Assembly: GCF_003334315.1 (NCBI RefSeq)
Contig: NZ_QOWR01000038.1
Source: Escherichia coli
Lineage (GTDB): Bacteria > Pseudomonadota > Gammaproteobacteria > Enterobacterales > Enterobacteriaceae
Strand: one strand, 5' to 3'
Length of the DNA stretch: 45,313 bases
The notes under the pieces were generated by a model, which ran no database searches, was not told the origin of the DNA, and was given only the letters and a program-made list of their open reading frames with translations. Positions within the stretch are counted from its first letter, which is position 1; each line of letters begins with the position of its first letter. Position numbers and translations under genes: made by a program. Shown here piece after piece: positions 1 through 45,313 of the stretch.

Positions 1-81
1 AAGTCGCTGTCGTTCTCAAAATCGGTGGAGCTGCATGACAAAGTCATCGGGCATTATCTGAACATAAAACACTATCAATAA
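1..81 (+). CDS. insB: IS1 transposase InsB, C-terminal fragment (partial at window edge)
   Basis: Frame 1 reads [26 protein letters not shown] with stop TAA at 79-81. This is identical to the C-terminus of the 125-aa ORF at 44876-45253. Confidence 0.85.
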   Translation, partial: KSLSFSKSVELHDKVIGHYLNIKHYQ

Positions 82-96
82 GTTGGAGTCATTACC
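1..96 (+). mobile_element. IS1 right end (3' part of insB plus terminal inverted repeat), cut by the window edge
   Basis: Ends with ...caataagttggagtcattacc, the complement of the IS1 terminal repeat GGTAATGACTCCAACTTATTGATAGTG. Positions 1-96 are the exact reverse complement of 44861-44956. Confidence 0.9.
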
Positions 97-196
97 CTTC
101 TCCTTGATATAATCCTAAAAAAATCTCATAAAATTAATATATGAGATAATCTTTATTCAGCAGAAGATTATTAAAGGTTGCTGTATTATTTAGCGA

Positions 197-223
197 TAAA
201 AAAAGCCTGCCAGATGGCAGGCT
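197..223 (-). terminator. Rho-independent terminator of glyQS
   Basis: Perfect 8-bp stem agcctgcc/ggcaggct (204-211 / 216-223), followed on the minus strand by a T-run (A-run 197-203 on plus), 18 nt downstream of the glyS stop. Confidence 0.75.
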
Positions 224-240
224 ATTTAATAACGGCGTTA

Positions 241-2310
241 TTATTGCAACAGCGAAATATCCGCAACGCGCAGGAACAGTTCGCGCAGTTTCTCCAGCAT
301 GGTCAGACGGTTGATACGCAATTCTTTGTCATCAACCATGACCATCACTTTATCGAAGAAAGCATCAACCGGTTCACGCAGCTCAGCCAGTTCGACCAGC
401 GCATCCTGGTAACGACCTTCCGTAAAGTACGGCTCCAGCTTGTCACGTAGCACCACAACCTGCATCGCCAGTTTAATTTCTTCCGGCTCTTTCAGGGTAG
501 AGGCATTCACGCGGTCGCTCAGCACTTCGTCAGATTTCGCCAGAATGTTAGATACACGTTTGTTCGCCGCCGCCAGTGCAGCAGCTGCATCCAGGGTACG
601 GAAATGCGATACCGCTTTCATACGGGCATCGAAATCAGCCGGACGAGTCGGACGACGCGCCAGTACCGCCTGGATGGTGTCAACGGTATAACCTTCGTCC
701 TGATACCAGGCGCGGAAGCGACCGAGCATAAAGTCGATAACATCATCAACTACGTTGGCATTAGTCAGCTTATCGCCATACAGACGCACCGCTTCTTCGG
801 TCAGCGTTTGCAGATCAAGGTTGAGGTTCTTCTCAACGATAATTCGCAGCACGCCAAGCGCGGCACGACGCAGCGCAAACGGGTCTTTGTCGCCTTTCGG
901 ATGCTGACCGATACCGAAGATACCCGCCAGGGTATCCATCTTGTCAGCAATCGCCAGCGCACAAGCTACTGGGTTGGACGGCAGGTCATCACCAGCAAAA
1001 CGCGGCTGATACTGCTCATTCAGCGCCACCGCGACATCTTCCGCTTCGCCATCGTGACGCGCATAGTGCATCCCCATAACGCCCTGGGTGTCGGTGAACT
1101 CGAAGACCATGTTGGTCATCAGGTCGCACTTAGACAGCAGACCCGCACGGGTAGCGTGGTTAACGTCAGCGCCAATCTGTTCAGCAATCCAGCCAGCCAG
1201 CGCCTGGATGCGGTCAGTTTTGTCGCGCAGCGTCCCCAACTGTTGCTGGAACAACACGGTTTGCAGGCGCGGCAGGTTATCTTCAAGACGTTTTTTACGG
1301 TCGGTGTTGAAGAAGAACTCGGCATCCGCCAGACGCGGACGAACGACTTTCTCGTTACCGGAGATAATCTGCTGCGGATCTTTCGATTCGATGTTGGCAA
1401 CGAAGATAAAGTTCGGCAGCAGTTTGCCGTCGTTCGCATACACCGGGAAGTATTTCTGGTCACCTTTCATGGTGTAAACCAGCGCTTCAGCCGGCACCGC
1501 GAGGAATTTCTCTTCGAATTTTGCGGTCAGAACGACCGGCCACTCCACCAGCGAAGCCACTTCTTCCAGCAGGCTTTCGCTTAAGTCAGCGTTACCGCCA
1601 ATCTTACGCGCTGCTTCTTCGGCATCGGCTTTAATCTTCGCCTTACGTTCTTCGTAATCGGCGATGACTTTCCCACGCTCACGCAGAATTTCCGGATACT
1701 GATCGGCGTTATCGATGGTGAATTCCGGCTCGCCCATAAAGCGGTGGCCGCGAATCACGCGATCGGACTGAATGCCCAGAATGGTTGCCGGAATGACTTT
1801 GTCGCCCAGCAGCAGGGTCACGGTGTGCACCGGACGCACGAAGTGCACGTCGCTTGCGCCCCAACGCATCAGTTTCGGGATCGGCAGTTTCGCCAGAGAA
1901 GTCGCAACCATATTCGGCAGCAGTGCTTCGGTGCTTTCGCCCTTCACATGGGCGCGATACAGCAGCCATTCGCCTTTATCGGTAGTCAGACGCTCAGCCT
2001 GGTCAACGGTAATACCGCAACCACGCGCCCAACCTTCTGCCGCTTTGCTCGGTTTGCCTTCAGCGTCGAACGCCTGGGCAATCGCCGGGCCGCGTTTTTC
2101 GATTTCACGATCCGGTTGCGCTTCCGCCAGGTTAGCTACTTTCAGCGCCAGACGACGCGGAGCAGCAAACCATTGAACGGTGCCGTGTGCGAGGCCAGCG
2201 TTATCCAGCTCCGCAGTAAAGTTCGCAGCAAAGGACTCAGCCAGGCTGCGCAGTGCTTTTGGTGGCAGCTCTTCAGTGCCGATTTCCACCAGAAAAGTTT
2301 TCTCAGACAT
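241..2310 (-). CDS. glyS: Glycine--tRNA ligase beta subunit
   Basis: 689-aa ORF starting [20 protein letters not shown], recognised as E. coli GlyS with the same length as K-12. It lies directly downstream of glyQ. Confidence 0.97.
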
Positions 2311-2319
2311 AGCCGCCTC

Positions 2320-3231
2320 TTACTTATCTTTGTTGCACATCGGGAAGCCGAGGGCTTCACGGGAAGCGTAGTATGCTTCTGCCACTGCTTTGGTCAGGGT
2401 GCGAATGCGCAGAATGTAGCGCTGACGCTCGGTGACGGAGATGGCTTTACGCGCATCCAGCAGGTTGAAGCTGTGGGCGGCTTTCAGAATACGCTCGTAG
2501 GCTGGCAGCGGCAGCGGATTTTCCAGCGCCAGCAGCTGCTGCGCTTCTTTCTCGTACTGCTCGAAGCAGGTGAACAGGAAGTCCACATCCGCGTATTCGA
2601 AGTTGTAAGTGGACTGCTCCACTTCGTTCTGATGGAACACGTCGCCGTAGGTGGTTTTACCCAGCGGGCCGTCGCTCCAGACCAGGTCGTAAACGCTGTC
2701 TACGCCCTGAATGTACATGGCCAGACGTTCCAGACCGTAGGTGATCTCGCCGGTAACCGGTTTACACTCCAGACCACCAACCTGCTGGAAGTAAGTGAAC
2801 TGCGTCACTTCCATGCCGTTCAGCCACACTTCCCAGCCCAGTCCCCAGGCACCCAGCGTCGGGTTTTCCCAGTTATCTTCCACGAAACGGATGTCGTGAA
2901 TAGTCGGGTCCATGCCCAGCTCTTTCAGAGAACCGAGGTACAGCTCCTGAATATTGTCCGGCGATGGCTTAATGACCACCTGGAACTGATAGTAGTGCTG
3001 TAAACGGTTGGGGTTTTCGCCGTAGCGACCATCGGTCGGGCGACGAGAAGGCTGAACATAAGCAGCCGCCATCGGTTCTGGCCCCAGCGCGCGCAGACAG
3101 GTCATTGGGTGAGAGGTTCCCGCGCCGACTTCCATGTCCAATGGTTGAACAATGGTGCAGCCCTGGCGAGCCCAGTAATCCTGTAAGGTCAGGATCAAGC
3201 CCTGGAAGGTCCTGGTATCAAACTTTTGCAT
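2320..3231 (-). CDS. glyQ: Glycine--tRNA ligase alpha subunit
   Basis: 303-aa ORF starting [25 protein letters not shown], recognised as E. coli GlyQ. There is a 9-nt gap to glyS. Confidence 0.97.
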
Positions 3232-3325
3232 ATTATTTCGTGCTGGATACGTGTGGATTTAAAGGAAGGGATCAGTATACCTGCTGGATGGAAGATATAC
3301 AGTACGAAACGGGAAAAAGCAGGGC

Positions 3326-3625
3326 TTAACGCATGGAAAGATGCAAAAAATGGCCATCCGCGTCAAAAGAACAGACAAACTGCTCTTTACGGAAGGTATA
3401 ACCGCGCATTTCATAGCTTCCCTGGAACTGTTCGAAGGCGGTGACGTCGATTTTTTGCTCGCCGGTGTTATAACGTTTTGCCGCCTGATCCTTGCATAAC
3501 GCTTCCATATTCAACGAACGCAGAGGATCAACCTTTACCCGTTGTGCTTTCTGCACGGGTGACGGTATAGAACAACCCACTAGCACCATAAGCGCCATTG
3601 CCGGAAAGAAAGCGTTCATCATCAT
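3326..3625 (-). CDS. ysaB: Small lipoprotein YsaB
   Basis: 99-aa ORF with a signal peptide and lipobox (LVGC). It matches the K-12 position between glyQ and yiaH. Confidence 0.8.
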   Translation of the reverse strand: MMMNAFFPAMALMVLVGCSIPSPVQKAQRVKVDPLRSLNMEALCKDQAAKRYNTGEQKIDVTAFEQFQGSYEMRGYTFRKEQFVCSFDADGHFLHLSMR

Positions 3626-3799
3626 TAAATTACCGTCTGGTTTGCAGGTGAGTCTTATTATTTATATCGGTATAGTGGCTGATATCTTACGAATTTCCTT
3701 AAGCCTCTATAAGCTGTAGTGATAAAACTCAGATTATTCCAGTGCGCCAACCAAATGATTTATCGGTCAGACTTTTTTTAACCAGATACAGAGACACAG

Positions 3800-4795
3800 A
3801 TGCAGCCCAAAATTTACTGGATTGATAACCTGCGAGGGATAGCGTGTTTAATGGTGGTGATGATTCACACCACTACCTGGTATGTGACCAATGCTCATAG
3901 TGTTAGCCCCGTCACATGGGATATCGCCAATGTTCTGAATTCTGCCTCTCGTGTCAGCGTGCCGCTATTTTTCATGATTTCCGGCTATCTCTTTTTTGGC
4001 GAACGCAGCGCCCAGCCGCGCCATTTCTTGCGTATCGGCTTATGTCTGATTTTTTATAGCGCAATCGCACTGCTCTACATTGCGCTGTTTACCTCCATCA
4101 ATATGGAGTTAGCGCTGAAAAACCTGCTGCAAAAGCCAGTGTTTTACCACTTGTGGTTTTTCTTCGCGATTGCGGTGATTTATCTGGTTTCACCGCTGAT
4201 TCAGGTGAAGAACGTCGGCGGAAAAATGTTGCTGGTGCTAATGGCGGTGATTGGCATTATCGCTAACCCAAACACAGTGCCGCAGAAAATTGACGGTTTT
4301 GAATGGCTGCCAATTAACTTATATATCAATGGCGATACTTTTTACTACATTCTGTATGGCATGTTGGGCCGCGCTATAGGGATGATGGACACACAGCATA
4401 AAGCACTGTCGTGGGTGAGCGCCGCGCTGTTTGCGACGGGGGTTTTTATTATCTCTCGCGGGACATTATATGAATTGCAGTGGCGCGGAAATTTTGCCGA
4501 TACCTGGTATCTTTACTGTGGGCCGATGGTTTTTATCTGCGCAATCGCGCTATTGACTCTGGTTAAAAACACGCTGGATACGCGTACCATTCGCGGACTT
4601 GGCTTAATCTCCCGCCATTCATTGGGTATATACGGATTCCACGCCTTGATTATCCATGCGCTGCGCACCCGGGGAATTGAGCTTAAAAATTGGCCAATAC
4701 TGGATATTATTTGGATCTTTTGCGCGACGTTGGCAGCGAGTTTGTTACTTTCTATGCTGGTACAACGAATCGACAGAAACAGATTAGTGAGTTAA
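3800..4795 (+). CDS. wecH: Membrane acyltransferase family 3 protein (enterobacterial common antigen O-acetyltransferase)
   Basis: 331-aa polytopic membrane ORF starting [24 protein letters not shown] (acyltransferase_3 N-terminal motif). Position and length match K-12 yiaH/wecH. Confidence 0.88.
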
Positions 4796-4800
4796 GTAAA

Positions 4801-4828
4801 AGCCCGGTCACATTGGACTGACCGGGCT
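4801..4828. terminator. Stem-loop between the convergent genes wecH and yiaA
   Basis: 10-bp perfect stem agcccggtca/tgaccgggct with an 8-nt loop. On the minus strand it is followed by TTTACTT. The T-tract is weak, so intrinsic termination is only probable. Confidence 0.5.
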
Positions 4829-4836
4829 TACGTGAG

Positions 4837-5277
4837 TTATTCGCTGTATTCTTCCTGGGTAACCTGTGTTTCTTTTGGTGGGTTTATTCCGGCATCACGA
4901 ATATTTTTCTGCACCGCTACTGCACCAAACAAGCTTAAGAAGAAAGCCAGTCCATAAAAACCTTTTTCGCTGAGTAATAATGTCGCATTCCACAGACCTA
5001 CCATCAGTAATGCAACAGAGATAATAAAGACAGTCAGGCAGGTCATATAATAAATGGAAGTGGTCGGTATGCCTTCATACTTGTCCCGAACGGTCTTTTG
5101 ATAAGACGCCGCAGAAAACAGTCCTAATACCAGTACGGCAAAATAATATCCTTTTTCATTTAACTGCATCTCTGCATTCCATAGCCCTAACAGATAGGTA
5201 ACGATACCACCAACGAGAGCTATCCATGACACAATACTAAAGGCCGGTGAATAGGTTGATATTTTGTTGTCCATCAC
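4837..5277 (-). CDS. yiaA: Inner membrane protein YiaA (YiaAB two-helix repeat family)
   Basis: 146-aa ORF with four hydrophobic helices. Repeated motif EKGYYF / EKGFYG shared with yiaB. The true start may be the second Met (5274). Confidence 0.85.
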
Positions 5278-5319
5278 AGTATTCCTTTCATTCCTGAATA
5301 TGTAAGAGCTTTATGTTGC

Positions 5320-5661
5320 TCATGCCGAGCGAAACAAACGCATTTGACCAAACAAGCAGACAAAAAAGGCGATGGGATAGATCACCATTTCATAAGTATT
5401 GATAGGTGCGTTTAAAACACCGATAAACAAGAGACCGATAGTGATTAACGCAACTAACTGGCAGATATGGGTAAAAAAATCATCCAGTTGCCCGAGTTTT
5501 TCTGCGCGAAGATATGCATAGTTGCCAAAAGTTGCTGTCATTAACACGCCAAGAAAATAGCCTTTTCCACTTAACAATGGGCATGAGATCCATAGCCCAA
5601 CCAGATAAACCAGCGCCCCGACAACAAATAATAGTTTTGCCACAGTCTTTGAGGTTTTCAT
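5320..5661 (-). CDS. yiaB: Inner membrane protein YiaB
   Basis: The ORF track gives 127 aa. The internal Met (MKTSKTVAKLLF) is preceded by GGAG and gives the 113-aa K-12 length. Paralogous to yiaA. Confidence 0.8.
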   Translation of the reverse strand: MKTSKTVAKLLFVVGALVYLVGLWISCPLLSGKGYFLGVLMTATFGNYAYLRAEKLGQLDDFFTHICQLVALITIGLLFIGVLNAPINTYEMVIYPIAFFVCLFGQMRLFRSA

Positions 5662-5829
5662 AACGATCTCCATATCTACCAGCGATACATTACGAGTAAC
5701 CAACGAAAGACAAAACTGAAAAATGCCATTAACAAATGATTTTCAGAATAAATTCATACTAAATATTAATTAATTACTGAGATATATAGATGTGAATTAT
5801 CCCCCACCCGGTCAGGCAGGGGATAACGT

Positions 5830-7284
5830 TTACGCCATTAATGGCAGAAGTTGCTGATAGAGGCGACGGAACGTTTCTCGTCGTGGCTGATAAGCGGCAT
5901 AACGCTGCGCATCTGGTAGATGCGACTGTTCTAACGGTAGTTGCGGCAACAATTCAATGAGCGATTTCTCTGGATTCGCCGCGATCTGCGCCAGCCTTGC
6001 TGCGCCCAGTGCTGGCCCCACATCCCCCCCCGTACGGTAATCGAGCTGCTGACCGCTGATATCCGCCAACATCTGACGCCAGTACTCACTACGCGCCCCG
6101 CCACCAATCAACGTAACACTTTGCGGTTTAATGCCGCAGGCATGCACGACATCCATGCCATCTGCCAGCGCATAACCCACGCCTTCCAGCACTGCTCGCG
6201 CCAGTTCATTGGGGCCATGTTGATGAGTCAAACCAAAGAAAACCCCCTTCGCCTGGGGATTATTGTGTGGCGTACGCTCGCCGGAAAGATAAGGCAGAAA
6301 CCAAACTGGCTCGGCACTTTCATCAGCCTGTTGAGCTGCAGCGATTAAAGCTGGAACATTGCTCAGGCCGGTTAATTTCGCGGCCCAATCCAGACACGAC
6401 GCCGCACTCAGCATTACAGACATTAAATGCCAACGTTGCGGTAGCGCATGGCAAAAGCTGTGTACGGCGCTTTCTGGCTTGCTTAAGAACCCTTCGCTGA
6501 CAGCAAAATAGACCCCCGACGTCCCCAGCGATAACATTGCCTGATTAGCATCAACCATTCCCACACCAACCGCACCAGCTGCATTGTCGCCACCGCCTGC
6601 GACAACTGGCACCGTCGCCATACCCCACGCTTTCGCAACTTCAGGTAACAAAGCACCAGTAATTTCGCTGCCTTCGTATAATGCGGGCATCTGGTCACGA
6701 GATAAGTCGCAAGCCTGCAGCATGACGTCACTCCAGTCACGCTTTGCGACATCCAGCCACATGGTGCCAGCTGCGTCAGACATATCGCTGGCAAACTCCC
6801 CCGTCATACGCAGACGCAAGTAATCTTTCGGTAATAATACTTTGTCGATTTGACGGAATATCTCCGGCTCATGCCGCTGAACCCATAGCAATTTAGGCGC
6901 AGTAAATCCGGGCATCATCAGGTTGCCGGTAATCACCCGCGATTGCGGAACTCGCGCTTCCAGCAAAGTGCACTCTTGCGCACAGCGCCCGTCGTTCCAC
7001 AAAATGGCAGGGCGTAACACCCGTTGCTGAGCATCCAGCAAGGTTGCTCCGTGCATCTGGCCGGCAATACCCAATGCTTTAACGTCCTGCAGAGAATGCT
7101 GATCGCCCAGAGCTTTCATTGCGCGATCAGTTGCCTGCCACCACTGTTCCGGGTCTTGTTCCGACCAGAGTGGATGCGGGCGCGAAACGGTCAGCTTTTC
7201 CGTTTGCGCAGCAACCACCTCACCCTGCTCGTTGAGCAAAATAACTTTTACGCCCGAGGTGCCAAGATCTATCCCGATATACAT
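5830..7284 (-). CDS. xylB: Xylulokinase
   Basis: 484-aa FGGY-family kinase starting MYIGIDLGTSGVKVILL, downstream of xylA. Confidence 0.96.
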   Translation of the reverse strand: MYIGIDLGTSGVKVILLNEQGEVVAAQTEKLTVSRPHPLWSEQDPEQWWQATDRAMKALGDQHSLQDVKALGIAGQMHGATLLDAQQRVLRPAILWNDGRCAQECTLLEARVPQSRVITGNLMMPGFTAPKLLWVQRHEPEIFRQIDKVLLPKDYLRLRMTGEFASDMSDAAGTMWLDVAKRDWSDVMLQACDLSRDQMPALYEGSEITGALLPEVAKAWGMATVPVVAGGGDNAAGAVGVGMVDANQAMLSLGTSGVYFAVSEGFLSKPESAVHSFCHALPQRWHLMSVMLSAASCLDWAAKLTGLSNVPALIAAAQQADESAEPVWFLPYLSGERTPHNNPQAKGVFFGLTHQHGPNELARAVLEGVGYALADGMDVVHACGIKPQSVTLIGGGARSEYWRQMLADISGQQLDYRTGGDVGPALGAARLAQIAANPEKSLIELLPQLPLEQSHLPDAQRYAAYQPRRETFRRLYQQLLPLMA

Positions 7285-7355
7285 ATCGATCGTTCCTTAA
7301 AAAAATGCCCGGTATCGCTACCGATAACCGGGCCAACGGACTGCACAGTTAGCCG

Positions 7356-8678
7356 TTATTTGTCGAACAGATAATGGTTTACCAGATTTTCCAGTTGTTC
7401 CTGGCGACCACTCTGATGCACCGGAGACAAATGATGTTCCTGAGCATATTTGGCTAAATCTGCCAGTGACATTTGGCCTTTCAGGATTTGCTGGCCCAAT
7501 TCGCTATTCCAGCCGGAATAACGCTGCGCGATGCGTTTATCCAGCTCGCCATCTTCAATCATGCGCGCTGCAATTTTCAGCGCCAGTGCCATCGTATCCA
7601 TCGCGCCGATATGACCGTAAAACAGATCATATTTATCAGTACTTTGACGACGTACTTTGGCATCGAAGTTCAGACCACCGGTGGTGAAACCGCCTGCTTT
7701 GAGAATTTCATACATCACCAGCGCATTCTCTTCCACACTGTTCGGGAACTGGTCGGTGTCCCAGCCCAGTTGCGCATCGCCACGGTTGGCGTCGACAGAA
7801 CCGAACAGGCCAAGCGCAATGGCGGTGGCTATTTCATGATGGAAAGAGTGACCTGCCAGCGTCGCGTGGTTAGCTTCAATGTTCAGTTTAATCTCTTTTT
7901 CCAGACCAAACTGTTTCAGGAAGCCATAGACCGTCGCGGCATCGTAATCATATTGATGTTTGGTCGGTTCTTGCGGTTTCGGTTCGATAAGCAACGTGCC
8001 CTGGAAACCGATTTTATGTTTATGCTCAACCACCATCTGCATAAAGCGGCCCAGTTGTTCACGCTCCTGACGCAAGTCGGTATTTAACAGCGTTTCGTAA
8101 CCTTCACGACCGCCCCACAGGACATAGTTTTCACCGCCCAATTTATGGGTTGCTTCCATCGCTGTAACAACTTGCGTTGCCGCCCAGCTGAAGACTTCAG
8201 GATCTGGGTTCGTCGCCGCACCCGCGCCGTAGCGAGGGTTTGTAAAGCAGTTGGCGGTTCCCCACAGCAGCTTCACGCCGCTCTCTTCTTGCTTGCCTGC
8301 CAGGACATCAACCATTTGCGCAAAATTATTGATGTACTCTTTTAACGACGCGCCCTCAGGGGAAACATCCACATCGTGGAAGCAATAAAATGGCACATGT
8401 AACTTGTGGAAAAACTCAAATGCGACATCTGCTTTACGCTTCGCCAACGCCAGTGCCTCACCAGGCTGCTGCCACGGACGATTAAACGCCCCCACACCAA
8501 ACATATCCGCCCCGTTCCAGCAGAAGGTGTGCCAGTAGCAGGCGGCAAAACGCAAGTGCTCTTCCATACGCTTACCCAACACCAGTTCGTCGGGATTGTA
8601 GTGACGGAATGCTAACGGGTTTGAGGATTTTGAGCCTTCATAACGAACGCGATCGAGCTGGTCAAAATAGGCTTGCAT
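7356..8678 (-). CDS. xylA: Xylose isomerase
   Basis: The ORF contains [15 protein letters not shown]...; starting at this Met (GGAG 8 nt upstream) gives the 440-aa K-12 XylA. The track's 444-aa version starts 4 codons earlier. Confidence 0.96.
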
Positions 8679-9043
8679 ATTGAACTCCATAATCAGGTAA
8701 TGCCGCGGGTGATGGATGATGTCGTAATATTGGGCACTCCCTTTCAGTTGCTCAATTATGTTATTTCACACTGCTATTGAGATAATTCACAAGTGTGCGC
8801 TCGCTCGCAAAATAAAATGGAATGATGAAACTGGGTAATTCCTCGAAGAGAAAAATGCAATAAGTACAATTGCGCAACAAAAGTAAGATCTCGGTCATAA
8901 ATCAAGAAATAAACCAAAAATCGTAATCGAAAGATAAAAATCTGTAATTGTTTTCCCCTGTTTAGTTGCTAAAAATTGGTTACGTTTATCGCGGTGATTG
9001 TTACTTATTAAAACTGTCCTCTAACTACAGAAGGCCCTACACC
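8679..9043. promoter_or_regulatory. Divergent xylAB / xylFGHR control region (XylR and CRP-dependent promoters)
   Basis: A 365-bp AT-rich intergenic region between divergent xylA and xylF. From established E. coli knowledge this region carries the two XylR-activated promoters and a CRP site. I did not map individual sites with confidence. Confidence 0.6.
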
Positions 9044-10036
9044 ATGAAAATAAAGAACATTCTACTCACCCTTTGCACCTCACTCCTGCTTACCAACGTT
9101 GCTGCACACGCCAAAGAAGTCAAAATAGGTATGGCGATTGATGATCTCCGTCTTGAACGCTGGCAAAAAGATCGAGATATCTTTGTGAAAAAGGCAGAAT
9201 CTCTCGGCGCGAAAGTATTTGTACAGTCTGCAAATGGCAATGAAGAAACACAAATGTCGCAGATTGAAAACATGATAAACCGGGGTGTCGATGTTCTTGT
9301 CATTATTCCGTATAACGGTCAGGTATTAAGTAACGTTGTAAAAGAAGCCAAACAAGAAGGCATTAAAGTATTAGCTTACGACCGTATGATTAACGATGCG
9401 GATATCGATTTTTATATTTCTTTCGATAACGAAAAAGTCGGTGAACTGCAGGCAAAAGCCCTGGTCGATATTGTTCCGCAAGGTAATTACTTCCTGATGG
9501 GCGGCTCGCCGGTAGATAACAATGCCAAGCTGTTCCGCGCCGGACAAATGAAAGTGTTAAAACCTTACGTTGATTCCGGAAAAATTAAAGTCGTTGGTGA
9601 CCAATGGGTTGATGGCTGGTTACCGGAAAACGCATTGAAAATTATGGAAAACGCGCTAACCGCCAATAATAACAAAATTGATGCTGTAGTTGCCTCAAAC
9701 GATGCCACCGCAGGTGGGGCAATTCAGGCATTAAGCGCGCAAGGTTTATCAGGGAAAGTAGCAATCTCCGGCCAGGATGCGGATCTCGCAGGTATTAAAC
9801 GTATTGCTGCCGGTACGCAAACTATGACGGTGTATAAACCTATTACGTTGTTGGCAAATACTGCCGCAGAAATTGCCGTTGAGTTGGGCAATGGTCAGGA
9901 ACCAAAAGCAGATACCACACTGAATAATGGCCTGAAAGATGTCCCCTCCCGCCTCCTGACACCGATCGATGTGAATAAAAACAACATCAAAGATACGGTA
10001 ATTAAAGACGGATTCCACAAAGAGAGCGAGCTGTAA
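9044..10036 (+). CDS. xylF: D-xylose ABC transporter periplasmic binding protein
   Basis: MKIKNILLTLCTSLLLTNVAAHA signal peptide, 330 aa from the ATG at 9044. The track ORF begins upstream at a non-ATG codon. Confidence 0.95.
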   Translation: MKIKNILLTLCTSLLLTNVAAHAKEVKIGMAIDDLRLERWQKDRDIFVKKAESLGAKVFVQSANGNEETQMSQIENMINRGVDVLVIIPYNGQVLSNVVKEAKQEGIKVLAYDRMINDADIDFYISFDNEKVGELQAKALVDIVPQGNYFLMGGSPVDNNAKLFRAGQMKVLKPYVDSGKIKVVGDQWVDGWLPENALKIMENALTANNNKIDAVVASNDATAGGAIQALSAQGLSGKVAISGQDADLAGIKRIAAGTQTMTVYKPITLLANTAAEIAVELGNGQEPKADTTLNNGLKDVPSRLLTPIDVNKNNIKDTVIKDGFHKESEL

Positions 10037-10041
10037 GCGTT

Positions 10042-10066
10042 ACGCCCCAGCGCGGAGCGGGGGCGT
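10042..10066 (+). other. Intercistronic GC-rich stem-loop after xylF
   Basis: acgcccc(10042-10048)...ggggcgt(10060-10066), followed by gatttctct. It could act as a partial terminator or mRNA stabiliser giving higher xylF than xylGH expression. Confidence 0.45.
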
Positions 10067-10113
10067 GATTTCTCTCCATGCCGCGTGAATGAATTGGCTT
10101 AGGTGGAGTCGTT

Positions 10114-11655
10114 ATGCCTTATCTACTTGAAATGAAGAACATTACCAAAACCTTCGGCAGTGTGAAGGCGATTGATAACGTCTGCTTGCGGTTGAATGCT
10201 GGCGAAATCGTCTCACTTTGTGGGGAAAATGGGTCTGGTAAATCAACGCTGATGAAAGTGCTGTGTGGTATTTATCCCCATGGCTCCTACGAAGGCGAAA
10301 TTATTTTTGCGGGAGAAGAGATTCAGGCGAGTCACATCCGCGATACCGAACGCAAAGGTATCGCCATCATTCATCAGGAATTGGCCCTGGTGAAAGAATT
10401 GACCGTGCTGGAAAATATCTTCCTGGGTAACGAAATAACCCACAATGGCATTATGGATTATGACCTGATGACGCTACGCTGTCAGAAGCTGCTCGCACAG
10501 GTCAGTTTATCCATTTCACCTGATACCCGCGTTGGCGATTTAGGGCTTGGGCAACAACAACTGGTTGAAATTGCCAAGGCACTTAATAAACAGGTGCGCT
10601 TGTTAATTCTCGATGAACCGACAGCCTCATTAACTGAGCAGGAAACGTCGGTTTTACTGGATATTATTCGCGATCTACAACAGCACGGTATCGCCTGTAT
10701 TTATATTTCGCACAAACTCAACGAAGTCAAAGCGATTTCCGATACGATTTGCGTTATTCGCGACGGACAGCACATTGGTACGCGTGATGCTGCCGGAATG
10801 AGTGAAGACGATATTATCACCATGATGGTCGGGCGAGAGTTAACCGCGCTTTACCCTAATGAACCACATACCACCGGAGATGAAATATTACGTATTGAAC
10901 ATCTGACGGCATGGCATCCGGTTAATCGTCATATTAAACGAGTTAATGATATCTCGTTTTCCCTGAAACGTGGCGAAATATTGGGTATTGCCGGACTCGT
11001 TGGTGCCGGACGTACCGAGACCATTCAGTGCCTGTTTGGTGTGTGGCCCGGACAATGGGAAGGAAAAATTTATATTGATGGCAAACAGGTAGATATTCGT
11101 AACTGTCAGCAAGCCATCGCCCAGGGGATTGCGATGGTCCCCGAAGACAGAAAGCGCGACGGCATCGTTCCGGTAATGGCGGTTGGTAAAAATATTACCC
11201 TCGCCGCACTCAATAAATTTACCGGTGGCATTAGCCAGCTTGATGACGCGGCAGAGCAAAAATGTATTCTGGAATCAATCCAGCAACTCAAAGTTAAAAC
11301 GTCGTCCCCCGACCTTGCTATTGGACGTTTGAGCGGCGGCAATCAGCAAAAAGCGATCCTCGCTCGCTGTCTGTTACTTAACCCGCGCATTCTCATTCTT
11401 GATGAACCCACCAGGGGTATCGATATTGGCGCGAAATACGAGATCTACAAATTAATTAACCAACTCGTCCAGCAGGGTATTGCCGTTATTGTCATCTCTT
11501 CCGAATTACCTGAAGTGCTCGGCCTTAGCGATCGTGTACTGGTGATGCATGAAGGGAAACTAAAAGCCAACCTGATAAATCATAACCTGACTCAGGAGCA
11601 GGTGATGGAAGCCGCATTGAGGAGCGAACATCATGTCGAAAAGCAATCCGTCTGA
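10114..11655 (+). CDS. xylG: D-xylose ABC transporter ATP-binding protein (duplicated ABC domains)
   Basis: 513 aa with Walker [10 protein letters not shown], signature LSGGNQQK and a second nucleotide-binding domain. Overlaps xylH by 23 nt. Confidence 0.95.
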
Positions 11656-12814
11656 AGTGAAATTGGCCGTACCGACATCCGGTGGCTTCTCCGGGCTGAA
11701 ATCACTGAATTTGCAGGTCTTCGTGATGATTGCAGCTATCATCGCAATCATGCTGTTCTTTACCTGGACCACCGATGGTGCCTACTTAAGCGCCCGTAAC
11801 GTCTCCAACCTGTTACGCCAGACCGCGATTACCGGCATCCTCGCGGTAGGAATGGTGTTCGTCATAATTTCTGCTGAAATCGACCTTTCCGTCGGCTCAA
11901 TGATGGGGCTGTTAGGTGGCGTCGCGGCGATTTGTGACGTCTGGTTAGGCTGGCCTTTGCCACTTACCATCATTGTGACGCTGGTTCTGGGACTGCTTCT
12001 CGGTGCCTGGAACGGATGGTGGGTCGCGTACCGTAAAGTCCCTTCATTTATTGTCACCCTCGCGGGCATGTTGGCATTTCGCGGCATACTCATTGGCATC
12101 ACCAACGGCACGACTGTATCCCCCACCAGCGCCGCGATGTCACAAATTGGGCAAAGCTATCTCCCCGCCAGTACCGGCTTCATCATTGGCGCGCTTGGCT
12201 TAATGGCTTTTGTTGGTTGGCAATGGCGCGGAAGAATGCGCCGTCAGGCTTTGGGTTTACAGTCTCCGGCCTCTACCGCAGTAGTCGGTCGCCAGGCTTT
12301 AACCGCTATCATCGTATTAGGCGCAATCTGGCTGTTGAATGATTACCGTGGCGTTCCCACTCCTGTTCTGCTGCTGACGTTGCTGTTACTCGGCGGAATG
12401 TTTATGGCAACGCGGACGGCATTTGGACGACGCATTTATGCCATCGGCGGCAATCTGGAAGCAGCACGTCTCTCCGGGATTAACGTTGAACGCACCAAAC
12501 TTGCCGTGTTCGCGATTAACGGATTAATGGTAGCCATCGCCGGATTAATCCTTAGTTCTCGACTTGGCGCTGGTTCACCTTCTGCGGGAAATATCGCCGA
12601 ACTGGACGCAATTGCAGCATGCGTGATTGGCGGCACCAGCCTGGCTGGCGGTGTGGGAAGCGTTGCCGGAGCAGTAATGGGGGCATTTATCATGGCTTCA
12701 CTGGATAACGGCATGAGTATGATGGATGTACCGACCTTCTGGCAGTATATCGTTAAAGGTGCGATTCTGTTGCTGGCAGTATGGATGGACTCCGCAACCA
12801 AACGCCGTTCTTGA
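11633..12814 (+). CDS. xylH: D-xylose ABC transporter permease
   Basis: 393-aa polytopic membrane protein of the sugar ABC permease type, following xylG. Confidence 0.95.
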
Positions 12815-12830
12815 TTTTGATAAAAATTTT

Positions 12831-12867
12831 CTCAAAGCCGGTTACGTATTACCGGTTTTGAGTTTTT
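12831..12867 (+). terminator. Probable rho-independent terminator between xylH and xylR
   Basis: Stem ctcaaagccggt / accggttttgag (one mismatch), followed by TTTTT at 12863-12867. Confidence 0.55.
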
Positions 12868-12891
12868 GCATGATTCAGCAGGAAAAGAACC

Positions 12892-14070
12892 ATGTTTACT
12901 AAACGTCACCGCATCACATTACTGTTCAATGCCAATAAAGCCTATGACCGGCAGGTAGTAGAAGGCGTAGGGGAATATTTACAGGCGTCACAATCGGAAT
13001 GGGATATTTTCATTGAAGAAGATTTCCGCGCCCGCATTGATAAAATCAAGGACTGGTTAGGAGATGGCGTCATTGCCGACTTCGACGACAAACAGATCGA
13101 GCAAGCGCTGGCTGATGTCGACGTCCCCATTGTTGGGGTTGGCGGCTCGTATCACCTTGCAGAAAGTTACCCACCCGTTCATTACATTGCCACCGATAAC
13201 TATGCGCTGGTTGAAAGCGCATTTTTGCATTTAAAAGAGAAAGGCGTTAACCGCTTTGCTTTTTATGGTCTTCCGGAATCAAGCGGCAAACGTTGGGCCA
13301 CTGAGCGCGAATATGCATTTCGTCAGCTTGTCGCCGAAGAAAAGTATCGCGGAGTGGTTTATCAGGGGTTAGAAACCGCGCCAGAGAACTGGCAACACGC
13401 GCAAAATCGGCTGGCAGACTGGCTACAAACGCTACCACCGCAAACCGGGATTATTGCCGTTACTGACGCCCGAGCGCGGCATATTCTGCAAGTATGTGAA
13501 CATCTACATATTCCCGTACCGGAAAAATTATGCGTGATTGGCATCGATAACGAAGAACTGACCCGCTATCTGTCGCGTGTCGCCCTTTCTTCGGTCGCTC
13601 AGGGCGCGCGGCAAATGGGCTATCAGGCGGCAAAACTGTTGCATCGATTATTAGATAAAGAAGAAATGCCGCTACAGCGAATTTTGGTCCCACCAGTTCG
13701 CGTCATTGAACGGCGCTCAACAGATTATCGCTCGCTGACCGATCCCGCCGTTATTCAGGCCATGCATTACATTCGTAATCACGCCTGTAAAGGGATTAAA
13801 GTGGATCAGGTACTGGATGCGGTCGGGATCTCGCGCTCCAATCTTGAGAAGCGTTTTAAAGAAGAGGTGGGTGAAACCATCCATGCCATGATTCATGCCG
13901 AGAAGCTGGAGAAAGCGCGCAGTCTGCTGATTTCAACCACCTTGTCGATCAATGAGATATCGCAAATGTGCGGTTATCCATCGCTGCAATATTTCTACTC
14001 TGTTTTTAAAAAAGCATATGACACGACGCCAAAAGAGTATCGCGATGTAAATAGCGAGGTCATGTTGTAG
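12892..14070 (+). CDS. xylR: Xylose operon transcriptional activator (periplasmic-binding-like domain plus AraC HTH)
   Basis: 392 aa with a C-terminal AraC-type HTH (INEISQMCGYPSLQYFYSVFKKAYDTTPKEYR). K-12 position. Confidence 0.95.
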   Translation: MFTKRHRITLLFNANKAYDRQVVEGVGEYLQASQSEWDIFIEEDFRARIDKIKDWLGDGVIADFDDKQIEQALADVDVPIVGVGGSYHLAESYPPVHYIATDNYALVESAFLHLKEKGVNRFAFYGLPESSGKRWATEREYAFRQLVAEEKYRGVVYQGLETAPENWQHAQNRLADWLQTLPPQTGIIAVTDARARHILQVCEHLHIPVPEKLCVIGIDNEELTRYLSRVALSSVAQGARQMGYQAAKLLHRLLDKEEMPLQRILVPPVRVIERRSTDYRSLTDPAVIQAMHYIRNHACKGIKVDQVLDAVGISRSNLEKRFKEEVGETIHAMIHAEKLEKARSLLISTTLSINEISQMCGYPSLQYFYSVFKKAYDTTPKEYRDVNSEVML

Positions 14071-14114
14071 CGATGATGAGAATTGTCGGCGTCACATCAG
14101 GTAACGCTGCGTGG

Positions 14115-14150
<36 letters not shown>

Positions 14151-14214
14151 CCGCCAGGCATGATAAAACGCACCAACAACGCTTCAGGCTCGTAGCTCAA
14201 CTGCCTGAGACAAA

Positions 14215-14252
14215 GTAAAAAGCCTTATCCGACTGACAAGTCGGATAAGGCT
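14215..14252 (-). terminator. Rho-independent terminator of bax
   Basis: 13-bp perfect stem agccttatccgac / gtcggataaggct with loop tgacaa. On the minus strand it is followed by TTTTAC. It lies 14 nt downstream of the bax stop. Confidence 0.7.
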
Positions 14253-14265
14253 CAAGGAAATGCAA

Positions 14266-15090
14266 TTACATATGCGCCGCGATTAACCGTTGGTTATCCT
14301 GGTACATTGCGAACAGGTAGTTGTTATAACTCTTCCCTTTGGTCGAGTAGCCCTTCAGCTTGTGAATCATCGCTGTGGCAGTCACTTCCTGATCCGCTTT
14401 ACGCAGCTGCGCACGCGATTTACGGAACGAAGAGTAAGCCGGGTGCGTATTCAGGTTAGTGACATAGGCGCTCACCGATTCTTTGACAGAACTAAACTGT
14501 GAGTACCCTTTCACTTTACCTGGCGCATTGGTACAACGTCCTTTCATGCATTTCATGCCGAACAGGTTGTTGTTGTTGCGCGCCAGCTTCGACGTTCCCC
14601 AACCGCTTTCTGCTGCAGCCATCGTCGCCACCATACTGGTGGGGATAATGTCTACGCGTTCAAGCAAGGTATTCCACGGGATTTTTCGCGTATTACCGGA
14701 CCACTTCACCTTGTAGCGTTTGGCGATGTCTTTCAGACGCGCACGCTCAGCAGGTGACCATTGGCCCTGATACTGTTTTGAAATGAGCCAGTTACGTTCC
14801 GCAGTAATGGCCGCATTTTGGCTGGTAATGTAAGGCATTACGGTCCGGAGAAACGCCTTTTTCCTTGGTGTTCCGGAAGGGTATTTTCGCAAATCAGGAA
14901 GTGAACTACTCTTTGCACTATTGCGAGAATACTCTTGTTTACTGCTTACCTGTTTATTACTAGCTTTAGTTAAGTGGGACTTTTGACTCGCTGTTGTTGT
15001 GTGCGTCTTCGCTAACACCTCACTCGAAAACACCAGAGTGAGTAACATAAGAATCATCGCCCCATATCGTCGTATGGGAGTCAAAATCAT
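14266..15090 (-). CDS. bax: Bax protein (putative glucosaminidase/muramidase domain)
   Basis: 274-aa ORF with an N-terminal signal/anchor and a C-terminal AAAESGWGTSKLARNNNNLFG motif (mannosyl-glycoprotein endo-beta-N-acetylglucosaminidase-like). K-12 position. Confidence 0.88.
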   Translation of the reverse strand: MILTPIRRYGAMILMLLTLVFSSEVLAKTHTTTASQKSHLTKASNKQVSSKQEYSRNSAKSSSLPDLRKYPSGTPRKKAFLRTVMPYITSQNAAITAERNWLISKQYQGQWSPAERARLKDIAKRYKVKWSGNTRKIPWNTLLERVDIIPTSMVATMAAAESGWGTSKLARNNNNLFGMKCMKGRCTNAPGKVKGYSQFSSVKESVSAYVTNLNTHPAYSSFRKSRAQLRKADQEVTATAMIHKLKGYSTKGKSYNNYLFAMYQDNQRLIAAHM

Positions 15091-15318
15091 CAGGTCTCCT
15101 GGTCGGATTTAATCATTCCAACACCTTATATTTTTCACAAATTTGAGAGTTGAATCTCAAATCATATCAAAAATAGCTGTCAAGAGCACCCCAAGGAATA
15201 GTCCAAATCTGAAACTATGTCACGTGTTAACGATTCAGATTGGCGCTAAATCGCAGAAAATGTGGGGGTTATCGCAAAATTCAGCCGTTTTTTGCGCGAG
15301 ATCGCTCACCCTTGCTTC

Positions 15319-15349
15319 TCATCCTGTGGACTTACCGCTCAGGGATGAG
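15319..15349 (+). promoter_or_regulatory. Putative MalT boxes of the malS promoter
   Basis: GGATGA hexamers in inverted orientation: the complement of tcatcc at 15319-15324, and gggatgag at 15342-15349, about 60-90 nt upstream of the malS ATG. malS is a known MalT regulon member. The site assignment is by eye. Confidence 0.4.
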
Positions 15350-15409
15350 TTTTGTTTGGCTTATCGCTGGCAAACTGTCTGAAATCGCAGCAATAAGGAC
15401 TCATCCGCC

Positions 15410-17440
15410 ATGAAACTCGCCGCCTGTTTTCTGACACTCCTTCCTGGCTTCGCCGTTGCCGCCAGCTGGACTTCTCCGGGGTTTCCCGCCTTTAGCGAAC
15501 AGGGGACAGGAACATTTGTCAGCCACGCGCAGTTGCCCAAAGGTACGCGTCCACTAACGCTAAATTTTGACCAACAGTGCTGGCAGCCTGCGGATGCGAT
15601 AAAACTCAATCAGATGCTTTCCCTGCAACCTTGTAGCAACACGCCGCCTCAATGGCGATTGTTCAGGGACGGCGAATATACGCTGCAAATAGACACCCGC
15701 TCCGGTACGCCAACATTGATGATTTCCATCCAGAACGCCGCCGAACCGGTAGCAAGCCTGGTCCGTGAATGCCCGAAATGGGATGGATTACCGCTCACAG
15801 TGGATGTCAGCGCCACTTTCCCGGAAGGAGCCGCCGTACGGGATTATTACAGCCAGCAAATTGCGATAGTGAAGAACGGTCAAATAATGTTACAACCCGC
15901 TGCCACCAGCAACGGTTTACTCCTGCTGGAACGGGCAGAAACTGACACATCCGCCCCTTTCGACTGGCATAACGCCACGGTTTACTTTGTGCTGACAGAT
16001 CGTTTCGAAAACGGCGATCCCAGTAATGACCAGAGTTACGGACGTCATAAAGACGGTATGGCGGAAATTGGCACTTTTCACGGCGGCGATTTACGCGGCC
16101 TGACCAACAAACTGGATTACCTCCAGCAGTTGGGCGTTAATGCTTTATGGATAAGCGCCCCATTTGAGCAAATTCACGGCTGGGTCGGCGGCGGTACAAA
16201 AGGCGATTTCCCGCATTATGCCTACCACGGTTATTACACACAGGACTGGACGAATCTTGATGCCAATATGGGCAACGAAGCCGATCTACGGACGCTGGTT
16301 GATAGCGCACATCAGCGCGGTATTCGTATTCTCTTTGATGTCGTGATGAACCACACCGGCTATGCCACGCTGGCGGATATGCAGGAGTATCAGTTTGGCG
16401 CGTTATATCTTTCTGGTGACGAAGTGAAAAAATCGCTGGGTGAACGCTGGAGCGACTGGAAACCTGCCGCCGGGCAAACCTGGCATAGCTTTAACGATTA
16501 CATTAATTTCAGCGACAAAACAGGCTGGGATAAATGGTGGGGAAAAAACTGGATCAGAACGGATATCGGCGATTACGACAATCCTGGATTCGACGATCTC
16601 ACTATGTCGCTAGCCTTTTTGCCGGATATCAAAACCGAATCAACTACCGCTTCTGGTCTGCCGGTGTTCTATAAAAACAAAATGGATACCCACGCCAAAG
16701 CCATTGACGGCTATACGCCGCGCGATTACTTAACCCACTGGTTAAGTCAGTGGGTCCGCGACTATGGGATTGATGGTTTTCGGGTCGATACCGCCAAACA
16801 TGTTGAGTTGCCCGCCTGGCAGCAACTGAAAACCGAAGCCAGCGCCGCGCTTCGCGAATGGAAAAAAGCTAACCCCGACAAAGCATTAGATGACAAACCT
16901 TTCTGGATGACCGGTGAAGCCTGGGGCCACGGCGTGATGCAAAGTGACTACTATCGCCACGGCTTCGATGCGATGATCAATTTCGATTATCAGGAGCAGG
17001 CGGCGAAAGCAGTCGACTGTCTGGCGCAGATGGATACGACCTGGCAGCAAATGGCGGAGAAATTGCAGGGTTTCAACGTGTTGAGCTACCTCTCGTCGCA
17101 TGATACCCGCCTGTTCCGTGAAGGGGGCGACAAAGCAGCAGAGTTATTACTATTAGCGCCAGGCGCGGTACAAATCTTTTATGGTGATGAATCCTCGCGT
17201 CCGTTCGGTCCTACAGGTTCTGATCCGCTGCAAGGTACACGTTCGGATATGAACTGGCAGGATGTTAGCGGTAAATCTGCCGCCAGCGTCGCGCACTGGC
17301 AGAAAATCAGCCAGTTCCGCGCCCGCCATCCCGCAATTGGCGCGGGCAAACAAACGACACTTTTGCTGAAGCAGGGCTACGGCTTTGTTCGTGAGCATGG
17401 CGACGATAAAGTGCTGGTCGTCTGGGCAGGGCAACAGTAA
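15410..17440 (+). CDS. malS: Periplasmic alpha-amylase
   Basis: 676 aa with a signal peptide (MKLAACFLTLLPGFAVAASW) and GH13 motifs (DVVMNHTG, GFRVDTAKH, EAWGH, FLSSHD-like YLSSHD). Confidence 0.95.
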   Translation: MKLAACFLTLLPGFAVAASWTSPGFPAFSEQGTGTFVSHAQLPKGTRPLTLNFDQQCWQPADAIKLNQMLSLQPCSNTPPQWRLFRDGEYTLQIDTRSGTPTLMISIQNAAEPVASLVRECPKWDGLPLTVDVSATFPEGAAVRDYYSQQIAIVKNGQIMLQPAATSNGLLLLERAETDTSAPFDWHNATVYFVLTDRFENGDPSNDQSYGRHKDGMAEIGTFHGGDLRGLTNKLDYLQQLGVNALWISAPFEQIHGWVGGGTKGDFPHYAYHGYYTQDWTNLDANMGNEADLRTLVDSAHQRGIRILFDVVMNHTGYATLADMQEYQFGALYLSGDEVKKSLGERWSDWKPAAGQTWHSFNDYINFSDKTGWDKWWGKNWIRTDIGDYDNPGFDDLTMSLAFLPDIKTESTTASGLPVFYKNKMDTHAKAIDGYTPRDYLTHWLSQWVRDYGIDGFRVDTAKHVELPAWQQLKTEASAALREWKKANPDKALDDKPFWMTGEAWGHGVMQSDYYRHGFDAMINFDYQEQAAKAVDCLAQMDTTWQQMAEKLQGFNVLSYLSSHDTRLFREGGDKAAELLLLAPGAVQIFYGDESSRPFGPTGSDPLQGTRSDMNWQDVSGKSAASVAHWQKISQFRARHPAIGAGKQTTLLLKQGYGFVREHGDDKVLVVWAGQQ

Positions 17441-17617
17441 CTTTTCCGGCTTCCCGTTCGTCAGTACCTCGGGAAGCCGCCAACCAGGATAAAATGTCAG
17501 CCCTAATCAGCGTTGCAGGATAAAGCACCGCTCACTCTTCAACAGACCGATTTGCACCCCAGCAAATGTAGCGTTATTGTTACCTTCCTTGCTACAGAGT
17601 TCGACAGATATCCCGCT

Positions 17618-18871
17618 ATGACATTCTCCCTTTTTGGTGACAAATTTACCCGCCACTCCGGCATTACGCTGTTGATGGAAGATCTGAACGACGGTTTACG
17701 CACGCCTGGCGCGATTATGCTCGGCGGCGGTAATCCGGCGCAGATCCCGGAAATGCAGGACTACTTCCAGACGCTACTGACCGACATGCTGGAAAGTGGC
17801 AAAGCGACTGATGCACTGTGTAACTACGACGGTCCACAGGGGAAAACGGAGCTACTCACACTGCTTGCCGGAATGCTGCGCGAGAAGTTGGGTTGGGATA
17901 TCGAACCACAGAATATTGCACTAACAAACGGCAGCCAGAGCGCGTTTTTCTACTTATTTAACCTGTTTGCCGGACGCCGTGCCGATGGTCGGGTCAAAAA
18001 AGTGCTGTTCCCGCTTGCACCGGAATACATTGGCTATGCTGACGCCGGACTGGAAGAAGATCTGTTTGTCTCTGCGCGTCCGAATATTGAACTGCTGCCG
18101 GAAGGCCAGTTTAAATACCACGTCGATTTTGAGCATCTGCATATTGGCGAAGAAACCGGGATGATTTGCGTCTCCCGGCCGACGAATCCAACAGGCAATG
18201 TGATTACTGACGAAGAGTTGCTGAAGCTTGACGCGCTGGCGAATCAACACGGCATTCCGCTGGTGATTGATAACGCTTATGGCGTCCCGTTCCCGGGTAT
18301 CATCTTCAGTGAAGCGCGCCCGCTATGGAATCCGAATATCGTGCTGTGCATGAGTCTTTCCAAGCTGGGTCTACCTGGCTCCCGCTGCGGCATTATCATC
18401 GCCAATGAAAAAATCATCACCGCCATCACCAATATGAACGGCATTATCAGCCTGGCACCTGGCGGTATTGGTCCGGCGATGATGTGTGAAATGATTAAGC
18501 GTAACGATCTGCTGCGCCTGTCTGAAACAGTCATCAAACCGTTTTACTACCAGCGTGTTCAGGAAACTATCGCCATCATTCGCCGCTATTTACCGGAAAA
18601 TCGCTGCCTGATTCATAAACCGGAAGGAGCCATTTTCCTCTGGCTATGGTTTAAGGATTTGCCCATTACGACCGAGCAGCTCTATCAGCGCCTGAAAGCA
18701 CGCGGCGTGCTGATGGTGCCGGGGCACAACTTCTTCCCAGGGCTGGATAAACCGTGGCCGCATACGCATCAATGTATGCGCATGAACTACGTACCAGAGC
18801 CGGAGAAAATTGAGGCGGGGGTGAAGATTCTGGCGGAAGAGATAGAAAGAGCCTGGGCTGAAAGTCACTAA
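17618..18871 (+). CDS. avtA: Valine--pyruvate aminotransferase
   Basis: Starting at MTFSLFGDKFTRHSGITLLMEDL gives the 417-aa K-12 length. The track ORF carries a 35-codon upstream extension. PLP lysine context SLSKLGLPG. Confidence 0.92.
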   Translation: MTFSLFGDKFTRHSGITLLMEDLNDGLRTPGAIMLGGGNPAQIPEMQDYFQTLLTDMLESGKATDALCNYDGPQGKTELLTLLAGMLREKLGWDIEPQNIALTNGSQSAFFYLFNLFAGRRADGRVKKVLFPLAPEYIGYADAGLEEDLFVSARPNIELLPEGQFKYHVDFEHLHIGEETGMICVSRPTNPTGNVITDEELLKLDALANQHGIPLVIDNAYGVPFPGIIFSEARPLWNPNIVLCMSLSKLGLPGSRCGIIIANEKIITAITNMNGIISLAPGGIGPAMMCEMIKRNDLLRLSETVIKPFYYQRVQETIAIIRRYLPENRCLIHKPEGAIFLWLWFKDLPITTEQLYQRLKARGVLMVPGHNFFPGLDKPWPHTHQCMRMNYVPEPEKIEAGVKILAEEIERAWAESH

Positions 18872-18876
18872 AAATT

Positions 18877-18974
18877 GCCTGATGCGCTACGCTTATCAGG
18901 CCTACATGATTTCTGCAATATATTGAATTTGGAAGAATTTGTAGGCCGGATAGGGCGTTTACGCCGCATCTGGC
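18877..18974. repeat. BIME: two inverted REP elements
   Basis: gcctgatgcgctacgcttatcaggcctac (18877-18905) and the inverted gtaggccggatagggcgtttacgccgcatctggc (18941-18974), between the convergent genes avtA and ysaA. Confidence 0.8.
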
Positions 18975-19021
18975 ATAAACAAAGCACGCTATTCCGGCGT
19001 TGAGAAACGCCGGAAAACGTT

Positions 19022-19495
19022 TCAAACAGGCTGCTGCCGTAGCCGATGCCGCTGCACTTTCTCGACATCCATGCACTGCAACGCCTTTGTCGGGCAGGCT
19101 TCAACACAGGCCGGTCCCGTCTCCCGATGCCAGCACAGATCGCACTTAATCGCCCTCGCCTTTTTGCGCGAAGAAACGACCTCCATCGCACCAAACGGGC
19201 AAGCCAGCATACAGCTTTTACAGCCAATGCAACGTGTTTGTTCAACGAAAATATGCCCTTGTTCGCGGCTTATCGCGTCAACAGGGCAGACATTCGCGCA
19301 CGGTGCATCTTCACACTGATGACAGGCTACTGCCGTGGTCCAGCTGTGGTCTTTAATGACACGAATACGGGAAATAAACTCGTCTGGTGACAACGCAGCG
19401 CAATCCTGATTCTCCTGATGCGACACTGCGCAAGCCACTTCACAGGTACGGCAACCGATACATTTCGTCGCATCCGCAATAATAAACCGGTTCAT
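19022..19495 (-). CDS. ysaA: 4Fe-4S ferredoxin-type protein YsaA
   Basis: MNRFIIADATKCIGCRTCEVAC... with multiple CxxCxxCxxxCP clusters. 157 aa from the third codon of the track ORF. Confidence 0.88.
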   Translation of the reverse strand: MNRFIIADATKCIGCRTCEVACAVSHQENQDCAALSPDEFISRIRVIKDHSWTTAVACHQCEDAPCANVCPVDAISREQGHIFVEQTRCIGCKSCMLACPFGAMEVVSSRKKARAIKCDLCWHRETGPACVEACPTKALQCMDVEKVQRHRLRQQPV

Positions 19496-19596
19496 GATCA
19501 CTCCTTTGCACTAAAACAGCAGAGTGCCAGAGAGCGCGTCCCTACTGCTTTGATCCAACGAAGGAAATGTTAAAGTTTTGGCACTTGTCCAAAGCG

Positions 19597-20445
19597 TTAT
19601 GTGATCGCGCCCAGGTCGTCCCTGACAGTAAATCCCAGTTCATTAGAAATAGCCTGCGCGGTTTCACGCAGTGGTTTCAGGAGATTTTTCTCCCCCACCT
19701 GTTTCAGACGTGATGTCGAAAGCGAAATCGACACGGCGTACGGCACCCGCCCATGAATATCAAACACCGGAACAGCAATACAGGAGACGCCGAGTTCGTT
19801 TTCTTCTCTGTCCATCGCCGCTCCGCTTTCACGAATGTGCGCCAGTTCGTCGAACATCGCGGGCAGCTTGGTAATGGTATTGCGGGTTAACGGCTGGATC
19901 TCATGCTGATGGTTTTCCCAGTATGACTTCACGTAGTCCGGGTGACCAAACGCCATGTAGATCTTGCCCATTGCGGAACAGTAGAGCGGCATATGCTGGC
20001 CAATATAGGCACGGGTTCGCAGCATCCCGGTTGTGGGTTCCAGCTTATAAATCAAAATAGCGTGATCGTCTTCGCGGCTGGAGAAGTTAATGGTTTCACC
20101 AGTGGCGATGTTCAGTGCCTCAAGATGCGGAGCGGCGATATGAATGATATTCAGCGAAGACAGCGCCTTCTGCCCGACGGCAATAAATTTGGTAGTCAGG
20201 CGGTAACTCCCTGCGGCGGGCGCGGTGGTCACATAGCCGCAGGACTGTAATCCCTGCAATAAGCGATGGACGGTACTCTTATTTAAACCAGCCAGCTCCG
20301 AAAGATGCGCCAACGGACAACCGTTTGGATAGTTGCTCAAAATCTCAATCAGCATCAACCCGCGAAACAGACTCTGGCTTCCGGCTGGACGCTCTTTTTC
20401 CTGCGCCATCTCGTTCTCTTTTTTTCCCATCACTTCTTTCCCCAT
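19597..20445 (-). CDS. yiaJ: IclR-family transcriptional repressor of the yiaK-sgbE operon
   Basis: 282 aa with an IclR-type N-terminal wHTH (SLFRGLMLIEILSNYPNGCPLAHLSELAGLNKSTVHRLL). Divergent from yiaK as in K-12 (also called plaR). Confidence 0.9.
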   Translation of the reverse strand: MGKEVMGKKENEMAQEKERPAGSQSLFRGLMLIEILSNYPNGCPLAHLSELAGLNKSTVHRLLQGLQSCGYVTTAPAAGSYRLTTKFIAVGQKALSSLNIIHIAAPHLEALNIATGETINFSSREDDHAILIYKLEPTTGMLRTRAYIGQHMPLYCSAMGKIYMAFGHPDYVKSYWENHQHEIQPLTRNTITKLPAMFDELAHIRESGAAMDREENELGVSCIAVPVFDIHGRVPYAVSISLSTSRLKQVGEKNLLKPLRETAQAISNELGFTVRDDLGAIT

Positions 20446-20645
20446 TTTGTCGCGTCCTGATGGTAGCGCAAAGTGTGCCGTAGTTCACGATCTCGACAGA
20501 TAATTTATAACCAATTGATTTTTATGTCTTTTGAAATTCATCAATCAGATTGCTTTGTTAAAAAGTGATCGATATATTTGAAATCAAGTTTCGCATATTG
20601 AAATTTTAAGCCAAAAAAGCGATCAAAAAAACAAGGAAGCCTGGG
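20446..20645. promoter_or_regulatory. Divergent yiaJ / yiaK-S promoter-operator region
   Basis: A 200-bp AT-rich intergenic region between divergent yiaJ and yiaK. The presence of a YiaJ operator and CRP control follows from established knowledge; the sites were not mapped here. Confidence 0.5.
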
Positions 20646-21644
20646 ATGAAAGTGACATTTGAGCAGTTAAAAGCAGCCTTTAATCGGGTCTTAATTTCAC
20701 GCGGCGTTGACAGCGAAACGGCTGACGCCTGTGCAGAGATGTTCGCCCGCACCACCGAATCCGGCGTTTATTCTCACGGCGTTAATCGTTTCCCTCGTTT
20801 CATTCAACAACTGGAAAACGGCGATATCATTCCTGATGCCCAACCCAAACGTATAACCAGCCTCGGCGCAATTGAACAGTGGGACGCCCAGCGTTCGATC
20901 GGTAACCTGACAGCGAAAAAGATGATGGATCGCGCCATTGAACTGGCTGCCGATCACGGTATTGGTCTGGTGGCACTACGTAATGCCAACCACTGGATGC
21001 GCGGCGGCAGCTACGGCTGGCAGGCGGCGGAAAAAGGCTATATTGGCATTTGCTGGACCAACTCCATCGCCGTAATGCCGCCGTGGGGCGCAAAAGAGTG
21101 TCGCATCGGCACTAACCCGCTGATCGTCGCCATTCCTTCCACGCCGATCACCATGGTCGATATGTCGATGTCGATGTTCTCTTACGGCATGTTAGAAGTT
21201 AACCGTCTGGCAGGTCGTCAGCTCCCGGTCGATGGTGGCTTTGATGATGAGGGCAATTTGACCAAAGAACCTGGCGTTATCGAGAAGAATCGCCGCATTT
21301 TGCCGATGGGCTACTGGAAAGGTTCTGGCATGTCGATTGTGCTGGATATGATCGCTACTCTCCTTTCCGACGGCGCATCCGTTGCCGAAGTCACCCAGGA
21401 CAACAGCGACGAATACGGCATTTCACAAATTTTTATTGCCATTGAAGTGGACAAGCTTATCGACGGTCCCACCCGCGATGCCAAGCTGCAACGCATCATG
21501 GATTACGTTACTAGTGCCGAGCGTGCTGACGAAAATCAGGCCATTCGCTTACCCGGCCATGAATTTACTACCCTGCTGGCCGAAAACCGCCGTAACGGCA
21601 TCACTGTTGATGACAGCGTGTGGGCCAAAATCCAGGCGTTATGA
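20646..21644 (+). CDS. yiaK: 2,3-diketo-L-gulonate reductase (Ldh_2 family)
   Basis: 332 aa starting [23 protein letters not shown]-12 YiaK/DlgD. Confidence 0.92.
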
Positions 21645-21652
21645 GGAGATAA

Positions 21653-22123
<471 letters not shown>

Positions 22124-22240
22124 TCGAATAATCGTCTACGCCAGAGCGCCTGGGTAATGTTATTGCTCTAACTATATTAATAATTCAGGTTGCTGCACAT
22201 GCGACTTGAATTATGACAGACATAGCCTCAAGGAATAGCT

Positions 22241-22714
22241 ATGAAAAAAATACTCGAAGCAATACTGGCGATTAATCTCGCCGTACTTTCCTGTATTGTA
22301 TTTATAAACATTATTTTAAGATATGGTTTTCAGACAAGCATTTTATCTGTTGATGAATTGTCACGTTATTTATTTGTCTGGTTAACGTTTATTGGCGCGA
22401 TTGTAGCTTTTATGGATAACGCCCACGTTCAGGTCACCTTTCTGGTGGAGAAACTCTCCCCCGCATGGCAGCGACGAGTCGCTCTGGTTACCCATTCCTT
22501 AATCTTATTTATTTGTGGCGCACTGGCCTGGGGCGCAACGCTAAAAACAATTCAGGACTGGAGCGATTATTCACCGATCCTCGGTTTACCCATCGGCCTG
22601 ATGTATGCCGCTTGTCTGCCCACCAGCCTCGTTATCGCATTCTTTGAACTGCGTCATTTATATCAACTCATCACGCGTAGCAATTCTCTAACGTCGCCAC
22701 CGCAAGGAGCTTAA
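22241..22714 (+). CDS. yiaM: TRAP transporter small permease subunit
   Basis: 157 aa with 4 hydrophobic helices (DctQ-like), immediately upstream of the large subunit. Confidence 0.9.
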
Positions 22715-22716
22715 TC

Positions 22717-23994
22717 ATGGCTGTGCTGATTTTTCTGGGCTGTCTGTTGGGTGGTATTGCTATCGGTTTGCCTATTGCCTGGGCACTGTTGTTGTGCGGG
22801 GCGGCGTTAATGTTCTGGCTGGACATGTTTGATGTCCAGATCATGGCACAAACGCTGGTGAACGGAGCCGATAGCTTCTCCCTGCTGGCGATTCCGTTCT
22901 TTGTGCTGGCGGGTGAAATCATGAATGCGGGCGGCTTGTCAAAACGCATTGTTGACCTGCCGATGAAACTGGTGGGGCATAAACCAGGCGGGCTGGGCTA
23001 CGTCGGCGTGCTGGCAGCTATGATTATGGCGAGCCTTTCTGGTTCTGCCGTTGCGGATACCGCCGCCGTTGCCGCTCTACTGGTGCCGATGATGCGCAGC
23101 GCCAACTATCCGGTCAACCGGGCGGCGGGGCTGATTGCCTCTGGCGGCATTATCGCGCCAATTATTCCCCCTTCCATTCCGTTTATTATCTTCGGCGTTT
23201 CCAGCGGATTATCCATCAGTAAGCTGTTTATGGCGGGCATTGCCCCTGGCATGATGATGGGCGCAACGCTGATGCTTACCTGGTGGTGGCAGGCCAGTCG
23301 CCTTAATTTACCCCGCCAGCAAAAAGCAACGATGCAGGAAATCTGGCACTCTTTTGTCTCCGGTATCTGGGCGCTGTTTCTTCCAGTCATCATTATTGGC
23401 GGGTTTCGCTCCGGTCTGTTTACCCCTACCGAAGCCGGGGCCGTTGCTGCTTTCTATGCGCTGTTTGTCGCCACAGTTATTTACCGTGAAATGACCTTCG
23501 CCACACTTTGGCATGTACTCATTGGCGCGGCGAAAACCACCTCAGTGGTTATGTTTCTGGTGGCCTCGGCACAAGTTTCCGCCTGGCTGATTACCATTGC
23601 TGAACTGCCGATGATGGTTTCTGATTTACTGCAACCGTTGGTCGATTCACCGCGTCTGCTGTTTATCGTCATTATGGTGGCTATCCTGATTGTCGGCATG
23701 GTCATGGATTTAACGCCGACGGTATTAATTCTTACCCCGGTATTAATGCCTTTAGTTAAAGAGGCAGGAATCGATCCGATTTATTTCGGTGTCATGTTTA
23801 TCATTAACTGCTCAATCGGCTTAATTACACCGCCTATCGGTAATGTACTTAACGTTATTTCAGGGGTGGCAAAACTCAAATTCGATGATGCAGTCAGAGG
23901 CGTTTTCCCTTACGTCCTGGTTTTATATTCATTATTAGTCGTATTTGTTTTTATTCCCGATCTCATCATCCTCCCTTTGAAATGGATTAATTAA
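22717..23994 (+). CDS. yiaN: TRAP transporter large permease subunit
   Basis: 425-aa polytopic DctM-like protein. Confidence 0.92.
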   Translation: MAVLIFLGCLLGGIAIGLPIAWALLLCGAALMFWLDMFDVQIMAQTLVNGADSFSLLAIPFFVLAGEIMNAGGLSKRIVDLPMKLVGHKPGGLGYVGVLAAMIMASLSGSAVADTAAVAALLVPMMRSANYPVNRAAGLIASGGIIAPIIPPSIPFIIFGVSSGLSISKLFMAGIAPGMMMGATLMLTWWWQASRLNLPRQQKATMQEIWHSFVSGIWALFLPVIIIGGFRSGLFTPTEAGAVAAFYALFVATVIYREMTFATLWHVLIGAAKTTSVVMFLVASAQVSAWLITIAELPMMVSDLLQPLVDSPRLLFIVIMVAILIVGMVMDLTPTVLILTPVLMPLVKEAGIDPIYFGVMFIINCSIGLITPPIGNVLNVISGVAKLKFDDAVRGVFPYVLVLYSLLVVFVFIPDLIILPLKWIN

Positions 23995-24006
23995 AAGGAA
24001 AATATT

Positions 24007-24993
24007 ATGAAATTACGCTCTGTAACCTACGCATTATTCATTGCTGGCCTGGCTGCATTCAGCACATCTTCTCTGGCGGCACAATCTTTACGTTTCGGTT
24101 ATGAAACATCACAAACCGACTCGCAACATATTGCGGCGAAAAAATTCAATGATTTATTGCAGGAGAGAACCAAAGGCGAGCTGAAATTAAAACTGTTCCC
24201 GGACAGCACTCTCGGTAACGCGCAGGCGATGATCAGCGGCGTACGTGGCGGCACCATCGATATGGAAATGTCCGGCTCGAATAACTTTGCCGGGTTATCA
24301 CCAGTGATGAACTTGCTTGATGTCCCTTTCCTGTTCCGCGATACCGCTCACGCGCATAAAACGCTCGACGGCAAAGTCGGTGATGATCTGAAAGCCTCAC
24401 TTGAAGGTAAAGGACTGAAAGTACTGGCCTACTGGGAAAACGGCTGGCGCGATGTCACCAACTCGCGCGCACCGGTTAAAACCCCCGCCGACCTGAAAGG
24501 GCTGAAAATCCGCACCAACAATAGCCCGATGAATATCGCCGCATTCAAAGTCTTTGGCGCTAACCCGATCCCGATGCCGTTTGCCGAAGTCTATACCGGG
24601 CTGGAAACCCGCACTATCGACGCTCAGGAACACCCGATCAACGTCGTCTGGTCAGCAAAATTTTTCGAAGTGCAGAAGTTCCTTTCTCTGACGCACCACG
24701 CCTATTCCCCGCTTCTGGTGGTGATCAACAAAGCGAAGTTTGATGGCTTAAGTCCGGAGTTCCAGCAGGCGCTAGTTTCATCTGCACAAGAAGCGGGTAA
24801 CTATCAGCGCAAACTGGTTGCTGAAGATCAGCAAAAAATCATCGACGGCATGAAAGAAGCGGGCGTGGAAGTCATCACCGATCTCGACCGCAAAGCCTTT
24901 AGCGACGCACTGGGGAATCAGGTTCGCGACATGTTTGTTAAAGATGTGCCGCAGGGAGCTGATCTGCTGAAAGCCGTGGATGAGGTGCAATAA
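24007..24993 (+). CDS. yiaO: TRAP transporter periplasmic solute-binding protein (2,3-diketo-L-gulonate)
   Basis: 328 aa with a signal peptide; DctP-like. Confidence 0.92.
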   Translation: MKLRSVTYALFIAGLAAFSTSSLAAQSLRFGYETSQTDSQHIAAKKFNDLLQERTKGELKLKLFPDSTLGNAQAMISGVRGGTIDMEMSGSNNFAGLSPVMNLLDVPFLFRDTAHAHKTLDGKVGDDLKASLEGKGLKVLAYWENGWRDVTNSRAPVKTPADLKGLKIRTNNSPMNIAAFKVFGANPIPMPFAEVYTGLETRTIDAQEHPINVVWSAKFFEVQKFLSLTHHAYSPLLVVINKAKFDGLSPEFQQALVSSAQEAGNYQRKLVAEDQQKIIDGMKEAGVEVITDLDRKAFSDALGNQVRDMFVKDVPQGADLLKAVDEVQ

Positions 24994-24996
24994 ACC

Positions 24997-26493
24997 ATGA
25001 CGCAATACTGGCTGGGGTTAGATTGTGGCGGTAGCTGGCTGAAAGCCGGGCTGTATGACCGCGAAGGCCGGGAGGCAGGCGTGCAGCGCCTGCCGCTGTG
25101 CGCATTAAGCCCGCAGCCAGGCTGGGCAGAGCGCGATATGGCAGAACTGTGGCAATGCTGCATGGCTGTCATTCGCGCCCTGCTTACTCATTCTGGTGTT
25201 AGCGGGGAACAAATTGTCGGTATCGGCATCTCCGCACAGGGAAAGGGCTTGTTTTTGCTGGATAAAAACGACAAACCGCTCGGGAATGCTATTTTGTCCT
25301 CGGACCGCCGGGCGATGGAAATCGTTCGTCGCTGGCAGGAAGATGGCATCCCGGAAAAACTCTACCCGCTGACCCGACAAACCTTGTGGACCGGGCATCC
25401 GGTGTCGCTGTTACGCTGGCTGAAAGAGCACGAACCAGAACGCTACGCGCAAATTGGCTGCGTGATGATGACGCACGACTACCTGCGCTGGTGTTTAACT
25501 GGCGTCAAAGGCTGTGAAGAGAGCAATATTTCCGAGTCCAACCTCTACAACATGAGTCTTGGGGAATATGACCCGTGCCTCACCGACTGGCTGGGGATCG
25601 CTGAAATCAATCACGCCCTGCCGCCTGTTGTCGGATCTGCCGAAATCTGCGGGGAGATCACCGCTCAGACAGCCGCCCTGACCGGTCTGAAAGCGGGTAC
25701 GCCCGTTGTTGGCGGCCTGTTTGATGTGGTTTCCACCGCACTCTGCGCCGGGATCGAAGACGAATTTACCCTCAATGCGGTGATGGGGACCTGGGCGGTG
25801 ACCAGCGGCATAACCCGCGGTTTACGTGACGGTGAAGCGCATCCGTATGTCTATGGTCGCTACGTTAACGATGGTGAATTTATCGTTCACGAAGCCAGCC
25901 CTACCTCTTCCGGCAACCTCGAATGGTTTACCGCACAGTGGGGAGAAATCTCGTTTGATGAGATCAATCAGGCCGTTGCCAGCTTGCCGAAGGCTGGGGG
26001 CGATCTCTTTTTCCTGCCGTTCCTGTACGGCAGCAACGCCGGACTCGAGATGACCAGTGGTTTCTACGGGATGCAGGCCATTCACACCCGCGCGCACCTG
26101 TTGCAGGCCATCTATGAAGGGGTGGTGTTCAGCCATATGACCCACCTCAACCGAATGCGCGAACGTTTTACTGATGTTCACACCCTACGCGTCACTGGCG
26201 GCCCGGCGCACTCCGATGTCTGGATGCAAATGCTGGCGGACGTCAGCGGTCTGCGTATCGAGCTGCCGCAGGTGGAAGAAACCGGCTGCTTTGGTGCGGC
26301 CCTTGCCGCCCGCGTCGGCACCGGGGTTTATCACAACTTCAGCGAAGCCCAACGTGACTTGCGACACCCGGTGCGCACCCTGCTGCCAGATATGACCGCC
26401 CATCAGCTTTACCAAAAAAAATATCAACGTTATCAGCATCTCATTGCCGCACTTCAGGGCTTTCACGCCCGCATTAAGGAGCACACATTATGA
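24997..26493 (+). CDS. lyxK: L-xylulose / 3-keto-L-gulonate kinase
   Basis: 498-aa FGGY-family kinase (YWLGLDCGGSWLKAGLYD). K-12 order. Confidence 0.92.
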   Translation: MTQYWLGLDCGGSWLKAGLYDREGREAGVQRLPLCALSPQPGWAERDMAELWQCCMAVIRALLTHSGVSGEQIVGIGISAQGKGLFLLDKNDKPLGNAILSSDRRAMEIVRRWQEDGIPEKLYPLTRQTLWTGHPVSLLRWLKEHEPERYAQIGCVMMTHDYLRWCLTGVKGCEESNISESNLYNMSLGEYDPCLTDWLGIAEINHALPPVVGSAEICGEITAQTAALTGLKAGTPVVGGLFDVVSTALCAGIEDEFTLNAVMGTWAVTSGITRGLRDGEAHPYVYGRYVNDGEFIVHEASPTSSGNLEWFTAQWGEISFDEINQAVASLPKAGGDLFFLPFLYGSNAGLEMTSGFYGMQAIHTRAHLLQAIYEGVVFSHMTHLNRMRERFTDVHTLRVTGGPAHSDVWMQMLADVSGLRIELPQVEETGCFGAALAARVGTGVYHNFSEAQRDLRHPVRTLLPDMTAHQLYQKKYQRYQHLIAALQGFHARIKEHTL

Positions 26494-27152
26494 GCCGACC
26501 ACTTCTGCAACTGGCCCTCGACCACTCATCACTTGAAGCCGCGCAGCGCGACGTGACGCTGTTAAAAGACAGCGTCGATATCGTCGAAGCGGGCACCATT
26601 CTCTGTTTAAACGAAGGGCTTGGCGCGGTGAAAGCCTTGCGCGAACAGTGCCCGGACAAAATCATCGTTGCTGACTGGAAGGTCGCCGACGCTGGTGAAA
26701 CGCTCGCGCAACAGGCGTTTGGCGCAGGCGCTAACTGGATGACCATCATCTGCGCCGCGCCGCTCGCGACGGTAGAAAAAGGCCACGCAATGGCACAACG
26801 CTGCGGGGGTGAAATTCAGATAGAGCTGTTCGGTAACTGGACGCTGGACGACGCCCGCGACTGGCATCGTATTGGCGTGCGGCAGGCCATTTATCATCGC
26901 GGTCGTGATGCACAGGCCAGCGGGCAACAGTGGGGCGAAGCCGATCTGGCACGCATGAAGGCGCTTTCAGATATCGGCCTTGAGCTTTCCATTACTGGCG
27001 GGATTACCCCTGCTGACCTGCCGCTGTTTAAAGATATCCGCGTGAAAGCGTTTATTGCCGGGCGGGCACTGGCAGGCGCGGCAAATCCGGCGCAAGTGGC
27101 TGGCGATTTCCATGCGCAAATCGACGCTATCTGGGGAGGTGCGCGTGCGTAA
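26490..27152 (+). CDS. sgbH: 3-keto-L-gulonate-6-phosphate decarboxylase
   Basis: 220-aa OMP-decarboxylase-like protein ([13 protein letters not shown]). Overlaps the lyxK stop by 4 nt. Confidence 0.92.
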
Positions 27153-28005
27153 TCATCCGTTAGGGATTTATGAAAAAGCGCTGGCGAAAGATCTCTCCTG
27201 GCCGGAGCGGCTGGTGCTGGCAAAAAGCTGCGGTTTTGATTTTGTCGAAATGTCGGTGGATGAAACCGACGAACGGCTCTCACGTCTTGACTGGAGCGCC
27301 GCACAAAGGACTTCGCTGGTTGCCGCGATGATCGAAACAGGTGTTGGGATCCCGTCGATGTGCCTGTCCGCACATCGTCGCTTTCCTTTTGGTAGCCGTG
27401 ACGACGCGGTACGCCAGCGAGCACGGGAGATCATGAGCAAAGCGATTCGTCTGGCACGCGATCTCGGCATACGCACCATCCAGCTGGCGGGCTACGACGT
27501 CTATTACGAAGACCACGATGAAGGCACCCGGCAACGTTTTGCTGAAGGGCTGGCGTGGGCGGTCGAACAGGCGGCGGCATCACAAGTCATGCTAGCGGTG
27601 GAGATTATGGACACCGCGTTTATGAACTCCATCAGTAAATGGAAAAAGTGGGACGAGATGCTCGCCTCGCCGTGGTTCACCGTCTACCCGGACGTCGGCA
27701 ACCTCAGCGCCTGGGGCAATGATGTTCCCGCCGAACTGAAACTGGGCATTGACCGTATCGCCGCGATCCACCTGAAAGACACCCAGCCAGTTACCGAGCA
27801 AAGTCCCGGACAGTTCCGCGACGTGCCGTTTGGCGAAGGCTGCGTCGATTTCGTTGGCATCTTCAAAACGCTGCATAAACTGAACTATCGCGGTTCTTTC
27901 CTGATTGAGATGTGGACCGAAAAAGCCAAAGAGCCGGTGCTGGAGATTATTCAGGCGCGGCGTTGGATTGAAGCGCGTATGCAGGAGGCTGGATTTATAT
28001 GTTAG
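27145..28005 (+). CDS. sgbU: L-xylulose-5-phosphate 3-epimerase
   Basis: A GTG start at 27145 preceded by GGAGG gives [13 protein letters not shown]... and the 286-aa K-12 length. The track ORF is extended upstream into sgbH. Confidence 0.9.
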
Positions 28006-28694
28006 AGCAACTGAAAGCCGACGTGCTGGCGGCAAATCTGGCGCTTCCCGCTCACCATCTGGTGACGTTCACCTGGGGCAATGTCAGCGCGGTAGACGAC
28101 ACGCGGCAATGGATGGTAATCAAACCTTCCGGCGTCGAATACGACGTGATGACCGCCGACGATATGGTGGTGGTTGAGATAGCCAGCGGTAAGGCGGTGG
28201 AAGGCAGCAAAAAGCCCTCTTCCGATACGCCAACGCATCTGGCGCTCTACCGTCGCTATGCAGAGATCGGTGGCATTGTGCATACCCACTCGCGCCACGC
28301 GACCATCTGGTCACAGGCCGGGCTGGATCTCCCCGCCTGGGGCACCACCCACGCCGATTATTTTTACGGTGCCATCCCCTGCACGCGCCAGATGACCACT
28401 GAGGAGATCAACGGCGAGTATGAATACCAGACTGGCGAAGTGATCATTAAAACCTTCGAAGAACGTGGTTTGAACCCGGCACAAATCCCGGCGGTACTGG
28501 TACATTCTCACGGCCCGTTCGCCTGGGGAAAAAACGCCGCCGATGCGGTGCATAACGCCGTGGTGCTGGAAGAGTGCGCCTATATGGGCCTGTTCTCGCG
28601 CCAGCTTGCGCCGCAGCTCCCTGCCATGCAAAACAAACTGCTGGATAAACACTACCTGCGTAAGCATGGAGACAATGTCTATTACGGGCAGTAA
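27999..28694 (+). CDS. sgbE: L-ribulose-5-phosphate 4-epimerase
   Basis: 231 aa, AraD-like ([30 protein letters not shown]). Overlaps sgbU by 7 nt. Confidence 0.94.
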
Positions 28695-28725
28695 TCCCTC
28701 ACGCCGGGGCTTCATCGCCCCGGCA

Positions 28726-28925
28726 CTACGAATTGATATGTTCCTTGCTGTAACGCCGTTTCCACGCTGCTGGCGTTAAACCGGTGTGTTTGCGAAAAAT
28801 CTGCCGGAAAAAGCCAACGTCATTAAACCGTATTGCATGGAGCAGGCCGACAACGTCGAGTCACTGCATAACCTGTTGCTGCCCGCCGATGCGCCATTTA
28901 CGACATTTGAAGGCAAGGGATTGTT
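28726..28925 (-). pseudogene. AraC-family regulator remnant (C-terminal HTH only, interrupted by an in-frame stop)
   Basis: The minus strand reads ...KWRIGGQQQVMQ*LDVVGLLHAIRFNDVGFFRQIFRKHTGLTPAAWKRRYSKEHINS*, which includes a typical second AraC helix-turn-helix. There is no intact ORF of 60 aa or more, and the upstream extent is uncertain. Confidence 0.55.
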
Positions 28926-29040
28926 CAGCCATAAGATCCTGATTCAGACGCCAGGTTCCCGGTATGAACAGAGCAATCCAGAGCAACAACCTTTGTGGCA
29001 TTACGACGGAGCACCAGCCGCACCAACATCCACCGGTGAA

Positions 29041-29781
29041 TTAAAAACGCCAGCTCACGCCGGTGACAAAGGTAAAACTCTCATTACGATCAATCATCGG
29101 GCTGTCGGTAATCTCTTCCGGCAGCTCGCTGTATCCTGCACTCGCCATCAATACGACGTGCTCTCCTATCGGGTATTTTGCCGTCAGGCTGACATAGGGC
29201 ACCCAGGCATCCTGCGCGGAATAACTTGCCAGACCGCTACGACGGGACTCACTCTCTGAAATGCCATAGTAATAGTCACTGAAATTCTCGTCATAATAGA
29301 GCACGCCCAGCGCAGGTGTCAGCGACAGGCGACCTATCTGCATTTTGTGGAAAACCGATAGCTCCCCCACCCAGCCGTTGCTGTTATCCAGAACGTCCGC
29401 AGCCGCAGAGGCTTTCACAGTTCCCCAACGCTCGTGGTGATACCAGGCAACCCCCGCCATAGCCGTACTATCACGCTTATCAAGCTGTTGCATGGCATAA
29501 TCGTCATTATCGGCAGGGTCAAATTCCAGCGGCATCCAGGATGCGGTCAGGCTAAGTTCATTTTTTTCACTTTGCGACAGAATAAAACCTAACGTGGTCT
29601 GACGAACATAAAAAGAATCACCTTCATAACTAATCAGGGGAATTGCCTTTGTATTTTCATTATAACCGCGATAAGGCGATTCATTATAAGCCGCACCGGC
29701 ACCAATGGATAATTCAGAAGCAGTTGCGCTTGCCATAAAAGGCAACGCAAATAACGCCACAATATTGCGGTTAATTAACAT
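29041..29781 (-). CDS. yiaT: MipA/OmpV-family outer membrane protein
   Basis: 246 aa with a signal peptide (MLINRNIVALFALPFMASA) and a C-terminal aromatic residue (…SWRF), typical of beta-barrel OMPs. K-12 position. Confidence 0.88.
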   Translation of the reverse strand: MLINRNIVALFALPFMASATASELSIGAGAAYNESPYRGYNENTKAIPLISYEGDSFYVRQTTLGFILSQSEKNELSLTASWMPLEFDPADNDDYAMQQLDKRDSTAMAGVAWYHHERWGTVKASAAADVLDNSNGWVGELSVFHKMQIGRLSLTPALGVLYYDENFSDYYYGISESESRRSGLASYSAQDAWVPYVSLTAKYPIGEHVVLMASAGYSELPEEITDSPMIDRNESFTFVTGVSWRF

Positions 29782-29904
29782 GTTCGGTATTCCATTTTAA
29801 AATAAGATAAAAAAGAGTCGGCATAGTAATGCTTACAATTTCTCCGGTGCAAGATTCATATTTATATAGTAATATATAAAATTATATATAATTGGGCTGT
29901 TGCG

Positions 29905-30879
29905 ATGACAAAATTACAACTTAAGTACCGGGAGTTAAAAATTATCTCGGTAATCGCTGCCAGTGAAAATATCAGCCATGCCGCGACTGTACTTGGCATC
30001 GCACAGGCCAACGTCAGCAAATATCTTGCTGATTTTGAATCAAAAGTGGGTTTAAAAGTCTTTGACCGAACCACCCGGCAGCTGATGCTCACACCTTTTG
30101 GTACCGCGCTGTTACCGTACATCAACGACATGCTGGACAGAAACGAGCAGCTTAATAATTTTATTGCAGATTATAAGCATGAGAAACGTGGTCGGGTCAC
30201 CATCTACGCCCCAACCGGCATAATTACCTATTTATCCAAACATGTAATCGATAAAATTAAAGATATCGGTGATATCACCTTATCGCTAAAAACCTGCAAT
30301 CTTGAGCGTAATGCCTTTTATGAAGGCGTCGAATTTCCTGATGATTGTGATGTTTTAATCAGCTACGCTCCACCAAAAGATGAATCGCTGGTTGCCAGTT
30401 TTATTACCCAATATGCCGTAACCGCTTATGCCAGCCAGCGCTATCTTGAGAAACATCCCATTAGCCGTCCTGACGAACTCGAACATCACTCCTGTATTTT
30501 GATCGACTCGATGATGATCGACGACGCGAATATCTGGCGCTTCAACGTCGCCGGGAGTAAAGAGGTGCGGGATTATCGCGTGAAGGGAAATTACGTTTGC
30601 GACAACACGCAATCTGCGCTGGAGCTGGCACGAAATCACCTGGGGATTGTGTTTGCGCCAGACAAAAGTGTGCAGAGCGACCTGCAAGACGGCACGCTGG
30701 TGCCCTGCTTTCAGCAACCCTATGAATGGTGGCTGGATCTGGTGGCTATCTTCCGTAAACGGGAATACCAGCCCTGGCGGGTCCAGTATGTGCTGGATGA
30801 AATGCTGCGTGAAATTCGCCACCAGCTTGCTCAGTCGCAGCAACTGCGGCCTGAACAAGCGGCGGAAAGCGAAGATTAA
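29905..30879 (+). CDS. yiaU: LysR-family transcriptional regulator
   Basis: 324 aa with an N-terminal LysR HTH (ISHAATVLGIAQANVSKYLADFESKVGLKVFDRTTRQLMLTPFG). Divergent from yiaT. Confidence 0.88.
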   Translation: MTKLQLKYRELKIISVIAASENISHAATVLGIAQANVSKYLADFESKVGLKVFDRTTRQLMLTPFGTALLPYINDMLDRNEQLNNFIADYKHEKRGRVTIYAPTGIITYLSKHVIDKIKDIGDITLSLKTCNLERNAFYEGVEFPDDCDVLISYAPPKDESLVASFITQYAVTAYASQRYLEKHPISRPDELEHHSCILIDSMMIDDANIWRFNVAGSKEVRDYRVKGNYVCDNTQSALELARNHLGIVFAPDKSVQSDLQDGTLVPCFQQPYEWWLDLVAIFRKREYQPWRVQYVLDEMLREIRHQLAQSQQLRPEQAAESED

Positions 30880-30901
30880 TGATCGAGATAAAGGTAATGC
30901 A

Positions 30902-32227
30902 CCAGGGAAAATTCATGAACATGCCCGTATTTACAGGCTTCGTAGTGTAGCAGGTTCTCAAATTTTGAACTTTATGAGTTAGCGCTATCACACAACAATC
31001 AATTATCCGATGATCGATTTGTAGATCATTTTCAGTGTTTTCTAATACCTCCATAGACAAATTGGAGGTCCAACGATGAGTAACCAGCACCCATTTATGC
31101 ATTTCGATGCCATCCCAGATTATCGCCAACAAGGTAAAGTCGAGCACAAGTTAACTGATATCATTTTGTTAACAATTTGCGCGGTGCTTTCCGGTCAAGA
31201 TGACTGGAAAGCTATCCATCTTTACGGCACTAGATGGTTAGATTTTCTCAAACGCTTTGGTGATTTTAGTCATGGTGTTCCCTCTGCCATTACCATTGCA
31301 AGAGTGATGGGAATGATTAGCGCGACACGCTTACAAAAGTGTTTTATCGAATGGATGAAATCCTGCTGTGAACTGACGGACGGTGAAGTGATCGCCATAG
31401 ACGGTAAAACCGTGCGTGGCTCTTATGATGATTCCCGTGGGCTTGGTGCTATCCATATGGTTAATGCGTTTGCGACAGAGAATGGCGTGTGCCTTGGACA
31501 ACATAAAGTTTACGAGAAGTCCAATGAGATAACCGCTATCCCTGAGTTGCTTCAACTGCTTGATATATCGGGTTGTTTAGTCACAATTGATGCGATGGGA
31601 TGCCAAAAGAAAATCGCGCAAAAGATCCTTGAAAAAAACGCTGATTACTTGCTGGCCGTGAAAGGAAATCAAGGCCGACTTGAGCAAGCTTTTGATAACT
31701 ATTTTGATATGAGCATGCTGCAAAAACATGATGGTGATTCTTACAGTACCCAAGAAAAATCGCGAGGCAGACAGGAAACACGACTGGCTTTAGTGAATGA
31801 AGATTTAAGTGTTTTGGGCGATCTTGAGTTTGATTGGCCAGGGCTAAAAACGATGGGAATTGTGGTATCGATTAGACAAGAATCAGCAGTGGCCCAAGAG
31901 TCAGAAGTAACGGTGCGATATTATATTAGTTCGAAAGCGCTCAGTGCTAAAGAATTGTTAAATGCTTCACGCTCGCACTGGTTAGTCGAGTCGATGCATT
32001 GGATGTTGGATACTGCATTTGGTGAAGATGCTTGCCGTAAACGAGCGGAAGAACGAGCAGAGAATTTCGCAAGGATCAGACAGATGTGTTTAAACATGCT
32101 AAAAAGTGAAACGACACTAAAAGCGAGTATTAAACACAAAAGAGCGATGTGCGCGATGGATCCGGAGTACCTTTTGAAGGTTCTGGGAAGCCTTTATTTA
32201 CGGGAATGTTCATGATTTTTCCGTGGG
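30902..32227 (+). mobile_element. Complete ISAs1-family insertion sequence (H-repeat type)
   Basis: Imperfect terminal inverted repeats: ccagggaaaattcatgaacatgcccg (30902-30927) against the complement of cgggaatgttcatgatttttccgtggg (32201-32227), about 23/27 identical. They enclose one intact 379-aa transposase gene. The ~1.33-kb size fits the family. Confidence 0.78.
31076..32215 (+). CDS. ISAs1-family (H-repeat-associated) DDE transposase
   Basis: 379 aa, MSNQHPFMHFDAIPDYRQQGKVEHKLTDIILLTICAVLSGQDDW...AIDGKTVRGS...TIDAMGCQKKIA. Recognised as the H-rpt/YhhI-like ISAs1 transposase family. No frameshift or internal stop. Confidence 0.9.
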   Translation: MSNQHPFMHFDAIPDYRQQGKVEHKLTDIILLTICAVLSGQDDWKAIHLYGTRWLDFLKRFGDFSHGVPSAITIARVMGMISATRLQKCFIEWMKSCCELTDGEVIAIDGKTVRGSYDDSRGLGAIHMVNAFATENGVCLGQHKVYEKSNEITAIPELLQLLDISGCLVTIDAMGCQKKIAQKILEKNADYLLAVKGNQGRLEQAFDNYFDMSMLQKHDGDSYSTQEKSRGRQETRLALVNEDLSVLGDLEFDWPGLKTMGIVVSIRQESAVAQESEVTVRYYISSKALSAKELLNASRSHWLVESMHWMLDTAFGEDACRKRAEERAENFARIRQMCLNMLKSETTLKASIKHKRAMCAMDPEYLLKVLGSLYLRECS

Positions 32228-32307
32228 AACGAGGATTAATTAAACTATTATCTTACTTAACTCTGCACACGGACTCAGGAGTAAGGACTTCTTCCGATAA
32301 AGAAAAA

Positions 32308-33729
32308 CTAGCCTAAAGAAACTATTTTTCCTAAAATATCAACAACATATTTTTTTGCGATAGCTTCATCTGACGATTCCGCATAGCAACGTAATTCCGG
32401 GGCATTACCTGATGGTCGCAAATGAAAAATGTCACCATTTGAAAGGCAGAATCGCGCGCCATCTGTTTGATCGATATGAGTACAACTTACTGAATCGATT
32501 CCCATTTTTTCCAAGAATTGTGCAGGAGCAGCGATTGCTCCGTCGATGATTTGACGGCTCGTTTCTGAGGGGAAATTTTTAATTCGGTCAGACCAGGTAA
32601 AACGCCGAGGCAATTTCTTTATCAATTGCGAAATTTCCCCTTTACTAGAAGCAACTAGCAGCATCAGTGCCGGTAAAACAGCATCGCGGGTGGGTAGAGA
32701 CGCTAAAGTTTTATTGTTAACTTGTAGATCAGATGCTAGCAAAAAACCGCCATTGGCCTCAAAGCCAGCGACTGCATTATATTTTTCAATTAGACTCTCA
32801 AAGCCTGCGATAACATACGGTGACCCAATTTTTGTTCTTTTAACTAATTCAAACTTCTGTGAGCATTCTATCGCAGTATTACAGCTTACCGGAACTGCCA
32901 GAGCGTTAATATTTAATTCTGCCGCAGCCAATAAACCAAGAATATCGCCCCGTAACCATTCCCCATTTTCATCTGAAACAAGCGGGCGATCACCATCACC
33001 ATCAGTTGAAAAAATAGCATCAAGGTTAAACTCAGCTGACCAACTCTTAGCACGCGCCCGATCTTCATCGCTTACAGCCTCAGTATCGATAGGCACAAAT
33101 TCATCGCTTCGGCCAAAAGAAATAACTTCCGCACCCAACGCACGGAATAATGGAGCGTACAAGTCGCGCCCAGCGCTTGAGTGCTCATAAATTCCCAAAC
33201 GCTTACCATCCAGTATTTTATTTTCAAATAATGAAACGTAGCGTGAAATATAAGCTTCAGCTCCGGCTGTATTTAATTGTAACTCAGGGAGTTCAAAGAC
33301 CCTTTCAAATTCATGTTTGCAACTTACAATAGCCGACTCATCGTTTTTAGAAATTTCACCATCCGGTCGATAAAACTTCAACCCATTACGATCAAATGGT
33401 ATATGGCTTCCAGTTACCATAATACACGGTATATTTTTCTGCATTGAATAATAGGCTAAAGCAGGCGTTGGTATGACACCATGGTACTCCACATCAAATC
33501 CCATTTTCTTAATCGCGTAAGCACAAGCCTGAGCGATTTCATAACTGCTTGGGCGATTATCGATGGCAAGCGCTACGGTTTTGAAATCGAAATGATTTCT
33601 AATGACTGCTAGAAAACTATGCGTAAACGCTGCACAAACATCATGTGTAAAATCAACAACTAGACCGCGAGCACCGCTAGTACCGAAAGCGATACGACTC
33701 TCACTGATAACTGTATTAGTACTTAACAT
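32308..33729 (-). CDS. manB: Phosphomannomutase (alpha-D-phosphohexomutase superfamily), divergent subtype
   Basis: Catalytic loop [11 protein letters not shown], metal loop [11 protein letters not shown], sugar loop GFEANGG and phosphate loop [10 protein letters not shown]. Last gene of the GDP-mannose/fucose module. The ATG at 33729 is preferred; a GTG at 33738 (track start) is possible. Confidence 0.85.
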
Positions 33730-33734
33730 GTTGT

Positions 33735-34481
33735 TCACTTTTTAATAAATTGTGGAAGTTTTGATAGATTTTTATATATCAAAGCTAATGGCCATATAAT
33801 TCCGTTAGTCTTCATAATACGTATATCTTCCATTGATTTATTTATCATGGATGATAAGGAGCGGTTACTAATGCCACCGACTCGCATTTTCACCAATACT
33901 TTAGGTAAATAGGAAATATTTATTCGTTTTTTTAAAATGTAACGCAGTAGAGAATCATAATCGGCAGAAATGCGATAGTCGAGAGAAAAATCACCAAACT
34001 TTTGATAACAGGAACGTTTCATATAAAATGAGGGATGAGGCGGCATCCACCCTAGTTGCATTTTTGTACGGTTATACGCTCCGCTTTTCCAGAGTCTGAC
34101 TCGCTTAGTCGTATCATTTTGAGATACATATTCTAAATCGCCATAGACGGCATCACAATGAGTCTTAGCAAATGTCTCCGCTATATCTGCAATAACATCA
34201 TCATAGGCAAGCAAATCGTCAGAATGCAAGAACCCAATAATATCACCCGTCGCTGCATTTATACCTTTATTAAGGGCATCATAAATTCCCTTATCTGCCT
34301 CACAAATGATTTTACTTACTTTCGTGCAATTTTGATTTATAAGTTCTATGGTGGCGTCTTTCGATGCACCGTCTACGATAATATATTCAATATCTGGATA
34401 GGATTGCCTCTCTAACGAAATTAATGTATCTCGTAAAGTGCTCTCGCTATTGTATGTAGCCGTAATGATTGAAATACGCAT
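33735..34481 (-). CDS. Family 2 glycosyltransferase (WcaE-like, about 248 aa)
   Basis: N-terminal GT-A signature [40 protein letters not shown] ... HSDD (DxD-like). Its start overlaps the manC stop by 1 nt (TGATG). Confidence 0.85.
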
Positions 34482-35896
34482 CAGTATCCTACTCCAGATG
34501 ATGATACACGAACAACATCATCCTCTTGCAAATAGACTCCAGACCTAACCTCTATAATTTCCAAGGGAATTTTACCGGGGTTCTCGATTGCATGAGGTAT
34601 ACCAACAGGTATATAAGTCGATTCATTCTCGGCGACCAAATAGGTTTTATCATCAAGATGAACTTTAGCTGTTCCAGAAACAACTACCCAATGTTCAGTA
34701 CGATGATAATGAATTTGCTTAGCGGTGATATGACCAGGTTGTACAATAACTTGTTTAACCTGATAACGTTCTCCTTCAGCTATAGTATCATGGCTTCCCC
34801 ATGGACGAAAAATTTCACGATGCTGCAAATATTCTGAACGTTGATTCTTTTTAAGTTGAGCAACAATATTTTTGACTTGTTGAACTTTGTCTTTATGCGC
34901 GACAAGTACCGCATCTTTTGTTTCAACAACAACGAGATCTTTAATTCCTACAGCACCAATAAGACGATGTTGTGAATAAAGATAGCTATCAGTGGTGTCT
35001 TCAACAAGTACATCACCGCGAATAGCGTTACCACTTTGATCTTTTAGACTAATTTCCCATAAGGCTGACCATGAACCGACATCACTCCATTGAGCGCTGA
35101 GTGGCATCACAACAGCTTCTGCTGTTTTCTCCATTACGGCATAATCAATTGATTCTTCAGGACAACAAGTAAAAGAAGCGCCATCAATACGGATAAAATC
35201 CAAATCCTGCATCGAGTTGTCTAATGCATTTTGACATGCGGTTAAAATATCGGGCCTGAATTTTTTTAATTCATTAATAAATACAGATGCCTTGAACATA
35301 AACATGCCACTATTCCAAAGATAACCACCATCGGTTAAATATTCTTTAGCGAGTTCAAGTTTCGGTTTTTCCACGAAGGCTGCAACTTTATAGCCATCCT
35401 GGCCAGTATTACTCAATACTTCTCCTGTTTTGATATAACCGTATCCTGTTTCTGGGGAAGTCGGGACAATACCAAAAGTAACTAACTTCCCTTTTTCAGC
35501 AAATTCTTTCGCTGCAAGCATAGCCTGTGTAAAATGATCTTGATCCTGAATCTCGTGATCGGCAGCCAAAACGAGAAGAATAGGATCCTCCCCAGAGGTT
35601 TGTGCCTGAAGAGCTGCAAGCGCAACCGCCGGAGCAGTATTACGCCCTTCAGGTTCAAGCAAAATACCACTGTGCTGTAAACCTTCTTTACGCAACTGTT
35701 CAGCGACAATGAAACGATGCGATTCATTGCAAATAACCAGTGCAGGATCATGTTCAACATCATCAAGTCGACGCAACGTTTCCTGCAACATTGTTAAACG
35801 GCTATTTAAAGAAAGGAATTGCTTCGGATACAATGTGCGTGAAAGAGGCCACAGTCGGGTCCCTGAGCCACCGGCCATTACGACGGGAAGGAGCAT
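34481..35896 (-). CDS. manC: Mannose-1-phosphate guanylyltransferase (bifunctional type II PMI/GMP architecture)
   Basis: 471 aa with N-terminal [20 protein letters not shown] (nucleotidyltransferase G-loop) and a C-terminal cupin ([19 protein letters not shown]). Confidence 0.93.
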
Positions 35897-35901
35897 ATCT
35901 A

Positions 35902-36363
35902 TTACCTTGAAAGAAAATAATTTTTGGTGTATTGATGAACCAATGTATTGGTGAGCAATGTTTCTACATCAAACCACTGATAAGCACTATGCTGTTTTGT
36001 TGGAAAGGTAAGCTTTTCATTTTGAAGGTGAATTTCATATCCATGCACTACATAATGCGTGGTAAAATCTTCACCTGAGAAATTATCATCGTAAAAATGC
36101 TCAAATATTCCCATGAAGAGCGCTTTCTTTATAGGAATATCGACACCCAATTCATCTAATGTGATTCGCTTAAATGCTTTTTCGAAAGACTCATCTTTGT
36201 AAATTCGTCCCCCAGGCACAAACCAAAAATTTTGTGCAGGACGATTTTGGCGCTGCCCAAGCAACGCCATTCCTTCACCATTTCTTATGATGAGATCTAT
36301 CGAGATTAGGGGAGTATTTTCAACAATTGATTTAAATAATTGCTGTTCTAATCTCTTATTCAT
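35902..36363 (-). CDS. gmm: GDP-mannose mannosyl hydrolase (Nudix)
   Basis: Nudix-like box [23 protein letters not shown]. The ATG at 36363 ([10 protein letters not shown]) lies 2 nt after the fcl stop; the track ORF starts 13 codons further upstream, inside fcl. Confidence 0.85.
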
Positions 36364-36365
36364 GA

Positions 36366-37331
36366 TTAGCCTCGAAATGAATTTAGATTTGCAAGATACC
36401 ATTCATAGGTTAATGCCAAACCATCATGGAGGGTATAGTTATAACTCCATCCTAGATTCTTTAAACGTGTGACATCCATAAGTTTACGCGGGGTACCATC
36501 AGGTTTAGTTTTATCAAACACTACTTGACCTTTATAACCAACTACAGCAGCCATCGTCTCAGCCATTTCACGAATAGTGCAATCGATACCAGTACCCACA
36601 TTGATGTGCGAGAGCATTGGTTGAGTATTTTCTTGATATATTTTATCTTCTAGTTCCATAACATGAATGGATGCGGCAGCCATATCATCGACATATAAAA
36701 ACTCACGCATGGGTGTACCAGAACCCCATACAACAACCTCAGAAGCATCTGACTCTTTAGCTTCATGGAAACGGCGCATGAGGGCAGGAATAACATGCGA
36801 ATTTTCCGGATGAAAATTATCATTCATACCATAAAGATTTGTGGGCATAACACTACGGTAATCCCTACCGTACTGGCGATTATATGATTCGCATAATTTA
36901 ATTCCGGCTATCTTCGCAATTGCATATGGCTCATTTGTCTGTTCTAAAACCCCAGTCAGTAAAGCTGATTCTTTCATTGGTTGCTCAGCATATTTTGGAT
37001 AGATACAACTTGAGCCTAAAAAAAGAAGCTTCTGTATACCAGCCATATGTGCTGAATGAATGATATTGCTCTCAATCATTAAGTTCTGGTAAATAAATTC
37101 GGCAGGATAGGTGTTATTTGCATGAATCCCCCCAACCTTAGCCGCCGCTAAATAGACTTGGTCGATATTATCATTTTCGAAAAATGTCTGAACATCAATC
37201 TGCTTCGTAAGATCTAATTCAGTGTGTGTTTTAGTGATTAACTCTACATCATCACGTAAGCTTAGCTCTCGACAAATTGCAGAGCCGACCATCCCCCGAT
37301 GTCCAGCAACATAGATCCGTTTTTTGCTCAT
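36366..37331 (-). CDS. fcl: GDP-L-fucose synthase (GDP-4-keto-6-deoxymannose 3,5-epimerase/4-reductase)
   Basis: 321 aa, the same length as E. coli Fcl. N-terminal Rossmann motif [15 protein letters not shown]; SDR catalytic region with YAIAK. Confidence 0.93.
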
Positions 37332-37333
37332 TG

Positions 37334-38452
37334 TTAACGCTCCAGGGATACTGCTACGTCGTACCCATGGCTTTTAAGGAGCGCATGTTGTTTTGCTTTA
37401 GCCAAATCTCCAGCGACCATTTCAGCACACAACTCTTCAACGGTGATTTCAGGCACCCAGCCTAGGACTTTTTTCGCCTTAGCAGGGTCGCCAAGTAGCG
37501 TTTCAACTTCTGCAGGGCGGAAGTAACGAGGGTCAACGCGTACAATAACATCACCTACGTTTACACCAACAGCGCAATCCGAGGTTTTATTAACAACCGT
37601 GGCAATCTCATCAATCCCCGTACCGGTAAACTCAAGTTCCAGGCCAACTTCTTTCGCAGACATACGAACAAATTCACGAACAGATATTTGTTTACCGGTT
37701 GCAATAACGAAATCTTCCGGTTGTTCCTGCTGCAGCATCATCCATTGCATGCGAACATAATCCCTGGCATGACCCCAATCGCGTAACGAATCCATATTCC
37801 CAAGATGCAGACAATTTTCAATGCCTTGCGAAATATTAGCAATCGCACGAGTAATTTTACGTGTTACAAACGTCTCACCACGACGCGGTGATTCATGGTT
37901 AAACAGAATGCCATTGCAAGCGTACATGCCATAAGATTCACGGTAGTTAATAGTGATCCAATAAGCATAAAGCTTCGCTACTGCGTACGGCGAACGCGGA
38001 TAGAAAGGGGTAGTTTCTTTCTGAGGAATTTCCTGGACTAAGCCGTATAATTCAGATGTTGAAGCTTGGTAAAAGCGTGTCTTCTTTTCCAACCCACAAA
38101 TACGAATAGCTTCGAGCAGACGTAAAGTTCCCATTGCATCGACATCTGCAGTATATTCAGGGGATTCAAATGAAACGGCAACATGTGATTGAGCTCCAAG
38201 ATTGTAAACCTCATCCGGACTGATATCTTTAATTAACCGGACTAAGTTTGAGGTATCAGTAAGATCACCATAATGGAGAGTAAAGTTATTATTGCTGCTA
38301 TATGGTGGCTGATATATATGATCGACTCTTTCAGTATTTAAGGAAGAAGCACGGCGTTTTATGCCGTGAACCTGGTAACCTTTCTCCAATAAAAATTCTG
38401 CAAGATAAGAACCATCTTGGCCTGTTACACCAGTAATTAGAGCAACTTTCAT
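37334..38452 (-). CDS. gmd: GDP-mannose 4,6-dehydratase
   Basis: [34 protein letters not shown]... from the ATG at 38452; the track starts at a GTG 3 codons upstream. [10 protein letters not shown] catalytic motif. Confidence 0.94.
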
Positions 38453-38453
38453 A

Positions 38454-39527
38454 TCATTCACCTTTAATTATTTCAGTTATTTTACCAATATAGATTTCTG
38501 GTTTATATTTATCCAGAGCCAACTTTCTGTTTAAATTAGACTTTTCAACTAAATCGGTAGCGGAATATACTACCTTGATTGCTTCCTTAATTGCATATGC
38601 TGATTTCTTAGTAATTAACAGACCATTATCTTCAGAAATCATATCTTCGAGATATTTATGCCTAGATGTTATTATCAAACAACCATATAACATAGCTTCT
38701 ATTATCGATATAGGTTGGGCTTCAGAACGATAAAAAGTGGGCAAAATAAAAACATCGGCATCAATGAGCACTTCTTTTTTAGCTTCACCAGATACTGTCC
38801 CAACATAACTTATGAAATCACTTTTCTTTATTCTATCAAAAAATATTTTTTCAGCTGCTTGTTGGTTTAGAAACTCATCACTTAAAATCTCACCTGCAAT
38901 TACTAAAGATAGATCATAACCCTCTTTCACCAGAGATTTTACAGCGCGTATTAAATGGAATACACCTTTCGAATACATGACATTTGAAAGATATAATATT
39001 TTCAATCCTTTCAACCGTTCCTGTTTATAAAATGTTGACACTGGTCCAGAATAACAATTAGTGACGACACTAACTTTCATTTTGTTATAAATTGCATATT
39101 GTTCTACCATTCTTGGTAAAAGAACAATAGAATGATCAATCAAATTATACACAAAATCTATACCACATCTAAATAAACTACGCTTTGATGCTCTAAATGA
39201 AATAAAATCGGAACCATGCAAATGGTTTATAATTTTCGCACCGAACATTTTACCCAAAAGAATAATATATGCATCGCGTAAAAAACCAAAAGTGGTCCGA
39301 CTGGTAGTAATATATATTTTTTTCTCTTTATTTATATTAGCAATTAAATAAAGAGGATATGCTATAATAATTTTAAGTAATTTTAGCAAAACACAAAAAA
39401 AACCATTTCCTTTTGATTGATAATCAATAAGTATTTTACTACCTTCATAATTCTTATAGATTAGATTAAATGCTACTGATTGCCCTGTTATTCTACCAGA
39501 GGACGGGCCAACAAAAAAAGTCAACAT
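38454..39527 (-). CDS. GT-B fold glycosyltransferase (GT4/GT1-like)
   Basis: 357 aa with a C-terminal EX7E motif ([21 protein letters not shown]). Very AT-rich. The stop lies 1 nt before the gmd ATG. Confidence 0.8.
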
Positions 39528-39556
39528 TGTATTAACACCATAAGTTATTTATATAC

Positions 39557-40633
39557 TCATCCAACACTTAGTATTGTTTTATATGGGTAAATGCCTAACC
39601 CACCCTCATTACTTGAAGGGTTCTTAAAAATCATTAATGTAAAATTAATCATCAATACTATAATCAGCATCGTTCGGAGTATCGTCTTGTTTTTTTCGCT
39701 CAACTGCCCAATATATAACAGCGTAATCACAGGAACAAACATAAACAAATCGACTAAACGATTAAAAATATGTATTTGGACAGAAAGCATTACAGCGATT
39801 ACGTAACAATAATTAAGGTATGATATAATATTAATTTCATCCCTGTTACAATTATTGTTTTTAAAACATACGGTGCATAAAAGATATATAACTGAAGGAA
39901 TTATCTTTAATATAACGCCTAATCCAGACCCCATTTCTGTTGGTTGGTTAAACATCGTAAAATCTGAATATACGCCATATTTTGTATTTCTAAATAATGG
40001 GTTACCTAAAATCAACTCTGCGACATTAACTTTTACGACGAGAAAATAAAAACAAACAAGGATAATCAAGCCTAAATAGGGGTTTAAATTAATCCTTTTT
40101 AATAAAATAAATGGTAGTATGATTAAAGCAGAAAGATGAAAGCAAGAACCTATCCCAATATATAATAAAAACTGTTTTTTATTCCCCTCAATTAAAGATA
40201 ATATCGCACACAGTACAAAGGCGACAGCTGCTGTTTGTCTTATCAATGAAAAAGAAGGGAGATACATAACACATATAACGCCAAAGACGCCAAGGAACCC
40301 TCTCATTTTTTTGGTTGAAAATAATGCCGTCAGTGTTATTAATGACATTATCATAAACATCAGTTGAGGTTCTTTTGATATATAATTACTTAGAGTTACG
40401 ACTAAATAAAATCCAACTTCAACATTAGAATTAACAAAGCTATCATGAATAATGTCATTATAAAGTCTAACATAATTCACATAGTCGGTTCCAATGTCAG
40501 TTCGTAAAGCGGATATAACCAAAAGAATTATAAATGTAGATGCAAAAAAGAAGCTATTTTGAACTCTAAATATTGAATTTCGCGGTAAAGAATTCAATAC
40601 TAAGCATGCAGCTAAGATTATTAAATAAAACAC
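39557..40633 (-). CDS. wzy: O-antigen polymerase (EpsG-like polytopic membrane protein)
   Basis: 358 aa with about 10-11 hydrophobic segments and no recognisable enzymatic motif. It sits inside the O-antigen cluster as the second large membrane protein besides wzx. GTG start with an AAGGAAA RBS. Confidence 0.7.
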   Translation of the reverse strand: MFYLIILAACLVLNSLPRNSIFRVQNSFFFASTFIILLVISALRTDIGTDYVNYVRLYNDIIHDSFVNSNVEVGFYLVVTLSNYISKEPQLMFMIMSLITLTALFSTKKMRGFLGVFGVICVMYLPSFSLIRQTAAVAFVLCAILSLIEGNKKQFLLYIGIGSCFHLSALIILPFILLKRINLNPYLGLIILVCFYFLVVKVNVAELILGNPLFRNTKYGVYSDFTMFNQPTEMGSGLGVILKIIPSVIYLLCTVCFKNNNCNRDEINIISYLNYCYVIAVMLSVQIHIFNRLVDLFMFVPVITLLYIGQLSEKNKTILRTMLIIVLMINFTLMIFKNPSSNEGGLGIYPYKTILSVG

Positions 40634-40644
40634 ACAAATTTCCT

Positions 40645-41637
40645 TTAATCAAGTTCATATGATGATTTATTTGGGTAAATCGATGCAAATGCAACATGTA
40701 TTTTATTCTTAGCAACAACAAAGTTTTTAATATCATCATCATCATTTATTACCAATATATTGCTTTTTTTGTTTTCAATCACACTTGTGATCTCGTCAAT
40801 ATTTCCATCAGTAACTGAATAATATTTAGCATATTTATATAAATTAAATGGTTTATAATTCCCAGTACATAATTGCCAATATCTAAAAAGGTATTGATTT
40901 ACATCGTCATTAGTTCTAAATTTCTGCTTTGCAGTCTTGACAAGAATATCTTTTTTTTCCAGCCAAACATCATCAAATGTGCTTTTTAAGTATGGTTGAG
41001 GAAGATGATGATCAAAAAAACCTGTAATACGAGGCCAAGGCATTAATAATAAACTTCGTAAAGATTTTTCAGGATATTTATAAGAAAACACACCCGATAT
41101 ATTTTTCTTAACAACTTCTTTTTTGTTAAAGGATTCGTTAATTTCCTTTATATCGTTCATAATGATATGAGATATATTTCCACAATCAAGAGCATTAAAT
41201 GCAAATGTATCACATGGTATTGTTTTTTTAAAAAAATAGGATTCCGGTATATTCTTTAATGTAAAAAAATCATCATTAAAGTAAATAAATCTCTCTGACA
41301 ACCCCTCAATTTTATGTAAGAATATCTCAATAACATGAGAACTAAAAAGAGGTAAATATTCCGATGGAATGTAATCAGAATGGTTAACAACCTTCAATTT
41401 TTTATTTTTAATATTTAGCCATTCGGGTATGTGTCCACATGTTATAAAATAGATAGTTCTAACCCATGGCATATTTTCTTCTATGCCTCTAAACCAGTAA
41501 CGCATCAAATCCCAATCACGAAAGCGAGACGTCGCTGAATGAGTATCACTGCAAGCAGGTTTATTTTTATAATATTCCTTTTGCCAATCAGGATCGTTAG
41601 AATCAACCCATGGTATAACAATATCTACAGGTTCCAC
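40645..41637 (-). CDS. Stealth-family hexose-1-phosphate transferase (glycosyl-phosphotransferase)
   Basis: All four Stealth conserved regions are visible. CR1: VDIVIPWVDSNDPDW. CR2: MRYWFRGIEENMPWVRTIYFITCGHIPEWL. CR3: FSSHVIEIFLHKIEGLSERFIYFNDDFF. CR4-like: LVINDDDD. GTG start with AAGGAAA 8 nt upstream. Confidence 0.82.
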   Translation of the reverse strand: MEPVDIVIPWVDSNDPDWQKEYYKNKPACSDTHSATSRFRDWDLMRYWFRGIEENMPWVRTIYFITCGHIPEWLNIKNKKLKVVNHSDYIPSEYLPLFSSHVIEIFLHKIEGLSERFIYFNDDFFTLKNIPESYFFKKTIPCDTFAFNALDCGNISHIIMNDIKEINESFNKKEVVKKNISGVFSYKYPEKSLRSLLLMPWPRITGFFDHHLPQPYLKSTFDDVWLEKKDILVKTAKQKFRTNDDVNQYLFRYWQLCTGNYKPFNLYKYAKYYSVTDGNIDEITSVIENKKSNILVINDDDDIKNFVVAKNKIHVAFASIYPNKSSYELD

Positions 41638-41639
41638 TT

Positions 41640-42383
41640 TTATTTCCTTAAACCTAGTTCTCTTAAGAGCTTGGCAAATTTTAATTTTGATATAATATAG
41701 AGCAGATATATTCTATTTAATAATGGAGCATTTCTTTGCTTCGCAATTTTTAATTTTTCTTGAAATAACGCAATTCTTTGTTTTGCAGAAACCCCATTCC
41801 ATTTAAAAATGGAAATATACTGTGGTACAGGATAAAATATAGCACCAGCGTTCAATAAATCTATGCTTAATAAATGGTCAGCACATATTTTATAATTTAA
41901 ATCATATTTATAATGTTTAAGTAAATTGAAGCGATACAGCGTTGATTGATGGCATGCTGGCATATAAATCCATTTTTGATTTATAGACTTAACCTTTTCA
42001 TACTTAAATACTGAACCAGTATCAATAATTACACCGCCACCAATTATATCGGGACTATTCTCGTCATTAACCTGGCTGATCACTTCATTTAATACTTCAT
42101 CTTGATAAAAAACATCACCCGCATTTAAAAAAATAACCCAATCACCAGTTACATATTGTAGTGATTTATTCATCGCATCATATATACCATTATCTTTTTC
42201 ACTTACGACTGTGGTTATTTTATCTTTAAATTTTTCTAGTACATCTAAAGTCCCATCTGTTGATGCACCATCAATAACAATATACTCAATTTCCTTGTAA
42301 GTTTGCTTCAAAACACTATTTATTGTAACTTCAAGATCATTTGCAGCATTGTAAACGACTGTCACTATAGAAATTTTAAACAT
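41640..42383 (-). CDS. Family 2 glycosyltransferase (WcaE-like, about 247 aa), paralogue of 33735-34481
   Basis: ISIVTVVYNAANDLEVTINSVLKQTYKEIEYIVIDGASTDGT ... NAGD. The N-terminal ~100 aa align with the other GT2. The start overlaps the wzx stop by 8 nt. Confidence 0.85.
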   Translation of the reverse strand: MFKISIVTVVYNAANDLEVTINSVLKQTYKEIEYIVIDGASTDGTLDVLEKFKDKITTVVSEKDNGIYDAMNKSLQYVTGDWVIFLNAGDVFYQDEVLNEVISQVNDENSPDIIGGGVIIDTGSVFKYEKVKSINQKWIYMPACHQSTLYRFNLLKHYKYDLNYKICADHLLSIDLLNAGAIFYPVPQYISIFKWNGVSAKQRIALFQEKLKIAKQRNAPLLNRIYLLYIISKLKFAKLLRELGLRK

Positions 42384-43647
42384 TCGTTCCCTTACAAAAT
42401 ATCGGTAATTTATTTTTAATTATCACATACATCATCAATTGATTAACAACGAGTTCAGTAATAAGTACTGTAATAGCAGCACCAAGTGCGCCATAAGAAT
42501 ACACCGCTGGGAATATACATATCATTGCGATAACACCACCAGTTATTACGATTTTGCTAAACATTTTAGCCATATTCAGAACAAGTAACGTCTGATAACC
42601 GAAAACATTACTTACAGCAATAATAAAGGGCATGCCTGATAAAATTTTCATAATGACTATTGATGAATGATAATCGCTCCCGTATAAAAATAATATCAAT
42701 TCTTTACTGTATATGAACAATAATAAGCTAATAATAAATGCAATACCACCTTGTACTTTGAGCAATTTTCTAATCACATCAAAAGCATGCTCCCTATTGT
42801 TTTTCATAAGAGCATTTATTCTTGGATATAATGCCTGAGACACAGGCCCAATTAATCCTTGTATAGCTAATCGTATTTTATCTGCTGCTGTGAAATATCC
42901 AACAATGGTTGGATTGGTAAAAATACCTAAAATCACGGTAATACTTCCAGTATAAATATTAATCGCGGCAGTTGAGATAAAAATATGCCATGCAGAAGCT
43001 AATTCTAATTTCATTTCAGGCCATGTTGGTGAATACCATTTAATCCATTTCTTTTCTATAACTATTGCTAATGCGATGCACCCAGACAGGATAAAAGTTA
43101 GTCCATTTATTAGCGCCACCAACCAAACATCTTCAGGCGAATGAATTAATAAAAAAATAGCGGGCACTGCAAGAATTTTTGAGGTTATGCTTGAAATAGC
43201 TACTTTAGCCATTTCTTCCTTACCTTGAAATAACCAGACTGGAAATAGCATATTTCCTACCACTGCTGAAAAGGCAATGATTAAAACATATTGATATTCA
43301 CCAGTAAATACATGGTCAGCGATAGTCCAACATCCGGAGAAAATAAAAGCACACACAATCAAAATTAACTTGCATGCCATAACATTCCAATACGTTTTGC
43401 TTACAAGTTCAACATCGTCTCGAATAATTGATATTTTTTTTGTTATAGAAAGATTAAAGCCAAAGTCAACTATCAGAATTGAATACTGTATTATTGCAAG
43501 GGTATATCCATAGATTCCGTAACTGTATGGCCCCAGCACCTTTACAAGGTAGGGTAAAGTTAACAATGGTATTAGGTATCCAACCCCCTGAATACTTAAT
43601 AGCGAAAATATGTTTATTAGTACTTTCTTATTCATCCACTGACTCAT
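42376..43647 (-). CDS. wzx: O-unit flippase (MOP/polysaccharide transporter family)
   Basis: 423 aa with about 12 hydrophobic segments. First gene after JUMPstart. The start may instead be the second ATG at 43635. Confidence 0.8.
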   Translation of the reverse strand: MSQWMNKKVLINIFSLLSIQGVGYLIPLLTLPYLVKVLGPYSYGIYGYTLAIIQYSILIVDFGFNLSITKKISIIRDDVELVSKTYWNVMACKLILIVCAFIFSGCWTIADHVFTGEYQYVLIIAFSAVVGNMLFPVWLFQGKEEMAKVAISSITSKILAVPAIFLLIHSPEDVWLVALINGLTFILSGCIALAIVIEKKWIKWYSPTWPEMKLELASAWHIFISTAAINIYTGSITVILGIFTNPTIVGYFTAADKIRLAIQGLIGPVSQALYPRINALMKNNREHAFDVIRKLLKVQGGIAFIISLLLFIYSKELILFLYGSDYHSSIVIMKILSGMPFIIAVSNVFGYQTLLVLNMAKMFSKIVITGGVIAMICIFPAVYSYGALGAAITVLITELVVNQLMMYVIIKNKLPIFCKGTNV

Positions 43648-43652
43648 TTATT

Positions 43653-43691
43653 CACGCTACCGCCCCTGGCTCAACAGCTACCAGTGCACTG
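43653..43691 (-). promoter_or_regulatory. 39-bp JUMPstart element containing the ops site (RfaH loading)
   Basis: The minus strand reads CAGTGCACTGGTAGCTGTTGAGCCAGGGGCGGTAGCGTG. The ops core GGCGGTAG is the complement of 43657-43664. Confidence 0.88.
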
Positions 43692-43961
43692 CACAAAATT
43701 CAGTATGTCGTGGACCAGCCCCCACAAACCTTCACGTTTGCATCGAATCTCGCCCACCAATTTAGCCCACTATTTTGGGCGCAATCCCTGTGTAAGACAA
43801 GGAGAAATCCGGCATTTTTTATCAAAAAACACCGCGCAATCACTAATTTTAGTTGTTGTTTTTAAAAGCAAAAACGGCAGCTGCTGTGAAATGAGAGTTC
43901 CTCAACCACAATCATCTGCCGTTCTGTTACTCACCAACATTCCGTGTTGTTGCGTAGTGTC
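43692..43961 (-). promoter_or_regulatory. galF-wzx intergenic region, expected to hold the O-antigen operon promoter
   Basis: A 270-bp non-coding region upstream of JUMPstart. By analogy with other E. coli O-antigen loci the operon promoter lies here. The -10/-35 elements were not assigned. Confidence 0.4.
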
Positions 43962-44855
43962 TTATTCTGAAAGCAGTTTCTCAATCCCTTTCCGGAACTT
44001 CGCCCCTTCTTTCAGGTTGCGCAGCCCATACTGGACAAACGCCTGCATGTAACCCATTTTCTTACCGCAGTCGTAGCTGTCGCCGCTCATCAGCATCGCG
44101 TCAACGGACTGTTTCTTCGCCAGCTCGGCGATAGCATCCGTCAACTGAATACGTCCCCAGGCACCCGGCGCGGTTTTTTCCAGTTCGGCCCAGATGTCGG
44201 CGGAAAGCACATAGCGCCCTACTGCCATCAGGTCGGAATCCAGCGTTTGCGGTTGGTCTGGTTTTTCGATGAACTCAACGATACGGCTCACTTTACCTTC
44301 TACGGTCAGCGGCTCTTTAGTCTGAATAACCGAGTACTCAGAAAGATCGCCAGGCATACGTTTCGCCAGCACCTGGCTGCGGCCTGTTTCGTTATAACGT
44401 GCCACCATCGCAGCGAGGTTATAACGCAGTGGGTCAGCGGATGCGCCATCGAGAATGATATCAGGCAGAACAACCACAAACGGGTTATCGCCAACGATCG
44501 GACGCGCGCACAGAATGGAGTGGCCCAGGCCCAGCGGCTGCGCCTGTCGCACGTTCATGATGGTTACGCCCGGCGGGCAAATGGACTGAACTTCCGCCAG
44601 CAGCTGACGCTTAACGCGTTGCTCCAGCAGAGCTTCCAGTTCATAGGAGGTGTCGAAGTGGTTTTCCACGGCATTTTTGGAGGAGTGGGTGACCAGGACG
44701 ATTTCTTTGATCCCTGCAGCAACAACTTCGTCGACGATGTATTGGATCATCGGCTTGTCAACGATCGGTAGCATCTCTTTAGGAATGGCCTTGGTGGCAG
44801 GGAGCATATGCATGCCCAGCCCGGCTACCGGAATGACTGCTTTCAAATTAACCAT
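43962..44855 (-). CDS. galF: UTP--glucose-1-phosphate uridylyltransferase paralogue GalF
   Basis: 297 aa, [43 protein letters not shown]. Recognised as GalF, at the conventional position upstream of an O-antigen cluster. Core-like GC content. Confidence 0.93.
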
Positions 44856-44860
44856 TATCG

Positions 44861-45313
44861 GGTAATGACTCCAACTTATTGATAGTGTTTTATGTTCAGA
44901 TAATGCCCGATGACTTTGTCATGCAGCTCCACCGATTTTGAGAACGACAGCGACTTCCGTCCCAGCCGTGCCAGGTGCTGCCTCAGATTCAGGTTATGCC
45001 GCTCAATTCGCTGCGTATATCGCTTGCTGATTACGTGCAGCTTTCCCTTCAGGCGGGATTCATACAGCGGCCAGCCATCCGTCATCCATATCACCACGTC
45101 AAAGGGTGACAGCAGGCTCATAAGACGCCCCAGCGTCGCCATAGTGCGTTCACCGAATACGTGCGCAACAACCGTCTTCCGGAGACTGTCATACGCGTAA
45201 AACAGCCAGCGCTGGCGCGATTTAGCCCCGACATAGCCCCACTGTTCGTCCATTTCCGCGCAGACGATGACGTCACTGCCCGGCTGTATGCGCGAGGTTA
45301 CCGACTGCGGCCT
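44861..45313 (-). mobile_element. IS1 (right-end portion, inverted relative to the copy at 1-96), cut by the window edge
   Basis: Begins GGTAATGACTCCAACTTATTGATAGTGTTTTATGTTCAGATAATGCCCGATGAC, the IS1 terminal repeat and flank, and continues through insB. Confidence 0.93.
44876..45313 (-). CDS. insB: IS1 transposase InsB (partial; N-terminus beyond the window)
   Basis: ...[36 protein letters not shown]...HYLNIKHYQ*. The reading frame stays open to the window end. Confidence 0.9.

Follow-up and report, generated by a model that had tools for sequence, protein, structure and literature searches.

The sequence analyzed here probably carries a mobile O-antigen module at an ectopic site. A 13,959-bp module comprising an ISAs1-family insertion sequence (ISAs1), an O-antigen operon, the JUMPstart sequence, and galF appears to have been translocated recently, by copying or by movement, from the canonical wcaM-galF…(gnd) locus to the 3′ end of yiaV through the action of insertion sequences. 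A real, recently moved surface-antigen unit is the best reading of this module. The O-antigen genes of E. coli are expected at one fixed address, between galF and gnd beside his (~45 min), where they change by homologous replacement. In K-12 and typical E. coli, yiaU (~80 min) is followed by yiaV, yiaW, and aldB. The stretch of DNA examined, referred to below as the window, is a whole contig of 45,313 nt, and it probably represents a chromosomal contig of an E. coli with an ordinary backbone.

Contig layout and the yiaU-manB junction

Both ends of the contig lie inside IS1, with the IRR end of each IS1 facing inward (i.e., two inverted copies). At the left end, the 3′ end (IRR) of IS1 occupies positions 1-96 on the plus strand, ends in …AAGTTGGAGTCATTACC, and matches the IS1 copies of two comparison sequences (L045 and L034). 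This is followed by a block of ordinary E. coli chromosome (97-30901, no strand assigned) that runs from glyS-glyQ through xyl and malS to yiaJ-yiaU and is collinear with the chromosome of S171-1, an E. coli isolate from a pangolin (2+7 mismatches over 30.8 kb). Several E. coli chromosomes are 100% identical to window positions 1-25000. The initial annotation had framed the rearrangement in terms of Shigella/EIEC lineages, a framing that finds no support in a backbone >99.9% identical to S171-1 over positions 97-30903.

The block ends with an intact yiaU (29905-30879, plus strand; TAA stop), an open reading frame for a LysR-family regulator identical to the annotated yiaU of L034 and L045. In reference genomes, yiaV and the yiaU stop overlap by 4 nt, and homology to the window ends at 30903. 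The 22 bp between the yiaU stop and ISAs1 (30880-30901), together with the overlap, make up the final ~26 nt of yiaV (30876-30901, minus strand); the remainder of the gene has been replaced. The initial annotation had recorded both gnd and yiaV as missing. For gnd this is borne out within the window. For yiaV it holds for the bulk of the gene and fails for the 3′ remnant. The rest of the layout described there (yiaU stop, 22 bp, ISAs1, manB…wzx-JUMPstart-galF, IS1) was confirmed to the base. The right-hand IS1 (44861-45313, minus strand; GGTAATGACTCCAAC…) begins with its IRR end 5 bp upstream of the galF ATG and reaches the contig end. All native-context copies of the locus read TGTCCACC… from 44861 onward, where the window has IS1. 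The neighbor beyond this IS1 could be the 5′ part of yiaV, wcaM, or something else.

The junction is real and lineage-specific, and is no assembly error. Two other contigs have an identical junction: ERR271230_5, from a Logan k=31 de Bruijn assembly of a different run, and the SKESA contig DABAWT010000035.1 (44,757 bp), which covers window positions 101-44857. Further runs share the lineage markers, namely a 3-bp insertion in the Stealth gene and contigs ending at or inside the same galF-adjacent IS1. Since ISAs1 is longer than short reads, and contigs of two sibling data sets (L030 and L031) break at its edge, the initial annotation's concern that yiaU and manB had been joined by the assembler through this repeat deserved consideration. 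The breaks indicate that some relatives have more than one ISAs1 context. A chimera is nonetheless very improbable: three assemblies from different assemblers share one path, and a k=31 graph assembly is unable to bridge a 1.3-kb repeat with several contexts. ERR271230_5 runs straight through the 1.3-kb IS, which therefore has a single context on either side.

The O-antigen operon and galF

The module contains an 11-gene Wzx/Wzy operon, predicted to serve a fucose-containing O unit. All of its reading frames are intact and co-oriented on the minus strand, and both genes expected of a Wzx/Wzy-dependent cluster are present, the second as a candidate. Read from the galF side, the operon begins with wzx (42376-43635; Pfam PF01943), annotated as the O-unit flippase, and a family-2 glycosyltransferase (41640-42383; annotation/family match). 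Next is a Stealth CR1/CR2 protein (40645-41637; Pfam), a probable sugar-1-phosphate transferase. Its gene has a lineage-specific 3-bp (ATC)n expansion at 40732-40734, and the resulting 330-aa form is found on 9 contigs only. The wzy candidate (39557-40633) encodes an EpsG-family protein (Pfam PF14897), the family being the sole basis for its assignment as O-antigen polymerase; the identical protein appears in 189 collection blocks and on 111 contigs. A family-4 glycosyltransferase (38454-39527) is followed by gmd (GDP-mannose 4,6-dehydratase, 37334-38452), fcl (GDP-L-fucose synthase, 36366-37331), gmm (a NUDIX GDP-mannose mannosyl hydrolase, 35902-36363), and manC (mannose-1-phosphate guanylyltransferase/isomerase, 34481-35896). 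These four were identified from annotation and Pfam, and the glycosyltransferase from annotation and family match, as was the third glycosyltransferase, of family 2 (33735-34481). The last gene, manB (phosphomannomutase, 32308-33729), rests on the RefSeq annotation of an identical plasmid gene and on Pfam PGM_PMM domains I-IV.

A 39-nt JUMPstart sequence with ops (GGCGGTAGCGTG), read directly from the reverse complement at 43653-43691, sits between galF and the first operon gene, wzx, as in E. coli O-antigen clusters. An intact galF (43962-44855, minus strand) scored 671 bits against TIGR01105 (cutoff, 659 bits). Region 43648-44860 is identical to a native-site copy of the locus in another E. 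coli (L037). Comparison with the upstream sequence of that copy shows that IS1 has severed the native Shine-Dalgarno sequence and promoter of galF. The operon itself is probably expressed, judging from its sequence, because its reading frames are all preserved and its own promoter/JUMPstart region is still in place. Its location is not the galF-gnd slot next to wca and his: ISAs1 and yiaV′/yiaU lie on the gnd side, and IS1 on the wcaM side.

The O unit is probably phosphodiester-containing. As a lead for the serogroup, O173, with an O unit that contains fucose plus a sugar phosphate, was considered. Strain SE15 carries the O173 wzx/wzy genes (PMC5343136). The identity was rejected, as no complete E. 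coli chromosome matches the block, an argument that holds if SE15 is within the collection searched.

IS joints and the origin of the arrangement

The ISAs1-family element (30902-32227, plus strand) is intact at 1,326 bp, with terminal inverted repeats of 40 nt (30902-30941 and 32187-32226; 85% complementary) and an ISAs1-type DDE transposase (31076-32215) that scored 398 bits against NCBIfam NF033564 (cutoff, 70 bits). Its inner end adjoins the region downstream of manB, a joint common to every copy of the block, while the joint with yiaV at its outer end is new. The element is 100% identical to the ISAs1 of L037. No target-site duplication surrounds it in the window, where the flanks (AGGTAATGCA and AACGAGGATT) are unlike each other, and the flanks likewise differ in L037, L046, and L047. 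A joint formed by recombination or through a cointegrate accounts for such flanks better than a simple insertion does. Neither a second ISAs1 end-like sequence (within 3 mismatches) nor IS26 was found in the window. A composite (compound) transposon was also considered and rejected, since the two sides are bounded by different elements, ISAs1 on the left and IS1 on the right.

In L037, the order is wcaK-wcaL-wcaM-galF…manB-ISAs1, i.e., the normal wcaM-galF site, in a wca region that is E. coli (99.1% identity). Over the 13,959 bp from ISAs1 to galF, the only differences between L037 and the window are a synonymous SNP and a 3-bp repeat slip. Copies of the block elsewhere diverge by ≤0.06% in good assemblies. 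Of the options offered by the initial annotation, a ~14-kb IS-bounded mobile cassette carrying galF and a full O-antigen operon is therefore the better supported, being two mutations from a native-site copy and recurring on plasmids and in other genera.

The other option was a large IS-mediated inversion joining the 45-min and 80-min regions. Such events are known in IS-rich genomes, and the contig is IS-bounded. The orientation of the two halves speaks against it. In the record of PI12, a close backbone relative, the counterpart of the window's xyl-yia segment lies on the minus strand and the wca-galF-gnd locus on the plus strand, which corresponds to the minus strand of the window. Both halves are thus collinear with PI12 in the same sense, which excludes a single inversion; one would instead have joined the 5′ end of yiaV or aldB to manB. 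A single inversion is accordingly refuted as an account of this contig and was rated as exceedingly improbable; a similar junction could arise by inversion only through several successive steps. Had a deletion-type event joined the two sites, >1.6 Mb would have been removed or separated.

A different reading keeps the O-antigen locus native on its galF side, with a simple IS1 insertion between wcaM and galF, and has the ~31-kb glyS-xyl-yiaU segment, with IS1 at one end and ISAs1 at the other, move to the former gnd side. The two inverted IS1 copies that bound the contig agree with this, native loci have a hotspot for IS insertion upstream of galF (an IS5-like element at +11 and an IS2-like element at +16), and the window itself gives no sign of which partner moved. 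Moreover, wcaM′ is fused to bcsG′ in another strain, within the same ~60-kb chromosomal neighborhood. However, excision and re-insertion of a 31-kb block containing the essential glyQS would be required, the left IS1 lies in an otherwise normal glyS-IS150 context, and mobility is documented for the O-antigen block, not for the yia block. Movement of the yia block is consequently unlikely.

It is more doubtful still that the contig derives from an episome (F-prime-like or a large plasmid) carrying both chromosomal blocks. Plasmids are known to carry the O-antigen block, in one form fused to a large conjugative backbone, and the junctions of the window and of another copy (L019) are complementary, as they would be in a circle that combined this block with the bcsG-yiaV region. 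Against this, no plasmid genes occur within the 45-kb contig, and the path from yiaU into ISAs1 is unbranched in the assemblies, so those genomes do not also have an intact yiaU-yiaV joint. The L019 block also has different SNPs, which points to an independent event.

For the translocation of the O-antigen module, the following course may be envisaged. The source would be an E. coli, either ancestral or a different one, whose canonical wcaM-galF…(gnd) locus already had this ISAs1 immediately downstream of manB. The most likely next step would be integration, via its ISAs1 end, of a copy of the block that was episomal or had entered from outside, either by replicative transposition with a cointegrate or by recombination with IS copies, giving a left joint at which the outer terminal repeat is precisely fused to yiaV without target duplication. 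The far side would then have been trimmed or joined by IS1, to give the right joint 5 bp upstream of galF. The direct orientation in which the loci are joined suggests translocation or insertion of a small segment rather than inversion. Homologous recombination between ISAs1 copies and a transposition-type route are equally possible. How ISAs1-family elements transpose is, to our knowledge, not settled at the chemical level. Among known plasmids, none carries the block next to a complete ISAs1, as IS26 has removed the outer ISAs1 end in all plasmid copies; the proposed episomal donor is thus hypothetical.

Other copies, known systems, and serotype mobility

The block is rare: among 5,426 complete E. 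coli genomes, one carries it, on a plasmid, and in none does yiaU adjoin this ISAs1-family element. Copies bounded by IS26 occur on p3575-NDM-5 and pdm277c_NDM5, on Shigella dysenteriae 1012 contig AAMJ02000017, on plasmids of Citrobacter portucalensis, and in Klebsiella chromosomes, with at least four different left and at least three different right IS26 cut points. In addition, conjugative plasmids of 244-444 kb contain wcaM-galF…wzy-IS1 fused to their backbone. A literature search found no paper describing the IS26-bounded plasmid segments with this block.

IS1358 at the rfb regions of Vibrio cholerae O1/O139 is one case of ISAs1-type reshuffling of O-antigen clusters. Plasmid-borne O-antigen loci include form I of Shigella sonnei on pINV and the rfp plasmid of S. 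dysenteriae 1. For group D2 rfb of Salmonella enterica, a published model has the H-repeat, an ISAs1-family element, transpose from a plasmid-borne cluster to form a cointegrate (PMC3715488). As in the H-repeat cases, an ISAs1-family element lies exactly at the joint between O-antigen and foreign DNA in the window. In those cases, however, the exchange took place within the canonical rfb locus and left only an IS remnant, whereas the window has an intact IS and a whole operon plus galF at yiaV. A complete cluster outside the galF-gnd slot was previously known in E. coli, but with another serogroup and site; here, galF travels along and the same block is also found at the canonical site elsewhere. 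Salmonella Borreze O:54 has a plasmid-borne O-antigen locus (PMC7685785). Such loci share with the present block an association with mobile replicons and IS boundaries, since copies of it occur on plasmids, but the block in the window is chromosomal and its plasmid copies lie between IS26 elements on multiresistance plasmids. Like IS26 pseudo-compound transposons, these relatives end precisely at IS26 termini, with nested cut points typical of IS26-mediated deletions. Unlike them, their cargo is a 12-kb polysaccharide operon without resistance genes, and the flanking IS26 copies are annotated as inverted.

A broader, tentative proposal is that the block acts as a serotype cassette that is functional and spreads horizontally: a complete Wzx/Wzy operon with its own JUMPstart promoter that ISAs1, IS1, and IS26 may repeatedly excise and insert, across at least four genera, in chromosomes, multiresistance plasmids, and large conjugative plasmids. 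In that case, plasmid acquisition could bring drug resistance and, with it, a new or additional O antigen.

The O antigen determines serotype as well as sensitivity to phages and serum, and is a vaccine target. One intact cluster, with a handful of base differences, is found in five settings: its normal address, an ectopic chromosomal site, fusion to a large conjugative plasmid, IS26-bounded segments on NDM-5 and other plasmids of E. coli, Shigella, and Citrobacter, and Klebsiella chromosomes. If these copies are expressed, serotype could travel with resistance plasmids, in silico serotyping could return two O types or a wrong one, and typing by extraction of the galF-to-gnd interval would miss such loci.

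Layout of the contig and reality of the junction

The element order claimed for the window in the initial annotation was confirmed to the base. The window is an entire contig of 45,313 bp, and each of its ends is an IS1, represented by its last 96 nt at 1–96 and by 453 nt at 44861–45313, with the IRR end of each directed toward unique DNA. The two copies are therefore in inverted orientation, both IRR inward, and the 44.7-kb unique segment that they enclose might as a whole be able to invert or move. The left copy is found ~145 bp downstream of glyS, near the position of IS150 in relatives.

Positions 97–30903 are ordinary E. coli chromosome (glyS–glyQ, wecH, xylBA/FGHR, malS, avtA, and yiaJ to yiaU), collinear with S171-1, a pangolin isolate of E. 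coli, with nine mismatches in 30.8 kb. Moreover, several E. coli chromosomes, of pig, fish, pangolin, and human origin, match positions 1–25000 with 100% identity. No backbone feature points to Shigella or EIEC, the lineages in which the arrangement had been framed. The yiaU gene ends at 30879, and the 22 nt that follow its stop are the end of yiaV, which in reference genomes is convergent with yiaU and overlaps its stop codon. The reported absence of yiaV thus holds for most of the gene but not for these final 22 nt, while gnd, as claimed, is not found within the window.

An intact ISAs1-family element begins at 30902 (1,326 bp; imperfect terminal repeats of 40 nt) and encodes a transposase of 379 aa that scored 398 bits against NF033564 in a profile search. 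Beyond it, on the minus strand at 32308–43635, are manB, a GT2 gene, manC, gmm, fcl, gmd, a GT4 gene, a candidate polymerase gene (wzy) of the EpsG family, a Stealth-family gene, another GT2 gene, and wzx. A JUMPstart element with ops is located upstream of wzx (43653–43691) and is followed by galF (43962–44855). All 12 reading frames of the operon plus galF are intact. IS1 starts 5 bp ahead of the galF start codon and so deprives the gene of its native promoter and Shine-Dalgarno sequence; the galF–wzx intergenic region is left intact. Across copies of the block (30902–44860, from the ISAs1 through galF), three different ISs have inserted independently within the 20 bp that precede galF (44856–44876 and its equivalents in two other sequences, L002 and L038). 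They are IS1 (+0), an IS5-like element (+11), and an IS2-like element (+16), and the stretch looks like a local insertion hotspot.

Gene content of the gmd/fcl type represents the GDP-fucose pathway, and Stealth proteins are hexose-1-phosphate transferases. The O unit is accordingly predicted to contain L-fucose and probably a sugar-1-phosphate linkage as well. A search of NCBIfam profiles returned no serogroup-specific model for wzx or wzy. Serogroup O173, whose antigen contains fucose and a sugar phosphate, was considered and rejected, as the SE15 chromosome was unmatched among complete genomes, if SE15 is in that set. SE15 has been typed as O173 in silico (PMC5343136). Two tracts in the Stealth gene are variable. 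An (ATC)n run (40721–40745) is one unit longer in the window lineage, giving 330 versus 329 aa, and other copies have differing substitutions or a 1-bp deletion around an A7 tract (41262–41268). Either tract may be prone to slippage, or the differences may be sequencing noise.

Judged from assembled sequence, the yiaU–ISAs1–manB junction is real. A 21,933-bp Logan contig from a different run (ERR271230) is 100% identical; it starts within IS1, covers galF...manB and all of ISAs1, and reaches into yiaU. A SKESA contig of 44,757 bp (DABAWT010000035.1) corresponds to window positions 101–44857, i.e., the full unique segment between the IS1 copies. The recurrence of this path argues against a chimeric assembly through ISAs1, which the initial annotation had named as a refutation. 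Logan contigs are k=31 graph output, and an unbranched path through a 1.3-kb IS implies a single left and a single right IS context in the ERR271230 genome. This unbranched contig was also weighed as evidence for a single galF in the genome, but the argument was dropped. The window galF shares 81% DNA identity and no 31-mer with that of PI12, an E. coli with a related backbone, and such a copy leaves the graph unbroken; a second, native O-antigen locus would thus be invisible to graph continuity.

The lineage-private 3-bp (ATC)n expansion was also found in DABDHO010000089.1, SRR1122540, SRR3951468, and SRR25039419, and the contigs of the first three start at or within the same galF-side IS1. 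In two data sets with this marker the contig ends at the ISAs1 edge, which indicates more than one ISAs1 context in some relatives. In none of 5,426 complete E. coli genomes does yiaU adjoin this ISAs1. The arrangement thus belongs to a small, rare lineage and is not how a well-sampled lineage ordinarily looks.

Canonical and plasmid-borne copies of the block

The block has a canonical address, next to wcaM, at which the ISAs1 already lies beside manB, because a 17.8-kb Logan contig from another E. coli (L037) is nearly identical over it. This contig is ordered wcaK–wcaL–wcaM–galF–wzx...manB–ISAs1; its only differences from window 30902–44860 (13,959 bp) are a 3-bp slip in a repeat and a synonymous manB SNP. 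The novelty of the window is the DNA outside both block ends. The wca genes of L037 are those of E. coli and are 99.1% identical to alleles of a minority class; the wca 3′ region linked to the block is matched at ≥95% identity in only ~144 of 5,426 complete genomes. The 168 bp past the ISAs1 in L037 had no megablast match in 5,426 E. coli genomes and are 90–92% like plasmid-borne capsule-like loci with the same IS. The ISAs1, with one base difference, also occurs within polysaccharide loci of plasmids pEC81-2 (L046, 13106–14571) and p3347558_2 (L047, 9979–16962), typed IncY and IncFIA/IncFIB/IncY, respectively. The former locus has a nucleotide-sugar dehydrogenase gene, and 141 bp beside its ISAs1 are 92% like the L037 flank; the latter encodes kps-like export functions, a Stealth protein, and a glycerophosphotransferase.

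Copies of the block elsewhere show six or fewer differences over 12.7 kb, except that on E. coli plasmid pdm277c_NDM5, with 40 differences that are mainly single-base indels. Other carriers are E. coli plasmid p3575-NDM-5, a Shigella dysenteriae 1012 contig that resembles a plasmid, plasmids of Citrobacter portucalensis, and three isolates of Klebsiella sp. WP7-S18, in which the block is chromosomal. The S. dysenteriae 1012 copy is probably non-functional, as IS1 breaks its manC (L010, AAMJ02000017.1, 15899–16667). In Klebsiella AP022195.1 (L005/L006/L015/L016), the block is present twice, at separate sites that are both IS26-associated; further ISs interrupt each copy, with IS630-like and IS5-like insertions in wzx and the GT2 gene. 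The copies in all of these settings terminate at IS26, with at least four cut points within ISAs1 (31865, 31909, 32099, and 32127) and three on the galF side (43967, 44330, and 44650). The Citrobacter and Klebsiella forms cannot descend from the window version, since they retain a piece of wcaM and have an IS2-like element 16 bp upstream of the position that IS1 occupies in the window. Two private mutations in the block make the window lineage a tip rather than the source of plasmid copies.

IS1 truncates the cluster after wzy in three further contigs. On the far side of IS1, two of them continue into DNA with 99.8% identity to the backbone of conjugative plasmids of 244–444 kb. In this pair (L021/L023, 8019–13628), wcaL–wcaM–galF–wzx...wzy–IS1 is followed by plasmid DNA known from Citrobacter, E. 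coli, Enterobacter, and Klebsiella; either a plasmid took up the locus or a plasmid integrated at it. On the strength of these sequences, the block is unusually mobile. A full-text literature search found no paper on the plasmid-borne block or its wide circulation.

Origin of the junction

The xyl–yia region of the window matches the minus strand of the PI12 record, and wca–galF–O antigen–gnd lies on the plus strand of that record, which equals the minus strand of the window. Both halves are thus in normal chromosomal sense. The interpretation first offered for the window is partly supported: a moved cassette or translocation is the better supported option, whereas a large single inversion is contradicted by the retained PI12 sense of both halves and would join manB to the aldB side of yiaV rather than to yiaU. 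Had the two sites been joined by a deletion-type event, >1.6 Mb would have been split off. A small segment must have been translocated or inserted.

The left joint falls exactly at the ISAs1 terminal repeat, without target duplication and with the inner flank conserved. This pattern is expected of an IS-made cointegrate or replicon fusion, or of recombination between IS copies, and not of simple insertion. One-ended ISAs1 transposition with a surrogate end near galF was considered and rejected, as no second end-like sequence (≤3 mismatches) was found in the window. We favour a model in which an incoming or episomal copy of the block integrated through its ISAs1 end, a step that we infer, and in which IS1 would have shaped the galF-side joint. 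A donor with an intact ISAs1 is hypothetical at present, as is the chemistry that the model assumes for the ISAs1 family.

A less likely alternative is that a 31-kb yia block moved beside a stationary O-antigen locus; in that case a ~9-bp duplicate of CCATTATCG, then TGTCCACCTATATACGG...wcaM, would be expected past the right IS1. An episomal location of the contig is unlikely, since an intact yiaU–yiaV joint does not coexist in the assemblies. In another E. coli (L019, NKEV01000059.1, 8755–9854), the truncated wcaM of the block is joined, without an IS, to the 3′ end of bcsG. This fusion, again in direct orientation, adjoins ldrD–yhjV–dpp in the same chromosomal neighbourhood as yiaU, ~55 kb from it on the K-12 map; SNPs indicate an event independent of that in the window.

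Relation to known O-antigen loci

Shigella sonnei and S. dysenteriae 1 have plasmid-borne O antigens. Salmonella Borreze is a further example (PMC7685785). Few E. coli O-antigen clusters are known outside galF–gnd, namely O62 and, between gnd and his, O8/O9. It has long been known that ISAs1/H-repeat elements occur at O-antigen joints, and the cluster of PI12 itself has two such remnants. In the model for Salmonella group D2, the cluster is carried by a plasmid and its H-repeat transposes into chromosomal DNA (PMC3715488), and the left joint of the window, an ISAs1 end without target duplication, fits that model. The window is a further case of a known kind of event. Less expected is that one intact cluster, almost unchanged, is found at the canonical site, at an ectopic site, on conjugative plasmids, and, across several genera, on resistance plasmids within segments bounded by IS26. 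The module would be of greater weight if functional on plasmids.

Follow-up and report, generated by a model that had tools for sequence, protein, structure and literature searches.

Based on gene content, flanking sequence and comparison with related loci, we consider it probable (at roughly 72%) that 32308-43647 of the window, by which we mean the whole 45,313-nucleotide Escherichia coli stretch analysed, constitutes a complete and apparently functional Wzx/Wzy-dependent O-antigen cluster of E. coli origin that is both ectopic and mobile and that is predicted to direct synthesis of a polymer containing fucose and sugar phosphate. In whole-stretch coordinates the limits of this interval coincide exactly with the manB stop and the wzx start, both genes being on the minus strand.

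Gene content and chromosomal setting

Read from the galF side, the gene order is wzx, GT2 (GT2a), Stealth, wzy, GT4, gmd, fcl, gmm, manC, GT2 (GT2b) and manB (Table 1). All 11 of these genes are uninterrupted full-length ORFs, and the G+C content of the cluster is 29-44% compared to ~50% in its flanks. Several features that mark an O-antigen cluster are found here: wzx and wzy are both intact, and an ops-bearing JUMPstart lies upstream of wzx and downstream of galF. The latter sequence reads GGCGGTAGCGTG at 43691-43653, and we take 43653-43691 to be the JUMPstart/ops element of RfaH-dependent antitermination that is established for E. coli O-antigen loci. The GDP-L-fucose module is likewise complete, with Pfam domains and full-length ORFs indicating that manB, manC, gmd and fcl are all present and intact. 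An earlier reading made from the sequence only had listed the GDP-L-fucose genes plus gmm, three glycosyltransferases, a Stealth protein, wzx and wzy, and our Pfam results and the intact ORFs agree with that inventory. They also bear out its statement that an initiating transferase is missing, as a Pfam scan detected none of the WbaP/WecA type among the cluster genes. For both GT2 proteins WcaE is the top NCBIfam match, at 127 bits for GT2a and 73 bits for the other, scores that lie far below the WcaE equivalog cut-off of 369 bits; judged by these scores, "WcaE-like" is a fair description of both proteins and membership of WcaE is not.

Table 1. Features of the window, with positions counted from its first letter and the evidence for each assignment
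Feature	Position	Strand	Evidence
yiaU, LysR regulator, last backbone gene	29905-30879	+	Pfam LysR
ISAs1-family element, complete; transposase 31076-32215	30904-32227	+	DDE_Tnp_1, DDE_Tnp_1_assoc
manB, phosphomannomutase, non-CpsG type	32308-33738	-	four PGM/PMM domains (Pfam)
GT2b, inverting family-2 glycosyltransferase, between manC and manB	33735-34481	-	Glycos_transf_2
manC	34481-35896	-	NTP_transferase and MannoseP_isomer
gmm, GDP-mannose mannosyl hydrolase	35902-36402	-	NUDIX; same name in RefSeq plasmid copy
fcl, GDP-L-fucose synthase	36366-37331	-	Epimerase and GDP_Man_Dehyd; RefSeq name fcl
gmd, GDP-mannose 4,6-dehydratase	37334-38461	-	GDP_Man_Dehyd, 510 bits
GT4-type, retaining glycosyltransferase	38454-39527	-	Glycos_transf_1
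wzy, O-antigen polymerase, EpsG family	39557-40633	-	EpsG 152 bits, full length
Stealth-family hexose-1-phosphate transferase	40645-41637	-	CR2 137 bits, CR1 26, CR3 21
GT2a, inverting WcaE-like family-2 glycosyltransferase, adjoins wzx	41640-42383	-	Glycos_transf_2
wzx, O-unit flippase	42376-43647	-	Polysacc_synt, 176 bits
JUMPstart with ops, 39 nt, upstream of wzx	43653-43691	-	read directly: CAGTGCACTGGTAGCTGTTGAGCCAGGGGCGGTAGCGTG
galF, native upstream flank of E. coli O-antigen loci	43962-44855	-	galF equivalog 671 bits, above cut-off
IS1, partial, contig end, 5 bp upstream of galF start codon	44861-45313		DDE_Tnp_IS1

The cluster is ectopic: it sits beside yiaU, between the ISAs1-family element and IS1, and not at galF-gnd. 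Over positions 1-30903, the window and the chromosomes of ordinary commensal and animal E. coli are 100% identical, which lends no support to the enteroinvasive context that had been suggested for this DNA. Collinearity with other E. coli stops at 30903, within the 3' end of yiaV, past which a reference strain goes on through yiaV-yiaW-aldB. Here, the ISAs1-family element, whose terminal inverted repeats could be read and which is only ~69% identical to the ISEc1 of strain SE11 over just 170 nt, links yiaU and the truncated yiaV to the manB end of the cluster. No gnd gene is present in the window, where the side away from galF consists of the ISAs1 element followed by yiaU. At the opposite end, galF and the intergenic region are 99.2% identical to the chromosomal galF of E. 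coli NCTC9699 and six other genomes, and an IS1 terminal repeat begins at 44861; the same 96 nt recur inverted at 1-96, placing IS1 termini at both contig ends. Given that the window is a draft contig with IS1 at either end, and that another assembly (L018) breaks at the ISAs1 boundary, the yiaU-ISAs1-manB junction might be suspected of being an artefact of assembly across a repeated IS. We regard this as very unlikely, as the junction was assembled independently from run ERR271230 with 100% identity over 14,244 bp, a match that spans yiaU, the entire ISAs1 element and the start of IS1, and the ISAs1 element is present in the window as a single copy.

Relationship to O173 and other clusters

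The O173 repeat unit is a pentasaccharide with Glc-1-P, L-Fuc, Glc and GlcNAc, and O173 had been put forward as a possible match for this cluster. As a reference we used E. coli SE11 (NC_011415.1 2355500-2366979), whose genes RefSeq names "O173 family", together with the O173 wzy primers of the Wang 2010 set as given in the supplement of PMC7403468. Both primers match SE11 exactly, at sites 605 bp apart, and these exact sites validate the SE11 cluster as O173. The two loci resemble each other in that all 11 functions of the window cluster recur in SE11 (wzx, two GT2, GT4, Stealth, wzy, gmd, fcl, gmm, manC and manB), with wzx and a GT2 at the galF end in both, and the Wzx, GT2a and Stealth proteins of SE11 are recognisably homologous to those of the window at 60%, 48% and 46% identity, respectively. 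Nonetheless, neither wzy primer is found in the window when up to 4 mismatches are allowed, and Wzy is only 34% identical, such that both Wzx and Wzy fall short of the near-identity (above about 95-98%) that we applied to these two proteins. In addition, GT2b is 29-34% identical to O173 proteins, ManB shares 23% identity with the O173 ManB, which is of the CpsG type, and the GT4 proteins are unrelated; Fcl is 74-85% identical to the Fcl proteins of O173 and O36. The gene order also differs, with Stealth-wzy-GT2-GT4 coming after manB in O173, and the O173 cluster occupies galF-gnd whereas that of the window adjoins yiaU. RefSeq, for its part, calls the proteins of the plasmid copies described below just "flippase" and "EpsG family protein". 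On these grounds we rejected O173 as the identity of the cluster, to which we assign next to no probability.

An identical 11-gene order between galF and gnd was found in Buttiauxella agrestis (L016), a Scandinavium manionii-like genome (L022) and the isolate DRR294244 (L023). Compared to the window, the proteins of these three clusters are 50-66% identical for Wzx, 48-63% for Stealth, 46-53% for GT2a, 67-76% for GT2b and 42-48% for Wzy, with Buttiauxella at 63% for Stealth, 53% for GT2a and 48% for Wzy; among 5.8 billion proteins, the Buttiauxella Wzy is the nearest relative of the window Wzy outside its own cluster. These loci differ from ours in belonging to other genera and in being native, with a gnd flank and no involvement of IS elements. 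Their GT4 proteins (329-334 aa) are unrelated to the 357-aa GT4 of the window, which aligns to the GT4 proteins of O173, O36, Buttiauxella, Scandinavium and DRR294244 with only 22-27% local identity and E values of at least 0.004, making GT4 the sole cluster gene without a close counterpart in any related cluster. As judged from these alignments, the cluster belongs to the same architectural family as those of O173, Buttiauxella and Scandinavium, within which it stands apart by a Wzy of its own and an unrelated GT4.

A further resemblance exists to O36 (strain 06-00048, L015), whose 3' module gmd-fcl-gmm-manC-GT2-manB has the same order and encodes proteins with 69-88% identity to those of the window: 74% for ManB, 87% for ManC and 82% for the GT2 in the same position, with the ManB, ManC, Gmd and Fcl homologues together spanning 74-88%. 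The O36 cluster differs in possessing rmlBDAC, in lacking a Stealth gene and in having unrelated wzx, wzy and GT4 genes; BLASTP gave no match between the Wzx and Wzy of the window and those of O36, and the likeness is limited to the gmd-to-manB module. O36 membership was rejected as well, its wzx and wzy being of another type.

Overall, none of the typed clusters O173, O84, O168 and O36 matched that of the window, which also lacks the O84 and O168 primer sites, and among these types the data are compatible with a new O-serotype locus. It is possible, if rather doubtful, that this is instead a rare cluster already typed elsewhere, for example as an OgN/OX genotype, a provisional Shigella serotype or a serogroup encoded outside galF-gnd. 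Our comparison was limited to those four serogroups, isolates labelled S. dysenteriae carry cluster genes, and an identical Wzy turns up in 189 blocks of the indexed assembly collection, so that typing laboratories have probably met the cluster. Against this stand the absent primers and the unrelated O36 wzx and wzy, the finding that 0 of 5,426 complete E. coli genomes carry the cluster on the chromosome, and the lack of any O-family name assigned by PGAP to its plasmid copies. Moreover, the copy in S. dysenteriae 1012 lies on a p3575-type plasmid backbone and has IS1 in manC, and it is therefore not the serotype locus of that strain. To our knowledge, L-Fuc occurs in only O84 and O173 among the six E. 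coli serogroups with a sugar-phosphate-sugar linkage, which likewise argues against an existing type.

Predicted product and pathway

Since O173 shares the gene inventory, and Buttiauxella and Scandinavium share the 11-gene order, we infer a repeat unit of GlcNAc, three transferred sugars including L-Fuc, and one hexose-1-phosphate; its sugars, linkages and size are given here as predictions. A sugar-phosphate-sugar bridge is found in just six E. coli serogroups, O173 being one of them (PMC9912281), and this, along with the common inventory, lends support to the line of reasoning by which the sequence-only reading had arrived at a WecA-primed unit with L-Fuc, three glycosyltransferases and one sugar-1-phosphate. 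In the pathway we propose, chromosomal WecA would prime Und-P with GlcNAc-1-P, and ManB, ManC, Gmd and Fcl would supply GDP-L-fucose and possibly GDP-mannose too. Three sugars, at least one of them L-Fuc, would then be added by the two inverting GT2 enzymes and the retaining GT4, with the remaining sugars drawn from housekeeping UDP-sugar pools; D-Man could enter the unit in addition to L-Fuc. The Stealth protein would transfer hexose-1-phosphate from a nucleotide sugar to form a phosphodiester bridge, after which the unit would be flipped by Wzx and polymerised by Wzy, with host Wzz and WaaL completing the process; wecA, waaL and wzz, like the galF-gnd locus of the strain itself, lie beyond the limits of the window. 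Expression would presumably rely on transcription from the retained galF-wzx intergenic region with its JUMPstart/ops.

The Stealth protein has a CR2 region that scores 136.7 bits against a cut-off of 39.4, with CR1 (26.4) and CR3 (21.1) detectable just under their own cut-offs and no Pfam match to CR4 in the 40645-41637 product. Among PDB entries it matches the GNPTAB catalytic domain (2e-26), Drosophila GNPT (2.6e-23) and CpsY (8j2n, 3.5e-22). It shares a strong CR2 with human GNPTAB, the bacterial capsule polymerases and CpsY; unlike them, it is a short 330-aa single-domain protein within an O-unit assembly line, and it presumably contributes one phosphosugar per repeat as opposed to carrying out polymerisation. 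This phosphosugar could also be added as a side chain instead of an in-chain bridge.

Capsule synthesis is the setting in which Stealth enzymes are best known, and a cluster copy at an ectopic or plasmid site may be present alongside a native O-antigen, so the product could in principle be a capsule-like or free exopolysaccharide (an O-antigen capsule) and not an LPS-linked O-antigen. We find this improbable given the galF flank, JUMPstart, wzx and wzy and the absence of wza-wzb-wzc or kps export genes from the cluster, which together form an O-antigen signature, and given that the homologous clusters of other genera at galF-gnd adjoin wzz.

Mobile copies and plasmid-borne precedents

Near-identical 12.4 kb copies of the segment occur on plasmids (an E. 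coli NDM-5 plasmid and those of S. dysenteriae 1012 and Citrobacter) and in Klebsiella chromosomes, the copies being 99.94% identical to one another. The window is set apart from the plasmid copies by two fixed differences, one SNP and one 3-bp in-frame indel, the latter being an insertion at 40732-40734 in the Stealth gene. In related loci L001 and L003-L012 the segment is bounded by IS26, whereas no IS26 is found at the ends of the window cluster, which are formed by the ISAs1 element and IS1; of the ISAs1 element, the plasmid copies retain the last 129-363 bp alone. The promoter/JUMPstart region is kept in every mobile version. Citrobacter plasmids additionally keep a wcaM fragment, and because both this fragment and the galF/intergenic region are 99% identical to the E. 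coli chromosome, the cluster appears to have originated in E. coli. The segment has been captured between IS26 copies on plasmids and has spread to other genera. Both the mobility of the cluster and its ectopic site were unexpected, and neither featured in the sequence-only reading.

Several mobile copies are disrupted by IS elements, and carriage therefore need not mean use. Beyond the interrupted manC of S. dysenteriae 1012, wzx, GT2a and Stealth are interrupted by IS elements in the Klebsiella sp. WP7-S18 copies, one E. coli plasmid copy encodes truncated GT4 and GT2a products, and the near-identity of the copies leaves no time for selection to show. The cluster might accordingly be silent passenger DNA that hitch-hikes with IS elements and plasmids and makes no surface polysaccharide in its present hosts. 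We judge this to be unlikely, albeit less so than a capsule, as each of the 11 genes is uninterrupted not only in the window but also in at least four other isolates of its type, in p3575, in the Citrobacter plasmids and in loci L011 and L012, and the promoter/JUMPstart region has been retained throughout. We tentatively suggest that an untyped phosphodiester- and fucose-containing O-antigen may move horizontally as an intact, IS26-flanked unit with its own promoter/JUMPstart. Equally speculative is the extension that conjugative resistance plasmids, one of them carrying NDM-5, seed it into E. coli, Shigella, Citrobacter and Klebsiella, with an ectopic chromosomal lineage besides. If true, uptake of a resistance plasmid could alter a surface antigen, or supply an extra one, in a single step, and serotype conversion and escape from phage or immunity would be co-selected with antibiotics.

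There are precedents in which O-antigen genes have left galF-gnd for plasmids, with IS elements at their borders, namely the form I locus of pINV, the rfp plasmid and O54. The first two, in S. sonnei and S. dysenteriae 1, are mentioned as plasmid-borne O-antigen loci in PMC8767346, and the O54 plasmid of Salmonella Borreze in PMC7685785. The cluster described here is like them in that O-antigen genes have moved from galF-gnd to plasmids. It is unlike them in that a whole E. coli-type Wzx/Wzy cluster lies together with its galF/JUMPstart flank between IS26 copies and that, with no serotype linked to it, it is carried by resistance plasmids of several genera as well as by an ectopic copy on the chromosome.

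Gene content and predicted product

Pfam scans assigned 11 ORFs to the cluster, all of them uninterrupted, in a minus-strand span (32308-43647) that runs exactly from the manB stop codon to the wzx start codon. A 39-nt JUMPstart/ops element of textbook form (43691-43653) and an intact galF lie upstream, and we found no initiating transferase within the cluster. WcaE is the top NCBIfam match for both GT2 enzymes, with scores far under the equivalog cut-off. These Pfam and NCBIfam assignments, the lack of an initiating transferase and the upstream JUMPstart and galF bear out the gene description in the sequence-only reading. No serogroup-specific NCBIfam family matched Wzx, Wzy or Stealth. The G+C content is 29-44% in the cluster versus about 50% in the chromosome. 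A promoter and terminator scan returned counts at chance level and was uninformative.

Genes of the cluster, with amino acid identity of their products to those of the O173 reference locus
Gene	Window coordinates	Strand	Basis	Identity to O173
wzx	42376-43647	-	Pfam	60%
GT2a (GT2 beside wzx)	41640-42383	-	Pfam	48%
Stealth-family protein	40645-41637	-	Pfam	46%
wzy, EpsG family	39557-40633	-	Pfam	34%
GT4-type transferase	38454-39527	-	Pfam	only 27%, partial alignment, E = 0.006
gmd	37334-38461	-	Pfam	82%
fcl	36366-37331	-	Pfam	74%
gmm, NUDIX	35902-36402	-	Pfam	
manC	34481-35896	-	Pfam	
GT2b (GT2 between manC and manB)	33735-34481	-	Pfam	29-34%
manB	32308-33738	-	Pfam	23%, different ManB type

The GDP-L-fucose pathway is intact. 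Alongside it the cluster encodes three glycosyltransferases (two inverting, one retaining), a flippase and a polymerase, all behind an RfaH-type operon leader, together with a Stealth enzyme homologous to GlcNAc-1-phosphotransferase and CpsY. Taking the WecA, sugar, phosphodiester and WaaL steps from what is established for E. coli O-antigens, we propose that WecA would prime synthesis with GlcNAc, that three glycosyl transfers would follow, at least one of them of L-Fuc, and that one hexose-1-phosphate transfer would introduce a phosphodiester before the unit is flipped, polymerized and ligated by WaaL. D-Man may be incorporated besides L-Fuc.

Chromosomal setting

Positions 1-30903 of the window are ordinary E. 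coli chromosome that holds glyS, xyl, malS, the yiaK-sgbE operon, yiaT and yiaU and matches many commensal and animal isolates at 100% identity. The sgbE-yiaT spacer (28695-29040) contains an AraC-family regulator remnant and another pseudogene, according to the reference annotation of identical sequence. Collinearity with E. coli ends 24 bp past the stop codon of yiaU. This point falls within the 3' end of yiaV, which is interrupted in the junction zone (30880-30903) by an ISAs1-family element when compared with the yia region of a reference strain (L013 3605-4741). This element is complete (30904-32227), has inverted repeats and adjoins the manB end of the cluster; the contig lacks the remainder of yiaV as well as yiaW and aldB, the genes that come next in reference strains. 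On the other side, an IS1 has inserted 5 bp ahead of the start codon of galF, where the contig also stops. The two ends of the 45-kb contig (1-96 and 44861-45313) show one and the same IS1 terminus, inverted relative to each other, which makes the contig an inter-IS1 fragment. The junction is real and lineage-marking, since an independent run, ERR271230, assembled into the same yiaU-ISAs1-cluster-galF-IS1 order with 100% identity, and the window allele occurs in at least three more samples.

The galF gene and the intergenic region share 99% identity with native E. coli chromosomal sequence, as does a wcaM fragment retained on Citrobacter plasmids; the cluster therefore arose at the galF-gnd locus of an E. 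coli strain and was later moved. Judged from its flanks, it is now ectopic and IS-bounded. In K-12 MG1655, yiaU and the rfb cluster presumably have the same relative orientation as yiaU (+) and the cluster (-) in the window. A yiaU|manB junction with orientation kept cannot arise through one inversion that spans rfb to yiaV, and we therefore consider insertion or translocation the more likely origin. The window also shares its galF allele and galF-wzx spacer, at 99.2% identity, with the O28ac/O42 strain E. coli NCTC9699 (L014), whose O-antigen likewise contains phosphate (a CDP-glycerol glycerophosphotransferase gene is present) and whose cluster is unrelated to that of the window.

Copies on plasmids and in other genera

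The sole full-length match in complete E. coli genomes lies on plasmid p3575-NDM-5, at 99.9% identity and with IS26 on both sides. PLSDB contributed two plasmids of Citrobacter portucalensis and another of E. coli. In the assembly collection, 189 indexed blocks contain the identical Wzy; every context examined, further plasmid-like contigs included, was IS26-bounded. Three chromosomes of Klebsiella sp. WP7-S18 (AP022195, AP022189 and AP022201; loci L004-L006 and L010) also hold IS26-bounded copies, two of them in AP022195 (L004 and L005). Additional IS insertions lie in their wzx and GT2a genes, and the Stealth gene is split, a pattern that resembles decay of the IS26 unit or its amplification.

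In S. dysenteriae 1012 (L009, AAMJ02000017.1), an IS1 replaces most of manC, and the flanking sequence matches the p3575 backbone (EcoRII restriction-modification genes, HNH and GGDEF) at 100% identity; a p3575-type plasmid family with the cluster was already present in this draft assembly. The enteroinvasive context that had been suggested for the window, or a Shigella chromosome, is rejected, given the commensal and animal backbone and a Shigella copy that is plasmid-borne and manC-disrupted.

The IS26 cut points form three different pairs among the copies: p3575 retains window interval 31909-44330, S. dysenteriae 1012 and two other mobile copies (L011 and L012) retain 31865-44330, and the Citrobacter and Klebsiella copies retain 32099-44860 plus ISEc36 and the wcaM fragment. 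All mobile copies keep the promoter/JUMPstart region. The C. portucalensis plasmids (L003 4440-5777, and L007) keep the wcaM fragment and carry an IS3-family ISEc36-like element inserted 22 bp upstream of galF. It sits 17 bp further out than the IS1 of the window, so the two elements do not occupy the same site and stem from different IS events.

The sole fixed differences between the chromosomal and plasmid forms are one shared SNP at 32806 (manB) and one 3-bp in-frame indel at 40732-40734, an insertion in the window that gives a Stealth protein of 330 aa versus 329 aa in all plasmid copies examined. Since the ISAs1 element is whole in the window and truncated in every plasmid copy, whereas the Citrobacter plasmids retain more galF-side sequence, the two forms share a recent common ancestor and neither is derived from the other.

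In the literature searched, we found no published description of this cluster on plasmids; the ST167 NDM-5 paper is silent on it, and the mannose/fucose island of Citrobacter KOS1-1 is a different element. If expressed, an intact cluster that travels on carbapenemase plasmids would open a path to antigenic change tied to antibiotic selection. The ectopic IS-bounded site and the occurrence on resistance plasmids in several genera are the more interesting traits of the cluster.

Relation to typed O-antigen clusters

Among 5.8 billion proteins, the nearest relatives of Wzy are from Buttiauxella agrestis (48%) and Scandinavium manionii (44%), then about 42%, with E. coli relatives reaching 36% at most; a scan of species-representative genomes returned no Wzy relative. 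The organisms with these relatives carry the cluster genes between galF and gnd in an order identical to that of the window (wzx-GT2-Stealth-wzy-GT4-gmd-fcl-gmm-manC-GT2-manB), and every protein of the Buttiauxella/Scandinavium-type clusters is homologous to its window counterpart, GT4 excepted. By this common order and homology, the window cluster belongs to, and defines, a small cross-Enterobacterales family of Stealth-containing, fucose-pathway O-antigen clusters in which Wzy and the retaining GT4 are the variable parts, and which would thereby offer a clean system for assigning enzymes to linkages. E. coli O36 is nearest to the 3' module gmd-fcl-gmm-manC-GT2b-manB (69-88% identity; GT2b 82%).

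Among 5,426 complete E. coli genomes, no chromosome had the cluster. Searching the same set with DNA at low stringency gave, as sole chromosomal relatives of the wzx-GT2 region, RefSeq "O173 family" flippase/polymerase loci at 64% DNA identity, that of E. coli SE11 (L002, NC_011415.1 2355500-2366979) being one example. At the SE11 locus the two O173 primers have exact sites that lie 605 bp apart, against an expected amplicon of 606 bp, and the locus served for this reason as our O173 reference. SE11 was described as O152:H28 when published. Its galF and wzx are separated by an ISEc1 element. With up to four mismatches allowed, none of the O173 wzy, O84 wzx and O168 wzx primers (PMC7403468 supplement) occurs in the window, which lacks the wzx sites of O84 and of O168/S. 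dysenteriae 4 alike. Primer absence and protein identities exclude O173, O84, O168 and O36 as the serogroup. O84 carries beta-L-Fuc-1-P. PGAP gives serogroup names to O173, O36 and O28ac/O42 genes, and names the window-type genes "flippase" and "EpsG family protein" only. From these names and the comparison with the O173, O84, O168 and O36 clusters, the cluster is most likely an untyped O-genotype, although it possibly corresponds to an OgN, OX or provisional type. Under wzx/wzy-based schemes, strains with it would be called untypable or mixed, and a copy on a plasmid would confound typing in Shigella, E. coli and other genera.

The suggested identity with O173 fails on the absent primers, the divergent Wzy and Wzx and a different gene order, as does the enteroinvasive setting on its backbone; the compositional logic holds, in that the gene set of the O173 cluster is exactly that of the window cluster. 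O173 is among no more than six recognized E. coli serogroups with two sugars joined through phosphate (PMC9912281), and this cluster would add one. Its predicted unit, which we infer to have five residues and a phosphate bridge, would follow the O173 design, presumably GlcNAc, Glc residues, L-Fuc and Glc-1-P, and the unrelated GT4 and divergent Wzy predict a difference in one alpha-linked residue and in the polymerization linkage.

Follow-up and report, generated by a model that had tools for sequence, protein, structure and literature searches.

[quoted passage not shown]

The window, i.e., the whole stretch of 45,313 nucleotides that was analysed (Escherichia coli contig NZ_QOWR01000038.1), carries the genes and features collected in Table 1. 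The cluster has 11 genes, every one of them intact and on the minus strand, separated by spacers of 2-11 nt or overlapping (by 8 nt in the case of wzx and GT2a). A single operon holds wzx, wzy, two GT2 genes and one GT4 gene, with a JUMPStart/ops element upstream of its first gene, and gmd-fcl-gmm-manC (34481..38452) are the genes of the GDP-L-fucose pathway. The earlier note had placed a Stealth gene inside a Wzx/Wzy O-antigen cluster, tightly coupled between wzy and a GT2 gene. Both statements hold: the Polysacc_synt and EpsG matches, the glycosyltransferases (GTs) and the JUMPStart/ops element identify the cluster, and the Stealth gene follows the GT2 gene after 2 nt and precedes wzy by 11 nt. 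A scan for promoters and terminators gave no enrichment over shuffles.

Table 1. Positions and supporting evidence of the cluster genes, the flanking elements and the conserved regions (CR1-CR4) of the Stealth protein.
Feature	Position	Strand	Evidence and remarks
IS1, partial, runs to contig end	44861..45313		100% match to IS1A of strain HCP17S3_I4
galF	43962..44855	minus	99% identical to chromosomal E. coli galF
JUMPStart element, 39 bp	43653..43691	minus	ends in ops GGCGGTAGCGTG (43653-43664), exact match
wzx flippase	42376..43635	minus	419 aa from PGAP start, ORF to 43647; Pfam Polysacc_synt 176.5 bits
GT2a glycosyltransferase	41640..42383	minus	Pfam Glycos_transf_2
Stealth-family sugar-1-phosphate transferase gene	40645..41637	minus	330 aa, GTG start; ORF, Pfam, PDB matches, AF2, Foldseek
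CR1, residues 2-22	41572..41634	minus	Pfam PF17101, 26.4 bits, E=5.7e-6
CR2, residues 38-139	41221..41526	minus	Pfam PF11380, 136.7 bits; E104, N121, D122, D123 inside
CR3, residues 210-248	40894..41010	minus	Pfam PF17102, 21.1 bits; H211, R241, Q248 inside
CR4, residues 297-330	40648..40749	minus	Pfam PF17103, 13.1 bits, E=0.098; N298 inside
wzy O-antigen polymerase	39557..40633	minus	Pfam EpsG 152.1 bits
GT4 glycosyltransferase	38454..39527	minus	Pfam Glycos_transf_1
gmd	37334-38452	minus	ORF, PGAP name on 99.9%-identical plasmid copy, Pfam on identical loci
fcl	36366-37331	minus	ORF, PGAP name on plasmid copy, Pfam on identical loci
gmm	35902-36363	minus	ORF, PGAP name on plasmid copy, Pfam on identical loci
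manC	34481-35896	minus	ORF, PGAP name on plasmid copy, Pfam on identical loci
GT2b glycosyltransferase	33735..34481	minus	Pfam Glycos_transf_2
manB phosphomannomutase	32308..33729	minus	Pfam PGM_PMM I-IV; PGAP name
ISAs1-family element	30904..32234 (approximate)	plus	transposase 31076-32215; Pfam DDE_Tnp_1 + DDE_Tnp_1_assoc

Conserved regions, fold and catalytic residues of the Stealth protein

The earlier note had proposed a search against the Stealth_CR1-CR4 profiles, and in this search CR2, the best-conserved region (ca. 100 residues), scored far above its curated Pfam cutoff (136.7 vs. 39.4 bits, E=4.3e-40), matching positions 1-103 of the 108 in the profile. When these cutoffs are applied to the single protein CR2 alone passes and the other three regions each fall below, CR1 by 0.8 bits (cutoff 27.2), CR3 (E=3e-4) under a cutoff of 24.2 bits, and CR4 with a weak score and the motif VIND, the family tetrapeptide being C(L/I)ND. 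All three are collinear with CR2 and appear in the canonical order within the 330-aa protein. Across 29 homologues, CR2 was matched in every one, CR1 in 27, CR3 in 25 and CR4 in 12. CR1, whose family motif is IDVVYTF-like, includes VDIVIPWV (residues 4-11), and its residues D5, W10 and D15 are invariant in the 29 homologues; in the family alignment the same is true of H211 and R241 in CR3 and of N298 and D300, and the CR4 region aligns by profile to CR4 of the GlcNAc-1-phosphotransferase GNPTAB and is covered by the fold match described below. The motifs from which the earlier note had read all the conserved regions are indeed present (PWVDSNDPDW at residues 9-18, MPWVRTIYFITCGHIPEWL at 56-74, GLSERFIYFNDDFF at 112-125 and INDDDD at 297-302), but two of the four are both in CR2 and none was quoted from CR3 (residues 210-248), so that the motifs alone fail to show all four regions. 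PGAP already names the protein “Stealth CR1 domain-containing protein”. The NCBIfam models gave no match to the Stealth protein or to Wzy, and no hydrophobic segment was found in the Stealth protein.

Sequence matches in the PDB were to GNPTAB (2e-26) and to CpsY of M. tuberculosis (3.5e-22), and the family profile reached 2.6e-40 against GNPTAB, in three collinear segments, and 2.6e-38 against CpsY. The AF2 model of the protein (pLDDT 93.1, pTM 0.91), compared with the PDB by Foldseek, retrieved either GNPTAB or CpsY in all of the best 13 matches (E 1e-16 to 3.6e-22, TM 0.64-0.75). The next fold appeared only at E~2e-3, i.e., after a gap of ca. 13 orders of magnitude below the Stealth structures. 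These two proteins of solved structure share the fold and the catalytic residues of the window protein at 17-20% identity. They differ from it in that GNPTAB, which acts on the mannose of N-glycans, has large domains inserted into it, and CpsY, for which the assay used glucan, carries an additional region at its N-terminus.

Eight catalytic residues are kept (E104, N121, D122, D123, H211, R241, Q248, and N298), and their counterparts have been validated by mutagenesis in GNPTAB and CpsY. Those in CR2 correspond to E389, N406, D407 and D408 of GNPTAB and to E305, N322 and D324 of CpsY (sugar- and Mg-binding). The profile alignment equates H211 with H956 and R241 with R986 of GNPTAB, with an identical spacing of 30 residues, and N298 with the Mg ligand N1151, while the contacts that GNPTAB makes to the uridine ribose and the sugar (the equivalents of D122, E104, and Q248) are unchanged. 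HMM, profile, fold and catalytic residues together confirm that the 330-aa protein belongs to the Stealth family. The gene is under purifying selection (pN/pS 0.30 against the Buttiauxella orthologue). The window allele reads (GAT)4, i.e., DDDD, at a point where the common allele has (GAT)3. This one-codon expansion adds an Asp immediately behind the Mg-binding N298; neither the common allele nor the proteins of O173, O152 and Buttiauxella have this residue.

Relatives, serogroup and displaced location of the cluster

The closest parallel to the cluster is in Buttiauxella agrestis (AP023184), where the region between wcaM-galF and gnd carries the same 11 genes in unchanged order. For ten of the 11 encoded proteins the identity to those of the window is 48-89% (Wzx 66%, Wzy 48%, GT2b 75%), and the Stealth protein is 63-65% identical (BLASTP, database search). 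A partial orthologous cluster is present in Citrobacter sedlakii. Both belong to other genera and are found at the canonical locus, without IS elements. The window GT4 had no match to the GT4 of O173 or O152 and no BLASTP match (E<=1e-3) to the positionally equivalent GT4 of Buttiauxella. Farther away, the matches listed in a scan of genome contigs were relatives with 40-49% identity that belong to gut Bacteroidales and Clostridia. The divergence of Wzx and Wzy is too fast for a tblastn comparison of the neighbouring genes in these relatives to be informative.

Within E. coli a Stealth gene in an O-antigen cluster is not new, since O152 and O173 already have one. The O173 cluster (strain SE11) codes for a Stealth protein of ca. 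330 aa (WP_012565135.1, 46% identity to that of the window), directly upstream of an EpsG-type wzy, and has the same enzyme inventory, i.e., wzx, two GT2, one GT4, Stealth, wzy and gmd-fcl-gmm-manC-manB. Between the two clusters the identity is 60% for Wzx and 48% for the GT2 next to wzx, but no more than 34% for Wzy; the gene order is different, GT2b is only weakly related and the GT4 not at all. It is therefore probable that the linkages differ from those of O173 despite the matching enzyme classes. The O152 cluster (LH13-b) also has its Stealth gene (WP_112013413.1, 46%) directly upstream of wzy, with more distant Wzy (33%) and Wzx (31%), and carries dTDP-rhamnose genes in place of the GDP-fucose genes of the window. 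We had also considered SE11 as O152, and PGAP and the primers gave the O173 genotype.

Several known serogroups were considered for the cluster and rejected. Assignment to Og173 takes wzx and wzy that are at least ca. 95% identical to the reference plus a match of the type-specific primers; the O173 wzy primers found no match in the window cluster within four mismatches, and the Wzx and Wzy identities are those given above. As a positive control, the same primers matched SE11 perfectly with the expected amplicon of 605 bp. The wzx primers of O168/S. dysenteriae type 4 and those of O84, the latter considered for its fucosyl phosphate, likewise found no match within four mismatches, each pair run without a positive control. 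The idea of O168/S. dysenteriae type 4 came from identical proteins in S. dysenteriae 1012, where they are part of an IS26 plasmid-type unit and not of a chromosomal locus. O20, O57 and O60 are the serogroups whose gene clusters have never been found, and of these the unlocated O57 cluster is disfavoured, as O57 is absent from the list of sugar-P-sugar structures and O57 strains have been reported with galF at the normal locus. Judged by its sequence, the window cluster is an untyped genotype, nearest to O173 (Wzx 60%, Stealth 46%).

The earlier note had taken the cluster for a normal O-antigen locus, a description that has to be abandoned: it is displaced to yiaU, flanked by IS elements, without gnd (none in the window) and mobile on plasmids. 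Instead of lying between galF and gnd, it has galF on one side and, on the other, the ISAs1 element followed by a truncated yiaV and by yiaU. The ISAs1 element links the cluster to the truncated yiaV; chromosomal homology stops at 30903, and contigs of other assemblies break at 32198-32234. At the galF side, IS1 interrupts the sequence 5 nt ahead of the galF start codon and the wzx-proximal JUMPStart region is intact. One contig with the canonical locus (L010) has the cluster at wcaM-galF and departs from the window exactly at 44860/44861. This contig and the Buttiauxella orthologue between galF and gnd point to a canonical origin of the cluster, the present site being secondary. The same arrangement as in the window was seen again in an independent sample.

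No IS26 was found in the window, where the flanks are ISAs1 and IS1. Copies that are 99.9% identical and IS26-flanked are found in p3575-NDM-5 (E. coli), S. dysenteriae 1012, JBIGPK010000003 and the chromosome of a Klebsiella sp., with IS26-flanked plasmid copies in E. coli (NDM-5), Shigella dysenteriae 1012 and Citrobacter. The carrier plasmids are resistance plasmids of the IncFII type, whereas the window copy is chromosomal. In S. dysenteriae 1012 manC is interrupted by IS1, and the copy of the Klebsiella sp. has truncated wzx and fcl genes. The 99.9% identity among the copies indicates recent transfers, with little time for decay.

Shigella sonnei form I is an example of a plasmid-borne O-antigen cluster, carried on pINV. 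It resembles the IS26-bounded copies in being a complete, IS-flanked Wzx/Wzy cluster on a plasmid, but the window cluster is chromosomal and its copies are on IncFII-type resistance plasmids, not on an invasion plasmid. More unusual than the enzyme is that IS elements have moved an untyped cluster, in the window to an unexpected place on the chromosome and in other cases to NDM-5 plasmids. Tentatively, we suggest that the operon could be a horizontally mobile serotype cassette, self-sufficient, WecA-dependent and with its own JUMPStart promoter region, that IS elements moved from the galF-gnd locus to a second chromosomal site and, as IS26-bounded units, onto NDM-5 and other plasmids in E. coli, Shigella, Citrobacter and Klebsiella. 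The O antigen that the strain expresses may or may not come from the displaced cluster.

Predicted function and its meaning

We consider it likely that the Stealth enzyme transfers sugar-1-phosphate into a Wzx/Wzy O-unit, forming one glycosyl-phosphate bridge per repeat. As a soluble cytoplasmic protein, it would move the sugar-1-phosphate from a nucleotide sugar to a hydroxyl of the growing Und-PP-linked O-unit, with release of the nucleoside monophosphate and formation of the phosphodiester. By analogy with GNPTAB, Mg2+ would be held by D123 and N298, R241 would place the beta-phosphate that is transferred, E104 and Q248 would bind the sugar and H211 would deprotonate the acceptor hydroxyl, in a one-step transfer. 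There is no initiating transferase in the cluster, and WecA is therefore presumed to start the unit, presumably with GlcNAc. Together with the three GTs (two GT2 and one GT4) and the Stealth enzyme, this would give a repeat of five sugars, L-fucose among them, and one phosphate, which Wzx would flip and Wzy polymerise. To our knowledge, all characterised Stealth members use UDP-sugars, and the donor would probably be a UDP-hexose or UDP-HexNAc, and the phosphate may lie in the backbone. The donor sugar itself is not assignable from sequence, the identity of the Stealth protein to its O152 and O173 counterparts being equal (46%).

A glycosyl-phosphate linkage in the O-unit, as the earlier note had implied, finds in silico support in the HMM, profile, fold and residue evidence and in the pairing of Stealth and wzy in serogroups with phosphodiesters. 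As O173 and O152 both encode a Stealth protein next to wzy and have O-units with phosphodiesters, the prediction is well supported and not novel. We know of no biochemical characterisation of a Stealth enzyme in a Wzx/Wzy pathway. That such genes are uncommon in enteric O-antigen clusters also agrees with the numbers: of 5426 complete E. coli genomes, 37 gave Stealth-like genes in a low-stringency blastn, and part of these genes belong to capsule loci (“CapC”); a review lists sugar-P-sugar bridges in six of 182 serogroups, O173 and O152 among the six. The Stealth enzyme class goes unmentioned in the main E. coli O-antigen review. To call the enzyme “the specificity determinant” of the system was an overstatement, as the three GTs and Wzy also define the antigen, and it is GT4, GT2b and Wzy that differ most from O173.

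Other roles for the enzyme have to be weighed. [quoted passage not shown] They share with the window enzyme the Stealth family and the transfer of hexose-1-phosphate, and differ in that for the latter a single action per Und-PP-linked repeat, in the Wzx/Wzy pathway, is predicted. The family relationship and the E. coli Stealth genes annotated in capsule loci could suggest that it, too, makes a poly(hexose-phosphate) homopolymer independent of the O-unit. We find this hardly credible for a gene translationally coupled between GT2 and wzy in a wzx/wzy operon, with no kps or ABC-transporter capsule genes in the window, and whose orthologues, like the homologues from O152 and O173, without exception belong to galF-gnd O-antigen loci. 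The choice of donor leaves more room for doubt. The cluster has no dedicated sugar pathway other than GDP-Man/GDP-Fuc and a beta-L-fucopyranosyl-phosphate O-antigen is known in E. coli (O84, cited in the review), so the enzyme might use the GDP-beta-L-fucose made by gmd-fcl to install beta-L-fucosyl-1-phosphate as in O84, with the GTs working on housekeeping UDP-sugars or GDP-mannose. This seems unlikely to us. GNPTAB and CpsY use UDP-GlcNAc as donor and the residues in contact with the uridine ribose and the sugar are unchanged here; O152 has a 46%-identical Stealth gene without GDP-fucose genes, and therefore Stealth genes do not track with fucose; and the primer test separates the window cluster from O84.

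The gene, or the cluster as a whole, might also be a non-functional passenger carried along by IS elements, unexpressed or catalytically incompetent. The displacement, the IS1 abutting galF, the absence of gnd and the extra Asp next to the metal-binding Asn would fit such a situation, as would the decay of other copies (manC in S. dysenteriae 1012, wzx and fcl in the Klebsiella sp.). Nevertheless, in the window the 11 ORFs are full-length and both the JUMPStart/ops element and the catalytic residues are intact, while the independent sample repeats the arrangement and the near-identical copies speak of recent transfers. We thus hold a dead passenger to be very improbable, and retain the transfer of sugar-1-phosphate to the O-unit as the activity that we infer for the enzyme.

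The enzyme is of modest importance: it lets one predict a glycosyl-phosphate bridge, labile to acid, in an untyped E. coli O antigen, and it adds, beside O152 and O173, a third E. coli pairing of Stealth and wzy. It is outweighed by its context, a complete off-locus O-antigen operon that is also found on NDM-5 plasmids and across genera. If the putative cassette is expressed, its recipients would gain an O antigen containing phosphodiesters, and resistance plasmids could also change the serotype of the cells that receive them. Standard typing schemes would miss or mis-assign the displaced operon. In a weaker variant of the same idea, off-locus clusters such as this one may explain why the genes of O20, O57, and O60 are missing. 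The finding bears, in other words, on in-silico serotyping, on vaccine and phage-receptor predictions, and on the whereabouts of these “missing” clusters.

A Stealth-family phosphotransferase with a conserved active site

All four peptide motifs from which the earlier note had recognised a Stealth enzyme were found in the ORF, at residues 9-18, 56-74, 112-125 and 297-302. Its statement that they covered every Stealth region stands only in part: the profile search that it proposed recovered CR1 to CR4 in canonical order, CR4 at a permissive threshold, but two of the quoted motifs both belong to CR2 and none was taken from CR3. The evidence first offered is thinner than was claimed, and the Stealth conclusion survives. 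At E<=1e-10 a database search retrieved 2214 homologues, most of which, with few exceptions, are ca. 330 aa long. When 29 diverse homologues chosen for an alignment were scanned singly, CR2 was detected in 29, CR1 in 27, CR3 in 25 and CR4 in 12. The profile of this alignment matched the GlcNAc-1-phosphotransferase GNPTAB (7s6n) at 2.6e-40, with CR1+2, CR3 and CR4 aligning as three collinear segments, and the Mycobacterium tuberculosis Stealth enzyme CpsY (8j2n) at 2.6e-38. An AlphaFold2 model built from the same alignment (mean pLDDT 93.1, pTM 0.91) was compared with the PDB by Foldseek, where the best 13 matches were all GNPTAB or CpsY chains (E 1e-16 to 4e-22, query TM 0.64-0.75) and generic GT-A glycosyltransferases came next, ca. 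13 orders of magnitude behind.

Features of the O-antigen region and of the Stealth protein
Feature	Position	Strand	Evidence
galF	43962-44855	-	
JUMPStart	43653-43691	-	39 bp, exact ops at its end
Stealth gene	40645-41637	-	ORF call, 330 aa, GTG start
CR1	residues 2-22		Pfam 26.4 bits, cutoff 27.2
Stealth_CR2	residues 38-139		Pfam 136.7 bits, cutoff 39.4, E=4.3e-40
CR3	residues 210-248		Pfam 21.1 bits, cutoff 24.2
CR4	residues 297-330		13.1 bits, E=0.098, permissive threshold

The structure and mutants of GNPTAB show Mg2+ held by Asp408 and Asn1151 (PMC9388126), with D324 as the CpsY counterpart (PMC10668966). The transferred beta-phosphate is gripped by Arg986 (PMC9388126) or, in CpsY, R419 (PMC10668966), and GNPTAB His956 is the general base toward the acceptor hydroxyl (PMC9388126). 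Sugar and ribose are contacted by Glu389, Asn406, Asp407 and Gln992 (PMC9388126), in CpsY by E305 and N322 (PMC10668966), and a one-step transfer has been proposed for these enzymes (PMC9388126, PMC10668966). Aligned to both, the window protein conserves all the equivalents (D123, N298, R241, H211, E104, N121, D122, and Q248), with the 30-residue His-to-Arg spacing of GNPTAB, and the catalytic residues are also kept in the O173, O152, and Buttiauxella homologues. Relative to the common 329-aa allele, that of the window has F124I (codon 124, 41266-41268), at a variable position beside the NDD motif, and a GAT repeat (40738-40749) that is (GAT)4, encoding DDDD, instead of (GAT)3. The extra Asp directly follows the Mg-binding N298 and is absent from all the homologues compared (O173, O152, and Buttiauxella). 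The pN/pS of 0.30 against the Buttiauxella agrestis orthologue, with synonymous sites saturated, indicates that the gene is under purifying selection.

No hydrophobic segment was found in the protein (maximum Kyte-Doolittle 0.93), so the enzyme is expected to work at the cytoplasmic face, with Und-PP-linked intermediates as its substrates. The likeliest candidate donor is UDP-Glc, UDP-Gal or UDP-GlcNAc. Use of GDP-beta-L-Fuc is a minority possibility, for which the fucosyl phosphate of E. coli O84, cited in the O-antigen review, provides a precedent.

The operon and its phosphodiester relatives

After the JUMPStart, the minus strand carries wzx, a glycosyltransferase (GT2a), the Stealth gene, wzy (EpsG family), GT4, gmd, fcl, gmm, manC, a second GT2 (GT2b) and manB, all full length and separated by very short spacers. 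The tight coupling of GT2, Stealth and wzy described in the earlier note is borne out by gaps of 2 nt and 11 nt, and wzx and GT2a overlap by 8 nt. No initiating transferase was found in the cluster, and hence synthesis would start with WecA and GlcNAc, the rule for most E. coli O antigens according to the E. coli O-antigen review. Since there are three glycosyltransferases and one sugar-phosphate transferase, the predicted repeat would have five sugars, L-fucose among them, and one phosphate.

Among 182 E. coli serogroups, sugar-phosphodiester-sugar linkages are limited to six: O84, O152, O160, O172, O173 and O181 (glycan NMR review). The main E. coli O-antigen review does not contain the words "Stealth," "phosphotransferase" or "phosphodiester" and does not mention sugar-phosphate transferases. 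Low-stringency blastn with the window gene detected Stealth-like genes in 37 of the 5426 complete E. coli genomes. The match in SE11 lies in a cluster that PGAP assigns to the O173 family (ISAs1, wzx, GT2, gmd, fcl, gmm, manC, manB, Stealth, wzy, GT2, GT4, gnd) and that in LH13-b in an O152 family cluster (galF, rmlBDAC, WbsX, wzx, Stealth, wzy, GT2, GT4, gnd). Stealth is thus directly upstream of wzy in two of the six phosphodiester serogroups, and the arrangement is not new to E. coli O-antigen clusters. The glycosyl-phosphate linkage proposed in the earlier note gains correlative support, as both serogroups encode a Stealth enzyme.

Window proteins are 60% (Wzx), 48% (GT2a), 46% (Stealth), 34% (Wzy) and 29-34% (GT2b) identical to those of O173, with no match for GT4, and 46% (Stealth), 33% (Wzy) and 31% (Wzx) identical to those of O152. 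Between O173 and O152 the Stealth-wzy-GT2-GT4 module is homologous throughout (49, 36, 50, and 50%), and Wzy identity among the three E. coli clusters is 33-36%. Stealth followed by wzy is also found in Buttiauxella, Citrobacter sedlakii and Proteus clusters. This recurrence, together with the homologous module, suggests that Stealth and wzy are inherited together as a phosphotransferase-polymerase module, and there may be a functional link in which Wzy would recognise the phosphate-containing unit. In B. agrestis all 11 genes recur in unchanged order, flanked by wcaM-galF and gnd; 10 of the 11 proteins share 48-89% identity with those of the window, and GT4 has no BLASTP match.

Published primers for O173 (wzy), O168 (wzx) and O84 (wzx) had no match in the window within 4 mismatches; as a positive control, the O173 wzy pair matched SE11 perfectly, giving a 605-bp product (606 bp published). 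PGAP labels in the window cluster are generic ("flippase," "EpsG family protein"), whereas the O173 and O152 genes are named by type. Because the type-specific primers fail and the names are generic, we conclude that the genotype of the cluster is untyped, with O173 the nearest.

The SE11 cluster (NC_011415 2350040-2368276) is of O173 genotype by its PGAP names and the perfect wzy primer match, and ISAs1 (ISEc1) adjoins it too. If the serotype of this strain is O152, as we take it to be, serology and genotype may disagree. Another untyped, generically annotated O-antigen cluster, in E. coli 2017.06.04CC (NZ_AP025209.2 1719717-1735810), has an EpsG-type gene followed by one for a 338-aa "hypothetical protein" with weak nucleotide similarity to Stealth CR2. 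Upstream lies yegH-IS1-galF, which suggests loss of the wca (colanic-acid) region.

A displaced and mobile cluster

The earlier note overlooked the displaced context of the cluster. Positions 1-30903 are ordinary E. coli chromosome (glyS-xyl-malS-yia-lyxK-sgb-yiaT-yiaU), far from his-gnd-galF; homology ends at 30903, reaching only 24 nt into yiaV from its 3' side, so that ca. 24 nt of the gene remain, and an ISAs1-family element (within 30880-32240) bridges truncated yiaV and manB. IS1 starts at 44861, 5 nt upstream of the galF ATG, and 1-96 is an IS1 terminus as well, so that IS1 is at both contig ends; no gnd was found within the window. The same junction is present in an independent read set (ERR271230), and it is therefore no assembly artefact.

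Another contig (L010) has the cluster, 99.95% identical, at the canonical position, together with a wcaM-galF that shares 99% identity with that of some E. coli chromosomes; the window galF is likewise 99% E. coli-like. The cluster-linked wcaM-galF allele (L010:1-1270; window 43640-44875) is rare, occurring at >=90% in ca. 20-30 of the 5426 complete E. coli genomes; the remainder match wcaM at only 60-80%.

Only one of those 5426 genomes contains the cluster, on the IncFII plasmid p3575-NDM-5, between IS26 copies and with galF and ISAs1 both truncated. Equivalent IS26-bounded units span window positions 31865/31909-44330, the cluster being 99.9% identical, and were found on two Citrobacter portucalensis plasmids, another E. 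coli plasmid and a plasmid-type Shigella dysenteriae 1012 contig with an IS1 inside manC. The plasmid units retain the JUMPStart region. Klebsiella sp. AP022201 has a larger unit in its chromosome, likewise bounded by IS26 and with the cluster 99.9% identical; part of wcaM is kept, and wzx and fcl are truncated.

The functional clusters of O20, O57 and O60 have never been located and must lie elsewhere (PMC7685785, PMC4379981, PMC4732683, PMC5343136). The window cluster is unlikely to be one of them, because O20 and O60 lack GlcNAc and GalNAc and O57 is not among the listed phosphodiester serogroups.

The Stealth observation is confirmed and its interpretation supported. This kind of enzyme is already known, and the mobile, off-locus, plasmid-borne cluster is the more noteworthy finding. 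An O-antigen operon travels with resistance plasmids across genera, the window demonstrates that off-locus O-antigen clusters exist, and displaced clusters such as this one would escape typing pipelines restricted to the galF-gnd interval.
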